The notes under the pieces: generated by a model
The model's database searches: none
Told to the model about the DNA's origin: nothing
Seen by the model: only the letters and a program-made list of their open reading frames with translations
Assembly (NCBI RefSeq): GCF_051885895.1
Contig: NZ_JBJEXP010000079.1
Location: forward strand, 58,146-122,145
Direction of reading: 5' to 3'
DNA length: 64,000 bases
DNA from: Dialister sp.
Lineage (GTDB): Bacteria; Bacillota; Negativicutes; Veillonellales; Dialisteraceae
Position numbers and translations under genes: made by a program
Shown: positions 1-64,000 of the stretch, one piece after another
Numbering within the stretch: position 1 is the stretch's first letter
Layout: every line of letters begins with the position of its first letter

Positions 1-1067
1 GCCAGGGATTCGGCAGAGGGGTCGCCGGATACGGGGGTAATGATGGCCTGGCTCCCCAGATAGACGGTGCCGTCTCTGACCTCGGCGGAATTCTTGTTTT
101 CTCCGTGGTCATAGGCAGCGGCCAGATTGCCCATGACGAAGTATTTCCTTTCAGCAGCGCTCATGTCGCCGGCAGGAGCAGGGGTAACGAATTCTTTCCC
201 GTTGACTTCCACCGTATCGCTGCCGCTTTTCAGGGTAACATGCTTTTGGGACAGTTCGGTCAGTCTTTTTTCATAGGTATCCCGCCGTTCACTGTTGGAG
301 GGATGATCGGAAGGAGCGAATACTTCCTGGGCAAAGCTGGGGTCGTTGTCTCCGCCTTTTTCAATGACTCTCTGCCATACGGCAGCCGTGGCGCCGGGAT
401 TGTAGCCGGCGCGGTAAATGTAGTCGAAGGAAAGCTTATCGGCTTCCTTTTCATCGTTTCTTCCAATCTGCACCGTTTCGATCTGGTTCACGGCAATGCT
501 CAGCACTTCCTGGCTCAGGACGCTGTCGCCCATAGCGCCGGAAAGAACAGCGGCGCCCAGCTCTGTTTTGGCCTTTTTGTGAAGGGCGTTCATGACATGG
601 TTCTTCTGGCCGTGTCCCATTTCATGACCCAGAACGACTGCGATTTCATCGGTATTGGTAAGGTATTTGAAAAGTCCGTCATTCACCACCATGACATGGC
701 CCATGGAGCAGGCGGCGTTGAAGGATTCATCGGCGGCGATAAAGTAGATATAGGGTTTTTCGTAGATGGAAGGATCTTCCGCACCGATGCTGGCGGTGAG
801 GCGGTTCATAATGCCGGATAATTCCGCTTCCTTGGCTTCATCATGCACGACGCCCATTTTTTCCTGATAGGATTTGAAGAGTTCCTGACGTCCCTCTTCC
901 GTGTTGTTGTAATAGTTGAACTGTTTATCCAGCAGGGCATACTGGGCGGCACCCTGGGCGATGCCGATAACGTCTCCGATACTGAAGGCTTCTGCCGGAA
1001 GAGCAGGCATGGTGCAGGCGGACATCATGGCCAGCATGGCGGCGGTGCATATCAATTTCTTTTTCAT
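1..1067 (-). CDS. M48 family Zn metallopeptidase with signal peptide (runs off left edge; absent from ORF track)
   Basis: Manual translation of minus strand from ATG at 1067 (RBS GGAGA): MKKKLICTAAMLAMMS...DEIAVVLGHEMGHGQK (HEXXH) ...EKEAD...GYNP; no stop before window edge. Confidence 0.85.
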   Translation of the reverse strand, partial: MKKKLICTAAMLAMMSACTMPALPAEAFSIGDVIGIAQGAAQYALLDKQFNYYNNTEEGRQELFKSYQEKMGVVHDEAKEAELSGIMNRLTASIGAEDPSIYEKPYIYFIAADESFNAACSMGHVMVVNDGLFKYLTNTDEIAVVLGHEMGHGQKNHVMNALHKKAKTELGAAVLSGAMGDSVLSQEVLSIAVNQIETVQIGRNDEKEADKLSFDYIYRAGYNPGATAAVWQRVIEKGGDNDPSFAQEVFAPSDHPSNSERRDTYEKRLTELSQKHVTLKSGSDTVEVNGKEFVTPAPAGDMSAAERKYFVMGNLAAAYDHGENKNSAEVRDGTVYLGSQAIITPVSGDPSAESL

Positions 1068-1202
1068 GAAAAAATCTCCTTTCTCCTGAAAGTATCTGCT
1101 GTCTCTATGATACCGCATTTTGGAGATCAATGGTGGGATTCAATGACACCCCTGTTTCCGGACATACAGAAATCCCGGAACCGCAGGGGCTCCGGGATTT
1201 TT

Positions 1203-2114
1203 TTATTTCGACCAGTCGTGGTTGTACACGTCGTAGTTTTTCTTTGACTTCAGATAAAGGATGCTGGCATCAATGTCTTCAAGGAGCCGGTCCTTATCTC
1301 TGGGCAGGGTGGCTGCCAGACGGATATAGTTGGACACATGGTTGCTTCTGAAAATCATGTGCTCCGTTTCGGGAAGATCAAGGTGTTCGACGATGACCTT
1401 CAGCTCTTCCATGAGGCCGTAGGGCGGAAGAGGTTTGAATTCGCCGCGCTCGAACTGGTCTTTCAGTTCGCTGCCCCGATAGAGCATGAGGGAGAGGGCG
1501 GACAGGTGGGTGGGTTTGATTTCATTGATGGCATGGGCGGTGGCCAGGGCGTGTCTTTCACTGCCCGGAACGCCGGCAATGCCGAGAATGATCATAATGG
1601 AAAGATCCATGCCTGCTGCACGAACGCGTCTGCCCACTTCAATGGACTGCTCTCCGTTTACTCCTTTGCGGATATCCTTCAGGGTCTTTGAATCTCCGCT
1701 TTCCATGCCGTAGTAGAGAAGCTGGAGACCGGCCTGCTGCAGCTGCTTCAGTTCATCCAGAGACTTCCGGAGGATGTCGCCGGGGGCTGCATAGGAGGAG
1801 ACCCGTTCCAGGTTGGGGAAATATTTTTTCAGTGTATTCAGAATCTTGAGGAGCCGTTCTGTGGGAAGCACCAGTGCGTCGCCGTCAGCCAGGAATACAC
1901 GGCGTACGCCGTCCCTGTCTACGGAATAGGCAATGGCAATCTGGCGCATGATCTGTTCGTCAGAAAGCTTCTCAAACTTTACGCCTCTGTACATATTGCA
2001 GTAGGTGCAGCTGTTATGGGCACATCCTCTGGTAACCCGGAGGATGAAGCTGTCCGCTTCGCTTGGCGGACGGAAAACGGGGGTGTCATAATCGTCAAAA
2101 AATAAACCTGCCAT
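1203..2114 (-). CDS. Radical SAM protein, unknown substrate
   Basis: CxxxCxxC (CAHNSCTYC), FRPPSEA N-terminal motif, FLADGDAL; start moved to ATG 2114 after GAAAGGA RBS. Confidence 0.85.
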   Translation of the reverse strand: MAGLFFDDYDTPVFRPPSEADSFILRVTRGCAHNSCTYCNMYRGVKFEKLSDEQIMRQIAIAYSVDRDGVRRVFLADGDALVLPTERLLKILNTLKKYFPNLERVSSYAAPGDILRKSLDELKQLQQAGLQLLYYGMESGDSKTLKDIRKGVNGEQSIEVGRRVRAAGMDLSIMIILGIAGVPGSERHALATAHAINEIKPTHLSALSLMLYRGSELKDQFERGEFKPLPPYGLMEELKVIVEHLDLPETEHMIFRSNHVSNYIRLAATLPRDKDRLLEDIDASILYLKSKKNYDVYNHDWSK

Positions 2115-2257
2115 GGCATCAAATCCTTTCATTGCAAGGAAATTATTACTATACGAAACATCACGAATGTCATTATACGATATGAAGGGGAAAAATACAA
2201 CTAAAAATTTAAATATTTTAATGTGAATGGGGGGGAGAGACGATCCCTGCCGGTGAA

Positions 2258-3124
2258 TCAATGCATTTCTGATACGCCGCCGGTTGTTTCTGCCGGCTCT
2301 ACGAACCACAGAGGGTGCGCTTCTTTCAGCAGCCGGCGGAATGAAAGAGCTTCCTCCCGGTTCTGAAGAATCATGAAGAAGGCGGATCCGGAACCGGTCA
2401 TGAGAGCAGGCCGGTCCAGACCGTGAAGGACGGAGGCTGTTTCTTTCAGCAGAGGATTCATCGGGAACAGGGCTTCTTCAAAATCATTGGACAGGGATGA
2501 AAGGAGCCGGGAGAGGTTTCTGCTTTTCAGCCCTTCAGCGCAGAGATCTGTCCGATTTTCAGGATGGACTGCCAGACCGTCAATGAGGGCATAAGCCTTT
2601 CCTGTGGAAACAGAGGTCTGGGGGCGGACGATGAGAAGGGGAAGACCCTTCCAGGCAGGGAGGGGAGAAAGCTTTTCACCTATGCCCTGACACCGGGCGG
2701 CCCCTCCCCGGACACAGAAGGGCACATCGGCTCCCAGAGAAGCACCCAGAGCTGAGAGGGAGGAAAGAGAGTCCTTTGTGTCATAGAGTGCCGCCATGCC
2801 CCGCAGCACGGCGGCCGCATCGGAGGAGCCGCCGCCCATGCCGGCTTCCGAGGGAATTTCCTTGGAAAGGGTCATGCGGACGCCTCCGGAAATTCCTTTT
2901 TTCTCAAGAAAAAGAGCAGCTGCCTTAACCATGAGATTATCGTTCCCTGCGGGGGCGGTGCCTTTGAGAATGGACAGGGAAATTCCATCCCCTTTTTCCA
3001 AAGTGATGGAGTCGTGAAGAGAAATGGAATGCATGACGGAATCAATGTCATGGTAGCCGTCTTCTCTTTTTCCGGTCACCGAAAGGGTGAGGTTGATTTT
3101 GGCATAGGCTGTTTCCCGTATCAT
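2258..3124 (-). CDS. ispE: 4-diphosphocytidyl-2-C-methyl-D-erythritol kinase
   Basis: AYAKINL, REDGYHDI, IPSEAGMGGGSSDAA, GADVPF, MTGSGS motifs. Confidence 0.95.
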   Translation of the reverse strand: MIRETAYAKINLTLSVTGKREDGYHDIDSVMHSISLHDSITLEKGDGISLSILKGTAPAGNDNLMVKAAALFLEKKGISGGVRMTLSKEIPSEAGMGGGSSDAAAVLRGMAALYDTKDSLSSLSALGASLGADVPFCVRGGAARCQGIGEKLSPLPAWKGLPLLIVRPQTSVSTGKAYALIDGLAVHPENRTDLCAEGLKSRNLSRLLSSLSNDFEEALFPMNPLLKETASVLHGLDRPALMTGSGSAFFMILQNREEALSFRRLLKEAHPLWFVEPAETTGGVSEMH

Positions 3125-3174
3125 ATTTTTACTCCTTCCATATGATGATTTCCTTTATTATATCCTATGATTAG

Positions 3175-3212
3175 AAAAAGGATTGTGCCTGTTTTTCTGC
3201 ACAATCCTTTTT
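3175..3212 (-). terminator. Intrinsic terminator after the D-hydroxyacid dehydrogenase
   Basis: AAAAAGGATTGTGC / GCACAATCCTTTTT 14-bp inverted repeat. Confidence 0.7.
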
Positions 3213-3267
3213 GTCCTTTTTACGGATAGGAGGGTCCTGCCTGCCCTCGGCATGCCAACCCTTTTTC

Positions 3268-4251
3268 TCATTTCGTCAATTCAAAGGGACAGGCTTTTCC
3301 TTCCCTGAACTGCAGATAGGATTCAAAATTATTTTTTGACATATCATACACATCCTTTTCCGTGTAAAAGGCAGTGTGGGGCGTATGGATCACATTGGGG
3401 AAGGAGCGCAGGATGGCCAGCTTGTCATCATCCAGGGGCTGGTCTATATAGTTCAGCCGTTTGTGCTCGTTTTCCGTGACATCAAGACCGGCACCTCCTA
3501 TTTTGCCGGATTTGATGCCCCGGATGAGGGCGTCGGTGTCTACCAGCTTTCCCCGCGCCGTGTTAATGAGGATCACGTGGTCCTTCATTTTGGAAATGGT
3601 TTCATCATTGATGAGGTAATGGTTTTCTTCTGTGGCATTCATATGAAGGGTGATGATGTCCGATTCCCGAAGGAGGGTGTCCAGGTCCACATAGGTGACG
3701 AAGTTCTCTATGTCCCTGTTCCTGTACAGGTCATAGCCCAGAAGGCGGCAGCCGAAGCCGCGGAGGTGGCGGGCCACGGTGCTTCCGATATGGCCGGTGC
3801 CGATGATGCCTACGGTGGAGTCCGATATTTCCAGTCCCATTTTTCCTTGCAGCGTGAAATCGTTACAGCGGGAAGACTCAATGATCAGTTTCAGCTTTCG
3901 GCTGCAGGCCAGCATGAGCATGATGGCATAATTGGCCACGCTGTTTGGCGGATATCCCGTGTTACTTACGCGGAGCCCGATTTTTTTCGCATGGGCCGTA
4001 TCTACATGATCATAGCCGATGGTACGGCAGAGGATGTATCGAATTCCCGCTGCCTTTGCCCGGTCCAGAAGGGCCGCGTCCACGGAGGTGGACTCCATGA
4101 TGCTGATAGCATCAAACCCTTTTGACAAAGGAAGGGTATCCGATGAAAACTGCTCTTCCGTATAGGCAAAGGGTACACCATATTCACCGGAAAGCTTCCG
4201 GCAGATATCCAATTCGTCAAATTTTCGAAGTCCATAAAAGAAAATGCCCAT
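3268..4251 (-). CDS. D-isomer-specific 2-hydroxyacid dehydrogenase (D-lactate dehydrogenase-like)
   Basis: GIIGTGHIG Rossmann motif, LINTARG, GLDV, HTPHTAFYT; ATG 4251 after GAGGTG RBS. Confidence 0.88.
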   Translation of the reverse strand: MGIFFYGLRKFDELDICRKLSGEYGVPFAYTEEQFSSDTLPLSKGFDAISIMESTSVDAALLDRAKAAGIRYILCRTIGYDHVDTAHAKKIGLRVSNTGYPPNSVANYAIMLMLACSRKLKLIIESSRCNDFTLQGKMGLEISDSTVGIIGTGHIGSTVARHLRGFGCRLLGYDLYRNRDIENFVTYVDLDTLLRESDIITLHMNATEENHYLINDETISKMKDHVILINTARGKLVDTDALIRGIKSGKIGGAGLDVTENEHKRLNYIDQPLDDDKLAILRSFPNVIHTPHTAFYTEKDVYDMSKNNFESYLQFREGKACPFELTK

Positions 4252-4492
4252 GAGGATCACCTCGTCTGTTTTAAGAAAGTCCTTTACTAAAACCGGAATC
4301 CCGTTTTTGTTATTTTACTCCCTTTTAAATGGCGGAAGCAATGGAAAATCACGTTAGCTGCTCCCTATCTGCGGGGGACCTGGTGTAGAAGGGGATGGCT
4401 GTCGGCTGGTCTATAAAACTCCGGCGTATTTATTAGTGTGCTGCCTTCATTCTCCATTTTCTATTTTCATTTTTTATTCATTCATTTCCCTG

Positions 4493-4521
4493 TTTACCAC
4501 GCTTTACCACAGTGATATAAT
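4493..4521 (+). promoter_or_regulatory. sigmaA-type promoter of gltB
   Basis: TTTACC-N17-TATAAT. Confidence 0.6.
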
Positions 4522-4547
4522 ACAAAATACAACTAAAGTTTTCCGAA

Positions 4548-4588
4548 GCCGGACATGACAGCTCTTTTGCTGTGGTGTCCGGCTTTTT
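4548..4588 (+). terminator. Terminator-like hairpin inside the gltB 5' leader (putative attenuator)
   Basis: GCCGGACATGACAGC / GCTGTGGTGTCCGGC stem followed by TTTTT, between promoter and RBS. Confidence 0.55.
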
Positions 4589-4610
4589 GTCTCACAGGGA
4601 GGCGCGGAGT

Positions 4611-7600
4611 ATGGGAGAAATATGGAGGGATCTGCCCCAGCCCCAGGGGCTCTATGATCCGAGAAATGAGCATGATGCCTGCGGCATCGGCTTTGTGGCA
4701 AATATTAAAGGAAAAAGGTCCTATGGGATTGTGGATGATGCGCTGAAAATTCTGGAAAATCTGAAGCATCGCGGCGGCGAGGGAGCAGACCAGAAGAGCG
4801 GAGACGGCGCAGGCATCCTGACCCAGATTCCCCATGAATTCTTCCAGCGGGAATGCGAAGTGCTGGGCTTTCATCTTCCTCCAGAAGGCGAATACGGCGT
4901 AGGCATGATTTTTGCCCATCGGTACAGGGATTTCCGGGAGGAGCAGAAGCGCATCTTCGAAGACATTGTGAAGGAAGAAGGGCAGACCGTACTGGGCTGG
5001 CGGGAAGTGCCTATCGACGAAAGCCTTATCGGCGAAGAAGCCAAGCGGATACGTCCCCATTTCCTGCAGGTTTTCATCGGCCGGGATCCCTCCATTAAGG
5101 AGCCCATGGATTTTGAGAGAAAGCTCTATCTGATCCGACGGCTGGCAGAAAAGAAGATTATCCCCCTGTCGGAAGGCATGGGCACCGATTTCTATATTGC
5201 CAGTCTGTCGTCCCGCACCATTGTATACAAGGGCATGCTTACCAGCGACCAGATGCGCCATTTCTATCTGGATCTTTCAGATCTGGATTTCAAGACAGCC
5301 ATGGCTCTCGTGCATTCCCGGTTCAGCACCAATACTTTCCCCAGCTGGGCCAGAGCCCATCCGAACCGCTATATCGTGCATAACGGGGAAATCAATACCA
5401 TTCAGGGAAATATCAACTGGCTGAATGCCAGAGAAAGCAAATCCCGGCCTTCCGACTATCCGGAACTGGCCAAGGCATTCCCCGTGGTAGATGCTACGGG
5501 AAGCGACTCCGCCATGTTTGACAACTGTCTGGAATATCTCCATATGGCCGGCCATTCCCTGGCCCATGCCATGATGGTCATGATTCCGGAACCCTGGGAA
5601 AAGAATCCTTCCATGAGCCAGGAAAAGAAAGATTTCTACCGCTATCATAATTTCATGATGGAACCCTGGGATGGGCCGGCGGCCATCTGCTTCTGCGACG
5701 GCGTGGTTATCGGCGGTATGCTGGACAGAAACGGACTTCGCCCTGCCCGGTACTATGTGATGAAGGATGACCGGGTGATCCTGTCTTCCGAAGTAGGCTC
5801 CGTACCGGTCAGCCAGGAGGATGTGCTCTACAAGGGCCGACTGGAACCGGGGAAAATTTTCCTTATTGATACATCCCAGCAGCGCATCGTGGGAGATGAG
5901 GAAATCAAGCACAACATGGCCAAGGCTCACCCCTACGGCGACTGGTGCAGGGAACATATTCTGGATCTGAAGGATCTGGAGAAAAAGGAAGTGAAGAAGC
6001 CGCTTCCGGCGGAACTGCTGGAGCAGCAGCGGGCGTTCGGCTACACCCAGGAGGATATGCGGGATATGATTATCCCCATGGCCCAGGATGGAAAAGATCC
6101 GGTGGGCGCTATGGGCATGGACTCCCCGCTTCCCGTGCTTTCGGAAAAGCCGCGCCTCCTCTATGACTATTTTCAGCAGAATTTTGCCCAGGTCACCAAT
6201 CCGCCCATTGATGCCATCCGGGAGAAAATCGTAACTTCCTCCACCGTATATGTGGGGAACATGGCCAATATCATGGATCCCGATGAAAAGGGCACGGCAG
6301 CCCTTGCCATGGACCGTCCCCTGCTGACCAATGAAGAAATGGAAGCGGTGAAGGAACTGAAGGACGAACGCCTCCGCCCGGTGGTGCTTTCCCTCCTGTA
6401 TCCGGCGGAAGGGAAGGGAGAACTCCAGAAGGCACTGGACGCTCTTTTTGATAAGGCACTTCAGGCAGTGAAGGACGGACATAATATTCTCATCCTCTCC
6501 GACCGCGGCGTGGACCGGGATCACCTGGCCATTCCTGCTCTTTTGGCGTCGGCGGGGCTGCATAACTTCCTCATCCGGGAAAAGGTGCGCCCGGACGTGG
6601 GCATTATCCTGGAATCAGGAGAACCGAGGGAAGTCCATCATTTCTGCACCCTTATCGGCTACGGCGCCACCGCCATCAATCCCTATCTTGCCCTGGATAC
6701 GGCAGGGGATCTGGCGGAAAAGGGCCGGCTTGGCGGGAAGACGGCAGAGGAAGCGCAGGAAAATTACATGAATGCTTCCGTAAAGGGCATCCTGGCGGTC
6801 ATGTCGAAAATGGGGATTTCCACGGTAAAAAGCTATCACGGTGCCCAGATTTTTGAAGCCGTAGGCATTGGGAAAGAAGTGGCCGATACCTTCTTCGGGC
6901 ATACCGCTTCTCCTGTAGGGGGCATGGGCATTGCGGATATCGAAGAGGAAAACCGGCGCCGCCATGAAGAGGCTTATGGTAAAAAGAGAGGCCTTCCTGC
7001 CGGGGATATTTTCAAATACCGCAGAAACGGCGACGAACCCCATATCCTGACAGCAGAAGCTATCCGCCTTCTCCAGCAGGCCTGCCGCAGCGGCAGCTAT
7101 GAACTGTATAAAGTCTATGCCAAAAAAGTGAATGAGCCTCTCATCCGGCTCCGGGATCTCCTGGATTTCACCTATCCTGCCGGATGCAGCATTCCTATTG
7201 AAGAAGTGGAAAGCGTGGAATCCCTTGTCCGCCATTTCCGCACCGGCGCCATGAGCTACGGCGCTCTCAGCAGGGAAGCCCACGAATGTATTGCCAGAGC
7301 CATGAACTCCCTCCACAGCCGAAGCAATACCGGAGAAGGCGGGGAGGATGCGGAGCGGTTTGCTCCCCTGCCCGACGGCAGCAGCATAAATGATGAAATC
7401 AAGCAGGTGTCCACGGCCCGCTTCGGCGTCACCGGCAATTACCTGGTTCATGGATCGGAAATCCAGATCAAGTGCGCCCAGGGAGCCAAGCCCGGCGAAG
7501 GCGGACATCTTCCGGGCAGCAAGGTGGATCCTGCCATTGCCCGCACCAGGCACTCCACGCCCGGCGTATCTCTCATTTCCCCTCCGCCCCATCATGATGT

Positions 7601-9161
7601 ATATTCCATTGAGGATCTGGCGGAACTCATCTTTGATCTGAAGAATGCAAACCCGAAAGCGGAAATCAACGTGAAACTGACTGCAGGCAACGGTGTTGGC
7701 ACCATAGCTGCCGGGGTGGTCAAGGCCAAGGCTGACGGCATTACCATCAGCGGCTATGACGGCGGCACCGGCGCCTCTCCCAGAACCAGCATGCGCCATG
7801 CCGGCCTTCCCTGGGAAATCGGCCTTTCTGAAGTGCAGCAGGTGCTTCTCCTGAACCAGCTCCGCGACCGGGTCAAGCTGGAAACCGACGGCAAGCTGCT
7901 GACAGGAAGGGACGTGGCTGTTGCGGCTCTTCTGGGAGCGGAGCTTTTCAGCTTCTGCACCGGGCCACTCATTGCCCTGGGCTGCCAGATGTATCGCGTG
8001 TGCAACAGAAATACCTGCCCCGTGGGCATCTGCACCCAGGATGAAAAGCTGAGAAAACGGTTCACCGGAAAACCGGAATACGTAGTGAACTTCATGCGCT
8101 TTGTGGCGGAGGATCTGCGGGAAATCATGGCCCGTCTGGGATTCCGCAGGCTGGAAGACATGGTAGGAAGGAACGACCGTCTGAAACAGAAGGGGCTTAC
8201 GGGCAATCCCAAGGCGGACACCCTCAATCTGGATGCCCTGCTTTTCCGGCCCTATACAGATATTTCCGTAGGCCATCATTTTATGAAGCAGCAGGATCAC
8301 CAGATGGAAAAGACCCTGGACATGGCCAAACTGGTGCGCATGTGCAAACCGGCACTGGATGAAGGGAAACCGGTACGGGCCAAGCTTTTCATCAGAAATA
8401 CGAACCGGGTTACCGGCACCATTGTAGGCAGTGAAATTTCAAGAAGGTACGGTGAAAAGGGACTGCCTGAAGATACCATCCGCCTTTCCTTCGTAGGTTC
8501 TGCCGGACAGAGTTTCGGTGCCTTCATTCCCCGGGGACTGACCCTGACCCTGGAGGGGGACTCCAACGATTATACCGGCAAGGGACTTTCCGGCGGCAAA
8601 ATTATTATTTATCCGCCGAAAGAAGCCACCTTTAAGGCGGAAGACAATGTGATTATCGGAAATGTAGCCTTCTTCGGCGCTACCGGCGGGAAAGCCTTCA
8701 TTTCCGGCAGAGCGGGCGAACGGTTCTGCGTCAGAAACAGCGGAGCCACCGTAGTGGTGGAAGGCGTAGGCAATCATGGCCTGGAATACATGACCGGCGG
8801 CAAAGCGGTTATCCTGGGCCCCACCGGCATGAACCTGGCTGCCGGCATGTCCGGCGGCACCGCCTACGTGGTGGATCTGGACGAGAAACTGCTGAATCAT
8901 GAAATGGTTCATGCGGAACCGCTGGAAAATGAGGAAGAAGCAGAAGAAGTGCGGAAGCTGATTGAAGAACACTACATCTGTACCAGAAGCGAAAGGGCAG
9001 AGGAAATCCTGGCCCAGTGGAGCCGCTTCCTCCCGCGGATCAGTAAGGTTATCCCCAAAGACTATGAAGCCATGGAAATAGAAATCCGCCGTTTCATGAA
9101 TCAGGGGAAGACAAGAAAAGAAGCGGAGCAGGCAGCCTTTGACATGAAATTTGCCAGATAG
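4611..9161 (+). CDS. gltB: Glutamate synthase large (alpha) subunit
   Basis: HDACGIGF amidotransferase N-terminal Cys, HSRFSTNTFPSW, SNTGEGGE, QGAKPGEGG, C-x5-C-x4-CP 3Fe-4S motif, GXGXG C-terminal domain; start at ATG 4611 after GGAGG. Confidence 0.97.
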   Translation: MGEIWRDLPQPQGLYDPRNEHDACGIGFVANIKGKRSYGIVDDALKILENLKHRGGEGADQKSGDGAGILTQIPHEFFQRECEVLGFHLPPEGEYGVGMIFAHRYRDFREEQKRIFEDIVKEEGQTVLGWREVPIDESLIGEEAKRIRPHFLQVFIGRDPSIKEPMDFERKLYLIRRLAEKKIIPLSEGMGTDFYIASLSSRTIVYKGMLTSDQMRHFYLDLSDLDFKTAMALVHSRFSTNTFPSWARAHPNRYIVHNGEINTIQGNINWLNARESKSRPSDYPELAKAFPVVDATGSDSAMFDNCLEYLHMAGHSLAHAMMVMIPEPWEKNPSMSQEKKDFYRYHNFMMEPWDGPAAICFCDGVVIGGMLDRNGLRPARYYVMKDDRVILSSEVGSVPVSQEDVLYKGRLEPGKIFLIDTSQQRIVGDEEIKHNMAKAHPYGDWCREHILDLKDLEKKEVKKPLPAELLEQQRAFGYTQEDMRDMIIPMAQDGKDPVGAMGMDSPLPVLSEKPRLLYDYFQQNFAQVTNPPIDAIREKIVTSSTVYVGNMANIMDPDEKGTAALAMDRPLLTNEEMEAVKELKDERLRPVVLSLLYPAEGKGELQKALDALFDKALQAVKDGHNILILSDRGVDRDHLAIPALLASAGLHNFLIREKVRPDVGIILESGEPREVHHFCTLIGYGATAINPYLALDTAGDLAEKGRLGGKTAEEAQENYMNASVKGILAVMSKMGISTVKSYHGAQIFEAVGIGKEVADTFFGHTASPVGGMGIADIEEENRRRHEEAYGKKRGLPAGDIFKYRRNGDEPHILTAEAIRLLQQACRSGSYELYKVYAKKVNEPLIRLRDLLDFTYPAGCSIPIEEVESVESLVRHFRTGAMSYGALSREAHECIARAMNSLHSRSNTGEGGEDAERFAPLPDGSSINDEIKQVSTARFGVTGNYLVHGSEIQIKCAQGAKPGEGGHLPGSKVDPAIARTRHSTPGVSLISPPPHHDVYSIEDLAELIFDLKNANPKAEINVKLTAGNGVGTIAAGVVKAKADGITISGYDGGTGASPRTSMRHAGLPWEIGLSEVQQVLLLNQLRDRVKLETDGKLLTGRDVAVAALLGAELFSFCTGPLIALGCQMYRVCNRNTCPVGICTQDEKLRKRFTGKPEYVVNFMRFVAEDLREIMARLGFRRLEDMVGRNDRLKQKGLTGNPKADTLNLDALLFRPYTDISVGHHFMKQQDHQMEKTLDMAKLVRMCKPALDEGKPVRAKLFIRNTNRVTGTIVGSEISRRYGEKGLPEDTIRLSFVGSAGQSFGAFIPRGLTLTLEGDSNDYTGKGLSGGKIIIYPPKEATFKAEDNVIIGNVAFFGATGGKAFISGRAGERFCVRNSGATVVVEGVGNHGLEYMTGGKAVILGPTGMNLAAGMSGGTAYVVDLDEKLLNHEMVHAEPLENEEEAEEVRKLIEEHYICTRSERAEEILAQWSRFLPRISKVIPKDYEAMEIEIRRFMNQGKTRKEAEQAAFDMKFAR

Positions 9162-9653
9162 GCGGTTCCCGGGAAACAGAACTTCCTGCCCGGCATTTTC
9201 AAAAAGAAAGAGACGGCACCGGCGTGGCTCCCGCATTGGCAGATTTTTTTCTACGGGACATTTTCCTCCTTTTCCGGACTGTATAGATAGAGAAGCGAAA
9301 GGGCCCGGAAGGGCCGGCCATAGAATCCTGCCGGCGCGCATCCATGGAAGGCAGGATGGCCCGGCTCCTCCTTCATGATCCGCTTCTCCCGGCCGGCTGA
9401 AAAATAAATCCTGCAAAACTCCCTGCAATTCCCGGGGGTCTGACACATTACCGGGAATGGACAGGGAGTTTTTGCCGTGGAAGAAATGGGATATTCCACG
9501 GGATCTTCCTTTATGACAGGGAGCGGAAAGCCCCTTTTCAAAAGAGCGGTGTCTGGATTATAATTAAGAATGGAAAAATGGCAGTGAAAGCGAAACATAC
9601 CGGGAGGCAGGGCCAGGATGCATGCCTGCAGGGACGGGGAAAGGAGGTCTGCT

Positions 9654-10814
9654 ATGGGTCTGTCTATCAGGGATATACTGATATTGGATTATTTTGACGG
9701 GAAACCGCTGCACCATCGGATACCGCCCTACAAACTGCATATCTACGGCGCCGATGCCAATACCCGGATAGATTCGCTCATGGAAGACGGATGGATACGG
9801 ACCAGCCGTCCCCAGGAAACGGTGAATATGCTGCCGGACAAGGCGCTTTCCGATTTTCTTAAACGCTACGGACTTTCCGGAGAAGGCACCCATGCGGAAC
9901 TGACAGGACGGGTCATTGCCAAAATACCGGAAAAGGACTACGCCCACGGAGTGCCACGGATCTATGTGCTTACCAAAGAAGGCAAAGCGGAAATCGGCCA
10001 TCATATGGCCTACGTGCTGAATGTACGGGAAAATTACGGACTGACGGAAGGGGAGATCGGAGAATCCCAGAATGCGCTGACCCAGCGGGGAGAGCCCTTC
10101 ACCGCCAGGGATATCCTGTACCGCGCATTCCAGCAGAAAATTGCCATTTATACCATGGCGGGGGAATGGTCAAAGCTTAGAAATATGTACTACACCGTGG
10201 CCAATTTCTATCTGCGTATCAAAGATAACGACAAGGCTCTGCCCTATCTGTACCTGGTATTTTTCATGGATATGTCCGGTATGGGCAATAAAAACAACCT
10301 GGTTCCCTACGAGAACCTCTTCCCCACCCAGAAGGGCATGATCCTTCTGATGGATGAAATCCGAAAAGAGCTGCATCTGACCATGGACGATGTGAAGACT
10401 TCCTTCCTTTCCTCCATTGCCCGCATGGCCCCGCGGCTTCCCTTTTCCTATTTTTCACCGCAGATGATGGCCTCCATGCTGCTGGAACGGCTCCGCGGAC
10501 GGGATTTCAACGGCACCCGGTATATTGCGGACCGCAATGTGCCGGATCCCTCCTCCAAGGCCTATCATTACGTGCCCTACGGCAGAAGCGAAGCCCGGGC
10601 GCCGCTTCGCCGCACACCGGTAGTGAAACCGAAAATCATGGCTCCTCCGGTACTGCGGATGCCTACCTTTACCGCTCCGCCCCCTTTCCGGCCCAGCGAA
10701 AATTCTGCCTCCCTGCCCCGTATTCCTAAGCCGGAACCGGAAAAGCCGGTCATGCCCAAGCCTTTGAAAAGAGAGAAAAAAGGAATACTGGCAAAGATCA
10801 GGGACCTGTTCTGA
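9654..10814 (+). CDS. Hypothetical protein: SAP-like helix-extension-helix, TPR-like helical core, Pro/Lys-rich tail
   Basis: GGAGG RBS; LSDFLKRYGLSGEGTHAELTGRV resembles SAP consensus; C-terminal PVVKPKIMAPP...PKPEPEKPVMPKP. Confidence 0.7.
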   Translation: MGLSIRDILILDYFDGKPLHHRIPPYKLHIYGADANTRIDSLMEDGWIRTSRPQETVNMLPDKALSDFLKRYGLSGEGTHAELTGRVIAKIPEKDYAHGVPRIYVLTKEGKAEIGHHMAYVLNVRENYGLTEGEIGESQNALTQRGEPFTARDILYRAFQQKIAIYTMAGEWSKLRNMYYTVANFYLRIKDNDKALPYLYLVFFMDMSGMGNKNNLVPYENLFPTQKGMILLMDEIRKELHLTMDDVKTSFLSSIARMAPRLPFSYFSPQMMASMLLERLRGRDFNGTRYIADRNVPDPSSKAYHYVPYGRSEARAPLRRTPVVKPKIMAPPVLRMPTFTAPPPFRPSENSASLPRIPKPEPEKPVMPKPLKREKKGILAKIRDLF

Positions 10815-10927
10815 ATGCTTCCGGGCGTGAAAAGCCGGTGAGCGGAAAAGGCAAATCCCTGCGGGATCTCCGGCCGCTGCTGGAATCCCTTTACAAAACC
10901 GCTTTCTTTTTGTAAAATAATACTAAT

Positions 10928-11004
10928 GCGTTTGTAGCTCAGCTGGATAGAGCAGCGGTTTCCTAAACCGTGTGTCGGGAGTTCGAATCTCCCCAAGCGC
11001 ACCA
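10928..11004 (+). tRNA. tRNA-Arg(CCT)
   Basis: GCGTTTG acceptor, TAGCTCAGCTGGATAGAGC D-arm, anticodon loop TTCCTAA, GTTCGAATC T-loop, encoded CCA; upstream TTTACA-N17-TAAAAT promoter. Confidence 0.97.
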
Positions 11005-11014
11005 CTATAAAATC

Positions 11015-11048
11015 AGCACTTTTGAGACTTCTCAAGAGTGCTTTTTTT
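11015..11048 (+). terminator. Intrinsic terminator after tRNA-Arg
   Basis: AGCACTTTTGAG / CTCAAGAGTGCT stem plus T-run. Confidence 0.8.
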
Positions 11049-11054
11049 ATTCAG

Positions 11055-11076
11055 CTGTCACTATAACTGTCACTAT
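11055..11076. repeat. Tandem direct 10-mer CTGTCACTAT x2 (integrase arm-type-like)
   Basis: CTGTCACTAT-AA-CTGTCACTAT, 50 bp after the tRNA 3' end in an AT-rich tract. Confidence 0.5.
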
Positions 11077-11327
11077 GAAGTGAGATGCCATGTTTTTATC
11101 AGTCATTTCCGACTCAACTATTAAACCATTCTAAGCCATTCATTTAACTTACTGTATCTGCATAATATATATATACTACTATGTTGCTATTGCATATTTT
11201 CTTTTCTAATGCATAAAAAAGACCTATTTCTACTTAAAGAAACAGGTCGTATTTTTCTTATCTGTGATTTGATATCTTTTTCTCTTTCACCATGTCATGT
11301 GAATTTCAGGGAACGGGCTCCCCTTTT

Positions 11328-12209
11328 CTATTTCCTTGCCACGGCGCCTACTGCCAGAATGATGAAAACCATGCCGGCCAGCTGCCAGAAGCTGAAAAGG
11401 AGGTGGAAGATGAAGAAGGAGAGGATGATGGAGGAGAGAGGCTCTATGGCGGAAATGATGCTGGCTTCCGTGGGAAGTATATAGGCCACGCTGCCGAGAT
11501 AAAGGACGAAGGAGCAGATGGTGCCGAAGAGGACTACGTAGGCGAAGGCCAGGAGCACCGGCGCATCGATGGTACCGGTGAAGGGCGTGAGAAGGGCCAC
11601 GGGGCAGAGGAAAAGAGAGGCCAGAAACATGCCCCAGCCTACGATCAGCGGCGCACCGTATTTCTTGATGATTTTCACCGGCTCCACGGTATAGAGGGCG
11701 CAGGCCAGAGCGGAGAGAAGGCCCCAGAAAAGGGCTTTCCCGGAAATGGCCAGATTTTCGAAATCACCGCCGGTAGCTATGAGGGCGGTGCCGGCTACGG
11801 CAAAGATCGTACAGAAGATTTCGACCATTCGAGGCCATCTTTTTTCAGAAATACAGTACCAGAAAATAATGAGGATGGGCATGAGGTACTCCAGAATGGT
11901 GGCGGTGGGCGCATTGCTGTAGCGGATGGAGGCAAAGTAGCAGTACTGGGTGCCCAGCATGCCGAAGGCGCCGAATATAAGAAGGGAGAGACGGTCCTTT
12001 TTGTCTTTCCAGATGGCAAAGGTTTTTCCATAGAGGAAATGGGTGATGAGCAGGAGCAGCAGCCCGGCGAATAAAAGACGGAAGAAGGTCAGCCATTCGG
12101 GAGCAATATTTTCATTAATGAGCAGAAACTGGCCTGCAATACCGCTGCTTCCCCAGAGCGCAGCACCGGTGGAGGCAAAAAGCAGCCCTTTTTTTCTATC
12201 ATGGGTCAT
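11328..12209 (-). CDS. DMT/EamA family transporter
   Basis: Two EamA repeats, about 10 TM helices, LWGSSG..., ASIISAIEP; start ATG 12209 after AGAAAGGA. Confidence 0.88.
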   Translation of the reverse strand: MTHDRKKGLLFASTGAALWGSSGIAGQFLLINENIAPEWLTFFRLLFAGLLLLLITHFLYGKTFAIWKDKKDRLSLLIFGAFGMLGTQYCYFASIRYSNAPTATILEYLMPILIIFWYCISEKRWPRMVEIFCTIFAVAGTALIATGGDFENLAISGKALFWGLLSALACALYTVEPVKIIKKYGAPLIVGWGMFLASLFLCPVALLTPFTGTIDAPVLLAFAYVVLFGTICSFVLYLGSVAYILPTEASIISAIEPLSSIILSFFIFHLLFSFWQLAGMVFIILAVGAVARK

Positions 12210-12327
12210 GAGATCATCCTTTCTCTGCCGTATTTTTAGTACATATATCATAGCAAATGGAAAAAGGGACTGCAAGAAAAGGGGATTATGGAGCAGGGGC
12301 CGCTGACAGAAAGCAGAAATCAGATGA

Positions 12328-12747
12328 TCATCGGGGGAGAAAGTCTCGGCTTTCCAGCTTATGCACCAGAGCCTGCACTTTCGAATCGATTTCCCGGATC
12401 ACGGCAAGGTACGCTTCATTTCCCCGGCCGGCGGGATCTTCCAGCTGCCAGTCTTCGTCAAAAGGGCGTCCCATCCACGGACAGCCTGCAAGGCAGCCCA
12501 TGGAGATCAGGATGTCAGCACGGGGAATCCGGTCAATGGATTTGGGCATCTGCTCTTTTTCCATATCGATATGGTACAGATCTTTCATCAGCTTCAGGGC
12601 AGCGGGGTCGATGCAGCCAGCCGGCTCGGTTCCGGCGGAGCAGCTTTCAAAAAGGGCGGCGCCGTACTTTCTGCCCAGGGCTTCCGCAATCTGGCTTCGG
12701 CAGGCATTGTGGGTGCAGATGAAAGCAACCAGCGGTTTATGATTCAT
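12328..12747 (-). CDS. arsC: Arsenate reductase (LMW-PTP fold)
   Basis: CTHNACRSQ P-loop, SAGTEP, SMGC...CP, WQLEDPAG; downstream of acr3. Confidence 0.92.
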   Translation of the reverse strand: MNHKPLVAFICTHNACRSQIAEALGRKYGAALFESCSAGTEPAGCIDPAALKLMKDLYHIDMEKEQMPKSIDRIPRADILISMGCLAGCPWMGRPFDEDWQLEDPAGRGNEAYLAVIREIDSKVQALVHKLESRDFLPR

Positions 12748-13804
12748 GAGGAAACCATCCTTTCGTACGGTTGGCGATTTTTACCAGTGTGAGCATGACA
12801 GGCACTTCGGTCAGTACGCCTACCGTGGTAGCCAGGGCGGCAGGGCTTGAAGCGCCGAAGAGAGCAGCGGCTGCAGCTACGGAAAGTTCAAAGAAATTGG
12901 AAGCGCCGATCATGCCGGCAGGAGCGGCAATGGAAAAGGGGAGCTTCAGCAGGAAGGAGGCGCCGTAGGCAGTCAGAAAGATGAGGAATGTCTGGATAAT
13001 AAGGGGAATGGCAATGAGCAGAATGTGAAGGGGATTGGAAAGGATGATGTCCGCCTGGGAGCTGAAGATGATGACCAGGGTGAGAAGAAGGCCTGCGGTG
13101 GCGGTGCTGTCAAATTTGTGGACAAAAACATTTTCCAGATAGTCCCTGCCCCGGTGTTTGATTACCAGGTACCGGGTAAGGACACCGCCGGCCAGAGGGA
13201 TGACCACGAAGAGGAAGATGCTGAGAAAGAGAATGTCATAGGGTACGGCCACCCGGGAAACACCAAGAAGGAATTTCACAATAGGTACGAAGGCGATCAG
13301 GATGATGAGATCGTTAGTGGCTACCTGCACCACCGTATAGGCGGGGTTTCCCTGGGTCAGGGTGCTCCATACGAATACCATGGCCGTACAGGGGGCGGCG
13401 CCCAGCAGTACAGCGCCTGCCAGGTACTGCCGGGCCAGGTCCGGCGGAATCAGCCCGGAAAACAGGTGAAAAAGGAAGAAGGCGGCAATCAGGTACATGG
13501 TGAAGGGCTTGATGAGCCAGTTCGTGATCCAGGTGACCAGCAGTCCTTTTCCATTCCTTCCTGCCTGCCGTATGCTTTGAAAATCCACTTTGATCATCAT
13601 GGGGTAAATCATGACCCAGATGAGGAGGGCAATGGGAAGAGATATGCCGTCTATCTGCATATAGCCCAGAACCCGGGGCAAAGCGGGAAGAAAATGGCCC
13701 AGGGCTGCGCCCAGTCCCATGCATAGCAGCACCCATAGGGTGAGGCCGCGCTGGAAGGAACTGATTCCTTTTTCTTTACCGGCAGCAGTACGCATCATGA
13801 TCAT
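12737..13804 (-). CDS. acr3: Arsenite efflux pump Acr3 (exact start among tandem ATGs uncertain)
   Basis: IYPMMIKVDF, GAAPCTAMVF, ASNFFELSVA, GVLTEVPVML. Confidence 0.95.
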   Translation of the reverse strand: MIMMRTAAGKEKGISSFQRGLTLWVLLCMGLGAALGHFLPALPRVLGYMQIDGISLPIALLIWVMIYPMMIKVDFQSIRQAGRNGKGLLVTWITNWLIKPFTMYLIAAFFLFHLFSGLIPPDLARQYLAGAVLLGAAPCTAMVFVWSTLTQGNPAYTVVQVATNDLIILIAFVPIVKFLLGVSRVAVPYDILFLSIFLFVVIPLAGGVLTRYLVIKHRGRDYLENVFVHKFDSTATAGLLLTLVIIFSSQADIILSNPLHILLIAIPLIIQTFLIFLTAYGASFLLKLPFSIAAPAGMIGASNFFELSVAAAAALFGASSPAALATTVGVLTEVPVMLTLVKIANRTKGWFPHES

Positions 13805-14090
13805 CTCCCGACTCTGTTACCTGAAAAAGATCCTGAATCATTGCGGCCAGTTCATTTCCCCTCTGCCTGTTCAGGGAATAGTAAACCCATTTTCCCTCTT
13901 TCCGGCTGTTTACCAGTCCTGCTTCACAGAGGACTTTCATATGATGGGACAAAGTGGGCTGGGAGAAATGAAGCCCCTCCAGAAGCACGCAGGCACAGCG
14001 TTCCCCATGCTGCAGCAGTTCCAGAATATGAAGCCTGTTTTCATCAGTTATAGCCTTCAGCATCATCATTCGTTCTTTTTTCAATTCCAT
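13776..14090 (-). CDS. arsR: ArsR/SmtB family repressor
   Basis: GERCAC, SQPTLSHHMKVL, RKEGKWVYY; GAGGAGG RBS before ATG 14090. Confidence 0.92.
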   Translation of the reverse strand: MELKKERMMMLKAITDENRLHILELLQHGERCACVLLEGLHFSQPTLSHHMKVLCEAGLVNSRKEGKWVYYSLNRQRGNELAAMIQDLFQVTESGDDHDAYCCR

Positions 14091-14101
14091 AGCGTCCTCC
14101 T

Positions 14102-14163
14102 CATATTCATCTACATCAATATGTAATAAAGCATAGCACATACATTTACGAACGTCAATATGT
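14102..14163 (-). promoter_or_regulatory. ars promoter with probable ArsR operators
   Basis: TTGACG-N17-TATGCT on minus strand; two ACATATTGA-starting copies, one over -35 and one downstream of -10 (the latter forming CATAT..ATATG inverted repeat). Confidence 0.6.
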
Positions 14164-14426
14164 GAAATGCATCGGCAGCACCGGCGGCATTTTTGAAGGC
14201 CTGCGGACCTTTCTTTCCGTAAACTCCGAACGGGGTCCGGCTCTTTTCCCCTTTTTTACAAAATATCCGGATTTGTTACTTTTTTGATGATTTTATGGAA
14301 TTTCTAATTTTAATTTTTCTTTTCCTGTACAAATCCCTTTCACGGCTGTTTCATTTTTTCTCTATGATGGGATACAGAACAATAACAAAAGTGATGAATC
14401 ACTTCAAAAGTGGAAGGAGCAGAGGC

Positions 14427-16271
14427 ATGAAAAAAACTTGGATGAAAGCAGCAGTTTGCGGACTTCTTGCAGGAGGTGCCCTTTTAGGAGGCATGTTTCC
14501 TTCTGAGGCATCGGATATCCGGATTCTTCCGGTAGATACCGCCAAATTCTGGGCAGGGGCCCGTTTTGACTTTGATGTGGAAGTATCCAATGCTAAAAAT
14601 CTGCAGAATGTGGATGTAAAGGTCAACGGCATTCCTGCAGAAAAGTTTTTTGGCAAGAAGGCCGTAACGAAGGATCTGGGAAACGGAGTTACTTCCTACC
14701 GCATTGATGATGTGGATTTTGCCAAAACCGGTAAAATTGCAGTGACTGTGGAGGCGAAAGACAGCCTGGGCACTTCCGCTGCTTCGGCAGGCTATGAAGT
14801 CGTCCATGAAACCGCACCGAAGCGGGCGAAGAATGTAATTCTCTTCGTAGGTGACGGCATGTCCCTCCAGGCCAGAGAAGTGGCCCGCATTCTTTCCAAA
14901 GGAATGACCAACGGCAAGTACAATGACCTTCTGGCTATGGAAAAACTGGATCACAATGCGGTGATTACCACCTCCGGCTATGATTCCCTGGTAACGGACA
15001 GCGCCAACTCTGCATCCGCCTATGCAACCGGCCACAAATCCGTGGTCAATGCCATGGGCGTGTATGAAGATTCTACCAAGGATCCCTTCGATGATCCCAA
15101 GGTGGAAAATATTTCTGAAATTCTGAAACGGACCCGCGGCATGTCCATCGGTATCATTACCCAGGCGGAATCTACCGATGCTACACCGGCAGCCATGATC
15201 GGACACACCAGAAGAAGAGCCAACCAGGATTTCCTGGCCAAGAGCTATCTGGATGCCTATCACCGTCCGGATGTAATTATGGGCGGCGGTTCTTCCCGCT
15301 ATCTCCCCAAGTCGGTGCCCGGCTCCAAGAGAAAGGACAATGACAACATTATCCAGGATTTCAAGGATCTGGGATATACCTTTGTCACCAATTCCAAGGA
15401 AATGATGGCAGCACCGTCGGATAAACCCATGCTGGGCCTTTTCCACACAGGCACCATGAACGTCTACATTGACCGTGAAATGCTGAAGAATCCGAAAGTG
15501 CTCAAAGGCTTTGACGATCAGCCGAACCTCATGAATATGACTAAGAAATCCCTGGATATTCTCTCCAAGAATCCGAATGGCTTCTTTGCCATGATTGAAG
15601 GCGCATCCATTGATAAGCAGCTCCATGTCATGGACTGGCAGAGAGCGGCCTATGATACCATCGAATTCGACAAGTCCATTGAATATGCGGAAAAGTGGGC
15701 TAAGGAACACGGCGATGATACCCTCATCATTGTTCTGGCAGACCATGCTCACGGTATTTCCATCAGCGGCACCTATCATGAACGGGATGGGAAGAAGGGC
15801 ACTGAAGCGGTCCGCGTATATGCCAACTCCATATTCCCCACATTCAAGGATGCCGACCATGATGGATTCCCGGATAACCCCGATCCCGATGTGACTCTGG
15901 CAGTGCAGTATGCCAACCATCCGGAATATTATGAAAACTATCATTTCATGAAGACACCGACTCCTCCGGCTCTGGCAGTAACGGAGACAAAGGAAGAGGC
16001 AGTACAGAACGGAGACAAGGTGGAATACCACCAGGTATCCTCCGCTTCCTCCAAAGCCAACCCCGCCCGTATCCATCCGGGAGATCCGGCAGAACTGGTA
16101 CCGGCCAATACGCCGAAGGACGATCCCCAGGAATGCCATTCCGCCGATGATATCCTTCTCAATGCCGGCGGTCCGGGATCTGAATATTTCCATGGCACCA
16201 TGGATAATACGGAAGTCTTCTTCGGTATGATGAGAGCTCTTGGCATTGATGCCAATAAGAATAAGAAGTAA
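14427..16271 (+). CDS. phoA: Secreted alkaline phosphatase with extra N-terminal beta-rich domain
   Basis: Signal peptide; NVILFVGDGMS, VTDSANSASA (catalytic Ser), DATPAA, IEGASIDKQLH, LADHAH, HSADD. Confidence 0.9.
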   Translation: MKKTWMKAAVCGLLAGGALLGGMFPSEASDIRILPVDTAKFWAGARFDFDVEVSNAKNLQNVDVKVNGIPAEKFFGKKAVTKDLGNGVTSYRIDDVDFAKTGKIAVTVEAKDSLGTSAASAGYEVVHETAPKRAKNVILFVGDGMSLQAREVARILSKGMTNGKYNDLLAMEKLDHNAVITTSGYDSLVTDSANSASAYATGHKSVVNAMGVYEDSTKDPFDDPKVENISEILKRTRGMSIGIITQAESTDATPAAMIGHTRRRANQDFLAKSYLDAYHRPDVIMGGGSSRYLPKSVPGSKRKDNDNIIQDFKDLGYTFVTNSKEMMAAPSDKPMLGLFHTGTMNVYIDREMLKNPKVLKGFDDQPNLMNMTKKSLDILSKNPNGFFAMIEGASIDKQLHVMDWQRAAYDTIEFDKSIEYAEKWAKEHGDDTLIIVLADHAHGISISGTYHERDGKKGTEAVRVYANSIFPTFKDADHDGFPDNPDPDVTLAVQYANHPEYYENYHFMKTPTPPALAVTETKEEAVQNGDKVEYHQVSSASSKANPARIHPGDPAELVPANTPKDDPQECHSADDILLNAGGPGSEYFHGTMDNTEVFFGMMRALGIDANKNKK

Positions 16272-16306
16272 GGAATTCCCCTGCTTCTCTGGAGCTGTGA
16301 AAGCTT

Positions 16307-16738
16307 ATGAAACGCATTCTTTTGATTTCCTTTATGGCTGCAGCCCTGTTCCTGTCAGCTTCGGCGGCGGAAGCGGAAGAGTTATCCTTTGACGAAATTT
16401 ATTCCGCCTACTCCGCCGACGGCCTGACATTTTCGGACAAGACAAGGAGCCTTGAAGGCGGCACGGTGACCGTGTCAGGTTATATGGCACCGCCGCTGAC
16501 GCCGACCATACATTTCTTCGTGCTCACTGAAGTTCCTATGTCCGTCTGCCCCTTCTGTTCCAGTGACGCAGACTGGCCTGATAACATCATTGTCGTTAAA
16601 ATTGACGATCCCATAACAGCACTCCCATATGATACCCCCATTACCGTTACAGGCACTCTGGAGATAGGCAGTGAGACCGACGAAGAAACCGGATTTGTGA
16701 GCCAGCTTCGAATCCATGCGGATTCCATAGACAGCTGA
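16307..16738 (+). CDS. Secreted DUF3299/ZrgD-like protein
   Basis: Signal peptide; GYMAPP..., FVLTEVPMSVCPFC, ITVTGTLEIG. Confidence 0.7.
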   Translation: MKRILLISFMAAALFLSASAAEAEELSFDEIYSAYSADGLTFSDKTRSLEGGTVTVSGYMAPPLTPTIHFFVLTEVPMSVCPFCSSDADWPDNIIVVKIDDPITALPYDTPITVTGTLEIGSETDEETGFVSQLRIHADSIDS

Positions 16739-16906
16739 TTTCTCCGGCCGGAACCTCGTTTGAATAAAGAAAGCACTGTAACAGGTGCTTTTTTTGCTTA
16801 TGAAATCCTGCTGCCTCATGGGACCCGGGACGCCGCAGACTTCACCTGCCGGATATGCCCTCTGTCCCCTGTGGATGACAGGATTCAAAAATCAAAGGAG
16901 AGATCT

Positions 16907-17566
16907 ATGATAACCATCCAGAACCTGATCTGTGATTTCCCTGACGGAGACGGGAAGAAACTCCGCGCTCTTTCCGTCCCTTCCTTTTCATTAAAAGAGG
17001 GAGGCATGGCTGTGATTACCGGTCCGTCGGGAAGCGGAAAGACCACCTTTCTCCACTGCCTTTCCGGACTGCTGACTCCTTCCTGCGGGGATATACGGAT
17101 AGGGGATGTACATCTGTCCGACCTGTCTCCTGCGCAGCGGTGCGGCTTCCGTGCGGCGAAGGTGGGATATGTGTTTCAGAAGCCCCTTCTTCTTTCTTTT
17201 CTCACAGTGAAGGAGAATATCCTTCTTTCCGCATCCCTGGCAGGCAGAAGGCCGGAGGACCGGGAAATCAGCGATCTTCTTTCCCGTGTGGGGCTGGAAG
17301 GGCTGGAGGACAGAAAGGGAGACTGGCTTTCCGGCGGACAGCAGCAGCGGGTCTCTTTCCTTCGTGCGGTGATTCGAAAGCCTTCCCTGCTTCTGGCAGA
17401 TGAGCCTACCGCAGCCCTGGATGAAGAAAACGGAATGCGGCTGATGGATATGATGCTGGACTATCAGAAAGAAGCGGGCTGTTTCCTTCTCTGTGCTACC
17501 CATGATAAACGGGTGATGGACCGGTTTCCTGTCCGCTATGATGTGCAGAAAGGAGCATTTCTATGA
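16907..17566 (+). CDS. ABC transporter ATP-binding protein (LolD/MacB-type)
   Basis: GPSGSGKT, LSGGQQQR, LLADEPT; AAGGAG RBS before ATG 16907. Confidence 0.92.
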   Translation: MITIQNLICDFPDGDGKKLRALSVPSFSLKEGGMAVITGPSGSGKTTFLHCLSGLLTPSCGDIRIGDVHLSDLSPAQRCGFRAAKVGYVFQKPLLLSFLTVKENILLSASLAGRRPEDREISDLLSRVGLEGLEDRKGDWLSGGQQQRVSFLRAVIRKPSLLLADEPTAALDEENGMRLMDMMLDYQKEAGCFLLCATHDKRVMDRFPVRYDVQKGAFL

Positions 17567-18735
17567 TCAGGCTGGCATTTCTTTCTCTTTTCCGGCGCCC
17601 TCTCCGGCAGTTTCTTCTTTTTCTTCTCATTGCCGTTACGGCGGCGCTGCCTGTGTTTATCCTGCAGACGGCCGGCGGACTTTACGGCGGCATTAACCGG
17701 GCGGTAAGCCCTTTCCCCATCCTGGCCGGAGCCAGGGGTTCCGCCTACCAGCTGGTGCTGAATACTGTCTTTTTACGGGATCGGCCTATAGGAAATATTC
17801 CCTACGGAGAAATGGAGAAGCTGGAGGAAAGCGGCAGGACACAGGCAGTCTATCCCCTGGCCTTTGGCGATAATTACCGGGGCTTTCGCATCGCCGGCAC
17901 GGATCCGTCTCTTTTCAGCTACCGGCCTGTAAAAAATAAGGCACCCTGGCTGGAAATAGGGGAAGGGCAGGCTTTCCAGGAAGAAGGGGAAGCAGTCATC
18001 GGCAGCGAGACAGCCCGTCTGACCGGACTTAAAATAGGAGATACCTTCCAGTCTATCCATGGCAGTTCTTCCAAGGGACATGCCCACAATCATCCTTTCC
18101 GGGTGACAGGCATTCTGAAGCCTGTGGGAGGTCCCTACGATACGGCCATTTTTATTGATATGAAAGACGTATGGGAAGCCCATGGGGAAAACGAAGAAGC
18201 CCGTCGGGAGGTCACCGCTCTTCTGGTTGTGCCCAAAGGCTATAAGGAGGCCATGGAGCTTCTGGCTTCCTACCAGAAGAACAGGGATGTGCAGATGGTT
18301 TTCCCCTCCCAGTCTGTCATTTCCCTCTATGCTATGGTAGGGCAGACAAAGCATTTCTGGGAAATCTTTGTCACCGCTCTTCTGGCCATGTCTCTTCTGA
18401 TTACCCTTCTGGTCATGTACTGGAGCGGCCTTTCCCGGATAGGGGAACTGGCCCTGCTGGAAGCCCTGGGGGCAGGAAAAGGAAAAATCCGTCAGTTCCT
18501 TCTGGCAGAACAGGGGCTCCTGCTCCTGTTCGGAAGCTCCTGCGGCTGGCTTATGGGTTATGGAGCCAGTCTTCTGGCAGCCCGTATGGTATCAGGGGCC
18601 GCCGCCATTACCATGACGACTTCACCGGACTGGAGAGGATTTCTCATGATTCCTGCAGTTACCCTGATAGGTACCGCCGCAGGTCTCCTGCCTGCCTTTC
18701 TCCTGGGAAGAAAGGATGTATCGCCGTACCTGTGA
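17563..18735 (+). CDS. FtsX/MacB-like ABC permease with His-rich periplasmic loop
   Basis: 1+3 TM topology, HGSSSKGHAHNHPF; ATGA overlap with ATPase. Confidence 0.88.
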   Translation: MIRLAFLSLFRRPLRQFLLFLLIAVTAALPVFILQTAGGLYGGINRAVSPFPILAGARGSAYQLVLNTVFLRDRPIGNIPYGEMEKLEESGRTQAVYPLAFGDNYRGFRIAGTDPSLFSYRPVKNKAPWLEIGEGQAFQEEGEAVIGSETARLTGLKIGDTFQSIHGSSSKGHAHNHPFRVTGILKPVGGPYDTAIFIDMKDVWEAHGENEEARREVTALLVVPKGYKEAMELLASYQKNRDVQMVFPSQSVISLYAMVGQTKHFWEIFVTALLAMSLLITLLVMYWSGLSRIGELALLEALGAGKGKIRQFLLAEQGLLLLFGSSCGWLMGYGASLLAARMVSGAAAITMTTSPDWRGFLMIPAVTLIGTAAGLLPAFLLGRKDVSPYL

Positions 18736-18764
18736 GATACCGGCGGCAGCCGCAAAGCGGCCTC

Positions 18765-18794
18765 TTGACAAAATCGGCCCCGTGAGCCTATACT
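18765..18794 (+). promoter_or_regulatory. sigmaA promoter of aro leader/operon
   Basis: TTGACA-N18-TATACT. Confidence 0.75.
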
Positions 18795-18825
18795 AAACTA
18801 ACTTCTAACGAAAGGAGAGGGCACG

Positions 18826-18942
18826 ATGAGACTTGATTCCATGAATAAAGAAATGGCATATGGCGTCTTTGGCTGGGGCTATTATTATGGCTTCGGTTAT
18901 TTTTGCTGCGCCTGCCATGAGTCTCGTGCCCTTTTCAGATAA
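18826..18942 (+). CDS. Aromatic-amino-acid leader peptide (38 aa) MRLDSMNKEMAYGVFGWGYYYGFGYFCCACHESRALFR
   Basis: AAAGGAG RBS 8 nt upstream; 9 aromatic codons in residues 12-26; lies between promoter and terminator upstream of aroF. Confidence 0.85.
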   Translation: MRLDSMNKEMAYGVFGWGYYYGFGYFCCACHESRALFR

Positions 18943-18958
18943 AGCAGTTTTCGAAATG

Positions 18959-18995
18959 AAAGGACAGACTCATGGGAGCCTGTCCTTTTCTTTTT
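18959..18995 (+). terminator. Attenuator terminator (3:4 helix) of the aro leader
   Basis: AAAGGACAGACTC-ATGG-GAGCCTGTCCTTT then TCTTTTT. Confidence 0.85.
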
Positions 18996-19082
18996 GAAGG
19001 ATAGTAGGATGGAAGTTAGAAGGAGTGGGGCGATTGTCCCGTAGCATTGAAGGAGCCCTGAAAGGGCACAGGAGGAAACATC

Positions 19083-20099
19083 ATGATTATTGTAATGAAA
19101 CAGAATGCACCGCTTACCGCTATTGAATCCCTGGAACAGGAAATGAGGGACCGCGGATTCCAGGTAGACCGCAGCAAAGGTTCCAGCAAGGTAGTCCTTG
19201 GCCTGGTGGGAGATACGTCCGGACTGGATGAACGGGATTTCCTCAGTAATCCCTGGGTGGACAAGGTCATGCGGGTGCAGGAGCCTTATAAACGGGCCAG
19301 CCGTGCTTTTCACCCGGCAGATACCGTGGTGGATGTGAAAGGCGTCAAAATCGGCGGGAAGAAGCTGGTGGTCATGGCAGGTCCCTGCTCCATCGAAACG
19401 CCGGAGCAGATTGGCGGCATTGCCAAGGCAGTCAAAGCTTCCGGTGCAGCGGTTCTCCGCGGCGGGGCTTTCAAACCGAGAACATCTCCCTATTCCTTCC
19501 AGGGACTGGGAGAAAAAGGGCTGGATATGCTGATTTCTGCTGCCCGGAAAGAGGACATGCCGGTGGTGACTGAACTCATGAGCGCTGATAAGATCGGCAT
19601 GTTCCTGGAAAAAGGCGTAGATATCATCCAGATCGGTGCCAGGAATATGCAGAATTTTGACCTGCTGAAGGCGGTAGGCCGTCTGAATGTACCGGTACTG
19701 CTGAAGCGGGGTATGTCAGCTACCATTGAGGAATGGCTCATGAGTGCGGAATACATTATGTCCGAAGGCAATCACAATGTAATTCTCTGCGAACGGGGCA
19801 TCCGCACCTTTGAAAAGGCTACCAGAAATACACTGGATCTGTCGGCGGTGGAAGTGGTTAAGGAAAAGAGCCATCTGCCGGTTATCGTAGATCCCAGCCA
19901 CGCCACCGGTCACAGGGAAATGGTGCCGGCCATGGCTATGGCTGCTATTGCGGCCGGTGCCGATGGTATTATGTGTGAAGTTCATAATGATCCGGAACAT
20001 GCATGGTGCGATGGAGCGGAATCCATTACGCCGGAGACTTTTGATGACCTCATGGGACGGCTGAAACAGCTGGCACCCATTGTGGGAAGAGAGCTCTGA
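19083..20099 (+). CDS. aroF: DAHP synthase type I-beta with N-terminal ferredoxin-like regulatory domain
   Basis: [45 protein letters not shown]. Confidence 0.95.
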
Positions 20100-20135
20100 C
20101 GGCGGAAGCCCTGCATGCCGTTTCGGAATGCGCAG

Positions 20136-20166
20136 AAGGCAGGGCTCCCCGGGGCTCTGCCTTTTT
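20136..20166 (+). terminator. Terminator-like hairpin between aroF and tyrA
   Basis: AAGGCAGGGCTC / GGGCTCTGCCTT stem with G-U pairs followed by TTT. Confidence 0.45.
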
Positions 20167-20211
20167 GCACATACATATCATCGATTCAATTTACATATAA
20201 AGGAAACCAAC

Positions 20212-21072
20212 ATGAACAGTGACTTTAGAAAGATTCCCATAGCGGTTATCGGACTGGGCCTTATGGGAGGCTCCTTTGCCAAAAGACTGAAGGAGCTGGG
20301 CCATCCGGTCATCGGCCTGAACCGAACGAAGAGCGTGGCGGAAAAGGCTTTGGCTCTGGGAATGGTAGACACCATAGACCCCGGCGAACTGAAGAAAGCG
20401 GAAATCGTGATTTTCTGCACGCCGGAGAAGGGGACGCTTTCTTTTATCCGGGAGCACATCTCCCTGCTGAATGAAAAGGCGGTGCTGACGGATATTGCCG
20501 GCGTGAAGAACGGATTTGCCAAAGAGGTATCTTCGCTCCTGCCGGAAGGAATGGACTTTGTGTCCGGCCATCCCATGTGCGGAAGAGAAGGGGCGGGCCT
20601 CCTGCAGGCAGACGGTGCCATATTCGACGGTGCCAATTACGTGCTCATTCCGGAACCCTGGAACAGCAGGGAACACCTGGAACTGATCAAAGGCATGGCC
20701 CTGGAGCTTGGCTGTGCCCATGTACCGGTGGTGACAGCCGAGGAACATGACCGGGCAATTGCCTACACCAGCGATCTGCCCCATGTGCTGGCTACGTCTC
20801 TGATGAACAGCGCCTCCTACTCGGAAAAGACGAAGTACTTTATCGGAGGTTCCTTCAAGGATGAGACGAGGGTGGCAGATATTAATGAAAAGCTCTGGAC
20901 ATCCCTGTTCCTGGCCAACCGGGAGAAACTGCTGGAAGAAATCGACCGCTTCAGCGGTTCCCTGCAGCAGATCCGGCAGGCCATAGCAGAGGGCAGCGAG
21001 GAAGATATGACCGCTTTTCTGAAAGAGGCGGGAAGAAGAAGAAGGGAAATGATGCATCATGGCAGCTGTTAA
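20212..21072 (+). CDS. tyrA: Prephenate dehydrogenase
   Basis: IGLGLMGGS, TDIAGVK, GHPMCGREGAG, HDRAIAYTSDLPH; start ATG 20212. Confidence 0.92.
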   Translation: MNSDFRKIPIAVIGLGLMGGSFAKRLKELGHPVIGLNRTKSVAEKALALGMVDTIDPGELKKAEIVIFCTPEKGTLSFIREHISLLNEKAVLTDIAGVKNGFAKEVSSLLPEGMDFVSGHPMCGREGAGLLQADGAIFDGANYVLIPEPWNSREHLELIKGMALELGCAHVPVVTAEEHDRAIAYTSDLPHVLATSLMNSASYSEKTKYFIGGSFKDETRVADINEKLWTSLFLANREKLLEEIDRFSGSLQQIRQAIAEGSEEDMTAFLKEAGRRRREMMHHGSC

Positions 21073-22126
21073 TGTGGATCTGGGAAAGGATTCCTATACC
21101 ATTGAAATAGAAAGAGGACTTCTTGACCGGGTGGGCGGAAAAATCCGAGCCCTTACGAAAGCGGATAAAATCGCAGTCATTACCGACGATCACGTGGCAC
21201 CGCTCTATGGGGAAAGGCTCAGTCATGCCCTGGAGGCCGAGAGATTTGAGACGCGGATTATCGCCATTCCTGCGGGAGAGGCCAGCAAGAACCTGAAGGT
21301 CCTGTCCGATGTGTACGATGCCATGTCGGAATTCGGCATGTCCAGAAGCGATGCGGTGGTTACCCTTTCCGGCGGCGTGCCGGGGGATCTCGGCGGCTTT
21401 GCGGCAGCCACCTACATGAGGGGGATTCCCTTCTTCCAGATACCGACTACCATTCTGGCCCAGATCGACAGCTCTGTAGGCGGGAAGGTGGCAGTGGATC
21501 TTCCCAGCGGGAAAAATCTGGCCGGCGCCTTCTACCAGCCAAAGGGCGTATTCATCGATCCGGATCTTTTACAGACACTGCCTGCCCGCTATGTGCATGA
21601 CGGACTGGCGGAAGCGGTGAAATACGGATGCATCGGTGACGCGGAGCTTTTTGAAATCTTTGAGTCCCTGAAAACGGAAAAAGACCTGGAGGATCATATG
21701 GAGGAAATCATCCTTCACAGTGTGCTGCAGAAAACCCGCGTCGTGGAGGAAGATGAATTTGATACGGGGAAACGTCAGATTCTCAACTTCGGACATACCA
21801 TCGGTCATGCAATAGAACGGTATTTCCACTATTCCACCTTTACCCACGGGGAAGGCGTAGCCATAGGCATGAGCCTTCTTACGGAGCAGACAGAAAAGTT
21901 GGGACTTACGGAAAAAGGAACCGCCGACCGCCTGATCCGGGTGCTTCGTAAACTGTCCCTGCCCACATCTATCGGCGTACCGGCAGAGGAACTGATTCCA
22001 CTGGCCATGCATGACAAGAAGAGAAGAGGAAAGGAAATCACTCTGGTAGTGCTGAAGAAAATCGGAGCCTGCGAGCTTGTGACCGTTCCTACAGATGAAC
22101 TTTCCCGGTATATTGTGACAGGCTGA
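21059..22126 (+). CDS. aroB: 3-dehydroquinate synthase
   Basis: GEASK, SGGVPGDLGGF, TTILAQIDSSVGGK, LNFGHTIGHAIE. Confidence 0.95.
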   Translation: MAAVNVDLGKDSYTIEIERGLLDRVGGKIRALTKADKIAVITDDHVAPLYGERLSHALEAERFETRIIAIPAGEASKNLKVLSDVYDAMSEFGMSRSDAVVTLSGGVPGDLGGFAAATYMRGIPFFQIPTTILAQIDSSVGGKVAVDLPSGKNLAGAFYQPKGVFIDPDLLQTLPARYVHDGLAEAVKYGCIGDAELFEIFESLKTEKDLEDHMEEIILHSVLQKTRVVEEDEFDTGKRQILNFGHTIGHAIERYFHYSTFTHGEGVAIGMSLLTEQTEKLGLTEKGTADRLIRVLRKLSLPTSIGVPAEELIPLAMHDKKRRGKEITLVVLKKIGACELVTVPTDELSRYIVTG

Positions 22127-22136
22127 GGAGGATGCC

Positions 22137-23414
22137 ATGCAGATGACCATTGCGCCTGCGCCTTTGGCAGGCACCATCCGGGTCCCCTCTTCCAAGAGCA
22201 TGACCCACAGGGAAATCATTGCCGCCGCTCTGGCAGAAGGGAAGACAGAAGTGACCGGCGTGACCTGGTCGGAAGATATTGAAGCCACTGTGCGCATTCT
22301 TTCCCTGCTGGGAGCTTCCATCGAAAAACAGGAGGGCAGAGAGGGCTTGACCCTTTCCATCAAAGGGGGCCTCAAAAAGCAGGAAGGCATCCTTTCTGCA
22401 GACGCCGGGGAATCGGGCTCAACCCTCCGCTTTCTGATTCCGCTGGGACTGGTTTCCGGCAGCCATGTCATATACAGAGGACATGGACGGCTGTCCGAAC
22501 GGCCGCTCACCCCCTACTACCGTTTGTTTGAGCAGAAAAAAATTGCCTTCCGGACGAAAGGCGGCCTGCCTCTGGAAGTGGAGGGAACCCTTTCCGGCGG
22601 CGTGTATGAGCTGCCAGGCAATGTGAGCTCCCAGTTCTTTACGGGGCTTCTCTTTGCCCTGCCGCTGGTAAAGGGAGACTCTCTCCTGAAGAGTACTACC
22701 CCGCTTGAGTCCAAAAGCTATGTGGATATGACACTGGATACGCTGGCCCGCCATGGTATCAGGATTCTGGAAAAAGAAGCGGGTCTCTATGAAATACCGG
22801 GAGGACAGCACTATCAAAACGGCTCCTTTGCGGTGGAGGGAGACTATTCCCAGGCGGCTTTCTGGCTGACGGCCGCTCTTTCCGGCGGTCATATTACTCT
22901 TACCGGCCTGTCTGACAGTTCCTTGCAGGGAGACAAGGCCATCCTTTCTATTCTGAAGGATATGGGAGGCGTGATCAGGAAGACAGAAAAGGGGATAGAG
23001 GCGCAGACCGGCAGCCTCCACGGCACGGTGGTGGATGCGGAAAATATACCGGACCTGGTGCCTGCCCTGGCGGCTCTGGCGGCTGTGAGCGAAGGTAAAA
23101 CGGAAATTATCCACGCCGGAAGGGTGCGCCTTAAAGAATGCGACCGCCTCCATGCCATGGCAGTGGAGCTTTCCCGTCTGGGAGCGGAAGTGGAAGAAAA
23201 GCCGGAGGGTCTGGTCATCTGCGGGAAGCCGTCTCTTTCCGGCGGTACCGTTTCCTCCTGGAATGACCACCGCATCGCCATGGCCCTGGCCTCCATTACA
23301 CCCCGCCTCACGGGGCCTCTGACCATCGAAGGCGCAGAAAGCGTAAAGAAATCCTATCCCCGCTTCTGGGAGGATTTCCGGAAAGTGGGCGGAAGGACGG
23401 CAGAAAAGCGGTAG
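22137..23414 (+). CDS. aroA: EPSP synthase
   Basis: PSSKSMTHR, GESGSTLRF, SSQFFTGL, RLKECDR, NDHRIAM. Confidence 0.95.
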   Translation: MQMTIAPAPLAGTIRVPSSKSMTHREIIAAALAEGKTEVTGVTWSEDIEATVRILSLLGASIEKQEGREGLTLSIKGGLKKQEGILSADAGESGSTLRFLIPLGLVSGSHVIYRGHGRLSERPLTPYYRLFEQKKIAFRTKGGLPLEVEGTLSGGVYELPGNVSSQFFTGLLFALPLVKGDSLLKSTTPLESKSYVDMTLDTLARHGIRILEKEAGLYEIPGGQHYQNGSFAVEGDYSQAAFWLTAALSGGHITLTGLSDSSLQGDKAILSILKDMGGVIRKTEKGIEAQTGSLHGTVVDAENIPDLVPALAALAAVSEGKTEIIHAGRVRLKECDRLHAMAVELSRLGAEVEEKPEGLVICGKPSLSGGTVSSWNDHRIAMALASITPRLTGPLTIEGAESVKKSYPRFWEDFRKVGGRTAEKR

Positions 23415-23420
23415 CGGAGG

Positions 23421-23517
23421 GCGCCTGACAGCTTCAAAAGAAGTAAGCGCAGCTCCGCTTTGCGGCAGCCGCCGCGAAGCTGGCAGTTTTTTACATCACC
23501 TGCGCCGTCAGGTGCGC
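23421..23517. repeat. GC-rich intergenic palindromic element (REP/MITE-like)
   Basis: Imperfect terminal inverted repeat GCGCCTGAC / GTCAGGTGCGC; internal 20-mer matches 18741-18760 (reverse strand) at 19/20. Confidence 0.4.
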
Positions 23518-23550
23518 TTCACCGGCTCACCATTATAACAGGAGAAGACC

Positions 23551-24651
23551 ATGAGCAATACATTTGGAGAAACACTGAAAGTAACAATTTTCGGGGAATC
23601 CCACGGCACTGCCATTGGAGCAGTGATTGACGGGCTGCCTCCCGGCATTTCCATAGACTGGGACGAAGTGAGGCGGGAAATGGCCCGCCGGGCGCCGGGA
23701 AGTTCAAACCTGGCTACGCCCCGAAAGGAAAAGGACCAGATTGAAATCCTTTCCGGCTATTTCCGGGACCATACGACAGGAACACCTCTGGCTATGGAAA
23801 TCCGGAATACAAACCAGCATTCCGGGGACTATGATATTCTGAAAGACCATATGCGTCCGGGCCATGCCGATTATACAGGCTTTGTCAAATACGGCGGATT
23901 TAATGACTATCGGGGCGGCGGCCACTTTTCCGGACGCATTACGGCGCCGCTGACATTTGCCGGAGCCATTGCCCGGCAGGTGCTGGAAAAGGAAGGCATT
24001 TACATTGGAGCCCATGCGGCAGATGTCCACGGCATCCGGGACTGCCCTTTCCATCCCCTGGGAGAGGAGAAGGCGCTCTTTGACCGTCTGGATAGGAAAA
24101 AGCTTCCTGTGATTGACGAGGAGAAAGGAAAGGCCATGGAAGAAGCCATCCTGGCTGCACAGAAGGAGGGGGACTCTGTGGGAGGCATGGTGGAATGCAT
24201 GATCTGCGGCCTTCCTATGGGGCTGGGAGATCCTTTCTTTGATTCCCTGGAAAGCGAAATGTCTCATATGATGTTCTCCGTGCCTGCGGTGAAAGGCATT
24301 GAGTTCGGGAGCGGATTCGGGTTTGCTTCCCTTTTCGGCTCAGAGGCCAATGACAGCCTCCATTATGCCGGGGAAAAGCCTGTTTCCCTCACCAATCATA
24401 ACGGCGGCGTGCTGGGAGGCATTTCCAGCGGAAGCCCCGTCCTTTTCCGGCTGGCGGTAAAGCCCACCGCTTCCATCGGGAAACGGCAGAAAACCATTGA
24501 TATTGCAAAGAAGGAAGATACAGAACTTTCCATCGGCGGACGCCATGATCCCTGCATTATTCCCCGGGCCATCCCGGTGATTGAAAATGCAGCGGCTCTG
24601 GTGATTCTGGATCTGCTCCTTACAGACAGGAGGAATTCCCATGTCAGATAA
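23551..24651 (+). CDS. aroC: Chorismate synthase
   Basis: FGESHG, RPGHADY, GGHFSGRITA, NHNGG, KPTASI, GRHDPCI. Confidence 0.95.
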   Translation: MSNTFGETLKVTIFGESHGTAIGAVIDGLPPGISIDWDEVRREMARRAPGSSNLATPRKEKDQIEILSGYFRDHTTGTPLAMEIRNTNQHSGDYDILKDHMRPGHADYTGFVKYGGFNDYRGGGHFSGRITAPLTFAGAIARQVLEKEGIYIGAHAADVHGIRDCPFHPLGEEKALFDRLDRKKLPVIDEEKGKAMEEAILAAQKEGDSVGGMVECMICGLPMGLGDPFFDSLESEMSHMMFSVPAVKGIEFGSGFGFASLFGSEANDSLHYAGEKPVSLTNHNGGVLGGISSGSPVLFRLAVKPTASIGKRQKTIDIAKKEDTELSIGGRHDPCIIPRAIPVIENAAALVILDLLLTDRRNSHVR

Positions 24652-25477
24652 AATACTTCGGGTTGGATGCTACGGCGCCAAAGGTTCCTATACCTATGAA
24701 GCCATGGAAAAACAGTTTGGCGAAAGGAAAAGGGAGGAATCCTATTTTCCCCTTTTCGAAGATGTGCTGAAAGCGGTGCAGGAGGGAGACATCGATTACG
24801 GCGTAGTGCCCATTGAAAATTCTTCCACCGGCGGCATTACGGAGGTGTATGACCTCATCCAGCGCTACGGCTGTGCCGTGGTGGGAGAGCAGGTGGTCAA
24901 AATCGAGCACAACCTGCTGGGCCTTCCGGGAGCGAAACTGGAAGATATTGACACGGTTTTCTCCCATCCCCAGGGATTTGCCCAGTGCCGTCCCTTCTTC
25001 AACAAGCATAGGAACTGGACATTGAAGCCCTATTTTTCCACTTCCCGAAGTGCGGAAAAAGTCGCCCAGGATGGAAAGAAAAACCAGGCCGCCGTGGCCA
25101 GCAGGACAGCGGCACGGCTGTATGGACTTACGGTGCTGGCAGAAAATATTTTCTTCAATGCCAGCAACTACACCCGATTCTTTATTATCGGGCCGAAAAT
25201 GGAAATCAAGCCGGAGGCGGATAAAATCACCCTTGTGATTTCCGTGCGCCATGAACCTGGCGCTCTTTACCATGTGCTGGGCTATTTCTTCTACGGCGGC
25301 ATGAACATGACCCACCTGGAATCCCGCCCCATGGAAGGAAGGCCTTTTGAATACTTCTTCCATATTGATGTCATGGGCCGCCTGGAGGATCCCTCCAATG
25401 CCCAGACACTCAGGGGACTGAAATCCATGTGTACCTATTTCAAAATTCTGGGAAACTATCCTGCCTGCAGGGCGTAA
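24641..25477 (+). CDS. pheA: Prephenate dehydratase (no chorismate mutase domain)
   Basis: VPIENSSTG, SHPQGFAQC, NYTRF, C-terminal ACT with LESRP. Confidence 0.92.
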   Translation: MSDKILRVGCYGAKGSYTYEAMEKQFGERKREESYFPLFEDVLKAVQEGDIDYGVVPIENSSTGGITEVYDLIQRYGCAVVGEQVVKIEHNLLGLPGAKLEDIDTVFSHPQGFAQCRPFFNKHRNWTLKPYFSTSRSAEKVAQDGKKNQAAVASRTAARLYGLTVLAENIFFNASNYTRFFIIGPKMEIKPEADKITLVISVRHEPGALYHVLGYFFYGGMNMTHLESRPMEGRPFEYFFHIDVMGRLEDPSNAQTLRGLKSMCTYFKILGNYPACRA

Positions 25478-25572
25478 AGAAAATCTGAGGAGAAAGCTCT
25501 ATTTGCCAGGGGCCTTCTCTTCCGTACCTCCTGCTCCATGCAGCGGTCCATCGCAATAGAAAGGAGCCGACC

Positions 25573-26379
25573 ATGAAACTGGGCCTTTTGGGAGAAGTGC
25601 TGGGACACAGCCTGTCTCCCGTGATTCATGAGAAATTATTTAAAAAACTGGGCATTGCCTCCACCTATGAACTGATTGAAATTCCGAAAGCTTCCTTCCG
25701 GACAGATCTGCCCTCCCTGCTTTCTTCCTATGACGGGCTGAACGTGACCATTCCCTACAAGGTGGATGTCATCCCTTTCCTGGATGAATTGTCCAAAGAA
25801 GCGGAGACCATAGGCGCAGTGAACACCATCGCCCATAAGAACGGGAAACTTCTGGGACTGAATACGGACTATACAGGATTTGCCCGCACCCTTTCGCGCA
25901 TCCACTGCCAGGTGGAAGGGAAGGATGCGGTGGTTCTGGGGCATGGCGGCGCTTCCCGGGCCATTATCCAGTGCCTTTTTGATGAAAGGGCGAAAGAAAT
26001 TCATGTCATCAGCCGCCATCCGGAAAAGGTGGATCCGGATTTTCTTTCCTTTGCGGAGAAAAGAAATGTGAAAATCGAAGGCTATGACAGTCTGCAAGGG
26101 AAAGAGGATAATTATCTTCTGGTTAATGCCACGCCGGTAGGCATGTATCCCCGTACAGGCGTCTCTCCTGTTCCTGCCGCTGTGGCCGCCTCTTTCCCCA
26201 AGGTTGTGGATATTATCTATAATCCGGCGGAGACGAAGCTTCTGCAGGATGCGGAAACAAGCAGCCGCTCCAACGGCATGTACATGCTTGTCATGCAGGC
26301 CATGGCGGCGGAAGAAATCTGGCTGGGCAGGAAAATTCCCGAATCGGTGACGGCGGCGATTGTGGAGGAAATGATATGA
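25573..26379 (+). CDS. aroE: Shikimate dehydrogenase
   Basis: GHSLSP, NVTIPYK, GAVNT, NTDY, GHGGA, NATPVGM. Confidence 0.95.
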   Translation: MKLGLLGEVLGHSLSPVIHEKLFKKLGIASTYELIEIPKASFRTDLPSLLSSYDGLNVTIPYKVDVIPFLDELSKEAETIGAVNTIAHKNGKLLGLNTDYTGFARTLSRIHCQVEGKDAVVLGHGGASRAIIQCLFDERAKEIHVISRHPEKVDPDFLSFAEKRNVKIEGYDSLQGKEDNYLLVNATPVGMYPRTGVSPVPAAVAASFPKVVDIIYNPAETKLLQDAETSSRSNGMYMLVMQAMAAEEIWLGRKIPESVTAAIVEEMI

Positions 26380-26870
26380 CGAAAAATATTGTTCTCATCG
26401 GCATGCCGGGCTGCGGGAAAACCACCTTCGGCCAGGCGCTGGCCCATGCACTGCACCGCCCTTTTATAGATGCCGATGTTTATCTGGAACAGAGGGAAAA
26501 GAGAACCATCCCCAGCCTTTTTGCGGAAAGCGAGACGGTCTTCCGGGATGCGGAGGAACGAACCATCCGGGAACTGTCCCAGCAGGAAGGAATCATCATC
26601 GCCACTGGCGGAGGCGTTGTGAAGCGGGATATCAATATCCAGAGGCTTCATAAAAAAGGACTGATCATTTTCATTGACCGGAAGGCGGAAGACATCATTA
26701 CCGATGTGGAAGTGGAAAAACGGCCGCTTCTGAAGAATGGGCCGGATCAGGTGTTTACACTGTATAAGGAAAGAATCAGCCTTTACCGCAGAGCAGCGGA
26801 CAGGACCCTGGAAAACCGGGGCAGCCTGGAGGAAGTGATGGCCCGCCTGCTGGCAATGGTGGAAGGATAA
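26376..26870 (+). CDS. aroK: Shikimate kinase
   Basis: IGMPGCGKTT, FRDAE, ATGGG, RPLL. Confidence 0.95.
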   Translation: MTKNIVLIGMPGCGKTTFGQALAHALHRPFIDADVYLEQREKRTIPSLFAESETVFRDAEERTIRELSQQEGIIIATGGGVVKRDINIQRLHKKGLIIFIDRKAEDIITDVEVEKRPLLKNGPDQVFTLYKERISLYRRAADRTLENRGSLEEVMARLLAMVEG

Positions 26871-27023
26871 AAGAAATTTTTTCCGCCTGCTTCCTGCCTT
26901 CAGACCTTTTACAGGGAAAATGCAGAAGGAGGTTGGCAGCGCCCGGCCGGTTTTGTAAAATGAAGGTAACAGCTCCGGAGACGAAGGGGCTTATCCATGG
27001 TTTTCACATGAAGGAGGTTTATC

Positions 27024-27239
27024 ATGCCTTACGTCAACATCAAAATTACCAGAGAAGGAAATGTTACACCGGAACAGAAGGCCCGGCTGATCAGCGGCGT
27101 TACCAGCCTGCTGGCTGACGTACTCCATAAGAATCCTGCCACCACGGTGGTGGTCATTGATGAAGTGCCTCTGGAAAACTGGGGTCTTGGCGGAGATCCG
27201 ATCCTCATTGCCCGGGAAAAGAGAGCCAAAAAGCAGTAA
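27024..27239 (+). CDS. 4-oxalocrotonate tautomerase family protein
   Basis: Catalytic Pro after Met (MPYVNIK), EQKARLI, WGLGG. Confidence 0.9.
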   Translation: MPYVNIKITREGNVTPEQKARLISGVTSLLADVLHKNPATTVVVIDEVPLENWGLGGDPILIAREKRAKKQ

Positions 27240-27320
27240 TGATTTTCTGCACTGCGCCGGAAGGCAAAAATGGTATCTTTCTGTTAAAGGCCGCTGTGCG
27301 GCCTTTTTTCATTTTCCCCC

Positions 27321-27349
27321 TTGACGTTTCGTAAATGCTATTGTATCCT
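27321..27349 (+). promoter_or_regulatory. sigmaA-type promoter of amtB-PII
   Basis: TTGACG-N17-TATCCT. Confidence 0.55.
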
Positions 27350-27392
27350 ATTAACATACATAGGGCCGAGAGGCCAAAACTACATATTTTTT

Positions 27393-27475
27393 GACAAAGA
27401 TGTCTGATAGGAGTATTCATATCAGGCTTTTTCTTTTGGACAAAGGCGCCCGGGAATTTTCCGGGCGCCTTTGTC
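27393..27475 (+). promoter_or_regulatory. Putative ANTAR-target leader with terminator
   Basis: GAC-AAAGAT-GTC and GAC-AAAGGC-GCC hexaloops (A1,G4); terminator 27402-27437; 15-bp hairpin 27439-27475. Confidence 0.5.
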
Positions 27476-27536
27476 ATTGGAAGGAAAGCCGGTGATTCCA
27501 TCAGACCTCTTTTGTTCAGGAGAGGGAGTGGGTTTT

Positions 27537-29351
27537 ATGAAAAAAATGGAAGCGGTTGTACGAAAGTGGCCTCTGCTTCTGGCTGCCCTGACCATGCCGA
27601 CCGTGGTTATGGCTGCAGATACGGAAGGCCGGTATTCTTCGGTGGATACCATCTGGGTGCTTTTAGGCGCTATCCTGGTTTACTTTATGCAGCCCGGGTT
27701 CGCCATGGTGGAAACAGGACTGACCCGTGCAAAGAATGCGGGCAATATCGTCATGAAGAATTTCATGGATTTTGCTCTGGGCACCGTGGTATTCTGGTTT
27801 CTGGGCTTTGGTCTCATGTTTGGTACGGACATCGGCGGCATCATCGGCACGCCGGACCTCTTTGTCACCCATTTCCAGGTGCCTGATGATGCAGGCTATA
27901 CACCCATGACATACCTCTTCTTCCAGACGGTATTCTGTGCGACCTCGGCTACCATCGTTTCCGGGGCTATGGCAGAACGGACCAAGTTTTCCGCCTACTG
28001 CATCTATTCCGTAGTGATTTCTCTTCTGATTTATCCTATTTCCGGACACTGGATCTGGGGCGGCGGCTGGCTCTCCCAGCTGGGCTTCCATGATTTCGCC
28101 GGCTCCACCTGCGTTCATCTGGTAGGCGGTGTATGTGCCCTGGTAGGAGCATGGCTCCTGGGACCAAGAATCGGCAAGTACAATAAGGACGGCAGCGTAA
28201 ATGCCATTCCGGGCCACAGCATTACCCTGGCCTGCCTGGGCATGTTCATCCTGTGGATGGGCTGGTTCGGATTCAACGGCGGCTCCACGGTTTCCATGAC
28301 CGGTGATGAAGTCATCGAATCTGCAGGCCATATCATGATTACCACCAACCTGGCTGCAGCAGTAGCTGCCTGCACCACCATGATCGTTACCTGGGTGAAA
28401 TACGGCAAACCTGATGTTTCCATGACACTGAACGGCGGCCTGGCCGGCCTCGTTGCCATTACCGCCGGATGCGATACCGTAACGGTACCCGGATCCTTCT
28501 TCATCGGCCTTATCGCCGGCGTATTCATTGTCTATGCTGTTGAATTCATTGACCAGAAAATGAAAATCGATGATCCCGTAGGCGCTGTAGCAGCTCACGG
28601 CGGATGCGGCGCACTGGGCACCATCCTCACCGGTTTCTTCTCCGAATCAGACGGTCTTCTCTATACGGGAGATCCTCATTATCTCTTCATCCAGATCCTG
28701 GGTGTAGTGGTTGTAGCTCTTTATGTATTCATTGCCATTAATATTGTATTCCGCCTCATCCGTGCCACCATCGGTCTCCGCGTCAGCAGAGAAGAAGAAA
28801 TCAACGGCCTGGACTTCGAGGAACACGGTCTGGCTTCCGCTTATGCCGATTTCATGATGGTTCCGGAAACAGCAGAGGAAAAGATAGAAGCCGGCAAGGC
28901 TCCGGCCAATGCAGTAGAAATCCCCATGGACAAGGAAGTACCGGAAACGGTGGTACCGAAAGAACCGCCGGCAGACGGACACCGTCTCTACTGTGTCACC
29001 ATTATTACTTCGGACAAGCGGTTTGAAATTCTGAAAGCTTCCATGGAAGCCATCGGCATTACCGGCATGACTGTCACCAAAGCCCTCGGGTTCGGTCTGG
29101 AAAAGGGACAGACCCAGATGTACCGCGGCGCTGCCGTTTCTGCCAAACTTCTGCCTAAGGTGCGTGTGGATATCGTCGTATCCAAGATCTCCCCCAGAAC
29201 AGTGATTGAAGTGGCCAAGAAAGCCCTGTATACCGGCAAGTACGGCGACGGCAAGGTCTTTGTTACCACTGTGGATAATGCAGTGAAGATCCGTACCGGC
29301 GAAGAAGGCTACGATGCCCTGCAGGATTATCCGATTGAAGAAAGTAAATAA
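27537..29351 (+). CDS. amtB: Ammonium transporter fused to a C-terminal PII (GlnK-like) domain
   Basis: FMQPGFAMVETG, HDFAGSTCVH, WFGFNGGS, DDPVGAVAAHG; then GFG...YRG...LLPKVRVDIVV...TGKYGDGKVF...IRTGE. Confidence 0.95.
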   Translation: MKKMEAVVRKWPLLLAALTMPTVVMAADTEGRYSSVDTIWVLLGAILVYFMQPGFAMVETGLTRAKNAGNIVMKNFMDFALGTVVFWFLGFGLMFGTDIGGIIGTPDLFVTHFQVPDDAGYTPMTYLFFQTVFCATSATIVSGAMAERTKFSAYCIYSVVISLLIYPISGHWIWGGGWLSQLGFHDFAGSTCVHLVGGVCALVGAWLLGPRIGKYNKDGSVNAIPGHSITLACLGMFILWMGWFGFNGGSTVSMTGDEVIESAGHIMITTNLAAAVAACTTMIVTWVKYGKPDVSMTLNGGLAGLVAITAGCDTVTVPGSFFIGLIAGVFIVYAVEFIDQKMKIDDPVGAVAAHGGCGALGTILTGFFSESDGLLYTGDPHYLFIQILGVVVVALYVFIAINIVFRLIRATIGLRVSREEEINGLDFEEHGLASAYADFMMVPETAEEKIEAGKAPANAVEIPMDKEVPETVVPKEPPADGHRLYCVTIITSDKRFEILKASMEAIGITGMTVTKALGFGLEKGQTQMYRGAAVSAKLLPKVRVDIVVSKISPRTVIEVAKKALYTGKYGDGKVFVTTVDNAVKIRTGEEGYDALQDYPIEESK

Positions 29352-29366
29352 AGATTCCCGTGCATG

Positions 29367-29398
29367 AAAAGGACTGCGGCATGCCGCAGTCCTTTTTG
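29367..29398 (+). terminator. Intrinsic terminator after amtB-PII
   Basis: AAAAGGACTGCGGC-AT-GCCGCAGTCCTTTT. Confidence 0.85.
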
Positions 29399-29458
29399 CA
29401 TGGGATGGAGGGAAAAGGGAATAAGGTATACTTGTTCTTCTCCTTCTGAAAACTCAAC

Positions 29459-29922
29459 CTTTTCACAGAGTTATTCACAACTTGTTCATAACTTTGAAAT
29501 GAGAATGAAGAATATAGACATAAAGCAGGGAAAAGAGAACTGTCTACTGGAGATATACACAAAAATATGTGAATCATTGTGAATAAAAAGGGTAGAGAGT
29601 AGAAAAAGGGAAAATGAATAGCCCTCTATGTGGGGATTTCAGGAGAAATTCAGTTATCCACAGGGGGAATATCTGTGAATAGGCTTTTCACAGTCTGCCG
29701 GGCAGAGAGAAAAAATAGAGAAAAGATTCTGTAAACAAAGGGTCAACATATGATTTCACGTTAAAAAATCACGAAAAATGGAGAATACGGCGGAAAATAA
29801 AAGGAAAGGATCTGTCCGTATCCAGTGGAATGACAAAAATCAATATAAGAATACACAGGAATAAGGCCCCTGAAAGGAACTTGTGAAAAGAGGTATACTA
29901 TTATTTTCTTCACAATTTCACA
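29459..29922. promoter_or_regulatory. DnaA-box cluster
   Basis: 3 perfect TTWTNCACA boxes (29471, 29578 rev, 29654) plus 7 one-mismatch boxes (29459, 29553, 29568, 29674, 29684, 29882, 29906). Confidence 0.8.
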
Positions 29923-30009
29923 GGAGCTGCCTCCGGAGAGTAAAACGCCCCGGTATCATACAGGAAACTATTGACTTTTGGGGAAGTTCAGTTTAAAATA
30001 GCTATAATT

Positions 30010-30270
30010 TCAAAGAAGCAGGGAAGAGAAGAGTACCCGTGCAGGAATGGCAAAGAGAGCTCCGCTTGGTGGGAAGGAGCGCAGGATCGCATGGAGAAGA
30101 TGGCCTCTGAGCTTGATCTGCCGAATGGTGAAGCAGTCCGGGAGTCTCCCGTTACAGAGACAGGGTATCAAGGCATGTCCGGCGTACCTGCAGAGGCTTT
30201 TCCGGTGACGGAAAAGCGAAATTGGGTGGTAACACGAGTATCTCGTCCCGAAAAGGGACGGGATTTTTTT
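30010..30270 (+). ncRNA. Met T-box riboswitch upstream of metA
   Basis: Promoter TTGACT-N17-TAAAAT (29971-29999); AGTA/GAA loop-E, AGAGA bulge, specifier GAAG-ATG-G at 30100, GGGTGGTAACACG at 30224, terminator 30240-30270. Confidence 0.92.
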
Positions 30271-30310
30271 ATTGCACCGCATCGGTGCTGCCGTAAGGAG
30301 GTTCATTATT

Positions 30311-31261
30311 TTGCCGATTAAAATTGCAGATGGACTTGACGCCATTACAGAACTGAAAAAGGAAGGCATTGTGACCATCGGGGAGGAACGGGCGCGAACC
30401 CAGGATATCCGTCCATTGAAGATTCTCATCCTGAATCTCATGCCCATCAAGAAACCGACGGAAGTGCAGCTTCTCCGCCTTCTGGGGGATACACCGCTGC
30501 AGCTGGATGTGGACTTTGCCCGGATTGCATCCAGGGAAACCACCCATACGGATAAATCCTATCTGGATGAAAATTACCTGACCTTTGAGGACATTAAGGA
30601 CAGAAAATACGACGGTTTTATTATTACCGGGGCGCCGGTGGAAAAAATCCCCTATGAGGAAGTGGACTACTGGCCGGAAATGCTGCAGTATTTCAACTGG
30701 GCTGACACCCATGTATTCTCCACCCTCCATTTCTGCTGGGCGGCCCAGGCAGGCCTGTACCGGGATTACGGTGTGGAAAAGCGGATCCTTCCGCGGAAGC
30801 TGTTCGGCATTTACCAGTACAACCTCACCCTGGCCTACCATCCGCTGCTTCGGGGTTTTGATGACCGCTACTTTATTCCCCAGTCCCGCCACACCTCCAT
30901 TGATGACAGAAAAGTGGATTCGGTGCCGGAGCTTACGGTGCTTTCCCGCTCTGAGGAAAACGGCATCAATATTATTTCCGATAAGGAATCCCGCCGCATT
31001 TTCGTGCTGGGCCACTTTGAATACGACCTTCGCACCCTGGAATGGGAATACAAGAGAGACCGGGAAAAGGGCCTGCCCATCCGCCTGCCGGAAAATTACT
31101 ATCCCTATGATGATCCCCAGGAAAAACCCCGGTTCGTATGGTGCAGCTACGCCCATCTTTTCTATCATAACTGGCTGAATTTCGTGTATCAGGAAACGCC
31201 GTACAGTCTGGATAACCTGATGCCCTTCAATGTGCATAATCCCCTGCACGGGAAAGAATAA
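30311..31261 (+). CDS. metA: Homoserine O-acyltransferase, acetyl-type predicted
   Basis: TTG start after AAGGAGG (MPIKIADG); ILNLMP, TGAPVE (Glu at the specificity position, acetyl-type), HFCWAAQA, GHFEYD. Confidence 0.93.
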   Translation: MPIKIADGLDAITELKKEGIVTIGEERARTQDIRPLKILILNLMPIKKPTEVQLLRLLGDTPLQLDVDFARIASRETTHTDKSYLDENYLTFEDIKDRKYDGFIITGAPVEKIPYEEVDYWPEMLQYFNWADTHVFSTLHFCWAAQAGLYRDYGVEKRILPRKLFGIYQYNLTLAYHPLLRGFDDRYFIPQSRHTSIDDRKVDSVPELTVLSRSEENGINIISDKESRRIFVLGHFEYDLRTLEWEYKRDREKGLPIRLPENYYPYDDPQEKPRFVWCSYAHLFYHNWLNFVYQETPYSLDNLMPFNVHNPLHGKE

Positions 31262-31284
31262 ACGGCAGAGATAGGAGAATTGAT

Positions 31285-32064
31285 ATGAAAAAACTATTTC
31301 TTTTTCTGGCCCTGCTTCTTGGTATCACGGCAGGACTGGCCGGCTGCGGAGAGCAGAAGCAGGAATCGGGAGTGCTCCGGGTAGGCATGGATGCAGCTTA
31401 TCCTCCTTTCGGTTTCCAGAATATGGATACCAAAGCCTATGAAGGTTTTGACGTGGATATCATCAAAGCCATCGCCAGGGAAGAAGGGCTTTCTGCAGAC
31501 ATCCGGAACGTCAATTTTGACGGCCTGATTCCTGCCCTGAAGTCAGGAGATCTGGATGTGGCCATTAATGATATTACCGTCACGGAAGACAGAAAGCAGT
31601 CCGTAGATTTTTCAAAGCCCTACTACATTGCCGGTCTCGGGGTGGTGGTGAGAAGCGAAAATGAATCCATCCGTTCCAAAGAGGACCTGAAAGGAAAGGT
31701 TCTGGGCGTTACCATCGGCTCCACCGGAGAGGAAGCGGCTCGCAAAATCGAAGGGGCTACTGTGAGAACCTACAGCACACTGAGCGATGCCTTCCTGGAT
31801 TTGAAGCAGGGAGCCGTGGATGCGGTGATCAATGATATTCCCACCAATGAATACTACACCGCCAGGACGGAAGACCACTCCGTCAAAACGGCGCCGGTGG
31901 CTCTGTCTACAGAAAATCTGGCTATTGCTGTCAAAAAAGGAAATACAAAACTTCTCGGCCAGATAGATGATGGCCTTTCCAAAATCAAGAAATCCGGGGA
32001 GTTTACAGAGATTTACAGGAAATGGTTTGGAAAGGAACCGCCGGAGGAAATAGTCAGACAGTGA
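31285..32064 (+). CDS. Polar amino-acid ABC substrate-binding lipoprotein (family 3)
   Basis: Lipobox LAGC, YPPFGF, GFDVDI, FDGLIPAL. Confidence 0.9.
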   Translation: MKKLFLFLALLLGITAGLAGCGEQKQESGVLRVGMDAAYPPFGFQNMDTKAYEGFDVDIIKAIAREEGLSADIRNVNFDGLIPALKSGDLDVAINDITVTEDRKQSVDFSKPYYIAGLGVVVRSENESIRSKEDLKGKVLGVTIGSTGEEAARKIEGATVRTYSTLSDAFLDLKQGAVDAVINDIPTNEYYTARTEDHSVKTAPVALSTENLAIAVKKGNTKLLGQIDDGLSKIKKSGEFTEIYRKWFGKEPPEEIVRQ

Positions 32065-32191
32065 GGCAGCGGCGGTGTCCGGCTGCTTTTCCGAGCTGAC
32101 ACCTGACAAACTGCCGGGAAACCTTCGGGGCGAAAGCCTGTCAAATGTTGGAACCTTCTGCGCCGGAAGGGCGCGGAGTAAAGGAGTCATT

Positions 32192-33124
32192 ATGATAGAA
32201 GAAATCTTGAAAAAATATCCATTCATCGTGCTGGACGGTGCCTTTTCCACGGAACTGGAAAGGCAGGGCTTTTCCATTAACGATGAACTCTGGAGTGCCA
32301 TTGCCCTGTATCAGAAACCGGATATGGTCAAGGCGGTTCACCGGTCCTATTACGAAGCGGGAAGTGATATCGTCACCAGCGCCAGCTACCAGGCTACGCT
32401 GGAAGGATTTGAGAAAAAGGGATTCAGCCGGGAAGAGGGGAAAGAACTTCTGATCCGCTCGGTGAGACTGGTACAGGAAGCTAGAGATGAATACCTGGAA
32501 CATGCGAAGGCGGAAACCAGGCCGGTGCCTCTGACAGCTGCTTCCATAGGGCCTTATGGGGCCTACCTGGCAGACGGCAGCGAATACCGGGGCCATTATG
32601 GCATAACCAGAGCGGAACTGGCTGATTTTCATCGGGAACGCATGCATATCCTGGCAGGAGGGGGTCCGGATATTTTTGCCTGTGAAACCATTCCCTGTCT
32701 GGAAGAAGCGCTGGCGGAGACGGATGTGCTGAAGGAAATCGAAGGGGCTGAAGCCTGGGTATCCTTCTCCTGCCGGGATGGACTGCACACCTGCGGCGAT
32801 GACTATATCGGAGATTGCGCCAAAGCACTGGACGCCGTTCCGCAGGTCAGGGCCATAGGGGTGAACTGCACGGCGCCGGAGTATGTGGAATCTCTTATTT
32901 CAGAAATCAGAAAGTACACGGATAAGCCGGTGGTGGTATACCCCAATTCCGGAGAGCAGTATGACCCGGAAAGCAAGACCTGGCACGGCGCTTCTGCTGA
33001 ATATGCGGATTTTGTCAGAATCTGGCAGAAGGCCGGAGCCCGGCTGATCGGCGGCTGCTGCCGCACCACGCCGGAAGATATCAGGAAGGTGGCGGCATTC
33101 AGAAAGGAACTGATGGGAGAATAG
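32192..33124 (+). CDS. mmuM: Homocysteine S-methyltransferase
   Basis: LDGAFSTEL, GPYGA, ACETIP, GVNC, YPNSGE, IGGCCRT. Confidence 0.93.
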   Translation: MIEEILKKYPFIVLDGAFSTELERQGFSINDELWSAIALYQKPDMVKAVHRSYYEAGSDIVTSASYQATLEGFEKKGFSREEGKELLIRSVRLVQEARDEYLEHAKAETRPVPLTAASIGPYGAYLADGSEYRGHYGITRAELADFHRERMHILAGGGPDIFACETIPCLEEALAETDVLKEIEGAEAWVSFSCRDGLHTCGDDYIGDCAKALDAVPQVRAIGVNCTAPEYVESLISEIRKYTDKPVVVYPNSGEQYDPESKTWHGASAEYADFVRIWQKAGARLIGGCCRTTPEDIRKVAAFRKELMGE

Positions 33125-33231
33125 ACAGAGGAGCGGCGGAGCCGTACGTTTCCTTTGAACCCCTTTCTTTCATCATGTATAATAAAGCCATCATGAAAGT
33201 ATGTTGCTTATGTTGAAGGAGCAGTGAAAAT

Positions 33232-33534
33232 ATGCAGGGCGGCGACGCGGACGAATTTATTGATTATATGAACGACGGAGAGGCTTCCGTGCGGCACCGG
33301 GGCTATGTGTACCGTTTTTCCGGGCTCAAGTTTCACCCCGGCAGGAATACCTACAGCCTCAGTGTGGAAAAATACCGTTTTTCCAAAGAGCCCTTTGAGG
33401 AATTTATGGAACTGGTGTATTACTATGAGTCGGAAGATGCAGAAGATGTGCTGGACCATCTCACCGAAGACATCCTGTGGGACGGAAAGACTTTCTATGA
33501 GCTGGAAAAAGCACTCACCTGGATCGACTGGTAA
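33232..33534 (+). CDS. Small acidic hypothetical protein (100 aa)
   Basis: Own promoter TTGAAC-N17-TATAAT (33155-33183), AAGGAG RBS; ends WDGKTFYELEKALTWIDW. Confidence 0.7.
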   Translation: MQGGDADEFIDYMNDGEASVRHRGYVYRFSGLKFHPGRNTYSLSVEKYRFSKEPFEEFMELVYYYESEDAEDVLDHLTEDILWDGKTFYELEKALTWIDW

Positions 33535-33659
33535 TGGGAAGCTGCGGGAATGCCCACTGCTCTGCAGCAGAGGATTTCTTCAGAACTTTGGCAAAGAGAA
33601 GCACCTTTCGGGAAATTTTTCTTGACTTGTGGATTTCTCAATGATATAGTTAATGCAAC

Positions 33660-33920
33660 TTCATAAAGGCAGTGAAGAGAAGAGTACATGAAACAATCCG
33701 GCCAAGAGAGCCCCGTCCGGTGAAAAGGGGTGCGGAAGGTTTGATGGAAGATGGCCTCTGAGCCTGGTGCGCTGAATGATGAGGCGGCCCGGGAGCTCCC
33801 GTTACAGAGACAGGGTATCAAGGCGGCAGCCGGCGTACCTTATGAGATCGGTGAAGCGATTCACCGGTGAAATTGGGTGGTAACACGGTCCTCCGTCCCT
33901 TTCGGGATGGAGGATTTTTG
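33660..33920 (+). ncRNA. Met T-box riboswitch upstream of metQ
   Basis: Promoter TTGACT-N17-TATAGT (33622-33650); specifier GAAG-ATG-G at 33751; GGGTGGTAACACG at 33875; terminator 33889-33919. Confidence 0.92.
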
Positions 33921-33965
33921 TTTTGCTGTATGAATTTTTATAAGACAGGATCAGGAGGTTTTATT

Positions 33966-34793
33966 ATGAACTGGAAGAAAACATTAGCACTTTCCCTGGC
34001 AGCACTGGCTGTGGCCGGCGCTATTTCCGGCTGCGGCGGCAGCGACAAGAAGGATGCCAAGGCTCCGGCGGAAAAGAAGGAAATCACTGTAGGCATTACA
34101 CCGGGGTATTCTGAGCAGGTGATGGAATTTGTGGCTAAGGAAGCAGAAAAACAGGGACTGAAGGTGACGCTGAAATCCTTCTCTGATTATGTCACTCCTG
34201 ACCAGGCCTTGGCTGCCGGAGACATCGATCTCAACTCTTTTCAGCACGGTCCGTTCCTGGAAGCCTTTAATGAAAAGAACGGCACCAAGCTGGTTTCCAT
34301 TGGAAATACCTACCTGGCTCCTCTTCGCATTTACTCCAGCAAACTGACGGATATCAAAGATGTGCCGGACGGCGCTAAGGTATCCATCCCCAATGATCCC
34401 TCCAACGGCGGCCGTGCCCTGCTTCTTCTGGATCATCAGGGCCTGCTGAAGCTGAAGGAAGGCACGGATCCGACCAAGGCTGTGGTAGGAGATATTGCGG
34501 AAAATCCGAAGAACCTGCAGATTATCGAACTGGAAGCAGCCCAGCTGCCCCGTTCCCTGGATGATGTATCCATTGCGGTCATCAATGCGGGCTATGCAAA
34601 GTCTGCCGGACTGGACTCCAAGAAAGCACTGGCTACCGAAGACAATACATCTCCCTATGTCAACATTATTGCAGCCCGTGAACAGGACAAGGATAATCCG
34701 ACCTATCAGAAATTTGTCAAGATTTTCCAGAGCGACGCTGTAAAGAAATATATTAATGACAACTTCAGCGACGGACTGATTCCTGCTTTCTAA
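33966..34793 (+). CDS. metQ: Methionine-binding lipoprotein (NlpA/MetQ)
   Basis: Lipobox ISGC, FSDYVTPD, NSFQH, IPNDPSNGGRAL, QLPRSLDD, SPYVN. Confidence 0.93.
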   Translation: MNWKKTLALSLAALAVAGAISGCGGSDKKDAKAPAEKKEITVGITPGYSEQVMEFVAKEAEKQGLKVTLKSFSDYVTPDQALAAGDIDLNSFQHGPFLEAFNEKNGTKLVSIGNTYLAPLRIYSSKLTDIKDVPDGAKVSIPNDPSNGGRALLLLDHQGLLKLKEGTDPTKAVVGDIAENPKNLQIIELEAAQLPRSLDDVSIAVINAGYAKSAGLDSKKALATEDNTSPYVNIIAAREQDKDNPTYQKFVKIFQSDAVKKYINDNFSDGLIPAF

Positions 34794-34801
34794 AAAATAA
34801 T

Positions 34802-34832
34802 AAAAAAACAGCGCTCCAGGCGCTGTTTTTTT
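34802..34832. terminator. Bidirectional terminator metQ / nitroreductase
   Basis: AAAAAAACAGCGC / GCGCTGTTTTTTT. Confidence 0.75.
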
Positions 34833-34891
34833 ATTTCATCGGAAAAGGTAGGTATATAAAAACTGCCGGGCCTGTGCCCGGCAGGGGATGC

Positions 34892-35536
34892 TTACTGTTC
34901 TCCGCTGATCATGGCTTTCCATTCATCCGGATAGTCGCCGCGGTATTCCACCACCTGCTCCAGCGGTTTTCTGGGCAGGGGACGGACTTCCTTATCGGTA
35001 TAGCCGAAGGCAATGGCAGCCACCATTTCGCCGTCTTCATGAAGCCATTCTTTCAGCTCATCATAAGCAAAGAAGACATTGCAGGTCCAGAGGCTTCCGA
35101 TATTCCTGTCAGCGGCTTCCAGGCACATGTTCTGGATGGCAGCGCTGATGGACTGGACGTCGGCCAGCTCCATAAGGTACTGGTCCCGGGGATGAGTTTC
35201 CCGATAATTCAGGCCTTTGGTGTTCAGAACGAAAACGATGACCGGCGCCTGTTCCAGCACCCGGGCGGTGTAAATGGCGGAAGGAATGAATTTTTCATAT
35301 TTCTTGCCGAAAAGGGCATTGTCTTCTCCCTTCCTGTTTTTCATGATGCCTTCCTTCAGGCATTTCACCATGGCCTTTCGTTCTGCTCCGCGGACAACAA
35401 TGAATTTCCAGGGCTGGGCATTCTTTTCGGAGGGGGCCCACATGCCTGCTTCCAGGATCTGGTCTAAATCTTCCTGGGGAACAGGCTTCTGCAGGAAATG
35501 ACGTATACTTCTTCTTTTATAAATCGCTTCAATCAC
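34892..35536 (-). CDS. Nitroreductase family protein
   Basis: IYKRRSIRHF, AGMWAPSEKNAQPW, AIQNMCL, GSLW. Confidence 0.9.
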   Translation of the reverse strand: MIEAIYKRRSIRHFLQKPVPQEDLDQILEAGMWAPSEKNAQPWKFIVVRGAERKAMVKCLKEGIMKNRKGEDNALFGKKYEKFIPSAIYTARVLEQAPVIVFVLNTKGLNYRETHPRDQYLMELADVQSISAAIQNMCLEAADRNIGSLWTCNVFFAYDELKEWLHEDGEMVAAIAFGYTDKEVRPLPRKPLEQVVEYRGDYPDEWKAMISGEQ

Positions 35537-35890
35537 AGTGGTATTCCTTTCAATGCATAAGTTTATGTTTTGGGTATGACTGCATAAAAGAAATTATATG
35601 CAATTTTGCCAGATAAAGCAAGTCTTTTTAGACTGGCGGTCATATCGACAGGCATGAAAATCATCAGGCACCTGCAGGAAGCGGGTTATAGATATCGGGA
35701 GCTGACAACATCTGCTATAATAAAGGAAATGAAGCAGTGAAGGAATGGCAGGATTTGTATTCCATAAGGACGGTCGGACTTCCCGGGCAGCGGGCTGCTT
35801 TTCCTGCAGGGAATGCCGGATCGGACATGGAATCCATCAGTGCTTCTTCAGAAAATTATGGAAAAGTGTCTGTCCAAAGGAGGTCTTATT

Positions 35891-36319
35891 ATGGAGATCA
35901 AAAAAATACTCGTTCCCATTGACGGCTCCGATGCTTCGGAGAGAGCCTTTTCGTATGCCGTGGCTTTTGCCAGAAAAACGGCAGCAGAAATTGTTCTTCT
36001 CTATGTCGTGGATGCAGATACCCTCATATATCCGGTATACCGTGTCAGCCTGGTGGAAACAGACACGGCTTCTGTGAAGGAGAAGGGGGAGGAAATTCTG
36101 GCCCTTTATGCAAAGGATGCACCGGCAGATGTGAAGGTGAACCGACTGGTGACCATCGGCGTGCCCGGCTCTTCCATTATTCGTACGGCGGAAGCGGAGG
36201 GCGCTGACATGATCATCATGGGCAACAGCGGCAAGGGCTCTGTTTCTTCCTTTGTCATGGGCAGTGTAAGCCATTACACCGTGCACCATGCAAAATGCCC
36301 GGTATTGATTGTAAAGTAA
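35891..36319 (+). CDS. Universal stress protein
   Basis: KKILVPIDGS, IIMGNSG, GSVSHYTVHHAKCPVLIV. Confidence 0.92.
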   Translation: MEIKKILVPIDGSDASERAFSYAVAFARKTAAEIVLLYVVDADTLIYPVYRVSLVETDTASVKEKGEEILALYAKDAPADVKVNRLVTIGVPGSSIIRTAEAEGADMIIMGNSGKGSVSSFVMGSVSHYTVHHAKCPVLIVK

Positions 36320-36387
36320 GTACAGCCTGTTTCTGAAATGGTTGAGCGGCCGGATAATCAATGCCGCTGCAGAAAGAAGGGGTTTTT

Positions 36388-36831
36388 ATGATCGATAGAG
36401 AAATACACAAGATCCTGATTCCGGTGGATGACTCGAAAATGTCGGATCGGGCTTTTGACTATGGCATGGAAATAGCCAAGCTGTTCGACGCCGATGTGAG
36501 TGTGATTTATGTGGCTCATTCGGAAAGCATGAGCTCTCCGGATTTCACTGTCCATTTCAATGAAAAGAATGATGATACCAGCCCGCTGAAGGAAAAGGGC
36601 GCCGCCGTGCTGGCTCGGCTGATGGAAAGGGTGCCTGAAGGGGTGAAGGTGAAACAGGAGCTTCTCCTGGGATCGCCGGAGGTCATGATTGCTCTCACTG
36701 CGGAAGATGAGGGAGTGGATCTGATTATCATGGGCAGCAGCGGACGGAATTCCTTCTCCTCCATGTTCCTTGGCAGCGTGAGCTACTATACGGTTCATCA
36801 TGTGAAATGCCCGGTTATGCTGATTAAGTAG
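36388..36831 (+). CDS. Universal stress protein
   Basis: HKILIPVDDS, LIIMGSSG, GSVSYYTVHHVKCPVMLI. Confidence 0.92.
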   Translation: MIDREIHKILIPVDDSKMSDRAFDYGMEIAKLFDADVSVIYVAHSESMSSPDFTVHFNEKNDDTSPLKEKGAAVLARLMERVPEGVKVKQELLLGSPEVMIALTAEDEGVDLIIMGSSGRNSFSSMFLGSVSYYTVHHVKCPVMLIK

Positions 36832-36865
36832 GAGGAATGCTCTTTAACGGACGGGAGGCGTAGAA

Positions 36866-37348
36866 ATGAGCCGGGAGACGAAAATAGGGATTGCGGTTTT
36901 TATCCTTCTGCTCTTTATCGGCACGGCCGGCTTGTTTCTTGAACCTTTTCACTGGCTGCACCGGGATACCTACGAGGTGCATGCGGTTTTTGACAATGCC
37001 CAGGGCATCAGGGAAAAGGCCCAGGTGCTCTATGCCGGCGTATATGTGGGCAATGTCCGCAGGATCCGTGTAAAGGACGGGAAAGCAATCCTGGATCTGG
37101 ATATTAAGGAGAAGACGGTGATTCCGGAGGATGCCCGGTTCACCATTGACAGCTCCGGCGTAGTAGGCGATCTTTATGTGAAGATTTCCGGCGGCCGTCC
37201 GGGGAGCCGCATCCTTTCTGACGGGATGACGGTGCAGGAATACAGGAATGACCGGATGGATGAGCTGATGAATAAAGCCGGAAAGCTGATGGATACGGCT
37301 AAAAGCGTACAGGAAAATATAGAGGGCCTCCGAGACGGCGGAAAGTAG
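36866..37348 (+). CDS. MCE/MlaD family protein
   Basis: N-terminal TM, FDNAQGI...VLYAGVYVGNV, SGVVGDLYV. Confidence 0.85.
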   Translation: MSRETKIGIAVFILLLFIGTAGLFLEPFHWLHRDTYEVHAVFDNAQGIREKAQVLYAGVYVGNVRRIRVKDGKAILDLDIKEKTVIPEDARFTIDSSGVVGDLYVKISGGRPGSRILSDGMTVQEYRNDRMDELMNKAGKLMDTAKSVQENIEGLRDGGK

Positions 37349-37445
37349 CGCCGGCAAAGCGCAGATGCTCCGGATACCGGATTTCATTTGACCTTTTTTC
37401 TCTGCTGTGCAGGAAAGCAGGGAATATAAAAAGCATAGGCTCCAT

Positions 37446-37478
37446 AAAAAAAGCACGGTCTCTGCAGACCGTGCTTTT
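37446..37478. terminator. Bidirectional terminator mlaD / nitroreductase
   Basis: AAAAGCACGGTC / GACCGTGCTTTT. Confidence 0.7.
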
Positions 37479-37492
37479 CGTTTCTTCCGGGT

Positions 37493-38083
37493 TCAGTCTC
37501 TGACTTCGATAACCTCGTTTTCGCTCTTCCTTGCCAGAGGGCAGGGGTTGTGGTTCGGGTAGCCGAAGGACATGGCCATAACCATTTCTCCTTCGCCCAG
37601 CCAGTCGTGAAGTTCTTCGTAGGCAAAGAAAATATTTCCGATCCAAAGGCTCCCGATGCCCATGGATTCTGCCTGGAGAGCCATGTTTTCCGCAGCGGCG
37701 CCGATGGCCTGCACATCGGAAAGTTCATGAATCTTTTCGGCGGCAGTCCAGTTGTCGGTGAGGGGACGGCCTGTGGGGTTGACGATGAAAACAAGGACCG
37801 GTGCCTGTTCCATGCATTTCAGGGTGAAGCGGGCGTTGGTAAAGAGCTCCGGTGCGCCGGCCAGAACGCCTTCTCCCTTTTCTGATTTTTCAATGCCCTT
37901 TTCCATCAGGGCCAGGGCGGTTTTCTTGCTTTCTCCCTTGACCACGATGAACTTCCAGGGCTGGCGGTTTTTGGCAGAAGGAGCCCACATGCCTGCACGA
38001 AGGATTTCCCGCATGTCTACCTTGGAAATGTCAGTGTTCTTGAAGAAACGGACGCTTCTTCTTTTGAAAATCAGATTGTACAT
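37493..38083 (-). CDS. Nitroreductase family protein (paralogue of 34892-35536)
   Basis: IFKRRSVRFF, AGMWAPSAKNRQPW, AAENMAL, GSLW. Confidence 0.9.
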   Translation of the reverse strand: MYNLIFKRRSVRFFKNTDISKVDMREILRAGMWAPSAKNRQPWKFIVVKGESKKTALALMEKGIEKSEKGEGVLAGAPELFTNARFTLKCMEQAPVLVFIVNPTGRPLTDNWTAAEKIHELSDVQAIGAAAENMALQAESMGIGSLWIGNIFFAYEELHDWLGEGEMVMAMSFGYPNHNPCPLARKSENEVIEVRD

Positions 38084-38283
38084 AGTATTTCCACCTTTCC
38101 AGTTTTTATCTTCCTGTTAGAATCATACCGCTTTTATTATACACCGTTTTACAGGTTTGGTGTGAAAAAAGTCGTTTCCCGCAGGTGGTGAGAGCTTCGG
38201 CATCCTGCTCAGCAGCGCCTGTTTTGAGCCATTTTTCTGTGCCCTGTTTCCTGTCCTTAAAGGGTATGTTAAAATATAGGAAA

Positions 38284-38541
38284 TCCCTAAAAATGTCATT
38301 TTAGGGAGGGCCGCAGGCCGTTTTATAAGCCGTACAGCCGGCGCGAAAAGAGTTTTCGCAAGCTGAGGGAGGATCTTCCTCCATGAGTTGATACGAAAGA
38401 TTTTTCGTACAGGATTTTAGGGAATGCTGATATGCCGATTGGATTCAGTCATGGATTTTTATGGGGGTTTTGGACCGCATAAAAATCAAAGGATGAGGAA
38501 AAAGACAGAAGATGCTGGTTTTCCTGACGGATACATATCAG
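38284..38541 (+). ncRNA. Candidate structured leader/ncRNA upstream of mcrB-like gene
   Basis: Extended -10 TG-T-TAAAAT at 38267-38275; seven stems identified by eye; not a family I recognise. Confidence 0.4.
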
Positions 38542-38566
38542 TCCCCTGGAAAGAAGGAAATTGAAT

Positions 38567-40666
38567 ATGGGGAATTATAATTCAAATTACGGGAGTTCTG
38601 ACAGTTCTTTTTTTGCACTCCGCCAGGCTGACGGTAAGGTGCTTGGCCGTGTCCGCCCGGGAGTGAAGCTGTCTACGCCGCAGCCGGGAGTGAAGGATTA
38701 CCGTTTTTTTGTGGATCCGCTCTCCCCGCTGCCCAAGGGATTTGAAGAATCGGAAAAGCATGGATTTACAGGATTTATGAGCCGTATCGGCTGCGGGTAC
38801 AATGCTTTTGCCAATGAAGCGGATGCCCTGAATTATTTAAAGACCGTTTTCGGTGATGCATTCGTCACCTTTACGCCGGCCATCCGGAATAATAAGTTTT
38901 TTGTGCTGGATGATATGCAGCTGGAAGGCAGGACGCCTTTCATGGATGTGGATACCCATTTTTATCCCATTCCCGCTTTCGGCACCGTAGACCAGCCGCC
39001 CTTTTCCGGGGATATCAACAAGTTCTGCAGCCATATTCTGAATGGAAAGCCGCTGCCCGGCCTTTCCAAGAAATACTGGAATAATGATATACAGCCCCGG
39101 GTAATTATGGCAGCCACCAGAAATTTTGAGGGAAAGATCGGCCCCTGGGTGGTGTTTGCACCCCTCTATGACGATGCCTTTGACTCCACCGTTATCGGAG
39201 AAGGAGGCGCCTACTTCCATGTGAAGAACAATGGACCTCTGGGCTATGGAGTCGTGGACTTCAAAAATTCGGAACTCTTTTCCCATATCCTGCGCTGCAC
39301 CCATTCGCCCCTGTGGTTCGTGCCGGAGGAATTTATCCCCGATTTCCGGCTGAAGCTGAAGCCGGTGCCGGCAGACGGCGACCTGCTTGCAGACAGCGGC
39401 GTGCTGGTGAATCCTTTCTCCTCCCAGGACAGCATCATCCTTTCGGAAGAAGGAAATTCATTGGAAGGGAAAAAATTCAGAGAAGAGGATATGGAGGAAC
39501 TGATCCGGAGTCTTACATCGAAAGAAGAGAAGAAGCCGGTTAATGACGGAGAAGAGGAAATCACTTCCGAAGAAAAAGAAAGGCCGCTGGATGAGGCGGG
39601 CTTCCTGGAAAGACTGTCAGAAGCAGCAGAACGGTCCGGCCTTCTTTACGCAGAGGAAGACCTCATCAACTTTCATATTTCCCTTAAATCGTCCCGCCTG
39701 ACCATCCTGGCAGGAATGAGCGGCACCGGCAAATCGGGACTGGTGCGCCTTTACGGAAGAGCCCTGGGCCTTCCGGAAGAACAGGTGCGCTTCCTTGCCG
39801 TGCGTCCTTCCTGGATGGATGACGGAGACATCCTGGGATATGTGGATGTGAAGAATATGGTATACCGCAGTGCGGATACGGGACTGGCGGAATTTCTGGC
39901 GGAAGCGGCAGCGCATCCGGAGAAGATGTACCTGATCTGCTTTGATGAAATGAATCTGGCCAGAGCAGAGCACTATTTTGCCCAGTTCATTTCCGTACTG
40001 GAAAAAGAGGAAAATCCGGTGATCTGCCTGTACAATCCATCCCTGAAGGGAAAGCTGTACAATGGAGAATCCTATCCGGCGGAAATCCCTGTGGGAAGGA
40101 ATGTGCTCTTTACAGGGACGGTGAATGTGGATGAATCGACCTATCACTTTTCGGACAAGATTCTGGACAGGGCCAATGTGATTACCCTGCATCAGGGAAA
40201 GTTCCGCGACCTGCTCCAGCTGGGGAAGAAGGAAAAAATTGATTATCCGGAAATCCCGTCATCCCTCTTTGAAAGCTTCTGCCATGCGGACGGGCTGGGC
40301 CTTTCGGAAGAGGAACTGGATCTTCTGGACGCACTGAATGATGCTTTCCGGAAAAGCGGGATCCAGTGCGGCATCGGATTCCGTGTTGCCTGCCAGATGG
40401 GCCGGTATCTGGAAAATATACCGGAGGGACTCTCCTTTAACCGGGAAGAAGGGCTGGATGCCCAGGTGGTGCAGCGCATACTGACCAAGCTTCGGGGCTC
40501 TTCCCAGCAGCTCAGCACCCTGGTGTCCACCAATGACAAGGGAGAGCTGACCGGCTCCCTTCTGGATGTGCTGAACCGCTTCCATGGACTTTCTCCATTC
40601 ACTTCAGCCCGCAGCGTGCTGGAAGAAAAAGCCAGGGAGCTGAAACTCTATGACTACACCATCTAA
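38567..40666 (+). CDS. mcrB: McrB-like AAA+ GTPase (NxD variant) with uncharacterised N-terminal domain
   Basis: AGMSGTGKS Walker A, VRPSW, CFDEMNLAR Walker B, TVNVDES, DKILDRAN; start ATG 38567 (TTG 38561 alternative). Confidence 0.85.
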   Translation: MGNYNSNYGSSDSSFFALRQADGKVLGRVRPGVKLSTPQPGVKDYRFFVDPLSPLPKGFEESEKHGFTGFMSRIGCGYNAFANEADALNYLKTVFGDAFVTFTPAIRNNKFFVLDDMQLEGRTPFMDVDTHFYPIPAFGTVDQPPFSGDINKFCSHILNGKPLPGLSKKYWNNDIQPRVIMAATRNFEGKIGPWVVFAPLYDDAFDSTVIGEGGAYFHVKNNGPLGYGVVDFKNSELFSHILRCTHSPLWFVPEEFIPDFRLKLKPVPADGDLLADSGVLVNPFSSQDSIILSEEGNSLEGKKFREEDMEELIRSLTSKEEKKPVNDGEEEITSEEKERPLDEAGFLERLSEAAERSGLLYAEEDLINFHISLKSSRLTILAGMSGTGKSGLVRLYGRALGLPEEQVRFLAVRPSWMDDGDILGYVDVKNMVYRSADTGLAEFLAEAAAHPEKMYLICFDEMNLARAEHYFAQFISVLEKEENPVICLYNPSLKGKLYNGESYPAEIPVGRNVLFTGTVNVDESTYHFSDKILDRANVITLHQGKFRDLLQLGKKEKIDYPEIPSSLFESFCHADGLGLSEEELDLLDALNDAFRKSGIQCGIGFRVACQMGRYLENIPEGLSFNREEGLDAQVVQRILTKLRGSSQQLSTLVSTNDKGELTGSLLDVLNRFHGLSPFTSARSVLEEKARELKLYDYTI

Positions 40667-42401
40667 GCTGCCCTTCAGCCTGTCCTTTTCCGGCGGCTGG
40701 GATAAAGGGACACATCCTTTTACCCGGTTCACGGAAAATCCGTCGGAGCTGGGGGAAGATATGATGCCGGGGCTGACGCTGACGGAAAACCAGGACATTT
40801 ATGTCCGCTTTGACGGGCCTAAAGGATTCCGCTTTACCATGGACGGACTGGATGTGGTCACCATTCCCGGACAGGAAAGAGAAAACGGGCAGACCTATAT
40901 TGCCCCCTTCCGGCGGCAGGATCAGCCGCTTCTCCTTTTTGAAGGACAGGATTTTCCCCTGGTGCCGGGCTACTATGTGCTGACGGTGGAAGGAAACGGG
41001 AAAAGCTGGTACGGGATTATGGAAATTACGCCCAAGTACATGGGCAAACAGAGCTGGCAGGACATGCGGGACGAGCTGGCCGATGAAATCCGCACCCTGT
41101 CCTTTGATTTCATGAAAAAGAACATCCATATTTCCAAGGCATTGGAAGGGGCGCTGGGTCTCAGCACATCCATGCTCCTCCGCTTTTATACCATCAGCGA
41201 TGAGTCGCCGGTGGTGCTGAATGTGCTGGATGAGCTTTCCCATACAGCCAACGCCCGTCTGGTACTGAAGCTGAAGCAGACCCGTCTGGAGGAGGGGCGC
41301 CGCATGGATCCCCATATCCGTCCCCAGCACGTGAAAGAAAGGACGGGCATGGGACGCATGCCTGCCCTGTATACGGAAATCACCAGAGATGTGGCGGAAA
41401 ACCGCTTTGCCAAGTCCATTCTTCTGTCGCTGGACCGCATTCTGCAGCAGTTTCTGGAAGAAATCAGAGGCCCTGTGGAAAGGCTGGAGCGAAAGCAGGC
41501 GGAATTACGGAAATATACCCGGGGACTGGAATATAAAACCGGTGAAAAGGCGCTGTCCCGTCTCCGCCTGTATGAACAGCGGGCACGGCGCATTAAGAAC
41601 AGCATCCGCCGCGTCTCTCTGGCGCCCTGGTTTGAAGAGGCCCGGGGCGAGATGCCCGGCGAAGTGCCTATGGCTGTTTTTATGGATCCAAGGTACAGCG
41701 TGCTCTACCGGCTGTATAAGAATCTCTCGGATCCGGCGGGAAGCCTGGATGTGTCCAGTTTCTACCAGTTCCAGTGGAAACGGACGGATAAACTGTATGA
41801 GCTGTGGGGCTTCCTCCAGTTCATCAAGGCGCTGACAGCGAAGGGCTGGGAGCTGGAGGAAGGCATTTCCGTCATTAAAGAGGAAGGACGGTACCGCCTG
41901 TCCAGTTTGGAGTCAGGTACGGAAATCAAGCTGCGGCGCGGCGGTGAGGAAGTGCATCTGACCTATGACGGAATTCTTCCTTCCTCTTCTTCGGAAACGG
42001 ATCGGGAAAATCATCCTCTGTATACCAATAATTCCCACCGCCAGCCGGATCTCCGCCTGGATTATTACCGGGAGGGACTTTATTACGGCTCCCTGGTGGC
42101 GGATTTCAAATACAGGGATATTCTCTTCCTCTGGCAGGATGAAACAAGAAGCGCCAGCCTTCGCCGCCAGTTCAACGCGTACAGGGACATGAATACCCGG
42201 TTTTACCGGGATTATGATGAAACCTCTTCCCTCCGCGACAGCCGGCCGGTGAAGGAGGTATGGGCTCTGTTTCCCCGGGAGATTCCGGGAAGAAGTGATG
42301 AAGACTACAGCCTCCGCTTCATTCCTCTGGCGCCGGGACTCAAAAGCAACGGGCGTCTGGCGGAGGAACTGGAAACCTACCTGGCTTCCCTGCGGGAATG
42401 A
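40650..42401 (+). CDS. mcrC: McrC-like DUF2357 / PD-(D/E)xK nuclease
   Basis: Beta-rich N-terminus, ENRFAK, YSVLYRLY, TDKLYELW, RQPDLRL...ADFKYR; overlaps mcrB stop by 17 bp. Confidence 0.82.
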   Translation: MTTPSKLPFSLSFSGGWDKGTHPFTRFTENPSELGEDMMPGLTLTENQDIYVRFDGPKGFRFTMDGLDVVTIPGQERENGQTYIAPFRRQDQPLLLFEGQDFPLVPGYYVLTVEGNGKSWYGIMEITPKYMGKQSWQDMRDELADEIRTLSFDFMKKNIHISKALEGALGLSTSMLLRFYTISDESPVVLNVLDELSHTANARLVLKLKQTRLEEGRRMDPHIRPQHVKERTGMGRMPALYTEITRDVAENRFAKSILLSLDRILQQFLEEIRGPVERLERKQAELRKYTRGLEYKTGEKALSRLRLYEQRARRIKNSIRRVSLAPWFEEARGEMPGEVPMAVFMDPRYSVLYRLYKNLSDPAGSLDVSSFYQFQWKRTDKLYELWGFLQFIKALTAKGWELEEGISVIKEEGRYRLSSLESGTEIKLRRGGEEVHLTYDGILPSSSSETDRENHPLYTNNSHRQPDLRLDYYREGLYYGSLVADFKYRDILFLWQDETRSASLRRQFNAYRDMNTRFYRDYDETSSLRDSRPVKEVWALFPREIPGRSDEDYSLRFIPLAPGLKSNGRLAEELETYLASLRE

Positions 42402-42418
42402 AATGCAAAAAAAAAGAA

Positions 42419-42452
42419 AAAAGCGGCACCTTCTGCGGAAGGTGCCGCTTTT
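42419..42452. terminator. Bidirectional terminator mcrC / ABC exporter
   Basis: AAAAGCGGCACCTTC-TGCG-GAAGGTGCCGCTTTT. Confidence 0.85.
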
Positions 42453-42502
42453 GCTGTGGGATAAAGAGATGTATTTTTTATGAGCGCCGCTGTTTTCGGC
42501 CC

Positions 42503-44158
42503 TTATGAATCAGTGCCCTTTCCTATCCAGAGGATGCGTCCTTTCCCGTTTATTTCCAGTCTGTGGGAGATGGAAAGCACGGTTCTCCGGCTGGAAGCCC
42601 GGGACAGGGCATCCAGTACCTTTTTCTCAGTAATGGAATCCAGGTGGGCATTCATTTCATCCAGGAGAAGGAGAGGCGGCTGGAAGACCATGGCCCGGGC
42701 AATGGCAAGGAGCTGGCGTTCGCCCTGGGAGAAAAGGCCTTCCTGAAACGGGGTATCCAGTTTCTGCGGAAGTTTCATGCAGGTTTCGTACAGTCCGGCA
42801 AGCTGGAGAGCCGGTTTTATTTTTTCATCAGTGACACGGGCATCGCCCAGGGTGAGCTGATCTCTCACCGTACCTTCCACCATGGGAATGGACTGAGTCA
42901 CGATGCCGAAAATTTCCCGCCTTTTTTCCGGCGGCAGAGAAAGGGGATTCTTTCCGAACACCAGAATGCTTCCTTCATCCGGCGGATACAGTCCGGAAAT
43001 CAGCTTGAAAAGGGTGCTCTTTCCGCTGCCTGTCCTTCCGGCAATGGTGATTTTTTCACCGGCGCGAAGAGTCAGGGAGAAATCCCTGAAAAGAGGATGC
43101 CCCTTTTCGTAGGCAAAGGAAAGGTGGCTGATGGCAAGGGGAATCGTTTCATCCCCTTCCTCCAGGGAAGGAGGCTCCATTTCTTTTTCTTCCAGAAAGT
43201 CCTGGATGCGGCGGGTGCCGGCCATGGCGGACTGGATATTTTCGATTTCCATGCCCATGCTCTCCAGCGGAGAAAAGATTTTTCCCACGTAGGCAATGAG
43301 AGCGGCGGCAGTGCCGGCGGTTATGCCGAAGAGAGAGGCCGAGTCGGGACTGCTGACGGACAGGACGGCCATAAGGGCGATGATGAGGGCACTGACGGTG
43401 ATAATGATGGGAGAATAGATGGAGTCGTAGAAATTGGTTTTCTCCATGGCCTTGAAGCTCTGGATGATGGAGGAGCCGTATCTCTTTTTCATGAAATCTT
43501 CACAGCCTGTGAGATGAATGGTGCGGATATTGGCAGAGGTTTCCGGAATGATTTCATTGGTGGCTGCCACGGCCTGCCGGTTTTCCAGCTGGGCAGAAAG
43601 CATGCGCTTCTGGAAGGCGCGGGTCAGGCAGAAAAGAAGGGGAAGGGCCAGAAGGAGGATGATAAAAAGGCCGGGACTCAGGTAAAAGACGGCAGCCAGA
43701 ATGGAAATCACGCGGCAGGCGTCAGCGGCCATGCTGATAATGCCGGAGTCGAAGAGGTCTTCTATGGTGTCTACATCATTGACGAAAAGGGATGTGACAC
43801 GGCCTCCCTCGTGATGAATGAAGTAGGAGGCGGGAAGACGGTTCAGCTTGGCGGCCATGGTGTGCCGGATATGCCGGGTGACTGCCTGGCCGAAGCAGGT
43901 GATGAAGGACTCCCTGGCGGCATCGGAAAGGCCGGAAAGAGCGGTGAGGGAAAAATAAAGCAGCCCCCACAGAAGCAGGTGCCCCGTGGTCACGGTGCCG
44001 TCGGTCAGGGAATCAATGGCTCTCTGAAGCACCAGAGGCGGAAGGACGCCAAGGGTGAGGGACAGCAGAATGACTGCAAGCAGGGCGGCGGTAAGACGGG
44101 GATGGACAGAAATAGCGGAAAGAACAATCTGCTTCAAACTGTTTCGCTTTTCATGCAT
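42503..44158 (-). CDS. Heterodimeric ABC exporter subunit (TMD+NBD, degenerate signature)
   Basis: 6 TM region, GRTGSGKST, FSQGERQ, LLLDE. Confidence 0.9.
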   Translation of the reverse strand: MHEKRNSLKQIVLSAISVHPRLTAALLAVILLSLTLGVLPPLVLQRAIDSLTDGTVTTGHLLLWGLLYFSLTALSGLSDAARESFITCFGQAVTRHIRHTMAAKLNRLPASYFIHHEGGRVTSLFVNDVDTIEDLFDSGIISMAADACRVISILAAVFYLSPGLFIILLLALPLLFCLTRAFQKRMLSAQLENRQAVAATNEIIPETSANIRTIHLTGCEDFMKKRYGSSIIQSFKAMEKTNFYDSIYSPIIITVSALIIALMAVLSVSSPDSASLFGITAGTAAALIAYVGKIFSPLESMGMEIENIQSAMAGTRRIQDFLEEKEMEPPSLEEGDETIPLAISHLSFAYEKGHPLFRDFSLTLRAGEKITIAGRTGSGKSTLFKLISGLYPPDEGSILVFGKNPLSLPPEKRREIFGIVTQSIPMVEGTVRDQLTLGDARVTDEKIKPALQLAGLYETCMKLPQKLDTPFQEGLFSQGERQLLAIARAMVFQPPLLLLDEMNAHLDSITEKKVLDALSRASSRRTVLSISHRLEINGKGRILWIGKGTDS

Positions 44159-44245
44159 GGCATTTTCCTTTCAAAATCATGGACAGGCAGGATTTCTGCT
44201 ATCTGTCCTTCGAACGGGACGGCTGTTTACGAAGTGCTGCAGGCT

Positions 44246-45979
44246 TCATGCGGGCGGGCTGCTTCTTTCTCCGGTCTGTATTTCCCAGAGCCGTCTGTAT
44301 TCTTTGTTATGCGCCAGCAGCTCCTGATGAGTGGATGCGGTGACACGGCCGTCCTGCCCTATCCAGAGGACTTTGTCCAGCTGGGGGAAGGTGCGGAGGC
44401 GGTGAGAAATCAGAAGGATGATGGAATTCCGGCAAACGGAGGATAGACGGGTAAAAATGAGATCTTCCGTGGTATAGTCCACCGAGGCGAAGGGATCGTC
44501 CAGAATAAGGAGGGGACGTTTGTGATAGACCAGACGGGCAAGGACAAGGCGGGCTTTCTGTCCTCCGGAAAGCCGGACGCCGCCTTCACCGACAGCGGTT
44601 CTGATTCCTTCCGGGAAGGAGGAAATATCCTCGTCCAGACAGGAGGCCCACAGGGCTTCCTGCAGGTTTCCCGGCTTTCCCAGACGGATGTTGTCTTCCA
44701 CGGAGGCGCTGAACAGTTCTGCTTCGTGGCCCATGTAGCCTATGAGAGACCGGGGAGATATATCCGATCCCAGTTCTTTTCCGCCCCAAAGAATGGAGCC
44801 TTCATGAGGGGATTCCATGAGGAAGATCCGGCCCAGCGTGGATTTTCCCGAGGCTGTTTCACCGGTGATGCCGATGATGTCTCCGGGGCGGGCGCTGAAG
44901 GAGCAGTCTCTGATGACGGGACGGCTGCCGCCGTCATAGGTAAAGGATACACGGCTTACGGTAAGAGAGGCAGGAGAAACGGGAGTGAAAGAGGGCGTAT
45001 CTTCCGGAATCAGGTAGGAATGAATCCGCTGCCAGGAAACTTCCGCTTTCTGCAGGGCGTTGAAAAGGTGGGCCGCATGGGAGGCCTTGACTGCCAGCCG
45101 GGTAAAGCAGGCAAGATAGGCGGCAAAGGCGGCGATATTCCAGGTTTCCCATCCAAGGCCCATTACGTTTTTTCCGCCCAGCCAGAGGATGAACAGGGAG
45201 CCGGTCATGGCGATGACCTGGTACAGAGGCTCCATCGTATTTTCCCACAGGCCGGAATGGATCCGCTTTTTCTCGTAATCGGCGAGGAGCCGCTCATACC
45301 GGCCGTTCTGCGTTTTTTCTTCCCCGAAAAGACGGTAGGCCATGGCATTCTGGATACGGTCCATGGTACCGGCGGCCAGCTGCCCGGCGGATTCTCTGGA
45401 TTTTCTGCTGGCGGTGGTGACCGCCTTTTTCAGTCTGTCTGCCAGAAAATAGGCAGCCGGCGGGAAAAGGAGCACCAGAAAGGTCAGACGCCAGTCATAG
45501 TAGAAAAGCATGGCGCTGTAGGCTGCCATGGCTATGCCGGTATCAAAAACTTCCGTGGTAAATTTCCGCATGCCTTCGGCGCAGGCATCCACATCAGAAA
45601 TCACCCGGGTCATCAGATTCCCTGCTCCCTGTCCCTGCAGCTCCTGACGGCTTCTGGCAAGGAGGCGGACATAAATGATTTCCTTCATGGAAAGGCCGGT
45701 ATGATTGGCAAAACGGCGTACGTAAAGCCGCTTGACATACCGCATGGCCTGTACAAAAAGAATGGCAAGCACGTAGCAGAGAGCAAGGAGCACCATATCA
45801 GAGGGCCGGCGGAGGCCCTCCAGGATATCTGCTATGTACTGGGACAGCTGCCCTTCAAACCAGGGAGTCAGAACCAGCCCCAGATTGTATAAAAGACCGC
45901 TGACGGTAGTGACAGCCAGCACCTTTTTCTCCTTCAGAAAATAATAGGATACCCTGTCGGTTCGTAGCCTTTCTGCCAT
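44246..45979 (-). CDS. Heterodimeric ABC exporter subunit (TMD+NBD, non-canonical Walker B)
   Basis: GETASGKST, LSGGQKAR, LILDD; start ATG 45979 after AGGGAGG. Confidence 0.9.
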   Translation of the reverse strand: MAERLRTDRVSYYFLKEKKVLAVTTVSGLLYNLGLVLTPWFEGQLSQYIADILEGLRRPSDMVLLALCYVLAILFVQAMRYVKRLYVRRFANHTGLSMKEIIYVRLLARSRQELQGQGAGNLMTRVISDVDACAEGMRKFTTEVFDTGIAMAAYSAMLFYYDWRLTFLVLLFPPAAYFLADRLKKAVTTASRKSRESAGQLAAGTMDRIQNAMAYRLFGEEKTQNGRYERLLADYEKKRIHSGLWENTMEPLYQVIAMTGSLFILWLGGKNVMGLGWETWNIAAFAAYLACFTRLAVKASHAAHLFNALQKAEVSWQRIHSYLIPEDTPSFTPVSPASLTVSRVSFTYDGGSRPVIRDCSFSARPGDIIGITGETASGKSTLGRIFLMESPHEGSILWGGKELGSDISPRSLIGYMGHEAELFSASVEDNIRLGKPGNLQEALWASCLDEDISSFPEGIRTAVGEGGVRLSGGQKARLVLARLVYHKRPLLILDDPFASVDYTTEDLIFTRLSSVCRNSIILLISHRLRTFPQLDKVLWIGQDGRVTASTHQELLAHNKEYRRLWEIQTGERSSPPA

Positions 45980-46239
45980 ATGTTTTCCTCCCTGCCGTAA
46001 TGATACTTTTATTATAAAATAGGAGGAGAGGGAAAGAGTTAAAGAAATCTTAAATCTGCAGAAGGGGAAGAAAGAAAAAGCTTTCCGCACCCCTGTTTTT
46101 GGAAGGGAGGAACCTCGGGCAAGTGCGGATTTTCGCATTTCTTTTCGGAGAAAAGGAAAAAATCCCCTTTACAAATGGGGAAAGTGCATGTATACTATTC
46201 TCAACTTCAATTTTTGAATAAAGCTTTACAGCACAGCTT

Positions 46240-46466
46240 GTGCATAAAAGACAAGGAACGGAAGCGAGTGATACGGTTTCCTCTCAGAGAGCTGCCGGAA
46301 GGTGGAAGACAGCAGGAGATCCTCACAGAGTCGTCCGCAAGTCCTGTATCTGAACCGAGTAGGATATGGCGTTTGGCACCGTTACAAGGCCGCATGAGTA
46401 TAGTGCGAGGTGGTACCGCGTAGGTGTTACGCCCTGGTTGATTTTTATCAATCAGGGCGTTTTTTG
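46240..46466 (+). ncRNA. T-box riboswitch upstream of TRAP operon (specifier unresolved)
   Basis: Promoter TTTACA-N17-TATACT (46169-46197); AGAGAGCTG, CCGTTA, GAGGTGGTACCGCG at 46407, terminator 46429-46466. Confidence 0.88.
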
Positions 46467-46538
46467 TAGTATGGCAGAGGTTCCGGGCTTGATTTCAAAA
46501 AGAAAGAATACAGATGAGTTCATTTAAAGGAGGATTTC

Positions 46539-47606
46539 ATGATGGGTATGTTTAAGAGAAGTCACAAAGTAGTTTTAGCAGGTTTAGCAGCCCTTGCCAT
46601 TGCGGGCATGATGACTGGCTGCGGTATGTCATCCGGCGGCGATAAAAAGGCAGCCGCTTCCGGCAATGGGCAGAAAGTGGAATTGAAGCTGGCATACCAG
46701 CTTCCGGCGGAACATCATCTGTCCAAGAGCGTTGAAAAATTTGCCAAGGAAGTCAATGAACGGTCCAAAGGCCAGATCGACATCAAGGTGTATCCGGCAG
46801 GTCAGCTCTATAACGACCAGAATATGAACGATGCACTCATGAGCGGCGGCCTGGACATCGGCATGAACTCCACCGCCCGCTGGTCCATGGTGGTGCCGGC
46901 ACTGAAAGTGCTGGATATGCCTTTCGTTCTGACCTCCTACTCTGCTGTAGACAATGCACTGGATGGGGATCTCGGGAAAGCACTGAACCAGGAAATGGAA
47001 AAGAAGGGCGTTCATCCGCTGATCTGGGCAGACTACGGCTACGTACAGTTCTGCAACAATGTCAAGAAAATTGAAAAGCCGGAAGATTTCCAGGGCATGA
47101 AGATCCGCTCCTATTCCGAAACATCGGCAGACATCATCCAGGCACTGGGAGCATCGCCTACGACCATGAGCTCCTCTGAAGTATACATGGCAATCAAGAA
47201 CGGCACCATCGACGGCCAGTCCTCCGGCCAGACCGCAATTCTGTCCCGCAAGATCTACGAAGTGGCCAAGTACCTCACTGTGACAAACAATTCCTACGTC
47301 GAATTCCTGGTATCTATGAATGATAATTCCTGGAAGAAACTGACACCGGAACAGCAGAAGATCATCACTGACACCGCTAAGGAAATCCAGGATGAAATCC
47401 GCAAGGAAACCAAGGCGGAAGATGAACGGTGCCTGAAAGAACTGGCAGATAAAGGCATGGATGTGTATGTGATTCCGAAGGATGAAATCCACCTCTGGCA
47501 GGAAGCTACCGCTCCGGTAGTTGCCAAGTTCGAACAGGAACAGGGCGACTTCGGCAAGAAGCTGGTGGATGACTGCCTCAAAGCCAGCGCAGCATCAAAG
47601 GACTAA
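46539..47606 (+). CDS. dctP: TRAP transporter substrate-binding lipoprotein
   Basis: Lipobox MTGC, VYPAGQL, GMKIR, GTIDGQ. Confidence 0.92.
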   Translation: MMGMFKRSHKVVLAGLAALAIAGMMTGCGMSSGGDKKAAASGNGQKVELKLAYQLPAEHHLSKSVEKFAKEVNERSKGQIDIKVYPAGQLYNDQNMNDALMSGGLDIGMNSTARWSMVVPALKVLDMPFVLTSYSAVDNALDGDLGKALNQEMEKKGVHPLIWADYGYVQFCNNVKKIEKPEDFQGMKIRSYSETSADIIQALGASPTTMSSSEVYMAIKNGTIDGQSSGQTAILSRKIYEVAKYLTVTNNSYVEFLVSMNDNSWKKLTPEQQKIITDTAKEIQDEIRKETKAEDERCLKELADKGMDVYVIPKDEIHLWQEATAPVVAKFEQEQGDFGKKLVDDCLKASAASKD

Positions 47607-47752
47607 GGACCGCAGGGTGACGCCGGCGGCAGGGGAATGATTTCCGGAAACCGGAAATTGATTCACTGATTCACCGGCTCACCGGTCCATTCACTGTTTC
47701 ACCGTTTTCAACACATGTAAGAACAAAGCCAATGACAAAGGAGGGCTGTCCT

Positions 47753-48262
47753 GTGCGTTCCATCTATCATATATATGACCGTATCCTCGGTTATATTACC
47801 AATTTTGCCGCAGCCATTGCAGGGCTTGCCATTTTATTGACAGCCTTCATGATCTGCTATGAAATCATTGCCCGCAGTATTTTCCATCATCCCACCGTAT
47901 GGGTTATGGAAATTTCCACCTATCTCCTGGTGCTGGCCGGTTTCTTCGGCATGTCCTACACCATGAGAAAGAACGGGCATATTACCGTAGATTTCCTCTT
48001 CAGCCGTTTCCCGAGAAACGTGCAGCGGGGACTGGATATTGTGACGTCCATTCTCTCTCTCTTCGTCATGTATGTATGCATGACGGAATCCACCAATTAC
48101 ATGCTCATGAGCCAGGCCATGGGAGTGGTATCTCCTTCCCTGCTCCGGGTGCCCATGTGGATTCCCCAGACCTTCATGGTGATAGGGTTTGTGCTGCTGT
48201 TTCTGGAAATCATCAACCATCTTCTGGGTGATTTCTTCAAAGAAGAAAAGGAGGGGAAATAA
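47753..48262 (+). CDS. dctQ: TRAP small permease
   Basis: 4 TM, WVMEIS, GHITVD; GTG start after AAGGAGG. Confidence 0.88.
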   Translation: MRSIYHIYDRILGYITNFAAAIAGLAILLTAFMICYEIIARSIFHHPTVWVMEISTYLLVLAGFFGMSYTMRKNGHITVDFLFSRFPRNVQRGLDIVTSILSLFVMYVCMTESTNYMLMSQAMGVVSPSLLRVPMWIPQTFMVIGFVLLFLEIINHLLGDFFKEEKEGK

Positions 48263-49540
48263 ATGGTTCTGGCAGGATTCGCACTGTTTATCATCGTCCT
48301 CCTCATCATCGGCATGCCTGTGGCATTTACCCTGTCCCTGGCAGGCATTCTGGGCATTATCCAGTTCGTGGATATGTCCACACTCTCCCAGGTGCCGGTG
48401 ATTGCCTTCAAGACGCTGAACTCCTATGTATTGACTTCTGTACCTCTTTATATCCTCATGAGCCAGATCATGCTGACCGGACGGGTAGGCAGCGGCCTTT
48501 TTGACCTGGGCAGCAAATGGATGGGTCATCTGCCCGGCGGCCTGGGGATTGCCACCATTTTCGCCTGTGCTATTTTTGCCGCAATTTCCGGCTCTTCTGT
48601 AGCAACTGCCGTAACCATCGGCGCCATGGCGATTCCGGAAATGCTGAAGCGTGGCTATGACAGGAAACTGGTGGTCGGCTCGGTTGCTGCCGGCGGTACG
48701 CTGGGTATCCTGATTCCGCCGTCCATTCCCATGATTCTCTACGGCACCATTACCGATGAGTCGGTGGGCAAGCTTTTCATGTCCGGCGTGGTGCCGGGGG
48801 TGCTCCTGACACTGGCCTTTGTGGCTTATATCGTTTTTGCCTCCTGGAATAAACCCAGGGAGGAAAGAGCGTCCCATGAAGCTAAAATGAAAGCGCTTCG
48901 GGAAAATGTGTGGGGTCTGCTCCTCCCGGTGATTATTATCGGCGGTATTTATACCGGCATCTTTACCCCTACCGAAGCTGCTGCCGTAGGTACGGTATAC
49001 GCTCTGATCATTACCTTCTTCGTTTACCACAGCATTACGGTGGAGGATATGCCTGCCATTCTCCGGGCCACCATCAAGACATCCTGCATGATTTTTGCCA
49101 TTATGGTAGGCGCCATGCTTTTCGGCTATATCCTCACCGTGCTCCAGGTGCCTCAGGCACTGATGTCCCTGGTGACGGACGGACACTTCAACCGCTGGAT
49201 CGTCCTCATCGGCATCAACATTGTTCTTCTTATTCTTGGCTGTGTGCTGGAAACGGTATCCATTATCCTCATCACCCTGCCTATGCTCTACCCGGTAATC
49301 AAGGCCCTGGGCTTTGATCCCATCTGGTTCAACGTAGTGCTCCTGATCAACATGGAACTGGCCCTCATCACACCGCCGGTGGGCATGAACCTCTTTGTAA
49401 TCAAAGGCATCAGCGAGGACAGCACCATCCAGGATATTATTTCCGGTGCCGCACCCTTTGCGTTCATTATGATTCTGGAAATCGTACTGCTCTGCTTCTT
49501 CCCGGGCATTGCCACCTGGCTGCCTTCTGTATTGAAATAA
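48263..49540 (+). CDS. dctM: TRAP large permease
   Basis: SGSSVATA, GTLGILIPPS, FTPTEAA, TPPVGMNLF. Confidence 0.95.
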   Translation: MVLAGFALFIIVLLIIGMPVAFTLSLAGILGIIQFVDMSTLSQVPVIAFKTLNSYVLTSVPLYILMSQIMLTGRVGSGLFDLGSKWMGHLPGGLGIATIFACAIFAAISGSSVATAVTIGAMAIPEMLKRGYDRKLVVGSVAAGGTLGILIPPSIPMILYGTITDESVGKLFMSGVVPGVLLTLAFVAYIVFASWNKPREERASHEAKMKALRENVWGLLLPVIIIGGIYTGIFTPTEAAAVGTVYALIITFFVYHSITVEDMPAILRATIKTSCMIFAIMVGAMLFGYILTVLQVPQALMSLVTDGHFNRWIVLIGINIVLLILGCVLETVSIILITLPMLYPVIKALGFDPIWFNVVLLINMELALITPPVGMNLFVIKGISEDSTIQDIISGAAPFAFIMILEIVLLCFFPGIATWLPSVLK

Positions 49541-49544
49541 GTTT

Positions 49545-49576
49545 AAAAACCGGTACGGCACCGTACCGGTTTTTTT
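49545..49576 (+). terminator. Terminator after TRAP operon
   Basis: AAAAACCGGTACGG-CA-CCGTACCGGTTTTT. Confidence 0.85.
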
Positions 49577-49677
49577 GGCAGAAGGGAAGAATTCCGACCT
49601 CAATGCATAGAATTTCCATAGGTGAAAAAGTCCCCTTTTCATGTTTCTTTTTCTATGATACAATTACATTCATCTAC

Positions 49678-49771
49678 GGCGATGGAGTTCGCCGGGCTTC
49701 GGGAAGGCTTTTCCCGCCGAATGCTCTTTGAGATGATGACTCCTGTTCCTTTTGGGAACAGGAGATTTTTT
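49678..49771 (+). ncRNA. Fluoride riboswitch with terminator platform
   Basis: GGCGATGGAGTTCGCC ... AATGCT ... TGATGACTCCT; terminator CTCCTGTTCC/GGAACAGGAG+T run overlaps the aptamer 3' end. Confidence 0.93.
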
Positions 49772-49784
49772 TGTGGAGGGAACA

Positions 49785-50174
49785 ATGAATGGATCTTATG
49801 TATTCCCGGCGCTGGTAGCCCTGGGCGGCGCCCTGGGAGCGGTGTGCCGCTATTTTATGACCATGGTTATGGCAGGCTGGATGGGTACGGCCTTTCCTTT
49901 CGGCACCCTGGCAGTCAACGGGGCCGGTTCGTTTCTGATCGGCATTTTAAGCGTCCTTTTTTCCCGGGTGTATCCTCTGCCGGGAGCGGCGGCTTTCCTG
50001 ATTACCGGATTTCTGGGAGGACTGACCACCTTTTCTTCTTTTATGAATGAGACGCTGCAGTTCTGGGCCGGCGGACGCTGGATGGAAGGACTGGGATATA
50101 TTTTCCTCCAGCTGGCCTGCGGCCTGGTTTTTGTGGGACTGGGGTATTTCCTGGCAGAAAAACTGTTTTTCTAA
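49785..50174 (+). CDS. crcB: Fluoride channel Fluc/CrcB
   Basis: GGALGAVCRY, GTLAVN, GFLGGLTTFSSF. Confidence 0.95.
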   Translation: MNGSYVFPALVALGGALGAVCRYFMTMVMAGWMGTAFPFGTLAVNGAGSFLIGILSVLFSRVYPLPGAAAFLITGFLGGLTTFSSFMNETLQFWAGGRWMEGLGYIFLQLACGLVFVGLGYFLAEKLFF

Positions 50175-50312
50175 GCCAAGACACCCATGCTGCCGGACTG
50201 CCTTTCTCTGCGGAGGCAGCGGTCTCTGCAGAGGACTGCGCTCCTTCCTTTTCTGTAGTATAATAAGGGAAAATTTTCCATAATAATGAGAAATCTATGA
50301 GAAGGAGAACCT

Positions 50313-52025
50313 ATGACATCAGGACAATGGAATCGGCAGACCGTCAGGGCCTTGTGGCAGCTGACAGCCCGGTATTGGAAAAGTGAAGAAAAAAAGAGCG
50401 CCTGGCTTTATCTTTCAGGCATTGTTATTCTTACGATTGCAGCGGTATACATGACCCTCCTTTTGAATGACTGGTTTAATGAGTTTTACAGCGCCCTGCA
50501 GAATTACGACAGCGAAGCGGTGTATCATGGACTCATCCGATTTACGGCCATTGCCTTCGGACATATTGCTTTCTCCGTCTATGCCTACTATCTGCAACAG
50601 ACCCTGGCCCTTCGCTGGCGCCGCTGGATGACGGAAGAGTACCTGTCCCGCTGGACATCCCGCCAGATGTTTTACCGGCTGGAAATGTTTTCTTCCGGCC
50701 GTTCCGATAACCCGGATCAGCGTATTTCCGAGGATATCAACCTCTTTACTTCCCGGACACTGTCCTTTATGTCCGGCCTCCTTCGGGCAGTAACTACTAT
50801 TTTCTGCTTTATCTTTGTGCTCTGGTCTCTGTCGGAGCCTTTGTCCTTTACCCTGGGCGGCGGTACCTTCCATGTATACGGATACCTGGTATGGACAGCT
50901 CTGGCCTATTCCGTCATCGGCACGTGGATTACCCATAAGGTGGGGCATAAGCTGGTGGGACTGAACTTTGTGCAGCAGAAGCTGGAGGCGGATTTCCGCT
51001 ATGCCATGGTGAGGCTTCGGGAAACGTCGGAAAGCGTGGCCTTTTATCACGGCGGAGGAGAGGAGAAGAAAATCCTTTCCGGCCGCTTTCATAAGCTTCT
51101 GGTGAATACGGTATTCATTATCCGCAAACAGAAACAGCTCTCCTGGCTTACCAACTCTTACGCCCAGATAGCCATTATATTTCCCTTCGTGGTGGCGGCA
51201 CCCAGATATCTGTCAAAAAATATTTCCCTGGGCGGACTGATGCAGGTGGCCAACTGCTTCGGCAAGGTGCAGGAGTCCATGTCTTACTTCGTGGATGTAT
51301 ATTCCTCTCTGGCAGAATGGATGTCCTGCGTGGAACGACTGCTTACCTTTGATGAGCATATGGACCATATGCTGGAAGAAACCAGACGCCGGCAGGGCCG
51401 GCTGGAACGAAAGGAAGGGGCCCCCTCCCTTTCCCTTCAGGGAGTCAATGTGGATCTTCCCGACGGAAAACGGCTTCTTTCCTCTTTATCCTGCACGATT
51501 CGGGAGGGGGAAAAGGTTATACTGAAAGGCTCTTCCGGCTCCGGAAAATCGACTCTTCTCCGCGTACTGGCAGGGCTGTGGCCCTACGGGGAAGGGAAAA
51601 TGATCCTTCCTCCGGCAGGGGAAACACTCTTCATTCCCCAGAAACCCTACATGCCTATCGGGACACTGGCGGAAACGGCAATGTATCCCGGAGGCCGCGG
51701 AAATCGGGAAGAACTGGTGAACCTTATGAAAACATGCGGCCTTTCCCACTGGATAGGACAGCTGGATGCAGAAGGGGACTGGAGTCACATCCTGTCTCTG
51801 GGAGAACAGCAGAAGCTGGCATTTGTCCGTATTTTCATGACCCGGCCCCGCTGGGTATTCCTGGATGAAGCCACATCCGCCATGGATGAGGAAACAGAAG
51901 ACCGGCTCTACCGCCTTCTGGTATCACTTCCCGGCATTACCGTCATCAGCGTGGGACACCGATCCACCCTGGACAAGTACCATAACCGCACTCTTCGCAT
52001 AGAAGAAGGCAGGCTGGTGGGATGA
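50313..52025 (+). CDS. ABCD/YddA-like ABC transporter (fused permease-ATPase)
   Basis: DNPDQRISED, EADFRYAMVRLRE (EAA-like), GSSGSGKST, LSLGEQQK, LDEATSA. Confidence 0.9.
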   Translation: MTSGQWNRQTVRALWQLTARYWKSEEKKSAWLYLSGIVILTIAAVYMTLLLNDWFNEFYSALQNYDSEAVYHGLIRFTAIAFGHIAFSVYAYYLQQTLALRWRRWMTEEYLSRWTSRQMFYRLEMFSSGRSDNPDQRISEDINLFTSRTLSFMSGLLRAVTTIFCFIFVLWSLSEPLSFTLGGGTFHVYGYLVWTALAYSVIGTWITHKVGHKLVGLNFVQQKLEADFRYAMVRLRETSESVAFYHGGGEEKKILSGRFHKLLVNTVFIIRKQKQLSWLTNSYAQIAIIFPFVVAAPRYLSKNISLGGLMQVANCFGKVQESMSYFVDVYSSLAEWMSCVERLLTFDEHMDHMLEETRRRQGRLERKEGAPSLSLQGVNVDLPDGKRLLSSLSCTIREGEKVILKGSSGSGKSTLLRVLAGLWPYGEGKMILPPAGETLFIPQKPYMPIGTLAETAMYPGGRGNREELVNLMKTCGLSHWIGQLDAEGDWSHILSLGEQQKLAFVRIFMTRPRWVFLDEATSAMDEETEDRLYRLLVSLPGITVISVGHRSTLDKYHNRTLRIEEGRLVG

Positions 52026-52205
52026 AAAGCGGCAGGATAGAGGGGATTGATTTCTGAAATCCGGTTTTACCAGCATTTGATGCACTGCTGTGTCATGGAA
52101 GTTCTGCTTCTTTCCAGGCGCCCCCTGAAGGGGCGTTTTTTAATGGATAAAATCCCGATGACAGGGAAGAAGCAGGATTTAGAAAAAGAATAGAATTATG
52201 AAATA

Positions 52206-52267
52206 TTAATATTACACAATGTAATATTAAATTATTTATTGCAAAGATTAGCATAAAATGATATACT
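52206..52267 (+). promoter_or_regulatory. Promoter of dpp/nik operon with upstream palindrome
   Basis: TTAATATTACA-CAA-TGTAATATTAA (52206-52230); TTGCAA-N17-TATACT with TG extension. Confidence 0.65.
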
Positions 52268-52500
52268 ATTTTCACAAAAAACTAATAATTGCTGTAAAGT
52301 GAGACGGTCCCGGCAGAGGACTGCCGCTGGCATTATTGGATATTTAAAGAGTTACATGGAAACTGCTCTTTATCTGGTATGAGGGTAAAAAGTCTGCGTT
52401 GATTGTTGTTTGTTCCGACAAGGTCCCTGTTTCCGGCCTTGCTTTTTTCGTGCTTTTTTTCAGGAACACTGGTTTATTAAGAAACGGGAGATGGTTTGTC

Positions 52501-53445
52501 TTGGGGAAAAAACAGCTGGCCGTCCGGCTGGGCGAGATGGTACTTGTCCTGATAGGAATCAGCTTTATTACATTCTGTCTGGTCATGCTGGCGCCGGGAG
52601 ATCCGGTGCGGCAGATGATTGCAGGCAATGAAGACATCGTGGTGAGCCAGGTGGAAATCGATGCGCTCCGTCATGAGCTGGGACTGGATAAGCCCTTTAT
52701 TTTCCAGTATCTGGACTGGCTTTTCCGGGTGCTCCACGGCAACTTCGGCTTTTCCTTCATGATGAAGAAACCGGTTATCGAAGCCATTATGGAAGCACTG
52801 CCGGCTACGGTGGTCCTGGCGCTGGCTTCTACGCTGTTCATGCTGGTCTTTTCCATTCCCTTGGGGATTTATACGGCGGTGAAGCAGAATACCTGGTTTG
52901 ATTACCTTGTCCGCGGATTTTCCTTTTTGGGCGTTTCCGTGCCGAACTTCTGGATGGGCCTTATGCTTCTCTGGATTTTTGCATTGAAACTGGGCGTGCT
53001 TCCCATTGTGGGCGGCAGCATTACCCTGGAAAATCTGATTCTTCCCATGGTCACTCTGGGGATCGTCATGACATCGAAGTATACAAGGCAGGTCCGGGCT
53101 GCGGTATTGGAAGAACTGCATCAGGACTATGTCATGGGAGCCAGGGCCCGCGGTTTTTCCGAGTCCTATATCCTTTGGAAAGAGGTGCTTCCCAATGCCC
53201 TTCTTCCGCTGGTTACCCTTCTTGGCCTTGCCTTCGGATCGCTTCTGGGCGGTGCGGCAGTGGTAGAAATCGTTTTCTCCTGGCCCGGTCTGGGGTACAT
53301 GGTGGTGCAGGCCATTACCTATCGAGATTTCCAGACTGTGCAGGCAGTGGTGCTCTGGGTGGCTTTCATGTACATGGTGATTAATCTGGTGGTGGACCTT
53401 TCCTATCATCATCTGGATCCGCGTCTCAGGAAGGGGGGCCGCTGA
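52501..53445 (+). CDS. Peptide/nickel ABC permease (DppB/NikB-like)
   Basis: LAPGDP, GLDKP, SVPNFW, YVMGARARG; probable TTG start. Confidence 0.9.
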   Translation: MGKKQLAVRLGEMVLVLIGISFITFCLVMLAPGDPVRQMIAGNEDIVVSQVEIDALRHELGLDKPFIFQYLDWLFRVLHGNFGFSFMMKKPVIEAIMEALPATVVLALASTLFMLVFSIPLGIYTAVKQNTWFDYLVRGFSFLGVSVPNFWMGLMLLWIFALKLGVLPIVGGSITLENLILPMVTLGIVMTSKYTRQVRAAVLEELHQDYVMGARARGFSESYILWKEVLPNALLPLVTLLGLAFGSLLGGAAVVEIVFSWPGLGYMVVQAITYRDFQTVQAVVLWVAFMYMVINLVVDLSYHHLDPRLRKGGR

Positions 53446-53446
53446 T

Positions 53447-54277
53447 ATGGAAAACATCATTCGGGGATTTAAGGAAAATAAATCCTTCCGCATATCCACG
53501 CTGCTTGTGGTTCTTCTTCTGGCCGTCACCATTCTGGCACCGGTGATTGCGCCATACAATCCGCTGGAAGCGGTGATGAAGGATGCCAATATGGCACCGT
53601 CAGCAGCCCATCTCTTTGGTACGGATAAGCTGGGGCGGGATGTGCTTTCCCGCATTCTTTACGGCGGAGCCTATTCTCTTTCCAGTGTGCTGGCTCTGGT
53701 AGTCATCATTTTCGCCATCGGTACCACTTTAGGTATCCTGGCCGGCTACTTCGGCGGCATCGTGGACACGGTGATCATGCGTATTGCGGACATGATGATT
53801 TCTTTCCCCGGCGTCATTCTGGCCATTGCCATTGCCGGCATTATGGGCGGCAGCCTGGTAAATGCCATGATTGCGCTGACAGCGGTGACATGGACGAAGT
53901 ATGCAAGACTGTCCCGGTCCATGGTTCTTAAAATTAAAAAACGGGATTTTGTAGATGCGGCCATTGTGAGCGGCGGCACCTCAACCCATATTCTCTGGTA
54001 TCATCTCCTGCCTAATATTGTGCCCCTTCTTCTGATTACGGCAGTGTCCGATATCGGCGCCATGATGATGGAACTGGCAGGCTTGTCCTTCCTGGGCTTC
54101 GGCAGCCAGCCTCCGGCACCGGAATGGGGCCTTATGCTGAATGAAGGACGCCAGCAGCTGCAGACAGCTCCCTGGCTTATGATATTCCCGGGCCTTTCCA
54201 TTTTCATTTCCGTGGTCATTTTCAATCTCTGGGGCGACTCCCTCAGGGACGTGCTGGATCCGAGAAATGAGGAATAA
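53447..54277 (+). CDS. Peptide/nickel ABC permease (DppC/NikC-like)
   Basis: HLFGTDKLGRDVLSR, LSFLGFG...PEWG. Confidence 0.92.
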   Translation: MENIIRGFKENKSFRISTLLVVLLLAVTILAPVIAPYNPLEAVMKDANMAPSAAHLFGTDKLGRDVLSRILYGGAYSLSSVLALVVIIFAIGTTLGILAGYFGGIVDTVIMRIADMMISFPGVILAIAIAGIMGGSLVNAMIALTAVTWTKYARLSRSMVLKIKKRDFVDAAIVSGGTSTHILWYHLLPNIVPLLLITAVSDIGAMMMELAGLSFLGFGSQPPAPEWGLMLNEGRQQLQTAPWLMIFPGLSIFISVVIFNLWGDSLRDVLDPRNEE

Positions 54278-54434
54278 GGCGGCTTCACGATGGTGAATAG
54301 CCCTGGTACCGGCGGAAAGGCGTATCCTTCGGATGTTTGGTGGTTCACTGCTTTTTCCCCGGTGCGGGAAAGGCGGTTTTCTCCTATACTGATTTATTTT
54401 TTATATTTCCAATGAGAAAGGAAGCGTTCAAAAC

Positions 54435-56015
54435 ATGAAATCCATTTACAAAAAAGGTGCCGTTCTGGCAGCAGCAGCTCTGATGGCCTTTGCTTTTGCA
54501 GGGTGCGGCGGAAGCTCCGGCAGTGGCTCCAAGACAGCCAAAGACACCCTGGCGGTAGGCGTTACAAACTTTGCCGACAGCCTGGAACCGACGGACAACT
54601 ACTTTGGCTGGCAGGTCATGCGCTACGGCATCGGCGAATGTCTCGTTCATTTTGATGACAAAATGAATGCAGAACCATGGCTGGCTGAAAGCTGGAAAGT
54701 ATCTGATGACCATATGTCCTGGACCTTCAAGATTAAAGATGTGAAGTTCTCCAACGGCACACCGGTCACCGGCGAAGCAGTCAAGAACTCCATTGAACGA
54801 ACCTTTGCCAAGGCACCCCGTGCCAAGGCCATGTTTGAACTGGACCATATTACCGCTGACGGGCAGAATGTGACCATTTACACAAAGAAGCCGGTGGCTA
54901 CCCTCCCGGGCATGCTGGGCGACCCGCTCTTCATCATTGTGGATACCGCATCTGACGGCAAGGTGGACTTTGCTAAGCAGGGACCGATCTGCACCGGTCC
55001 CTACATGGTGAAATCTTTCTCCAAGGCCAAGACAGAACTGGATGCCAACCCGAATTACTACGACAAGGTTCCCTTTGCCCACGTGGTGGTGAATACCATC
55101 GATGATCCCAACACCCGCGCCATGGCTCTCCAGAAAGGGGAAGTGGATGTGGCAGTTAACATTGCTCCCGGAGACATGCAGCTCTTCCAGGACAAGAATA
55201 AATTTACGGTTTCTACCATTTCCTCCATCCGCGACGTGCTGGCCCGCCTGAATGTATCCAACGGCAGATTCCTGGCTGACAAGAATGTACGAAAAGCGCT
55301 TCTCCAGTCCCTGGACCGGGATACCTACTGCAAGGTTCTCCTGAAGGATACCTTCACGCCCGGCGGCCCGCTGCTCCCGCCGTCTGTGGACTTCGGCTTC
55401 GATGAACTGAATAAGGAATATCCGGACAAGACCAATGTGGAAAATGCAAAGAAGCTGCTGGCAGATGCAGGCTGGAAGGATACCGACGGCGACGGCTATG
55501 TGGATAAGGACGGAAAGAACCTGGAACTGGACTTCATCTATTACAGCGGCCGTGCAGAACTTCCGCTCTTTGCCGAAGCCACCCAGTCTGATGCTAAGAA
55601 AGTGGGCATCAAGATCAACCTGAAGAACGTGGACTACAACGTACTTGACGGCATCGGCACCCGCGGCGAATACGACCTCCTGATTTCCAACATCCTCTCC
55701 GAACAGGCCGGCGATCCGGAAGTCTTCATCAACCAGTACTGGAAGACCAATGTGAACGGCAGCAACCCGCAGAACGGCTCGGGCTACAGCAATCCGGAAT
55801 ACGATGCCCTTTCCGATCAGCTGGCAGGCGAATTTGATCCGGCAAAACGCAGGGAAATCATTATCAAAATGGAAAAAATTGTGCAGGATGATGCAGCTAC
55901 TCTGGTCTTCGGCTACCCGCAGACCAATATGATTTCCAATAAGAAAGTCAAGAATGCGGACATTAAGCCTTGCGACTATTACTGGATTACCAAGGATATT
56001 GTTCCGGCCGAATAA
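54435..56015 (+). CDS. Peptide/nickel ABC substrate-binding lipoprotein (family 5)
   Basis: Lipobox FAGC, LAESW, KFSNG, CTGPY. Confidence 0.92.
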   Translation: MKSIYKKGAVLAAAALMAFAFAGCGGSSGSGSKTAKDTLAVGVTNFADSLEPTDNYFGWQVMRYGIGECLVHFDDKMNAEPWLAESWKVSDDHMSWTFKIKDVKFSNGTPVTGEAVKNSIERTFAKAPRAKAMFELDHITADGQNVTIYTKKPVATLPGMLGDPLFIIVDTASDGKVDFAKQGPICTGPYMVKSFSKAKTELDANPNYYDKVPFAHVVVNTIDDPNTRAMALQKGEVDVAVNIAPGDMQLFQDKNKFTVSTISSIRDVLARLNVSNGRFLADKNVRKALLQSLDRDTYCKVLLKDTFTPGGPLLPPSVDFGFDELNKEYPDKTNVENAKKLLADAGWKDTDGDGYVDKDGKNLELDFIYYSGRAELPLFAEATQSDAKKVGIKINLKNVDYNVLDGIGTRGEYDLLISNILSEQAGDPEVFINQYWKTNVNGSNPQNGSGYSNPEYDALSDQLAGEFDPAKRREIIIKMEKIVQDDAATLVFGYPQTNMISNKKVKNADIKPCDYYWITKDIVPAE

Positions 56016-56104
56016 GGCGGGAACGGCGGAAGGGGACCGGCGGGCCGGATCAGACCGCCTGCCGGGTCCTGCTTCCTTATTTGTGATTTGATAACGGTGA
56101 ATGA

Positions 56105-56905
56105 ATGACAGGAGCCAATATGCTGTTAGAAGTGAAAGACCTGGGCATTGCCTATGGAAAAGCGGAACCGGTGGTACGCCATGTTTCCTTTCAGCTGGAA
56201 CAGGGGGAAATTCTTGCTATCGTAGGAGAATCGGGTTCCGGAAAAACGACGGTTATCCGTGCCATCCAGCATGTGCTGCCCGGCGGCGGACATATTGCAG
56301 AGGGGCAGCTTCTTTTTGAAGGAAAAGACACCCAGAAGGAAAGTGCGGAAATGCACAGAATGCTGGATGGAAAAGAAGTGTCCATGATTTTTCAGGACAG
56401 CGGTGCCATGATGAACCCCATCCGCCCCATTGGACAGCAGTTCCGCGACTATCTTTCCCTACACGGGCTTACCGATGAGAAAGAAGCCCATGAGCGCATG
56501 ATAGACATGCTCCATATGGTGCGCCTTCCGGATCCTGAGCAGATTCTGAAAAGCTACACCTTTGAACTGTCCGGCGGCATGAGACAGAGGGTAGGCATTG
56601 CCATGGCCATGGCTTTCCATCCGAAGCTTCTTCTGGCCGATGAACCGACCAGCGCCCTGGATGTGACCACCCAGGCAGCCATCGTGAAGGAAATGATGGA
56701 AGTGAGAAACCGGATGAATACGTCTATTATCATTGTGACCCACAATATGGGAGTGGCTGCCTACATGGCGGACCGCATCATGGTCATGCGGCAGGGCCGG
56801 ATGGTGGAATACGGAAAAGCGGAAGATGTCATCTACTATCCGAAAGAGGACTATACCCGCATGCTTCTCTCCGCCGTGCCCAGACTGGGAGGTGAGACCG
56901 CATGA
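56105..56905 (+). CDS. Peptide/nickel ABC ATPase (DppD-like)
   Basis: GESGSGKT, LSGGMRQR, ADEPTSALD. Confidence 0.92.
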   Translation: MTGANMLLEVKDLGIAYGKAEPVVRHVSFQLEQGEILAIVGESGSGKTTVIRAIQHVLPGGGHIAEGQLLFEGKDTQKESAEMHRMLDGKEVSMIFQDSGAMMNPIRPIGQQFRDYLSLHGLTDEKEAHERMIDMLHMVRLPDPEQILKSYTFELSGGMRQRVGIAMAMAFHPKLLLADEPTSALDVTTQAAIVKEMMEVRNRMNTSIIIVTHNMGVAAYMADRIMVMRQGRMVEYGKAEDVIYYPKEDYTRMLLSAVPRLGGETA

Positions 56906-57714
56906 AAGGATATGGCGAAGAAATTCTCCGTATGGAAGACATTGTAAAAACCTTCGACCTGGGAGAAGGAAAGAAGCTTGTGGCGTCCGATCATGTGAAT
57001 ATCAGCCTCCATAAAGGGGAAACCCTGGGCATTGTAGGAGAATCGGGCTCCGGGAAATCCACACTGGCCAAGATTCTGACCCGGCTGTATCCCATGGACA
57101 GCGGGCGGATTCTCATTCACGGAAAGGATATTGCTCCTCTGAAAGGAGAAGAACTCCGGCAGGCGAGAAGAAATATCCAGATGGTTTTCCAGGATCCCTC
57201 CACCGCTTTTAATCCGAAGCAGAGGGTAAAGGAAATTATCTGCGAACCGCTTCAGAACTATGGTCTCATCCGGAAAGGAGAAGTGGAAGAAAAGGCAAAG
57301 GAAATGCTCCGCCTGGTAGACCTTCCGGAAGATTTCGCCAACCGCTACCCGAACAACATGTCCGGCGGCCAGCGGCAGCGCATTGCCATTGCCAGAGCCC
57401 TGGTACTGAAGCCGGAAATCATTATCTGCGACGAGGCCACCAGTGCCCTGGATGTATCTGTACAGAAAACGATTATTGAACTTCTGGACCGGCTCCAGAG
57501 AGAAACCCATGTAGCCTACTTCTTCATCTGCCATGATCTGGCACTGGCCAATATGTTCTGCGATAACATGATTATCATGCAGAAAGGAAAAGTGGTGGAA
57601 AGGATCCACGATCTTAGGGAAGCCAAAGATCCCTATTCCAAAAAACTCCTTGCTTCCATATTTACCATCGAAGAAGGAAAGAACAAAGTCCTTCCGGACG
57701 AACTGTTCCAATGA
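56902..57714 (+). CDS. Peptide/nickel ABC ATPase (DppF-like)
   Basis: GESGSGKS, MSGGQRQR, CDEATSALD. Confidence 0.92.
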   Translation: MKGYGEEILRMEDIVKTFDLGEGKKLVASDHVNISLHKGETLGIVGESGSGKSTLAKILTRLYPMDSGRILIHGKDIAPLKGEELRQARRNIQMVFQDPSTAFNPKQRVKEIICEPLQNYGLIRKGEVEEKAKEMLRLVDLPEDFANRYPNNMSGGQRQRIAIARALVLKPEIIICDEATSALDVSVQKTIIELLDRLQRETHVAYFFICHDLALANMFCDNMIIMQKGKVVERIHDLREAKDPYSKKLLASIFTIEEGKNKVLPDELFQ

Positions 57715-57862
57715 GCTGTCAGTCATAGAAACGGCGGAAAAAAGCGGAAAGCCGGAGAGGGCAGGCCGAAAGGCCGGATGCTGCCGGCAGGAAGCGGATG
57801 GAACCCGTTTACTATATACCTATTTATTCTTCATTCTTGATTCACAGAAAGGGGACAATTTG

Positions 57863-59137
57863 ATGAAGAAAATCATTGCACTGGCAGCAGCTGCTGCCCT
57901 TACTGCAGGCGTATCCGCCTTTGCGGCCAATCCGTTTTCCGATGTGAGTACCGATGACTGGGCCTATCAGGCCGTATCGGACCTCTCCGACCAGGGCGTG
58001 GTAGAAGGCTATCCGGATGGAACCTTCAAAGGGGAGAGAAATATTACCCGCTATGAGCTGGCCCAGATTATTGCCCGCCTTATGGCAAAGGAAGACCAGC
58101 TGAATGCAGAGCAGCGGGCCACCCTGGACAAACTGGCCGGCGAATACGCTGATGAACTGGCCAATCTGGGTGTCCGCGTTTCCAACCTGGAAAAGAAAGT
58201 AGGCAATATTTCCTGGTCCGGTGATGCCCGTATGCGCTACCAGCACAGCAAGTACAATAAGGATGGCAGTGTATCGGATAAGTGGAATGGCCGTATGCGT
58301 ATCAATGTAAAAGGACAGGTCAATGATTCCACCTATGTACAGGGCCGCTTCACCACCACCATGGATTTTAAAAATTCCGGTGACAGCACGACTTCCATGG
58401 ATGTGATCTATGCCCACCATCAATTTGGGGATAAATTCTACATCAACTTAGGCCGCAAGGATCTCTATGTAGGCCAGACAAATATTTTCTTCGATGATTA
58501 TTTTGACGGCGTGCAGGCAGCTTATGGCGATGATGCCCTGAAGCTGGAAGCAGGCTATGGCCGTATGCATATCTGGCAGCGGGGAGAAGACTATCCGCTT
58601 CCCGGTTCCACTGCCGGTGCCGGTGATGATACGGAAGGTGCCTATGCCCGTCTCCTTGGCTCCTCCAGCAGACTGAACTATGATCTGGAATATTATGATT
58701 TCAATGAAAGAGCCTTTGGCGCAGACCGGCAGAGAATCTGGGGCGCCGGTCTGACAGCAGACATTACCAGTGACTTTAATGTATTCGGCGATTTTTACCA
58801 GAACACCAAAGTCTCCGGGGACCCGCACCTCTGGACGGCAGGTCTGGGTTATGGCCACGCTAATAGAAAGAAGCCGGGAACCTGGCGTTTGGCTGCTCAG
58901 TATGTAGATGTGGAAAAGGGTGCATACCTCGGTGGAACCACCTATCATATCGATCCTTTGGCGCTCACATTAAAGGATGGCATTGATGAAGTGAAATTCT
59001 GGCTCCTTTCCGGAGATCTGGTACTCCAGAAAAATGTGACACTCCACGGCGAATATGCGCTGGATATTGATACTGATGGCACCAGCAAGACAGATTATGA
59101 TGATCTGGCTGCTCTGGTCATTAACTATAAATTCTGA
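57863..59137 (+). CDS. ompM: SLH-domain outer-membrane protein (OmpM-type)
   Basis: Signal peptide, NPFSDV...GYPDGTFKG...ITRYE SLH, coiled-coil LGVRV, beta-barrel ending YKF. Confidence 0.88.
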   Translation: MKKIIALAAAAALTAGVSAFAANPFSDVSTDDWAYQAVSDLSDQGVVEGYPDGTFKGERNITRYELAQIIARLMAKEDQLNAEQRATLDKLAGEYADELANLGVRVSNLEKKVGNISWSGDARMRYQHSKYNKDGSVSDKWNGRMRINVKGQVNDSTYVQGRFTTTMDFKNSGDSTTSMDVIYAHHQFGDKFYINLGRKDLYVGQTNIFFDDYFDGVQAAYGDDALKLEAGYGRMHIWQRGEDYPLPGSTAGAGDDTEGAYARLLGSSSRLNYDLEYYDFNERAFGADRQRIWGAGLTADITSDFNVFGDFYQNTKVSGDPHLWTAGLGYGHANRKKPGTWRLAAQYVDVEKGAYLGGTTYHIDPLALTLKDGIDEVKFWLLSGDLVLQKNVTLHGEYALDIDTDGTSKTDYDDLAALVINYKF

Positions 59138-59159
59138 TACTGACAGATGCTCATGGACG

Positions 59160-59200
59160 AAAAACCGTGCGGAGAGGATTTTCCTTCCTGCACGGTTTTT
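59160..59200 (+). terminator. Terminator after ompM
   Basis: AAAAACCGTGC / GCACGGTTTTT. Confidence 0.7.
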
Positions 59201-59261
59201 ATACTTCTCTATAAAAAATTGGAAAGATGATGAAATATTTGTTTTAAATTAAAAATAATTG

Positions 59262-59301
59262 AATTTTTCAAGTTGAAAATTTAATAAACAGCATATATAG
59301 T
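59262..59301 (+). promoter_or_regulatory. Promoter with palindrome over -35, upstream of amino-acid SBP
   Basis: AATTTTTCAA-G-TTGAAAATTT; TTGAAA-N17-TATAGT. Confidence 0.55.
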
Positions 59302-59356
59302 TAATACAGAGAGTTGGTTGATCCTTACGGTACAGGAAAGAGGGCAGGAGGTTCGT

Positions 59357-60154
59357 ATGAACAAAAAGCTGAAGACAGTGATGGCGGCAGTGATCCTTAT
59401 GGGGGTTATGGCGATGGTGGAGGGCTGCGGCGGAAACAGAGCGGAATCCCAGGCAGCGTCAGACGGCAGGACATTGAAAGTAGCTACGGAAGCGGCCTAC
59501 CCGCCTTTCCGCTACATGGATCAGGATAAGCACATGGTGGGCTTTGAAATCGACCTTTTGAAGGAAGTGGCCAGCCGGATAGGAGCTGACGTGGAAATCA
59601 AAGATATGCCTTTCGACCGGCTGCTGGATGCGGTGGAAGAGAAAAAGGTGGATGCAGCTATCGGAGCGATTACTATCACAGAGGAAAGGTCGAAGAAGGT
59701 GGCTTTTTCTGATTCCTACTATAAACTCAGCGGCTATTCCCTGCTCGTAATAAAAGGCAATCCTCCTGTACGGAATGAAGAGGAACTGGCCGGCAGAATT
59801 GTGGCGGCCAAAAGAGGCTCTACCAGCGAGGCCAGGGCGAAAACACTGCATCCGAAGAAAATCGTGTCCATGGATCATTATTCCGATATATTCAAAGCAG
59901 TGGAATCGGGCGAGGTGGATGTCGGCATTACAGGAGATCAGGCTGCGGTTTACGAGCTGGAACATGGCGGCAGCGGGCGGCTTGTTCTTTCAGGAACTAT
60001 TCCGGCAGATGATCATTTTGCCATTGCTCTTTCCAAAGAAAATCCCGGACTGAGAGAAGAGATAAACCAGGCGCTGAAAAGTATCATGGACGATGGTACC
60101 TATGACAGACTGACAAATAAATGGTTCTTTGCCAGAGCGGTAGATAAGGAGTGA
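59357..60154 (+). CDS. Polar amino-acid ABC substrate-binding lipoprotein (family 3)
   Basis: VEGC lipobox-like, TEAAYPPF, GFEIDL, ITEER. Confidence 0.9.
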   Translation: MNKKLKTVMAAVILMGVMAMVEGCGGNRAESQAASDGRTLKVATEAAYPPFRYMDQDKHMVGFEIDLLKEVASRIGADVEIKDMPFDRLLDAVEEKKVDAAIGAITITEERSKKVAFSDSYYKLSGYSLLVIKGNPPVRNEEELAGRIVAAKRGSTSEARAKTLHPKKIVSMDHYSDIFKAVESGEVDVGITGDQAAVYELEHGGSGRLVLSGTIPADDHFAIALSKENPGLREEINQALKSIMDDGTYDRLTNKWFFARAVDKE

Positions 60155-60386
60155 ATCCGGAAAGAAGCGGGCGGTCCCTTTTCCGAAAGCTCAAGTCTCA
60201 CACACCGGAAACCCCTATGAGACAGGGCACTGCATTCATGGCATAAACCTTCTGCTTGTGTCGTGGATGATTGACGTTTACATTATGCAAAACGGAATGG
60301 ACTTATGCTATTCTTAATCTGCGGTTTTCCGTTAGATTAAAGTGCATGCAGCGGTTTAGCAGCTGCGAAGTTTGAGTAAGCAATAT

Positions 60387-60429
60387 AAAAGCGGTATATC
60401 ATGGATTTCCGTGATATACCGCTTTTTTT
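60387..60429. terminator. Bidirectional terminator between SBP and MATE
   Basis: AAAAGCGGTATATCATGG / CCGTGATATACCGCTTTT. Confidence 0.8.
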
Positions 60430-60487
60430 CATAGCGCATCGGGCGGATGGAAAAGTTCCTGCCGCTTATGGAAAATCTTTCTGTTCC

Positions 60488-61816
60488 TTATCCTGCCTGG
60501 GGCAGAAATTTTCCTTTTGCGGAAAGGCGGCTGACCAGGAAGGAAGCGCAGGAAGCACGGATGACCTGATCAAGGAAGAGGGCACACCAGGTGCCGATCA
60601 GTCCCATGTCCAGTCCATAGATAAAGAAAGCAGTGAGGAGAGGACGAAGGAAAGTAATGGACAGGAAGGAATAGGCCGCCACCTGGGCTGTCTGGCCGCT
60701 GCCCCGGAGAACGCCGGCGCCCCAGAGGGCAATGGCTTCCGGATAACTTACGAAAGCGATAAAAACCATAATGGTTCCGGACAGAGCAAGAAGGGAAGAA
60801 TCGGCGGTATAAAAGGTAAAGATATCTTCTGCAAAGAGGAGAATAGTGCCGCAGGCAGCAGTGGATAAAAGGAGACACCAGCGAAGGCCGGTCTTCCTGT
60901 ACTGCTGCCAGTCAGAGAAATTTCCCTTTCCCACAGCCTGTCCGGCGGTAACCATGCCTGCTTTTCCGAAACCCATAATGAAATCATAATACACATCACA
61001 GATATTCATGCAGATGCTGTGTACCGCAAAGGGGACAGTGCCGAGCCCCGCCGCCATGCGGGAAAAAAGCACCATGCCGATGCGTTCGCTGCCCTGCTCG
61101 CTGAGGACACTTCCGAAAAGAGGTCCCACCGTTTTGAAATAGGCTGCATCGGGAAGCCAGGCGCCGCCCTGGAAGAATCCATTCCGTTTCAGGAGGAAAA
61201 AGGAATAGACCAGGGAGAAAAGGGTGCCGGCGGCAGTGCCGAACGCAGCGCCCATGACGCCGAAGGCAGGAAGAGGACCGGCGCCGCGGATAAGAAGAAA
61301 ACTGCATACTGCATTCAGCAGGTTTCCGCAGATATTGGTTTTCATAATGGACGCCGTATCTCCATAGCCCAGCTGCACCGCCTGGAGAATCAGGGTGAGG
61401 GAGGTGAAGTACACGGCTAGAAGCGCCAGAGGCCCGTAGTCCATGGCTAAAGGCAGGTAGTCCTCTGAGGCTCCCATCAGAATAAAAATATCTTTCAGGA
61501 AAAACAGAAACAGCAGATGGAGGGCGCCCAGAGCCAGAGCTCCGAGAAACAGGGATTTTTTCAGAAGATCAGCAGAAGGCTCCTTTTCCTCCTTTCCCGC
61601 ATGGCGGCAGGAAACCAGTGTGACGGCAGAGGCCAGGGAACGGGAAAAGCAGAGGAGCACAAGGCGGGGCTGGAGAAAAATACTGACTGCTGCCACGGAA
61701 AGGCTTCCCAGGGCGCCTACGAGGATAAGATCCGTGGAAGCCAGAAGAATCATGAAAAGTCCCTCCAGCGCGGCAGGCAGTGCAATTTTCAGATAGTGTC
61801 CGTCGTATTTGTTCAT
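60488..61816 (-). CDS. MATE family efflux transporter
   Basis: IALPAALE, about 12 TM, two MatE repeats, GQAVG, GVLRGSG. Confidence 0.9.
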   Translation of the reverse strand: MNKYDGHYLKIALPAALEGLFMILLASTDLILVGALGSLSVAAVSIFLQPRLVLLCFSRSLASAVTLVSCRHAGKEEKEPSADLLKKSLFLGALALGALHLLFLFFLKDIFILMGASEDYLPLAMDYGPLALLAVYFTSLTLILQAVQLGYGDTASIMKTNICGNLLNAVCSFLLIRGAGPLPAFGVMGAAFGTAAGTLFSLVYSFFLLKRNGFFQGGAWLPDAAYFKTVGPLFGSVLSEQGSERIGMVLFSRMAAGLGTVPFAVHSICMNICDVYYDFIMGFGKAGMVTAGQAVGKGNFSDWQQYRKTGLRWCLLLSTAACGTILLFAEDIFTFYTADSSLLALSGTIMVFIAFVSYPEAIALWGAGVLRGSGQTAQVAAYSFLSITFLRPLLTAFFIYGLDMGLIGTWCALFLDQVIRASCASFLVSRLSAKGKFLPQAG

Positions 61817-62251
61817 CTTAAATCCTTAAAATAAAATATTTTTAGATTAAATTAATATAATAATATTGTACAGGAAAATGAGAATACAGGCAACTTGATT
61901 ATTTCAAGAAATGGGGGAGGCGGCTGTTTCCGGCTGTCCGCTTACTGCGTACGGCCCCCTTTCCCGTCTTATCCGTTCGTGAATTCTATGCAGGATATGC
62001 GCACGATGGCGGGAGGGGGATTCCAGCACCGCCGCCAAAGGCTGCATATATATCTGCTGCGAAGCGGCCGCCGCAGTCCTCAGCCGCGAAGTGACTGTCA
62101 AACTTCAGAACCTGAAGAACTTTCAGCCCTTCAGGGCCGTCAATCTTTCCCTTTGAACCTTCTGAACCGGTCCCCGTATCTCTGTAAAGAATGATATAAT
62201 GATAAAAGATTTGCAGTGCATTCCGTAAATCAACAGAGAAAGGAAATAATC

Positions 62252-63280
62252 ATGTCAACCACTTTAGGAGCGGATTTCCGTACGCCCACATTCTGGCAGC
62301 GTCTTGCTTTTATTATCGGAATTACCCTTGTAGGTACATTCCTTTATTCCGTAGGGGTCAATGCCTTTCTGGTGCCTCACCAGTTTCTGTCGGGAGGGCT
62401 CACCGGTATTGCCATGGTGCTCTATTATCTCACCGGCTTTCCCATCGGCATGGCCAATCTCCTCATGAATATTCCTATTCTTCTTCTTTCTCTCAAATTC
62501 ATGGGAAAATTCTATACCATCATAACCATTCTGGGAACGGTATGCTGTTCCATATTTATCGACCTTACCGCATTTCTGGCAGATTATAATGTGGTGAAGG
62601 ATCCTCTGGTGGCGGCCATTTCCGGCGGCGTGGTGCTGGGGATTTCCATGGGTCTCCTGTACCGATACAACAGCAATACCGGTGGTCTGGATGTGGTGGG
62701 CGCCATTTTGAAAAAGTATTATAATCTGGAAATCGGATACGTGGTATTTGCCCTGAACTTTGTCATTGTGACGGCAGGCGCCTTTATCTTTGCCCTGGAA
62801 CCGGCTATCTGCACCCTGATTTCCATGTATATCAACGCCAATCTGTCCAGCCGTATCGTCATCGGGTTTGCCCAGAGAAAAGCGGCTTTCATCGTATCGG
62901 ATAAGCCTCTGGAAATTTCAGACGCCATTCTCCGGAACATCCATCATGGAGCTACCCTGCTCTACGGACAGGGCGCCTTTTCCGGAACAGAAAAGAAAAT
63001 TGTCTTTGCTATTGTGGACCTGACCCAGATTACCCGGGTGCGCCATCTGATTGAAGACATTGATCCGTCGGCTTTCCTTTTCATTATGAATACCACCGAT
63101 GTCATAGGCCGCGGCTTCACCAGACCTCTTTCCACAGCCAAAACCATGCCCAAATCTGTCCGCTATACCTGTGACAAGAATGGAAATATGATCCCGACCC
63201 ACATGTGGTCCTATGAGATGGAAGCGGAAGCCCATCCGGAAAAGGAGGAGCAGCCGCAGCCCCGGGAAGACGGGAAATAA
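62252..63280 (+). CDS. YitT family membrane protein
   Basis: FLSGGLTG, NIP, TGGLDV, C-terminal GATLLYGQGAFSG...IDPSAF. Confidence 0.88.
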   Translation: MSTTLGADFRTPTFWQRLAFIIGITLVGTFLYSVGVNAFLVPHQFLSGGLTGIAMVLYYLTGFPIGMANLLMNIPILLLSLKFMGKFYTIITILGTVCCSIFIDLTAFLADYNVVKDPLVAAISGGVVLGISMGLLYRYNSNTGGLDVVGAILKKYYNLEIGYVVFALNFVIVTAGAFIFALEPAICTLISMYINANLSSRIVIGFAQRKAAFIVSDKPLEISDAILRNIHHGATLLYGQGAFSGTEKKIVFAIVDLTQITRVRHLIEDIDPSAFLFIMNTTDVIGRGFTRPLSTAKTMPKSVRYTCDKNGNMIPTHMWSYEMEAEAHPEKEEQPQPREDGK

Positions 63281-63352
63281 AGGATTTTAATAAAGCCTAT
63301 TTCAGGGGGACTGTCAGACAGGCGGCCCCTTTTTTACAGAAAGGTGACAGCC

Positions 63353-63661
63353 ATGGAATATGTCATTGACGACGGCTATGTAGATCTGGATAGACGAATC
63401 CGGGAAATGGAGTACCTTATGGAGAAGGTCCTGATTGATGCCGGCTATATCAGCAGCCTGGCTGGAGGAGAGGAAAGCGGATCCTCCTATGATGACGATG
63501 ATGATGATTTTGCCGCATCCGGTCTGGAGGCCATGACGCTCCGCCTGAAGCTGGATTCCGTGAGGGAAGCAGCGGAAGAAATGCGGAGAAATGCAGAAGA
63601 GGCCCGGGATGCAGCCTCCAGGCTGCGGCACGATATAGACTGGTACGGAGAAAAGCGGTAA
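63353..63661 (+). CDS. Small acidic coiled-coil hypothetical protein
   Basis: AAAGGTG RBS; poly-Asp linker, heptad-like C-terminal half. Confidence 0.55.
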   Translation: MEYVIDDGYVDLDRRIREMEYLMEKVLIDAGYISSLAGGEESGSSYDDDDDDFAASGLEAMTLRLKLDSVREAAEEMRRNAEEARDAASRLRHDIDWYGEKR

Positions 63662-63764
63662 GGGAATCTCTGGTTCCGCAGGAAGGCGCGGATTCGATCT
63701 GCTCTTTTCCGCAGCCCTTTCTTGACAGAAAGAGGCCGGCTGATTATAATATCGGGTAAATACA

Positions 63765-63978
63765 CCAAATGCAATGAACAGGATTGAGCTTGGCCGGAAA
63801 TAACAGAGAGCCGGGAGGATGGAAACCGGTATGGAAGGCGGGCGTGTCCCCTGGGAGCAAAGGGCTGAATCGGTTTTTCCGGAGTAAGCCCGGCGTCAGT
63901 CCGCGTTAAGGATATGGAGTATAATGCAGGGTGGTACCGCGCTCACAGCGCCCTTGTCCGATGGACAGGGCTTTTTTT
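63765..63978 (+). ncRNA. T-box riboswitch (controlled gene lies beyond window)
   Basis: Promoter TTGACA-N17-TATAAT (63722-63750); AGAGAGCCG, GCGTTA, GGGTGGTACCGCG at 63929, terminator 63950-63978. Confidence 0.88.
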
Positions 63979-64000
63979 ATGTCCTTCCTCCTTATGCTCC

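What the first reader, a model, noticed from the sequence alone, without database searches (positions are those of the whole stretch)
46240..49540. T-box riboswitch controlling a TRAP transporter
Seen: a complete T-box with terminator directly upstream of dctPQM. The specifier region CTCACAGAGTCGTCC could be read as CAG, GAG or CGT; the antiterminator bulge is TGGT. Known: T-boxes respond to uncharged tRNA, while TRAP systems mostly import organic acids. Inference: imports an amino acid or its keto/hydroxy-acid precursor, so the specifier would predict the substrate of an uncharacterised TRAP SBP.
Basis: partly seen in the sequence, partly recalled or inferred. Interest (0 to 1): 0.55.

Follow-up and report, generated by a model that had tools for sequence, protein, structure and literature searches.

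The report
Valine T-box controls TRAP importer
A tRNA-sensing RNA switch set to valine controls an organic-acid importer in a gut Dialister, and comparison with relatives shows that this importer works with a carbon-carbon lyase as a conserved, uncharacterised supply route for valine and leucine.

Summary
A full-length T-box leader (window 46245-46466) with promoter, UGGU bulge and terminator precedes dctP-dctQ-dctM (46539-49540). No promoter-like site lies between them.

The specifier is GUC (valine, 46330-46332), not CAG, GAG or CGT. Three lines support this: the structural alignment, calibration on this genome's own T-boxes (valS, ileS, thrS, leuC, metA/Q, ilvD), and about 28 orthologous Dialister leaders. 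In those leaders the neighbouring bases vary but GUC-G is fixed, with one GUA and one CUC exception. A matching tRNA-Val(GAC) with A73-CCA is encoded.

New context: the same TRAP family sits behind T-boxes across Negativicutes, usually with a Leu (CUC) specifier. It is usually fused to a petal-death-protein-like lyase, and sometimes to leuA-leuCDB. In Dialister the lyase is a separate operon with its own Val T-box (window 63765-63970). The lyase occurs only in TRAP-carrying genomes. Every Leu-specifier genome has leuCDB. Four genomes without leuCDB carry Val specifiers and keep the lyase.

Best inference, unproven: the TRAP imports 2-isopropylmalate, and the lyase cleaves it to 2-oxoisovalerate for valine.

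This scan had already found the Leu version on other DNA (e1-3944159, e1-4367809). I found no published description.

The parts
46168..46196 (+). Promoter-like site TTTACA-17-TATACT of the T-box/TRAP operon
   Evidence: 10 of 12 matches; the -35/-10 block is conserved in the orthologue alignment
46245..46466 (+). T-box leader (Stem I, Stem II region, antiterminator/terminator)
   Evidence: Rfam RF00230, 71.4 bits, model 1-219; 27 of 41 consensus pairs show compensatory changes in 23 leaders
46251..46342 (+). Stem I with K-turn-like base, specifier loop, AGAGA bulge and GGUGGAAG distal loop
   Evidence: cmscan alignment; the closing helix CGGA/UCCG covaries with CGGG/CCCG, 10 double changes
46330..46332 (+). 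Specifier codon GUC (Val), followed by unpaired purine G46333
   Evidence: Position rule calibrated on valS, ileS, thrS, leuC, metA/Q and ilvD leaders; GUC-G is fixed while the preceding triplet varies in orthologues
46407..46436 (+). Antiterminator with 7-nt bulge UGGUACC (46411-46417); UGGU (46411-46414) pairs with the A73-CCA end of tRNA
   Evidence: tRNA-Val(GAC) ends ...A-CCA
46429..46466 (+). Intrinsic terminator; its 5' arm overlaps the 3' strand of the antiterminator
   Evidence: 14 pairs, 7 GC, U run; 12 covarying pairs
46539..47606 (+). dctP, lipoprotein-type TRAP solute-binding protein (lipobox Cys28 invariant)
   Evidence: Pfam PF03480 1e-85; TIGR00787; AF2 model pLDDT 84.5, Z 35 to 4p47; invariant G27-C28-G29
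47607..47731 (+). dctP-dctQ spacer with a strong hairpin
   Evidence: MFE -44.8 kcal/mol, z -2.98, 0 of 200 shuffles fold as well
47732..48262 (+). dctQ, small TRAP membrane subunit
   Evidence: PF04290 4e-29
48263..49540 (+). dctM, large TRAP membrane subunit
   Evidence: PF06808 5e-106
49545..49574 (.). Palindromic hairpin ending the operon
   Evidence: 13 pairs, 6 GC
63722..63970 (+). Second Val T-box of the same regulon. Perfect promoter 63722-63750, specifier GUC 63846-63848, UGGU 63932-63935, terminator 63952-63970. It leads the petal-death-protein-like lyase gene, which starts just past the window end (G000:C79:122339-123235)
   Evidence: RF00230 63.5 bits; sequence; promoter and terminator; lyase tblastn and family search

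Best explanation
Shown: this is a transcription-attenuating T-box riboswitch. Its specifier loop presents GUC to the anticodon of uncharged tRNA-Val(GAC), and its UGGU bulge pairs with the tRNA's A73-CCA end. When valine charging is low, the antiterminator forms instead of the terminator at 46429-46466, and RNA polymerase reads into dctP-dctQ-dctM.

Shown by comparison: the operon is one half of a two-operon valine regulon. The other half is a petal-death-protein-like C-C lyase behind its own Val T-box at the window's end. In other Negativicutes the two halves form a single Leu-controlled operon, in places fused to leuA-leuCDB.

Inferred: the TRAP imports a 2-alkylmalate, most likely 2-isopropylmalate made by neighbouring organisms. 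The lyase cleaves it to 2-oxoisovalerate plus acetate, and transamination gives valine. Where LeuCD/LeuB exist, the same cargo also gives leucine. This Dialister lineage has lost ilvB, ilvC and leuA, so it depends on such salvage. The specifier moved by one base from CUC to GUC because valine is the product that always depends on this route.
For: T-box anatomy and score.

Specifier rule calibrated in the same genome: valS GUC-A, ileS AUC-A, thrS ACC-G, leuC CUC-G, metA/metQ AUG-G, and ilvD with tandem GUC-G and AUC-A leaders.

Orthologues: the triplet before the codon varies (AGA, GAA, AAA, AGC, CGU) but GUC-G is fixed. G018 has the synonymous GUA with compensating helix changes.

tRNA-Val(GAC) with A73-CCA is encoded.

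The TRAP family lies behind T-boxes in Megamonas, Schwartzia, Phascolarctobacterium, Acidaminococcus, Sporomusa and Peptococcaceae, all with CUC. The lyase lies between the T-box and dctP in about 20 loci, and five loci carry leuCDB-lyase-dctPQM. The one cluster I annotated fully reads T-box(Leu)-leuA-leuCDB-lyase-dctPQM.

In the family, the lyase is found only in TRAP-positive genomes: 36 of 36, against 39 TRAP-positive genomes in total. All Dialister lyase leaders read GUC.

All 6 CUC genomes in the family have leuC. G018, G045, G046 and G047 lack both leuC and leuB, carry Val specifiers and keep the lyase.

The lyase's nearest solved relative is the petal death protein 1zlp (E 8e-66), with the P-K-R-C-G-H loop kept.

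G000 lacks ilvB, ilvC, leuA and cimA but has leuCDB under a Leu T-box.
Against: No ligand or enzyme assay exists. The cargo is inferred from gene context and from the reaction type of the lyase family. The fold search cannot discriminate ligands, since all hits are at 16-31% identity.

In species that have leuA in the same cluster, importing 2-isopropylmalate and co-expressing a lyase that destroys it looks wasteful under leucine control.

In Dialister the importer answers to valine only, so leucine starvation alone would not induce uptake for LeuCDB.

The only class-IV aminotransferase is ambiguous between D-amino-acid and branched-chain types.

The phyletic correlations involve related genomes and MAGs of 65-99% completeness.

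G000's K-turn 3' strand reads CAA instead of the usual xGA.
Confidence: 0.5

Rival explanations
1. The TRAP imports 2-oxoisovalerate, or branched-chain 2-oxo acids in general, and these are transaminated directly to valine (or leucine). The lyase has a separate or accessory role, for example reversible condensation of 2-oxoisovalerate with acetate to feed LeuCD/LeuB in place of LeuA.
For: TRAP binding proteins for aliphatic 2-oxo acids are known (TakP, RRC01191; from my own knowledge). 2-Oxoisovalerate is the common precursor of Val and Leu, which would fit the Val/Leu specifier toggling. The cluster T-box(Leu)-leuA-leuCDB-lyase-dctPQM reads naturally as 'import the LeuA substrate'. Dialister keeps leuCDB without leuA, so a lyase running in reverse could fill that gap.
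Against: With 2-oxoisovalerate as cargo, valine synthesis needs no lyase. Yet the lyase is kept under Val T-box control in four genomes that lack leuC and leuB, and in all Dialister. A lyase draining 2-oxoisovalerate toward leucine would be expected to sit under Leu control, not Val control.
Confidence: 0.22
2. The TRAP imports L-valine itself, or branched-chain amino acids generally, as one more T-box-controlled uptake system.
For: Most T-box-controlled transporters predicted so far carry the cognate amino acid (Wels et al. 2008, PMC2494555). Some DctP-family proteins bind amino-acid-like ligands: ectoine and pyroglutamate entries appear.
Against: The genome already has a Val-T-box LivJ-type binding protein and a Val-T-box BrnQ carrier. 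This reading does not explain the strict co-occurrence and co-regulation with a C-C lyase, or the fusion to leuCDB.
Confidence: 0.08
3. The TRAP imports 2,3-dihydroxyisovalerate to feed the orphan IlvD of this genome.
For: G000 has ilvD under Val and Ile T-boxes but no ilvB or ilvC.
Against: ilvD is present in only 8 of 53 family genomes, whereas the TRAP is in 39, including closed genomes without ilvD. ilvD is also followed 14 nt later by its own PanS-like BASS carrier in the same T-box operon.
Confidence: 0.04
4. The leader is a decayed or non-functional T-box, or it reads another codon (CAG, GAG, CGU), and the TRAP is an ordinary dicarboxylate importer expressed independently.
For: The Rfam score is below the gathering threshold; the K-turn and S-turn motifs are non-canonical in G000.
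Against: Equally low scores are seen for this genome's aaRS T-boxes. The leader is conserved with compensatory changes across genera. The invariant T-box core and terminator are present. No alternative promoter was found. The alternative codons are not conserved.
Confidence: 0.04

Closest known systems
Val-specific T-box leaders (e.g. valS leaders of Firmicutes; Rfam RF00230)
   Same: Stem I with specifier loop, AG bulge and distal loop, the GGUGGUACCGCG core with UGGN bulge, and competing antiterminator/terminator. It carries the same GUC specifier as this genome's own valS, brnQ, livJ-like and ilvD leaders.
   Different: It controls a TRAP organic-acid importer rather than a synthetase, a biosynthetic gene or an amino-acid carrier. 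It has no Stem III, a variant K-turn (CAA) and variant S-turn (AGCGA/AGA), and scores below Rfam's cut-off.
Leu T-box - lyase - TRAP operon of other Negativicutes
   Same: Orthologous DctPQM (50-62% DctP identity), orthologous lyase (53-58%) and a homologous leader.
   Different: The specifier here is GUC (Val) rather than CUC (Leu). The lyase is split off into its own operon with its own Val T-box, 17 kb away. The host lacks leuA, ilvB and ilvC.
DctPQM-type TRAP transporters (Rhodobacter capsulatus DctPQM; SiaPQM; 2-oxo-acid binders TakP/RRC01191)
   Same: Three-component architecture, the DctP fold (Z 31-35 to solved TRAP binding proteins) and an invariant Arg190 near the position of the carboxylate-binding Arg of SiaP.
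   Different: The binding protein is lipid-anchored; identity to any binding protein with a known ligand is at most 31%; control is by a tRNA-sensing RNA rather than by a two-component or GntR/IclR-type regulator.
Petal death protein of carnation (PDB 1zlp), an isocitrate-lyase/PEP-mutase superfamily lyase that cleaves alpha-hydroxy and alpha-keto carboxylic acids (Lu et al. 2005, title cited in PMC7609661)
   Same: It is the best solved match to the partner lyase (E 8e-66, against 4e-49 for methylisocitrate lyase), and the catalytic loop P-K-[KR]-C-G-H is conserved.
   Different: The partner here is bacterial, T-box controlled and linked to leu genes. Its substrate is untested. That the petal death protein takes (2R)-alkylmalates is from my memory, not from a paper I could read here.
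T-box-guided transporter annotation (Wels et al. 2008, PMC2494555)
   Same: The same logic applies: the specifier predicts what the transporter is for.
   Different: That survey lists permeases and ABC systems for the amino acids themselves. In that paper 'TRAP' means the trp attenuation protein. I found no paper combining T-box and TRAP transporter.

Membership tests
T-box leader (RF00230) | Match to the covariance model at or above Rfam's gathering score (93 bits) | tested here: not met
   71.4 bits, full length, E 1.3e-15. Of the ~39 T-boxes in this genome, 22 also fall below 93, including the valS, ileS, serS, glyQ and pheS leaders, so the cut-off is too strict for this lineage.
T-box leader (RF00230) | Stem I with specifier loop: codon followed by an unpaired purine next to the closing helix | tested here: met
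   The 3' side of the loop is A-G-A-GUC-G, then UCCG pairs with CGGA. The closing helix covaries. The rule recovers the cognate codon for 10 or more leaders of known genes.
T-box leader (RF00230) | Stem I distal platform (AG bulge plus distal loop) that stacks on the tRNA elbow | tested here: met
   CAGAGAG and GGUGGAAG are aligned to the model's AGAGA and UGGUGaaA and conserved in all orthologues.
T-box leader (RF00230) | K-turn (GA motif) at the base of Stem I | tested here: inconclusive
   The 5' strand AAGGAA is present. The 3' strand is CAA in G000 and its closest relatives, but GGA, UGA or GAA in other Dialister. This is a variant at one sheared-pair position; its function is untested.
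T-box leader (RF00230) | Conserved T-box sequence with 7-nt bulge UGGN-ACC in an antiterminator that competes with a terminator | tested here: met
   GGUGGUACCGCG at 46409-46420. The antiterminator 3' strand (46428-46436) lies within the terminator 5' arm (46429-46441).
T-box leader (RF00230) | Cognate tRNA with matching anticodon and discriminator base encoded in the genome | tested here: met
   tRNA-Val(GAC) at G000:C25:51905-51981, 3' end A73-CCA.
T-box leader (RF00230) | Uncharged-tRNA-dependent antitermination | not testable with these tools
   Needs in vitro transcription or in vivo reporter assays.
DctP-type TRAP transporter | The three components DctP (PF03480), DctQ (PF04290) and DctM (PF06808) in one operon | tested here: met
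   TIGR00787 at 235.8 bits, above the 175 cut-off.
DctP-type TRAP transporter | Binding-protein fold with the conserved carboxylate-binding arginine | tested here: inconclusive
   The fold is confirmed (Z 35.4, rmsd 2.0 over 311 residues to 4p47). Arg190 is invariant in 34 homologues and lies within one residue of SiaP Arg147 by the alignment offset. No residue-level structural superposition was possible.
Isocitrate lyase / PEP mutase superfamily C-C lyase (partner enzyme) | Catalytic loop K-[KR]-C-G-H with the general acid/base cysteine | tested here: met
   The query's P-K-R-C-G-H-M aligns to P-K-K-C-G-H-M of 1zlp.
Methylisocitrate lyase PrpB (TIGR02317) | Score above the equivalog cut-off (354 bits) | tested here: not met
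   263.9 bits and 272.7 bits for the g3 orthologue. The gene is linked to leu genes and T-boxes in the loci examined; prp genes were not searched for.

The most novel reading that the evidence does not exclude
A previously undescribed salvage pathway for branched-chain amino acids. A TRAP transporter imports 2-isopropylmalate released by other gut microbes or present in the diet. A petal-death-protein-like '2-isopropylmalate lyase' converts it to 2-oxoisovalerate plus acetate, in effect LeuA run backwards without CoA, to make valine. LeuCD/LeuB make leucine from the same cargo. The controlling T-box has switched its specifier between Leu (CUC) and Val (GUC) at least twice, according to whether LeuCD/LeuB are present.
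Probability: 0.38. Interest if true: 0.82.

Novelty: new variant of a known kind. Interest (0 to 1): 0.62.

Why it matters
TRAP binding proteins and isocitrate-lyase-superfamily enzymes are large families in which most members have no known substrate. Here a T-box specifier, a strictly co-occurring lyase and the physical fusion to leu genes together narrow the cargo to a very small set of compounds that can be tested in a day by DSF and a coupled enzyme assay.

If the 2-isopropylmalate reading holds, it adds a new cross-feeding currency in the gut: a pathway intermediate rather than an end product. It would also be a new route to valine, and it would explain why Dialister keeps leuCDB and ilvD without the upstream enzymes.

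Independently of the cargo, the lineage offers a natural experiment in T-box evolution. A one-base specifier switch (CUC to GUC) occurred at least twice and tracks gene content. An ancestral operon was also split into two units that each kept a T-box with the same new specifier.

Tried and rejected
1. The default Rfam scan at gathering threshold found no T-box in the window. The permissive scan did, and the genome-wide search showed that sub-threshold scores are normal here.

2. They are not at the structural specifier position, and CAG and GAG are not conserved.

3. Dihydroxyisovalerate import to feed the orphan IlvD is rejected. ilvD is in 8 of 53 genomes against 39 for the TRAP, and ilvD has its own PanS-like carrier.

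4. '2-Oxoisovalerate import plus the lyase acting as a CoA-free isopropylmalate synthase' is kept only as a rival, because the lyase is under Val control and is retained where leuCDB is absent.

5. The PDB sequence search and the fold search with the AF2 model confirm the fold but cannot identify a ligand.

6. The search for a clear branched-chain aminotransferase found only one class-IV enzyme, below both the Dat and IlvE cut-offs.

7. Literature searches for T-box plus TRAP transporter, isopropylmalate lyase/transport, and Dialister BCAA auxotrophy found nothing on point. Vitreschak et al. 2008 and the petal-death-protein and PA4872 papers are not held.

8. The leuC/TRAP co-occurrence (leuC is never found without the TRAP) is partly confounded by a small-genome clade that lacks both, so I gave it little weight on its own.
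Full report
OBSERVATION

The window is G000:C79:58146-122145 of a 2.16-Mb, 93%-complete assembly. Its DctP is 98% identical to that of Dialister succinatiphilus YIT 11850.

The default Rfam scan reported only a tRNA and a fluoride riboswitch. A permissive scan of 46100-46560 gave RF00230 (T-box) at 46245-46439, covering the model end to end, at 71.4 bits and E 1.3e-15. The score is below Rfam's gathering value of 93. The whole-genome search finds about 39 T-boxes, of which 22 are below 93. Those include the leaders of valS (74.4), ileS (73.4), serS (75.5), pheS (78.9) and glyQ (65.2), identified. The deficit comes mainly from the missing Stem III and from variant K-turn and S-turn motifs.

A promoter-like site (TTTACA-17-TATACT, 46168-46196) and an intrinsic terminator (14-bp stem 46429-46460 plus U run) are the only such sites between 45900 and 46700. 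The genes at 46539-47606, 47732-48262 and 48263-49540 are DctP, DctQ and DctM. A 13-bp palindromic hairpin at 49545-49574 ends the operon, and the fluoride riboswitch that follows has its own promoter-like site.

THE SPECIFIER

In the cmscan alignment the 3' side of the specifier loop is A-G-A-G-U-C-G, followed by UCCG, which pairs with CGGA on the 5' side. From my own knowledge of T-box structures, the specifier is the triplet just before the last unpaired purine, as in the glyQ Stem I crystal structure, where the loop reads GAA-GGC-A. That gives GUC (46330-46332).

I calibrated the rule on this genome's own leaders (sequences, gene identities):
- valS: GUC-A
- ileS: AUC-A
- thrS: ACC-G
- leuC: CUC-G
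- metA and two metQ: AUG-G
- ilvD: two tandem leaders, GAA-GUC-G and A-AUC-A
- livH: tandem CUC and AUC
- separate LivJ-like binding proteins: GUC, CUC and AUC
- brnQ: GUC-A

DctP orthologues occur in 28 of 37 other genomes of the genus, and every one whose upstream sequence could be read carries the leader. The triplet before the codon varies (AGA, GAA, AAA, AGC, CGU), but GUC-G is fixed. There are two exceptions. G018 reads GUA, a synonymous Val codon, with compensating changes in the flanking helix. G034 reads CUC.

RNAalifold on 23 leaders from several families finds compensatory changes in 27 of 41 pairs. These include the 4-bp helix that closes the specifier loop, where the pair next to the loop switches between A-U and G-C in 10 sequences. 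In the codon column, position 1 toggles G/C while UC is invariant. The genome encodes tRNA-Val(GAC) ending A73-CCA, the partner of both GUC and UGGU.

WIDER DISTRIBUTION

A search of species-representative genomes returned 80 loci. T-box cores lie upstream of the TRAP in Megamonas, Schwartzia, Phascolarctobacterium, Acidaminococcus/Acidaminococcaceae, Sporomusa ovata, a Peptococcaceae MAG and the sister genus g3. Outside Dialister the specifier position reads CUC (Leu) in nearly all of them. Many Selenomonas and Mitsuokella loci have no T-box within 3.5 kb.

In about 20 loci a roughly 290-aa gene of the isocitrate-lyase/PEP-mutase superfamily lies between the T-box and dctP. Five loci carry leuC-leuD-leuB-lyase-dctPQM as one cluster. 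The Sporomusaceae cluster (L231) starts with a Leu T-box (CUC-A, 87.5 bits) followed by leuA at 704-747 bits. G058 has an equivalent T-box, but I did not annotate its ORFs.

THE PARTNER LYASE IN THIS GENOME

G000 has one orthologue (55% identity) at C79:122339-123235, just beyond the window. Its leader is the T-box at window 63765-63958. That leader has a perfect TTGACA-17-TATAAT promoter at 63722-63750, specifier GUC at 63846-63848 closed by CCUG/CAGG, UGGU at 63932-63935 and a terminator at 63952-63970. In every Dialister lyase leader that could be read the codon is GUC. The next base is C, G or A, and the closing helix covaries between CCUG and CCCG.

The lyase is found in 36 family genomes, and all 36 carry the TRAP; 39 genomes carry the TRAP in total. 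In G009, G011 and G032 the lyase lies about 2.6 kb from ilvD, and in G029 it lies next to dctPQM. Its closest solved relative is the carnation petal death protein, 1zlp (E 8e-66), ahead of methylisocitrate lyase (4e-49) and 2,3-dimethylmalate lyase (2e-45). The P-K-R-C-G-H loop is conserved. It scores below the PrpB equivalog cut-off.

SPECIFIER AGAINST GENE CONTENT

In g3 the operon is T-box-lyase-dctPQM. G040-G044 read CUC and all have leuC. G045, G046, G047 and G051 read GUC. Of these, G045-G047 lack both leuC and leuB, as does the GUA-bearing Dialister G018. All six CUC genomes of the family have leuC.

The switch between Leu and Val therefore happened at least twice. A Val specifier, with the lyase retained, is what remains when LeuCD/LeuB are gone. 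These genomes are related and some are incomplete (83-97%), so this is a pattern, not a statistic.

METABOLIC BACKGROUND

- ilvC was not found in any of the 53 family genomes.
- ALS-like genes occur in 17, but not in G000.
- ilvD occurs in 8.
- In G000, ilvD is followed after 14 nt by a PanS-like BASS carrier under the Val and Ile tandem T-boxes.
- G000's leucine operon is T-box(Leu)-leuC-leuD-leuB, with no leuA or cimA anywhere. The only HMGL-like domain is in a 1146-aa pyruvate-carboxylase-sized ORF.
- One class-IV aminotransferase is nearly universal in the family but is ambiguous between Dat and IlvE.
- Named Negativicutes outside the family do have leuA-like genes and leuC.

MECHANISM

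Shown: the leader has every sequence element of a transcription-terminating T-box set to tRNA-Val, and it is the only visible promoter-proximal control of dctPQM.

Inferred: the cargo. The lyase is kept under Val control even without LeuCDB, so it seems to be needed to turn the cargo into a valine precursor. Lyases of this family cleave 2-hydroxy-2-alkyl-dicarboxylates into a 2-oxo acid plus a carboxylate. The natural compound that would yield 2-oxoisovalerate in this way is 2-isopropylmalate. It is also the substrate of LeuCD and is a substituted malate, a typical type of DctP ligand. This single cargo explains the leu-gene fusion, the Leu/Val toggling, the orphan leuCDB of Dialister and the strict lyase-TRAP pairing.

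Weak points: co-expressing leuA with a lyase that undoes its product is awkward, the Dialister importer responds to valine only, and there is no biochemical evidence at all.

My confidence:
- T-box with a Val specifier: about 0.9
- The lyase-TRAP pair as a joint Val/Leu precursor supply: about 0.75
- 2-Isopropylmalate as the cargo: about 0.4
- 2-Oxo-acid import: about 0.2
- Amino-acid import: about 0.1

COMPARISON AND NOVELTY

The RNA is an ordinary T-box by architecture. What it controls is unusual. No paper in the searchable library links T-boxes with TRAP transporters or describes isopropylmalate uptake or cleavage. A gut-microbiome amino-acid reconstruction lists no leuBCD-only or ilvD-only variant. 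Two earlier notes of this scan, on other genomes, describe the Leu version (e1-3944159) and the lyase between leuB and a TRAP (e1-4367809). My results agree with both and add three things: the Val-specifier form, the split into two operons, and the correlation with leuCDB.

Noticed in passing
window 63722-63970 (gene continues beyond the window at G000:C79:122339-123235; L186): A second Val (GUC) T-box with a perfect sigma-70 promoter leads a petal-death-protein-like lyase. An additional terminator-like hairpin (L186:1343-1375, 15 pairs plus U run) lies between the T-box terminator and the lyase start codon and is unexplained.
   Followed up: yes
G000:C33:49-3183 (L101:49-3183): Tandem Val (GUC) and Ile (AUC) T-boxes control ilvD plus a PanS-like BASS-family carrier, in a genome and family with no ilvC. 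This suggests salvage of 2,3-dihydroxy acids (or a related precursor) for Val and Ile.
   Followed up: partly
G000:C69:5116-8190 (L185): A Leu (CUC) T-box controls leuC-leuD-leuB, with no leuA or cimA detected anywhere in the genome. The isopropylmalate half of the leucine pathway has no endogenous source of substrate.
   Followed up: partly
whole genome G000: About 39 T-box leaders in 2.16 Mb. At least five LivJ-like binding proteins have their own Val, Leu or Ile specifiers, livH lies behind tandem Leu and Ile leaders, and brnQ lies behind a Val leader at C79:52557-52755, just upstream of the window. More than half score below Rfam's gathering threshold, so standard annotation would miss them.
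   Followed up: partly
window 49636-50174: A fluoride riboswitch (49669-49752, 35.9 bits) with its own promoter-like site (49636-49664) and terminator (49740-49764), followed by crcB (49752-50174). An ordinary arrangement, directly downstream of the TRAP operon.
   Followed up: partly
window 47607-47731; L105:4566-5385; L106:4566-5650: The dctP-dctQ spacer forms a strong hairpin here (-44.8 kcal/mol, z -3.0). In D. succinatiphilus YIT 11850 and UMGS61 it is expanded to 800-1090 nt by arrays of short GC-rich hairpin repeats (REP/MITE-like).
   Followed up: partly
window 30012-30253 and 33663-33903: Two Met (AUG) T-boxes, leading metA and a MetQ-type lipoprotein. Both are just below Rfam's gathering score (88.5 and 92.5 bits) and are therefore absent from the default scan.
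   Followed up: partly
L110, L113, L123 (genome contigs records): Contigs with Dialister-type T-box-TRAP loci (83-86% DctP identity) sit in MAGs labelled Paludibacteraceae, Fusicatenibacter saccharivorans and Ruminococcus bromii. This is probably binning contamination or mislabelling.
   Followed up: no
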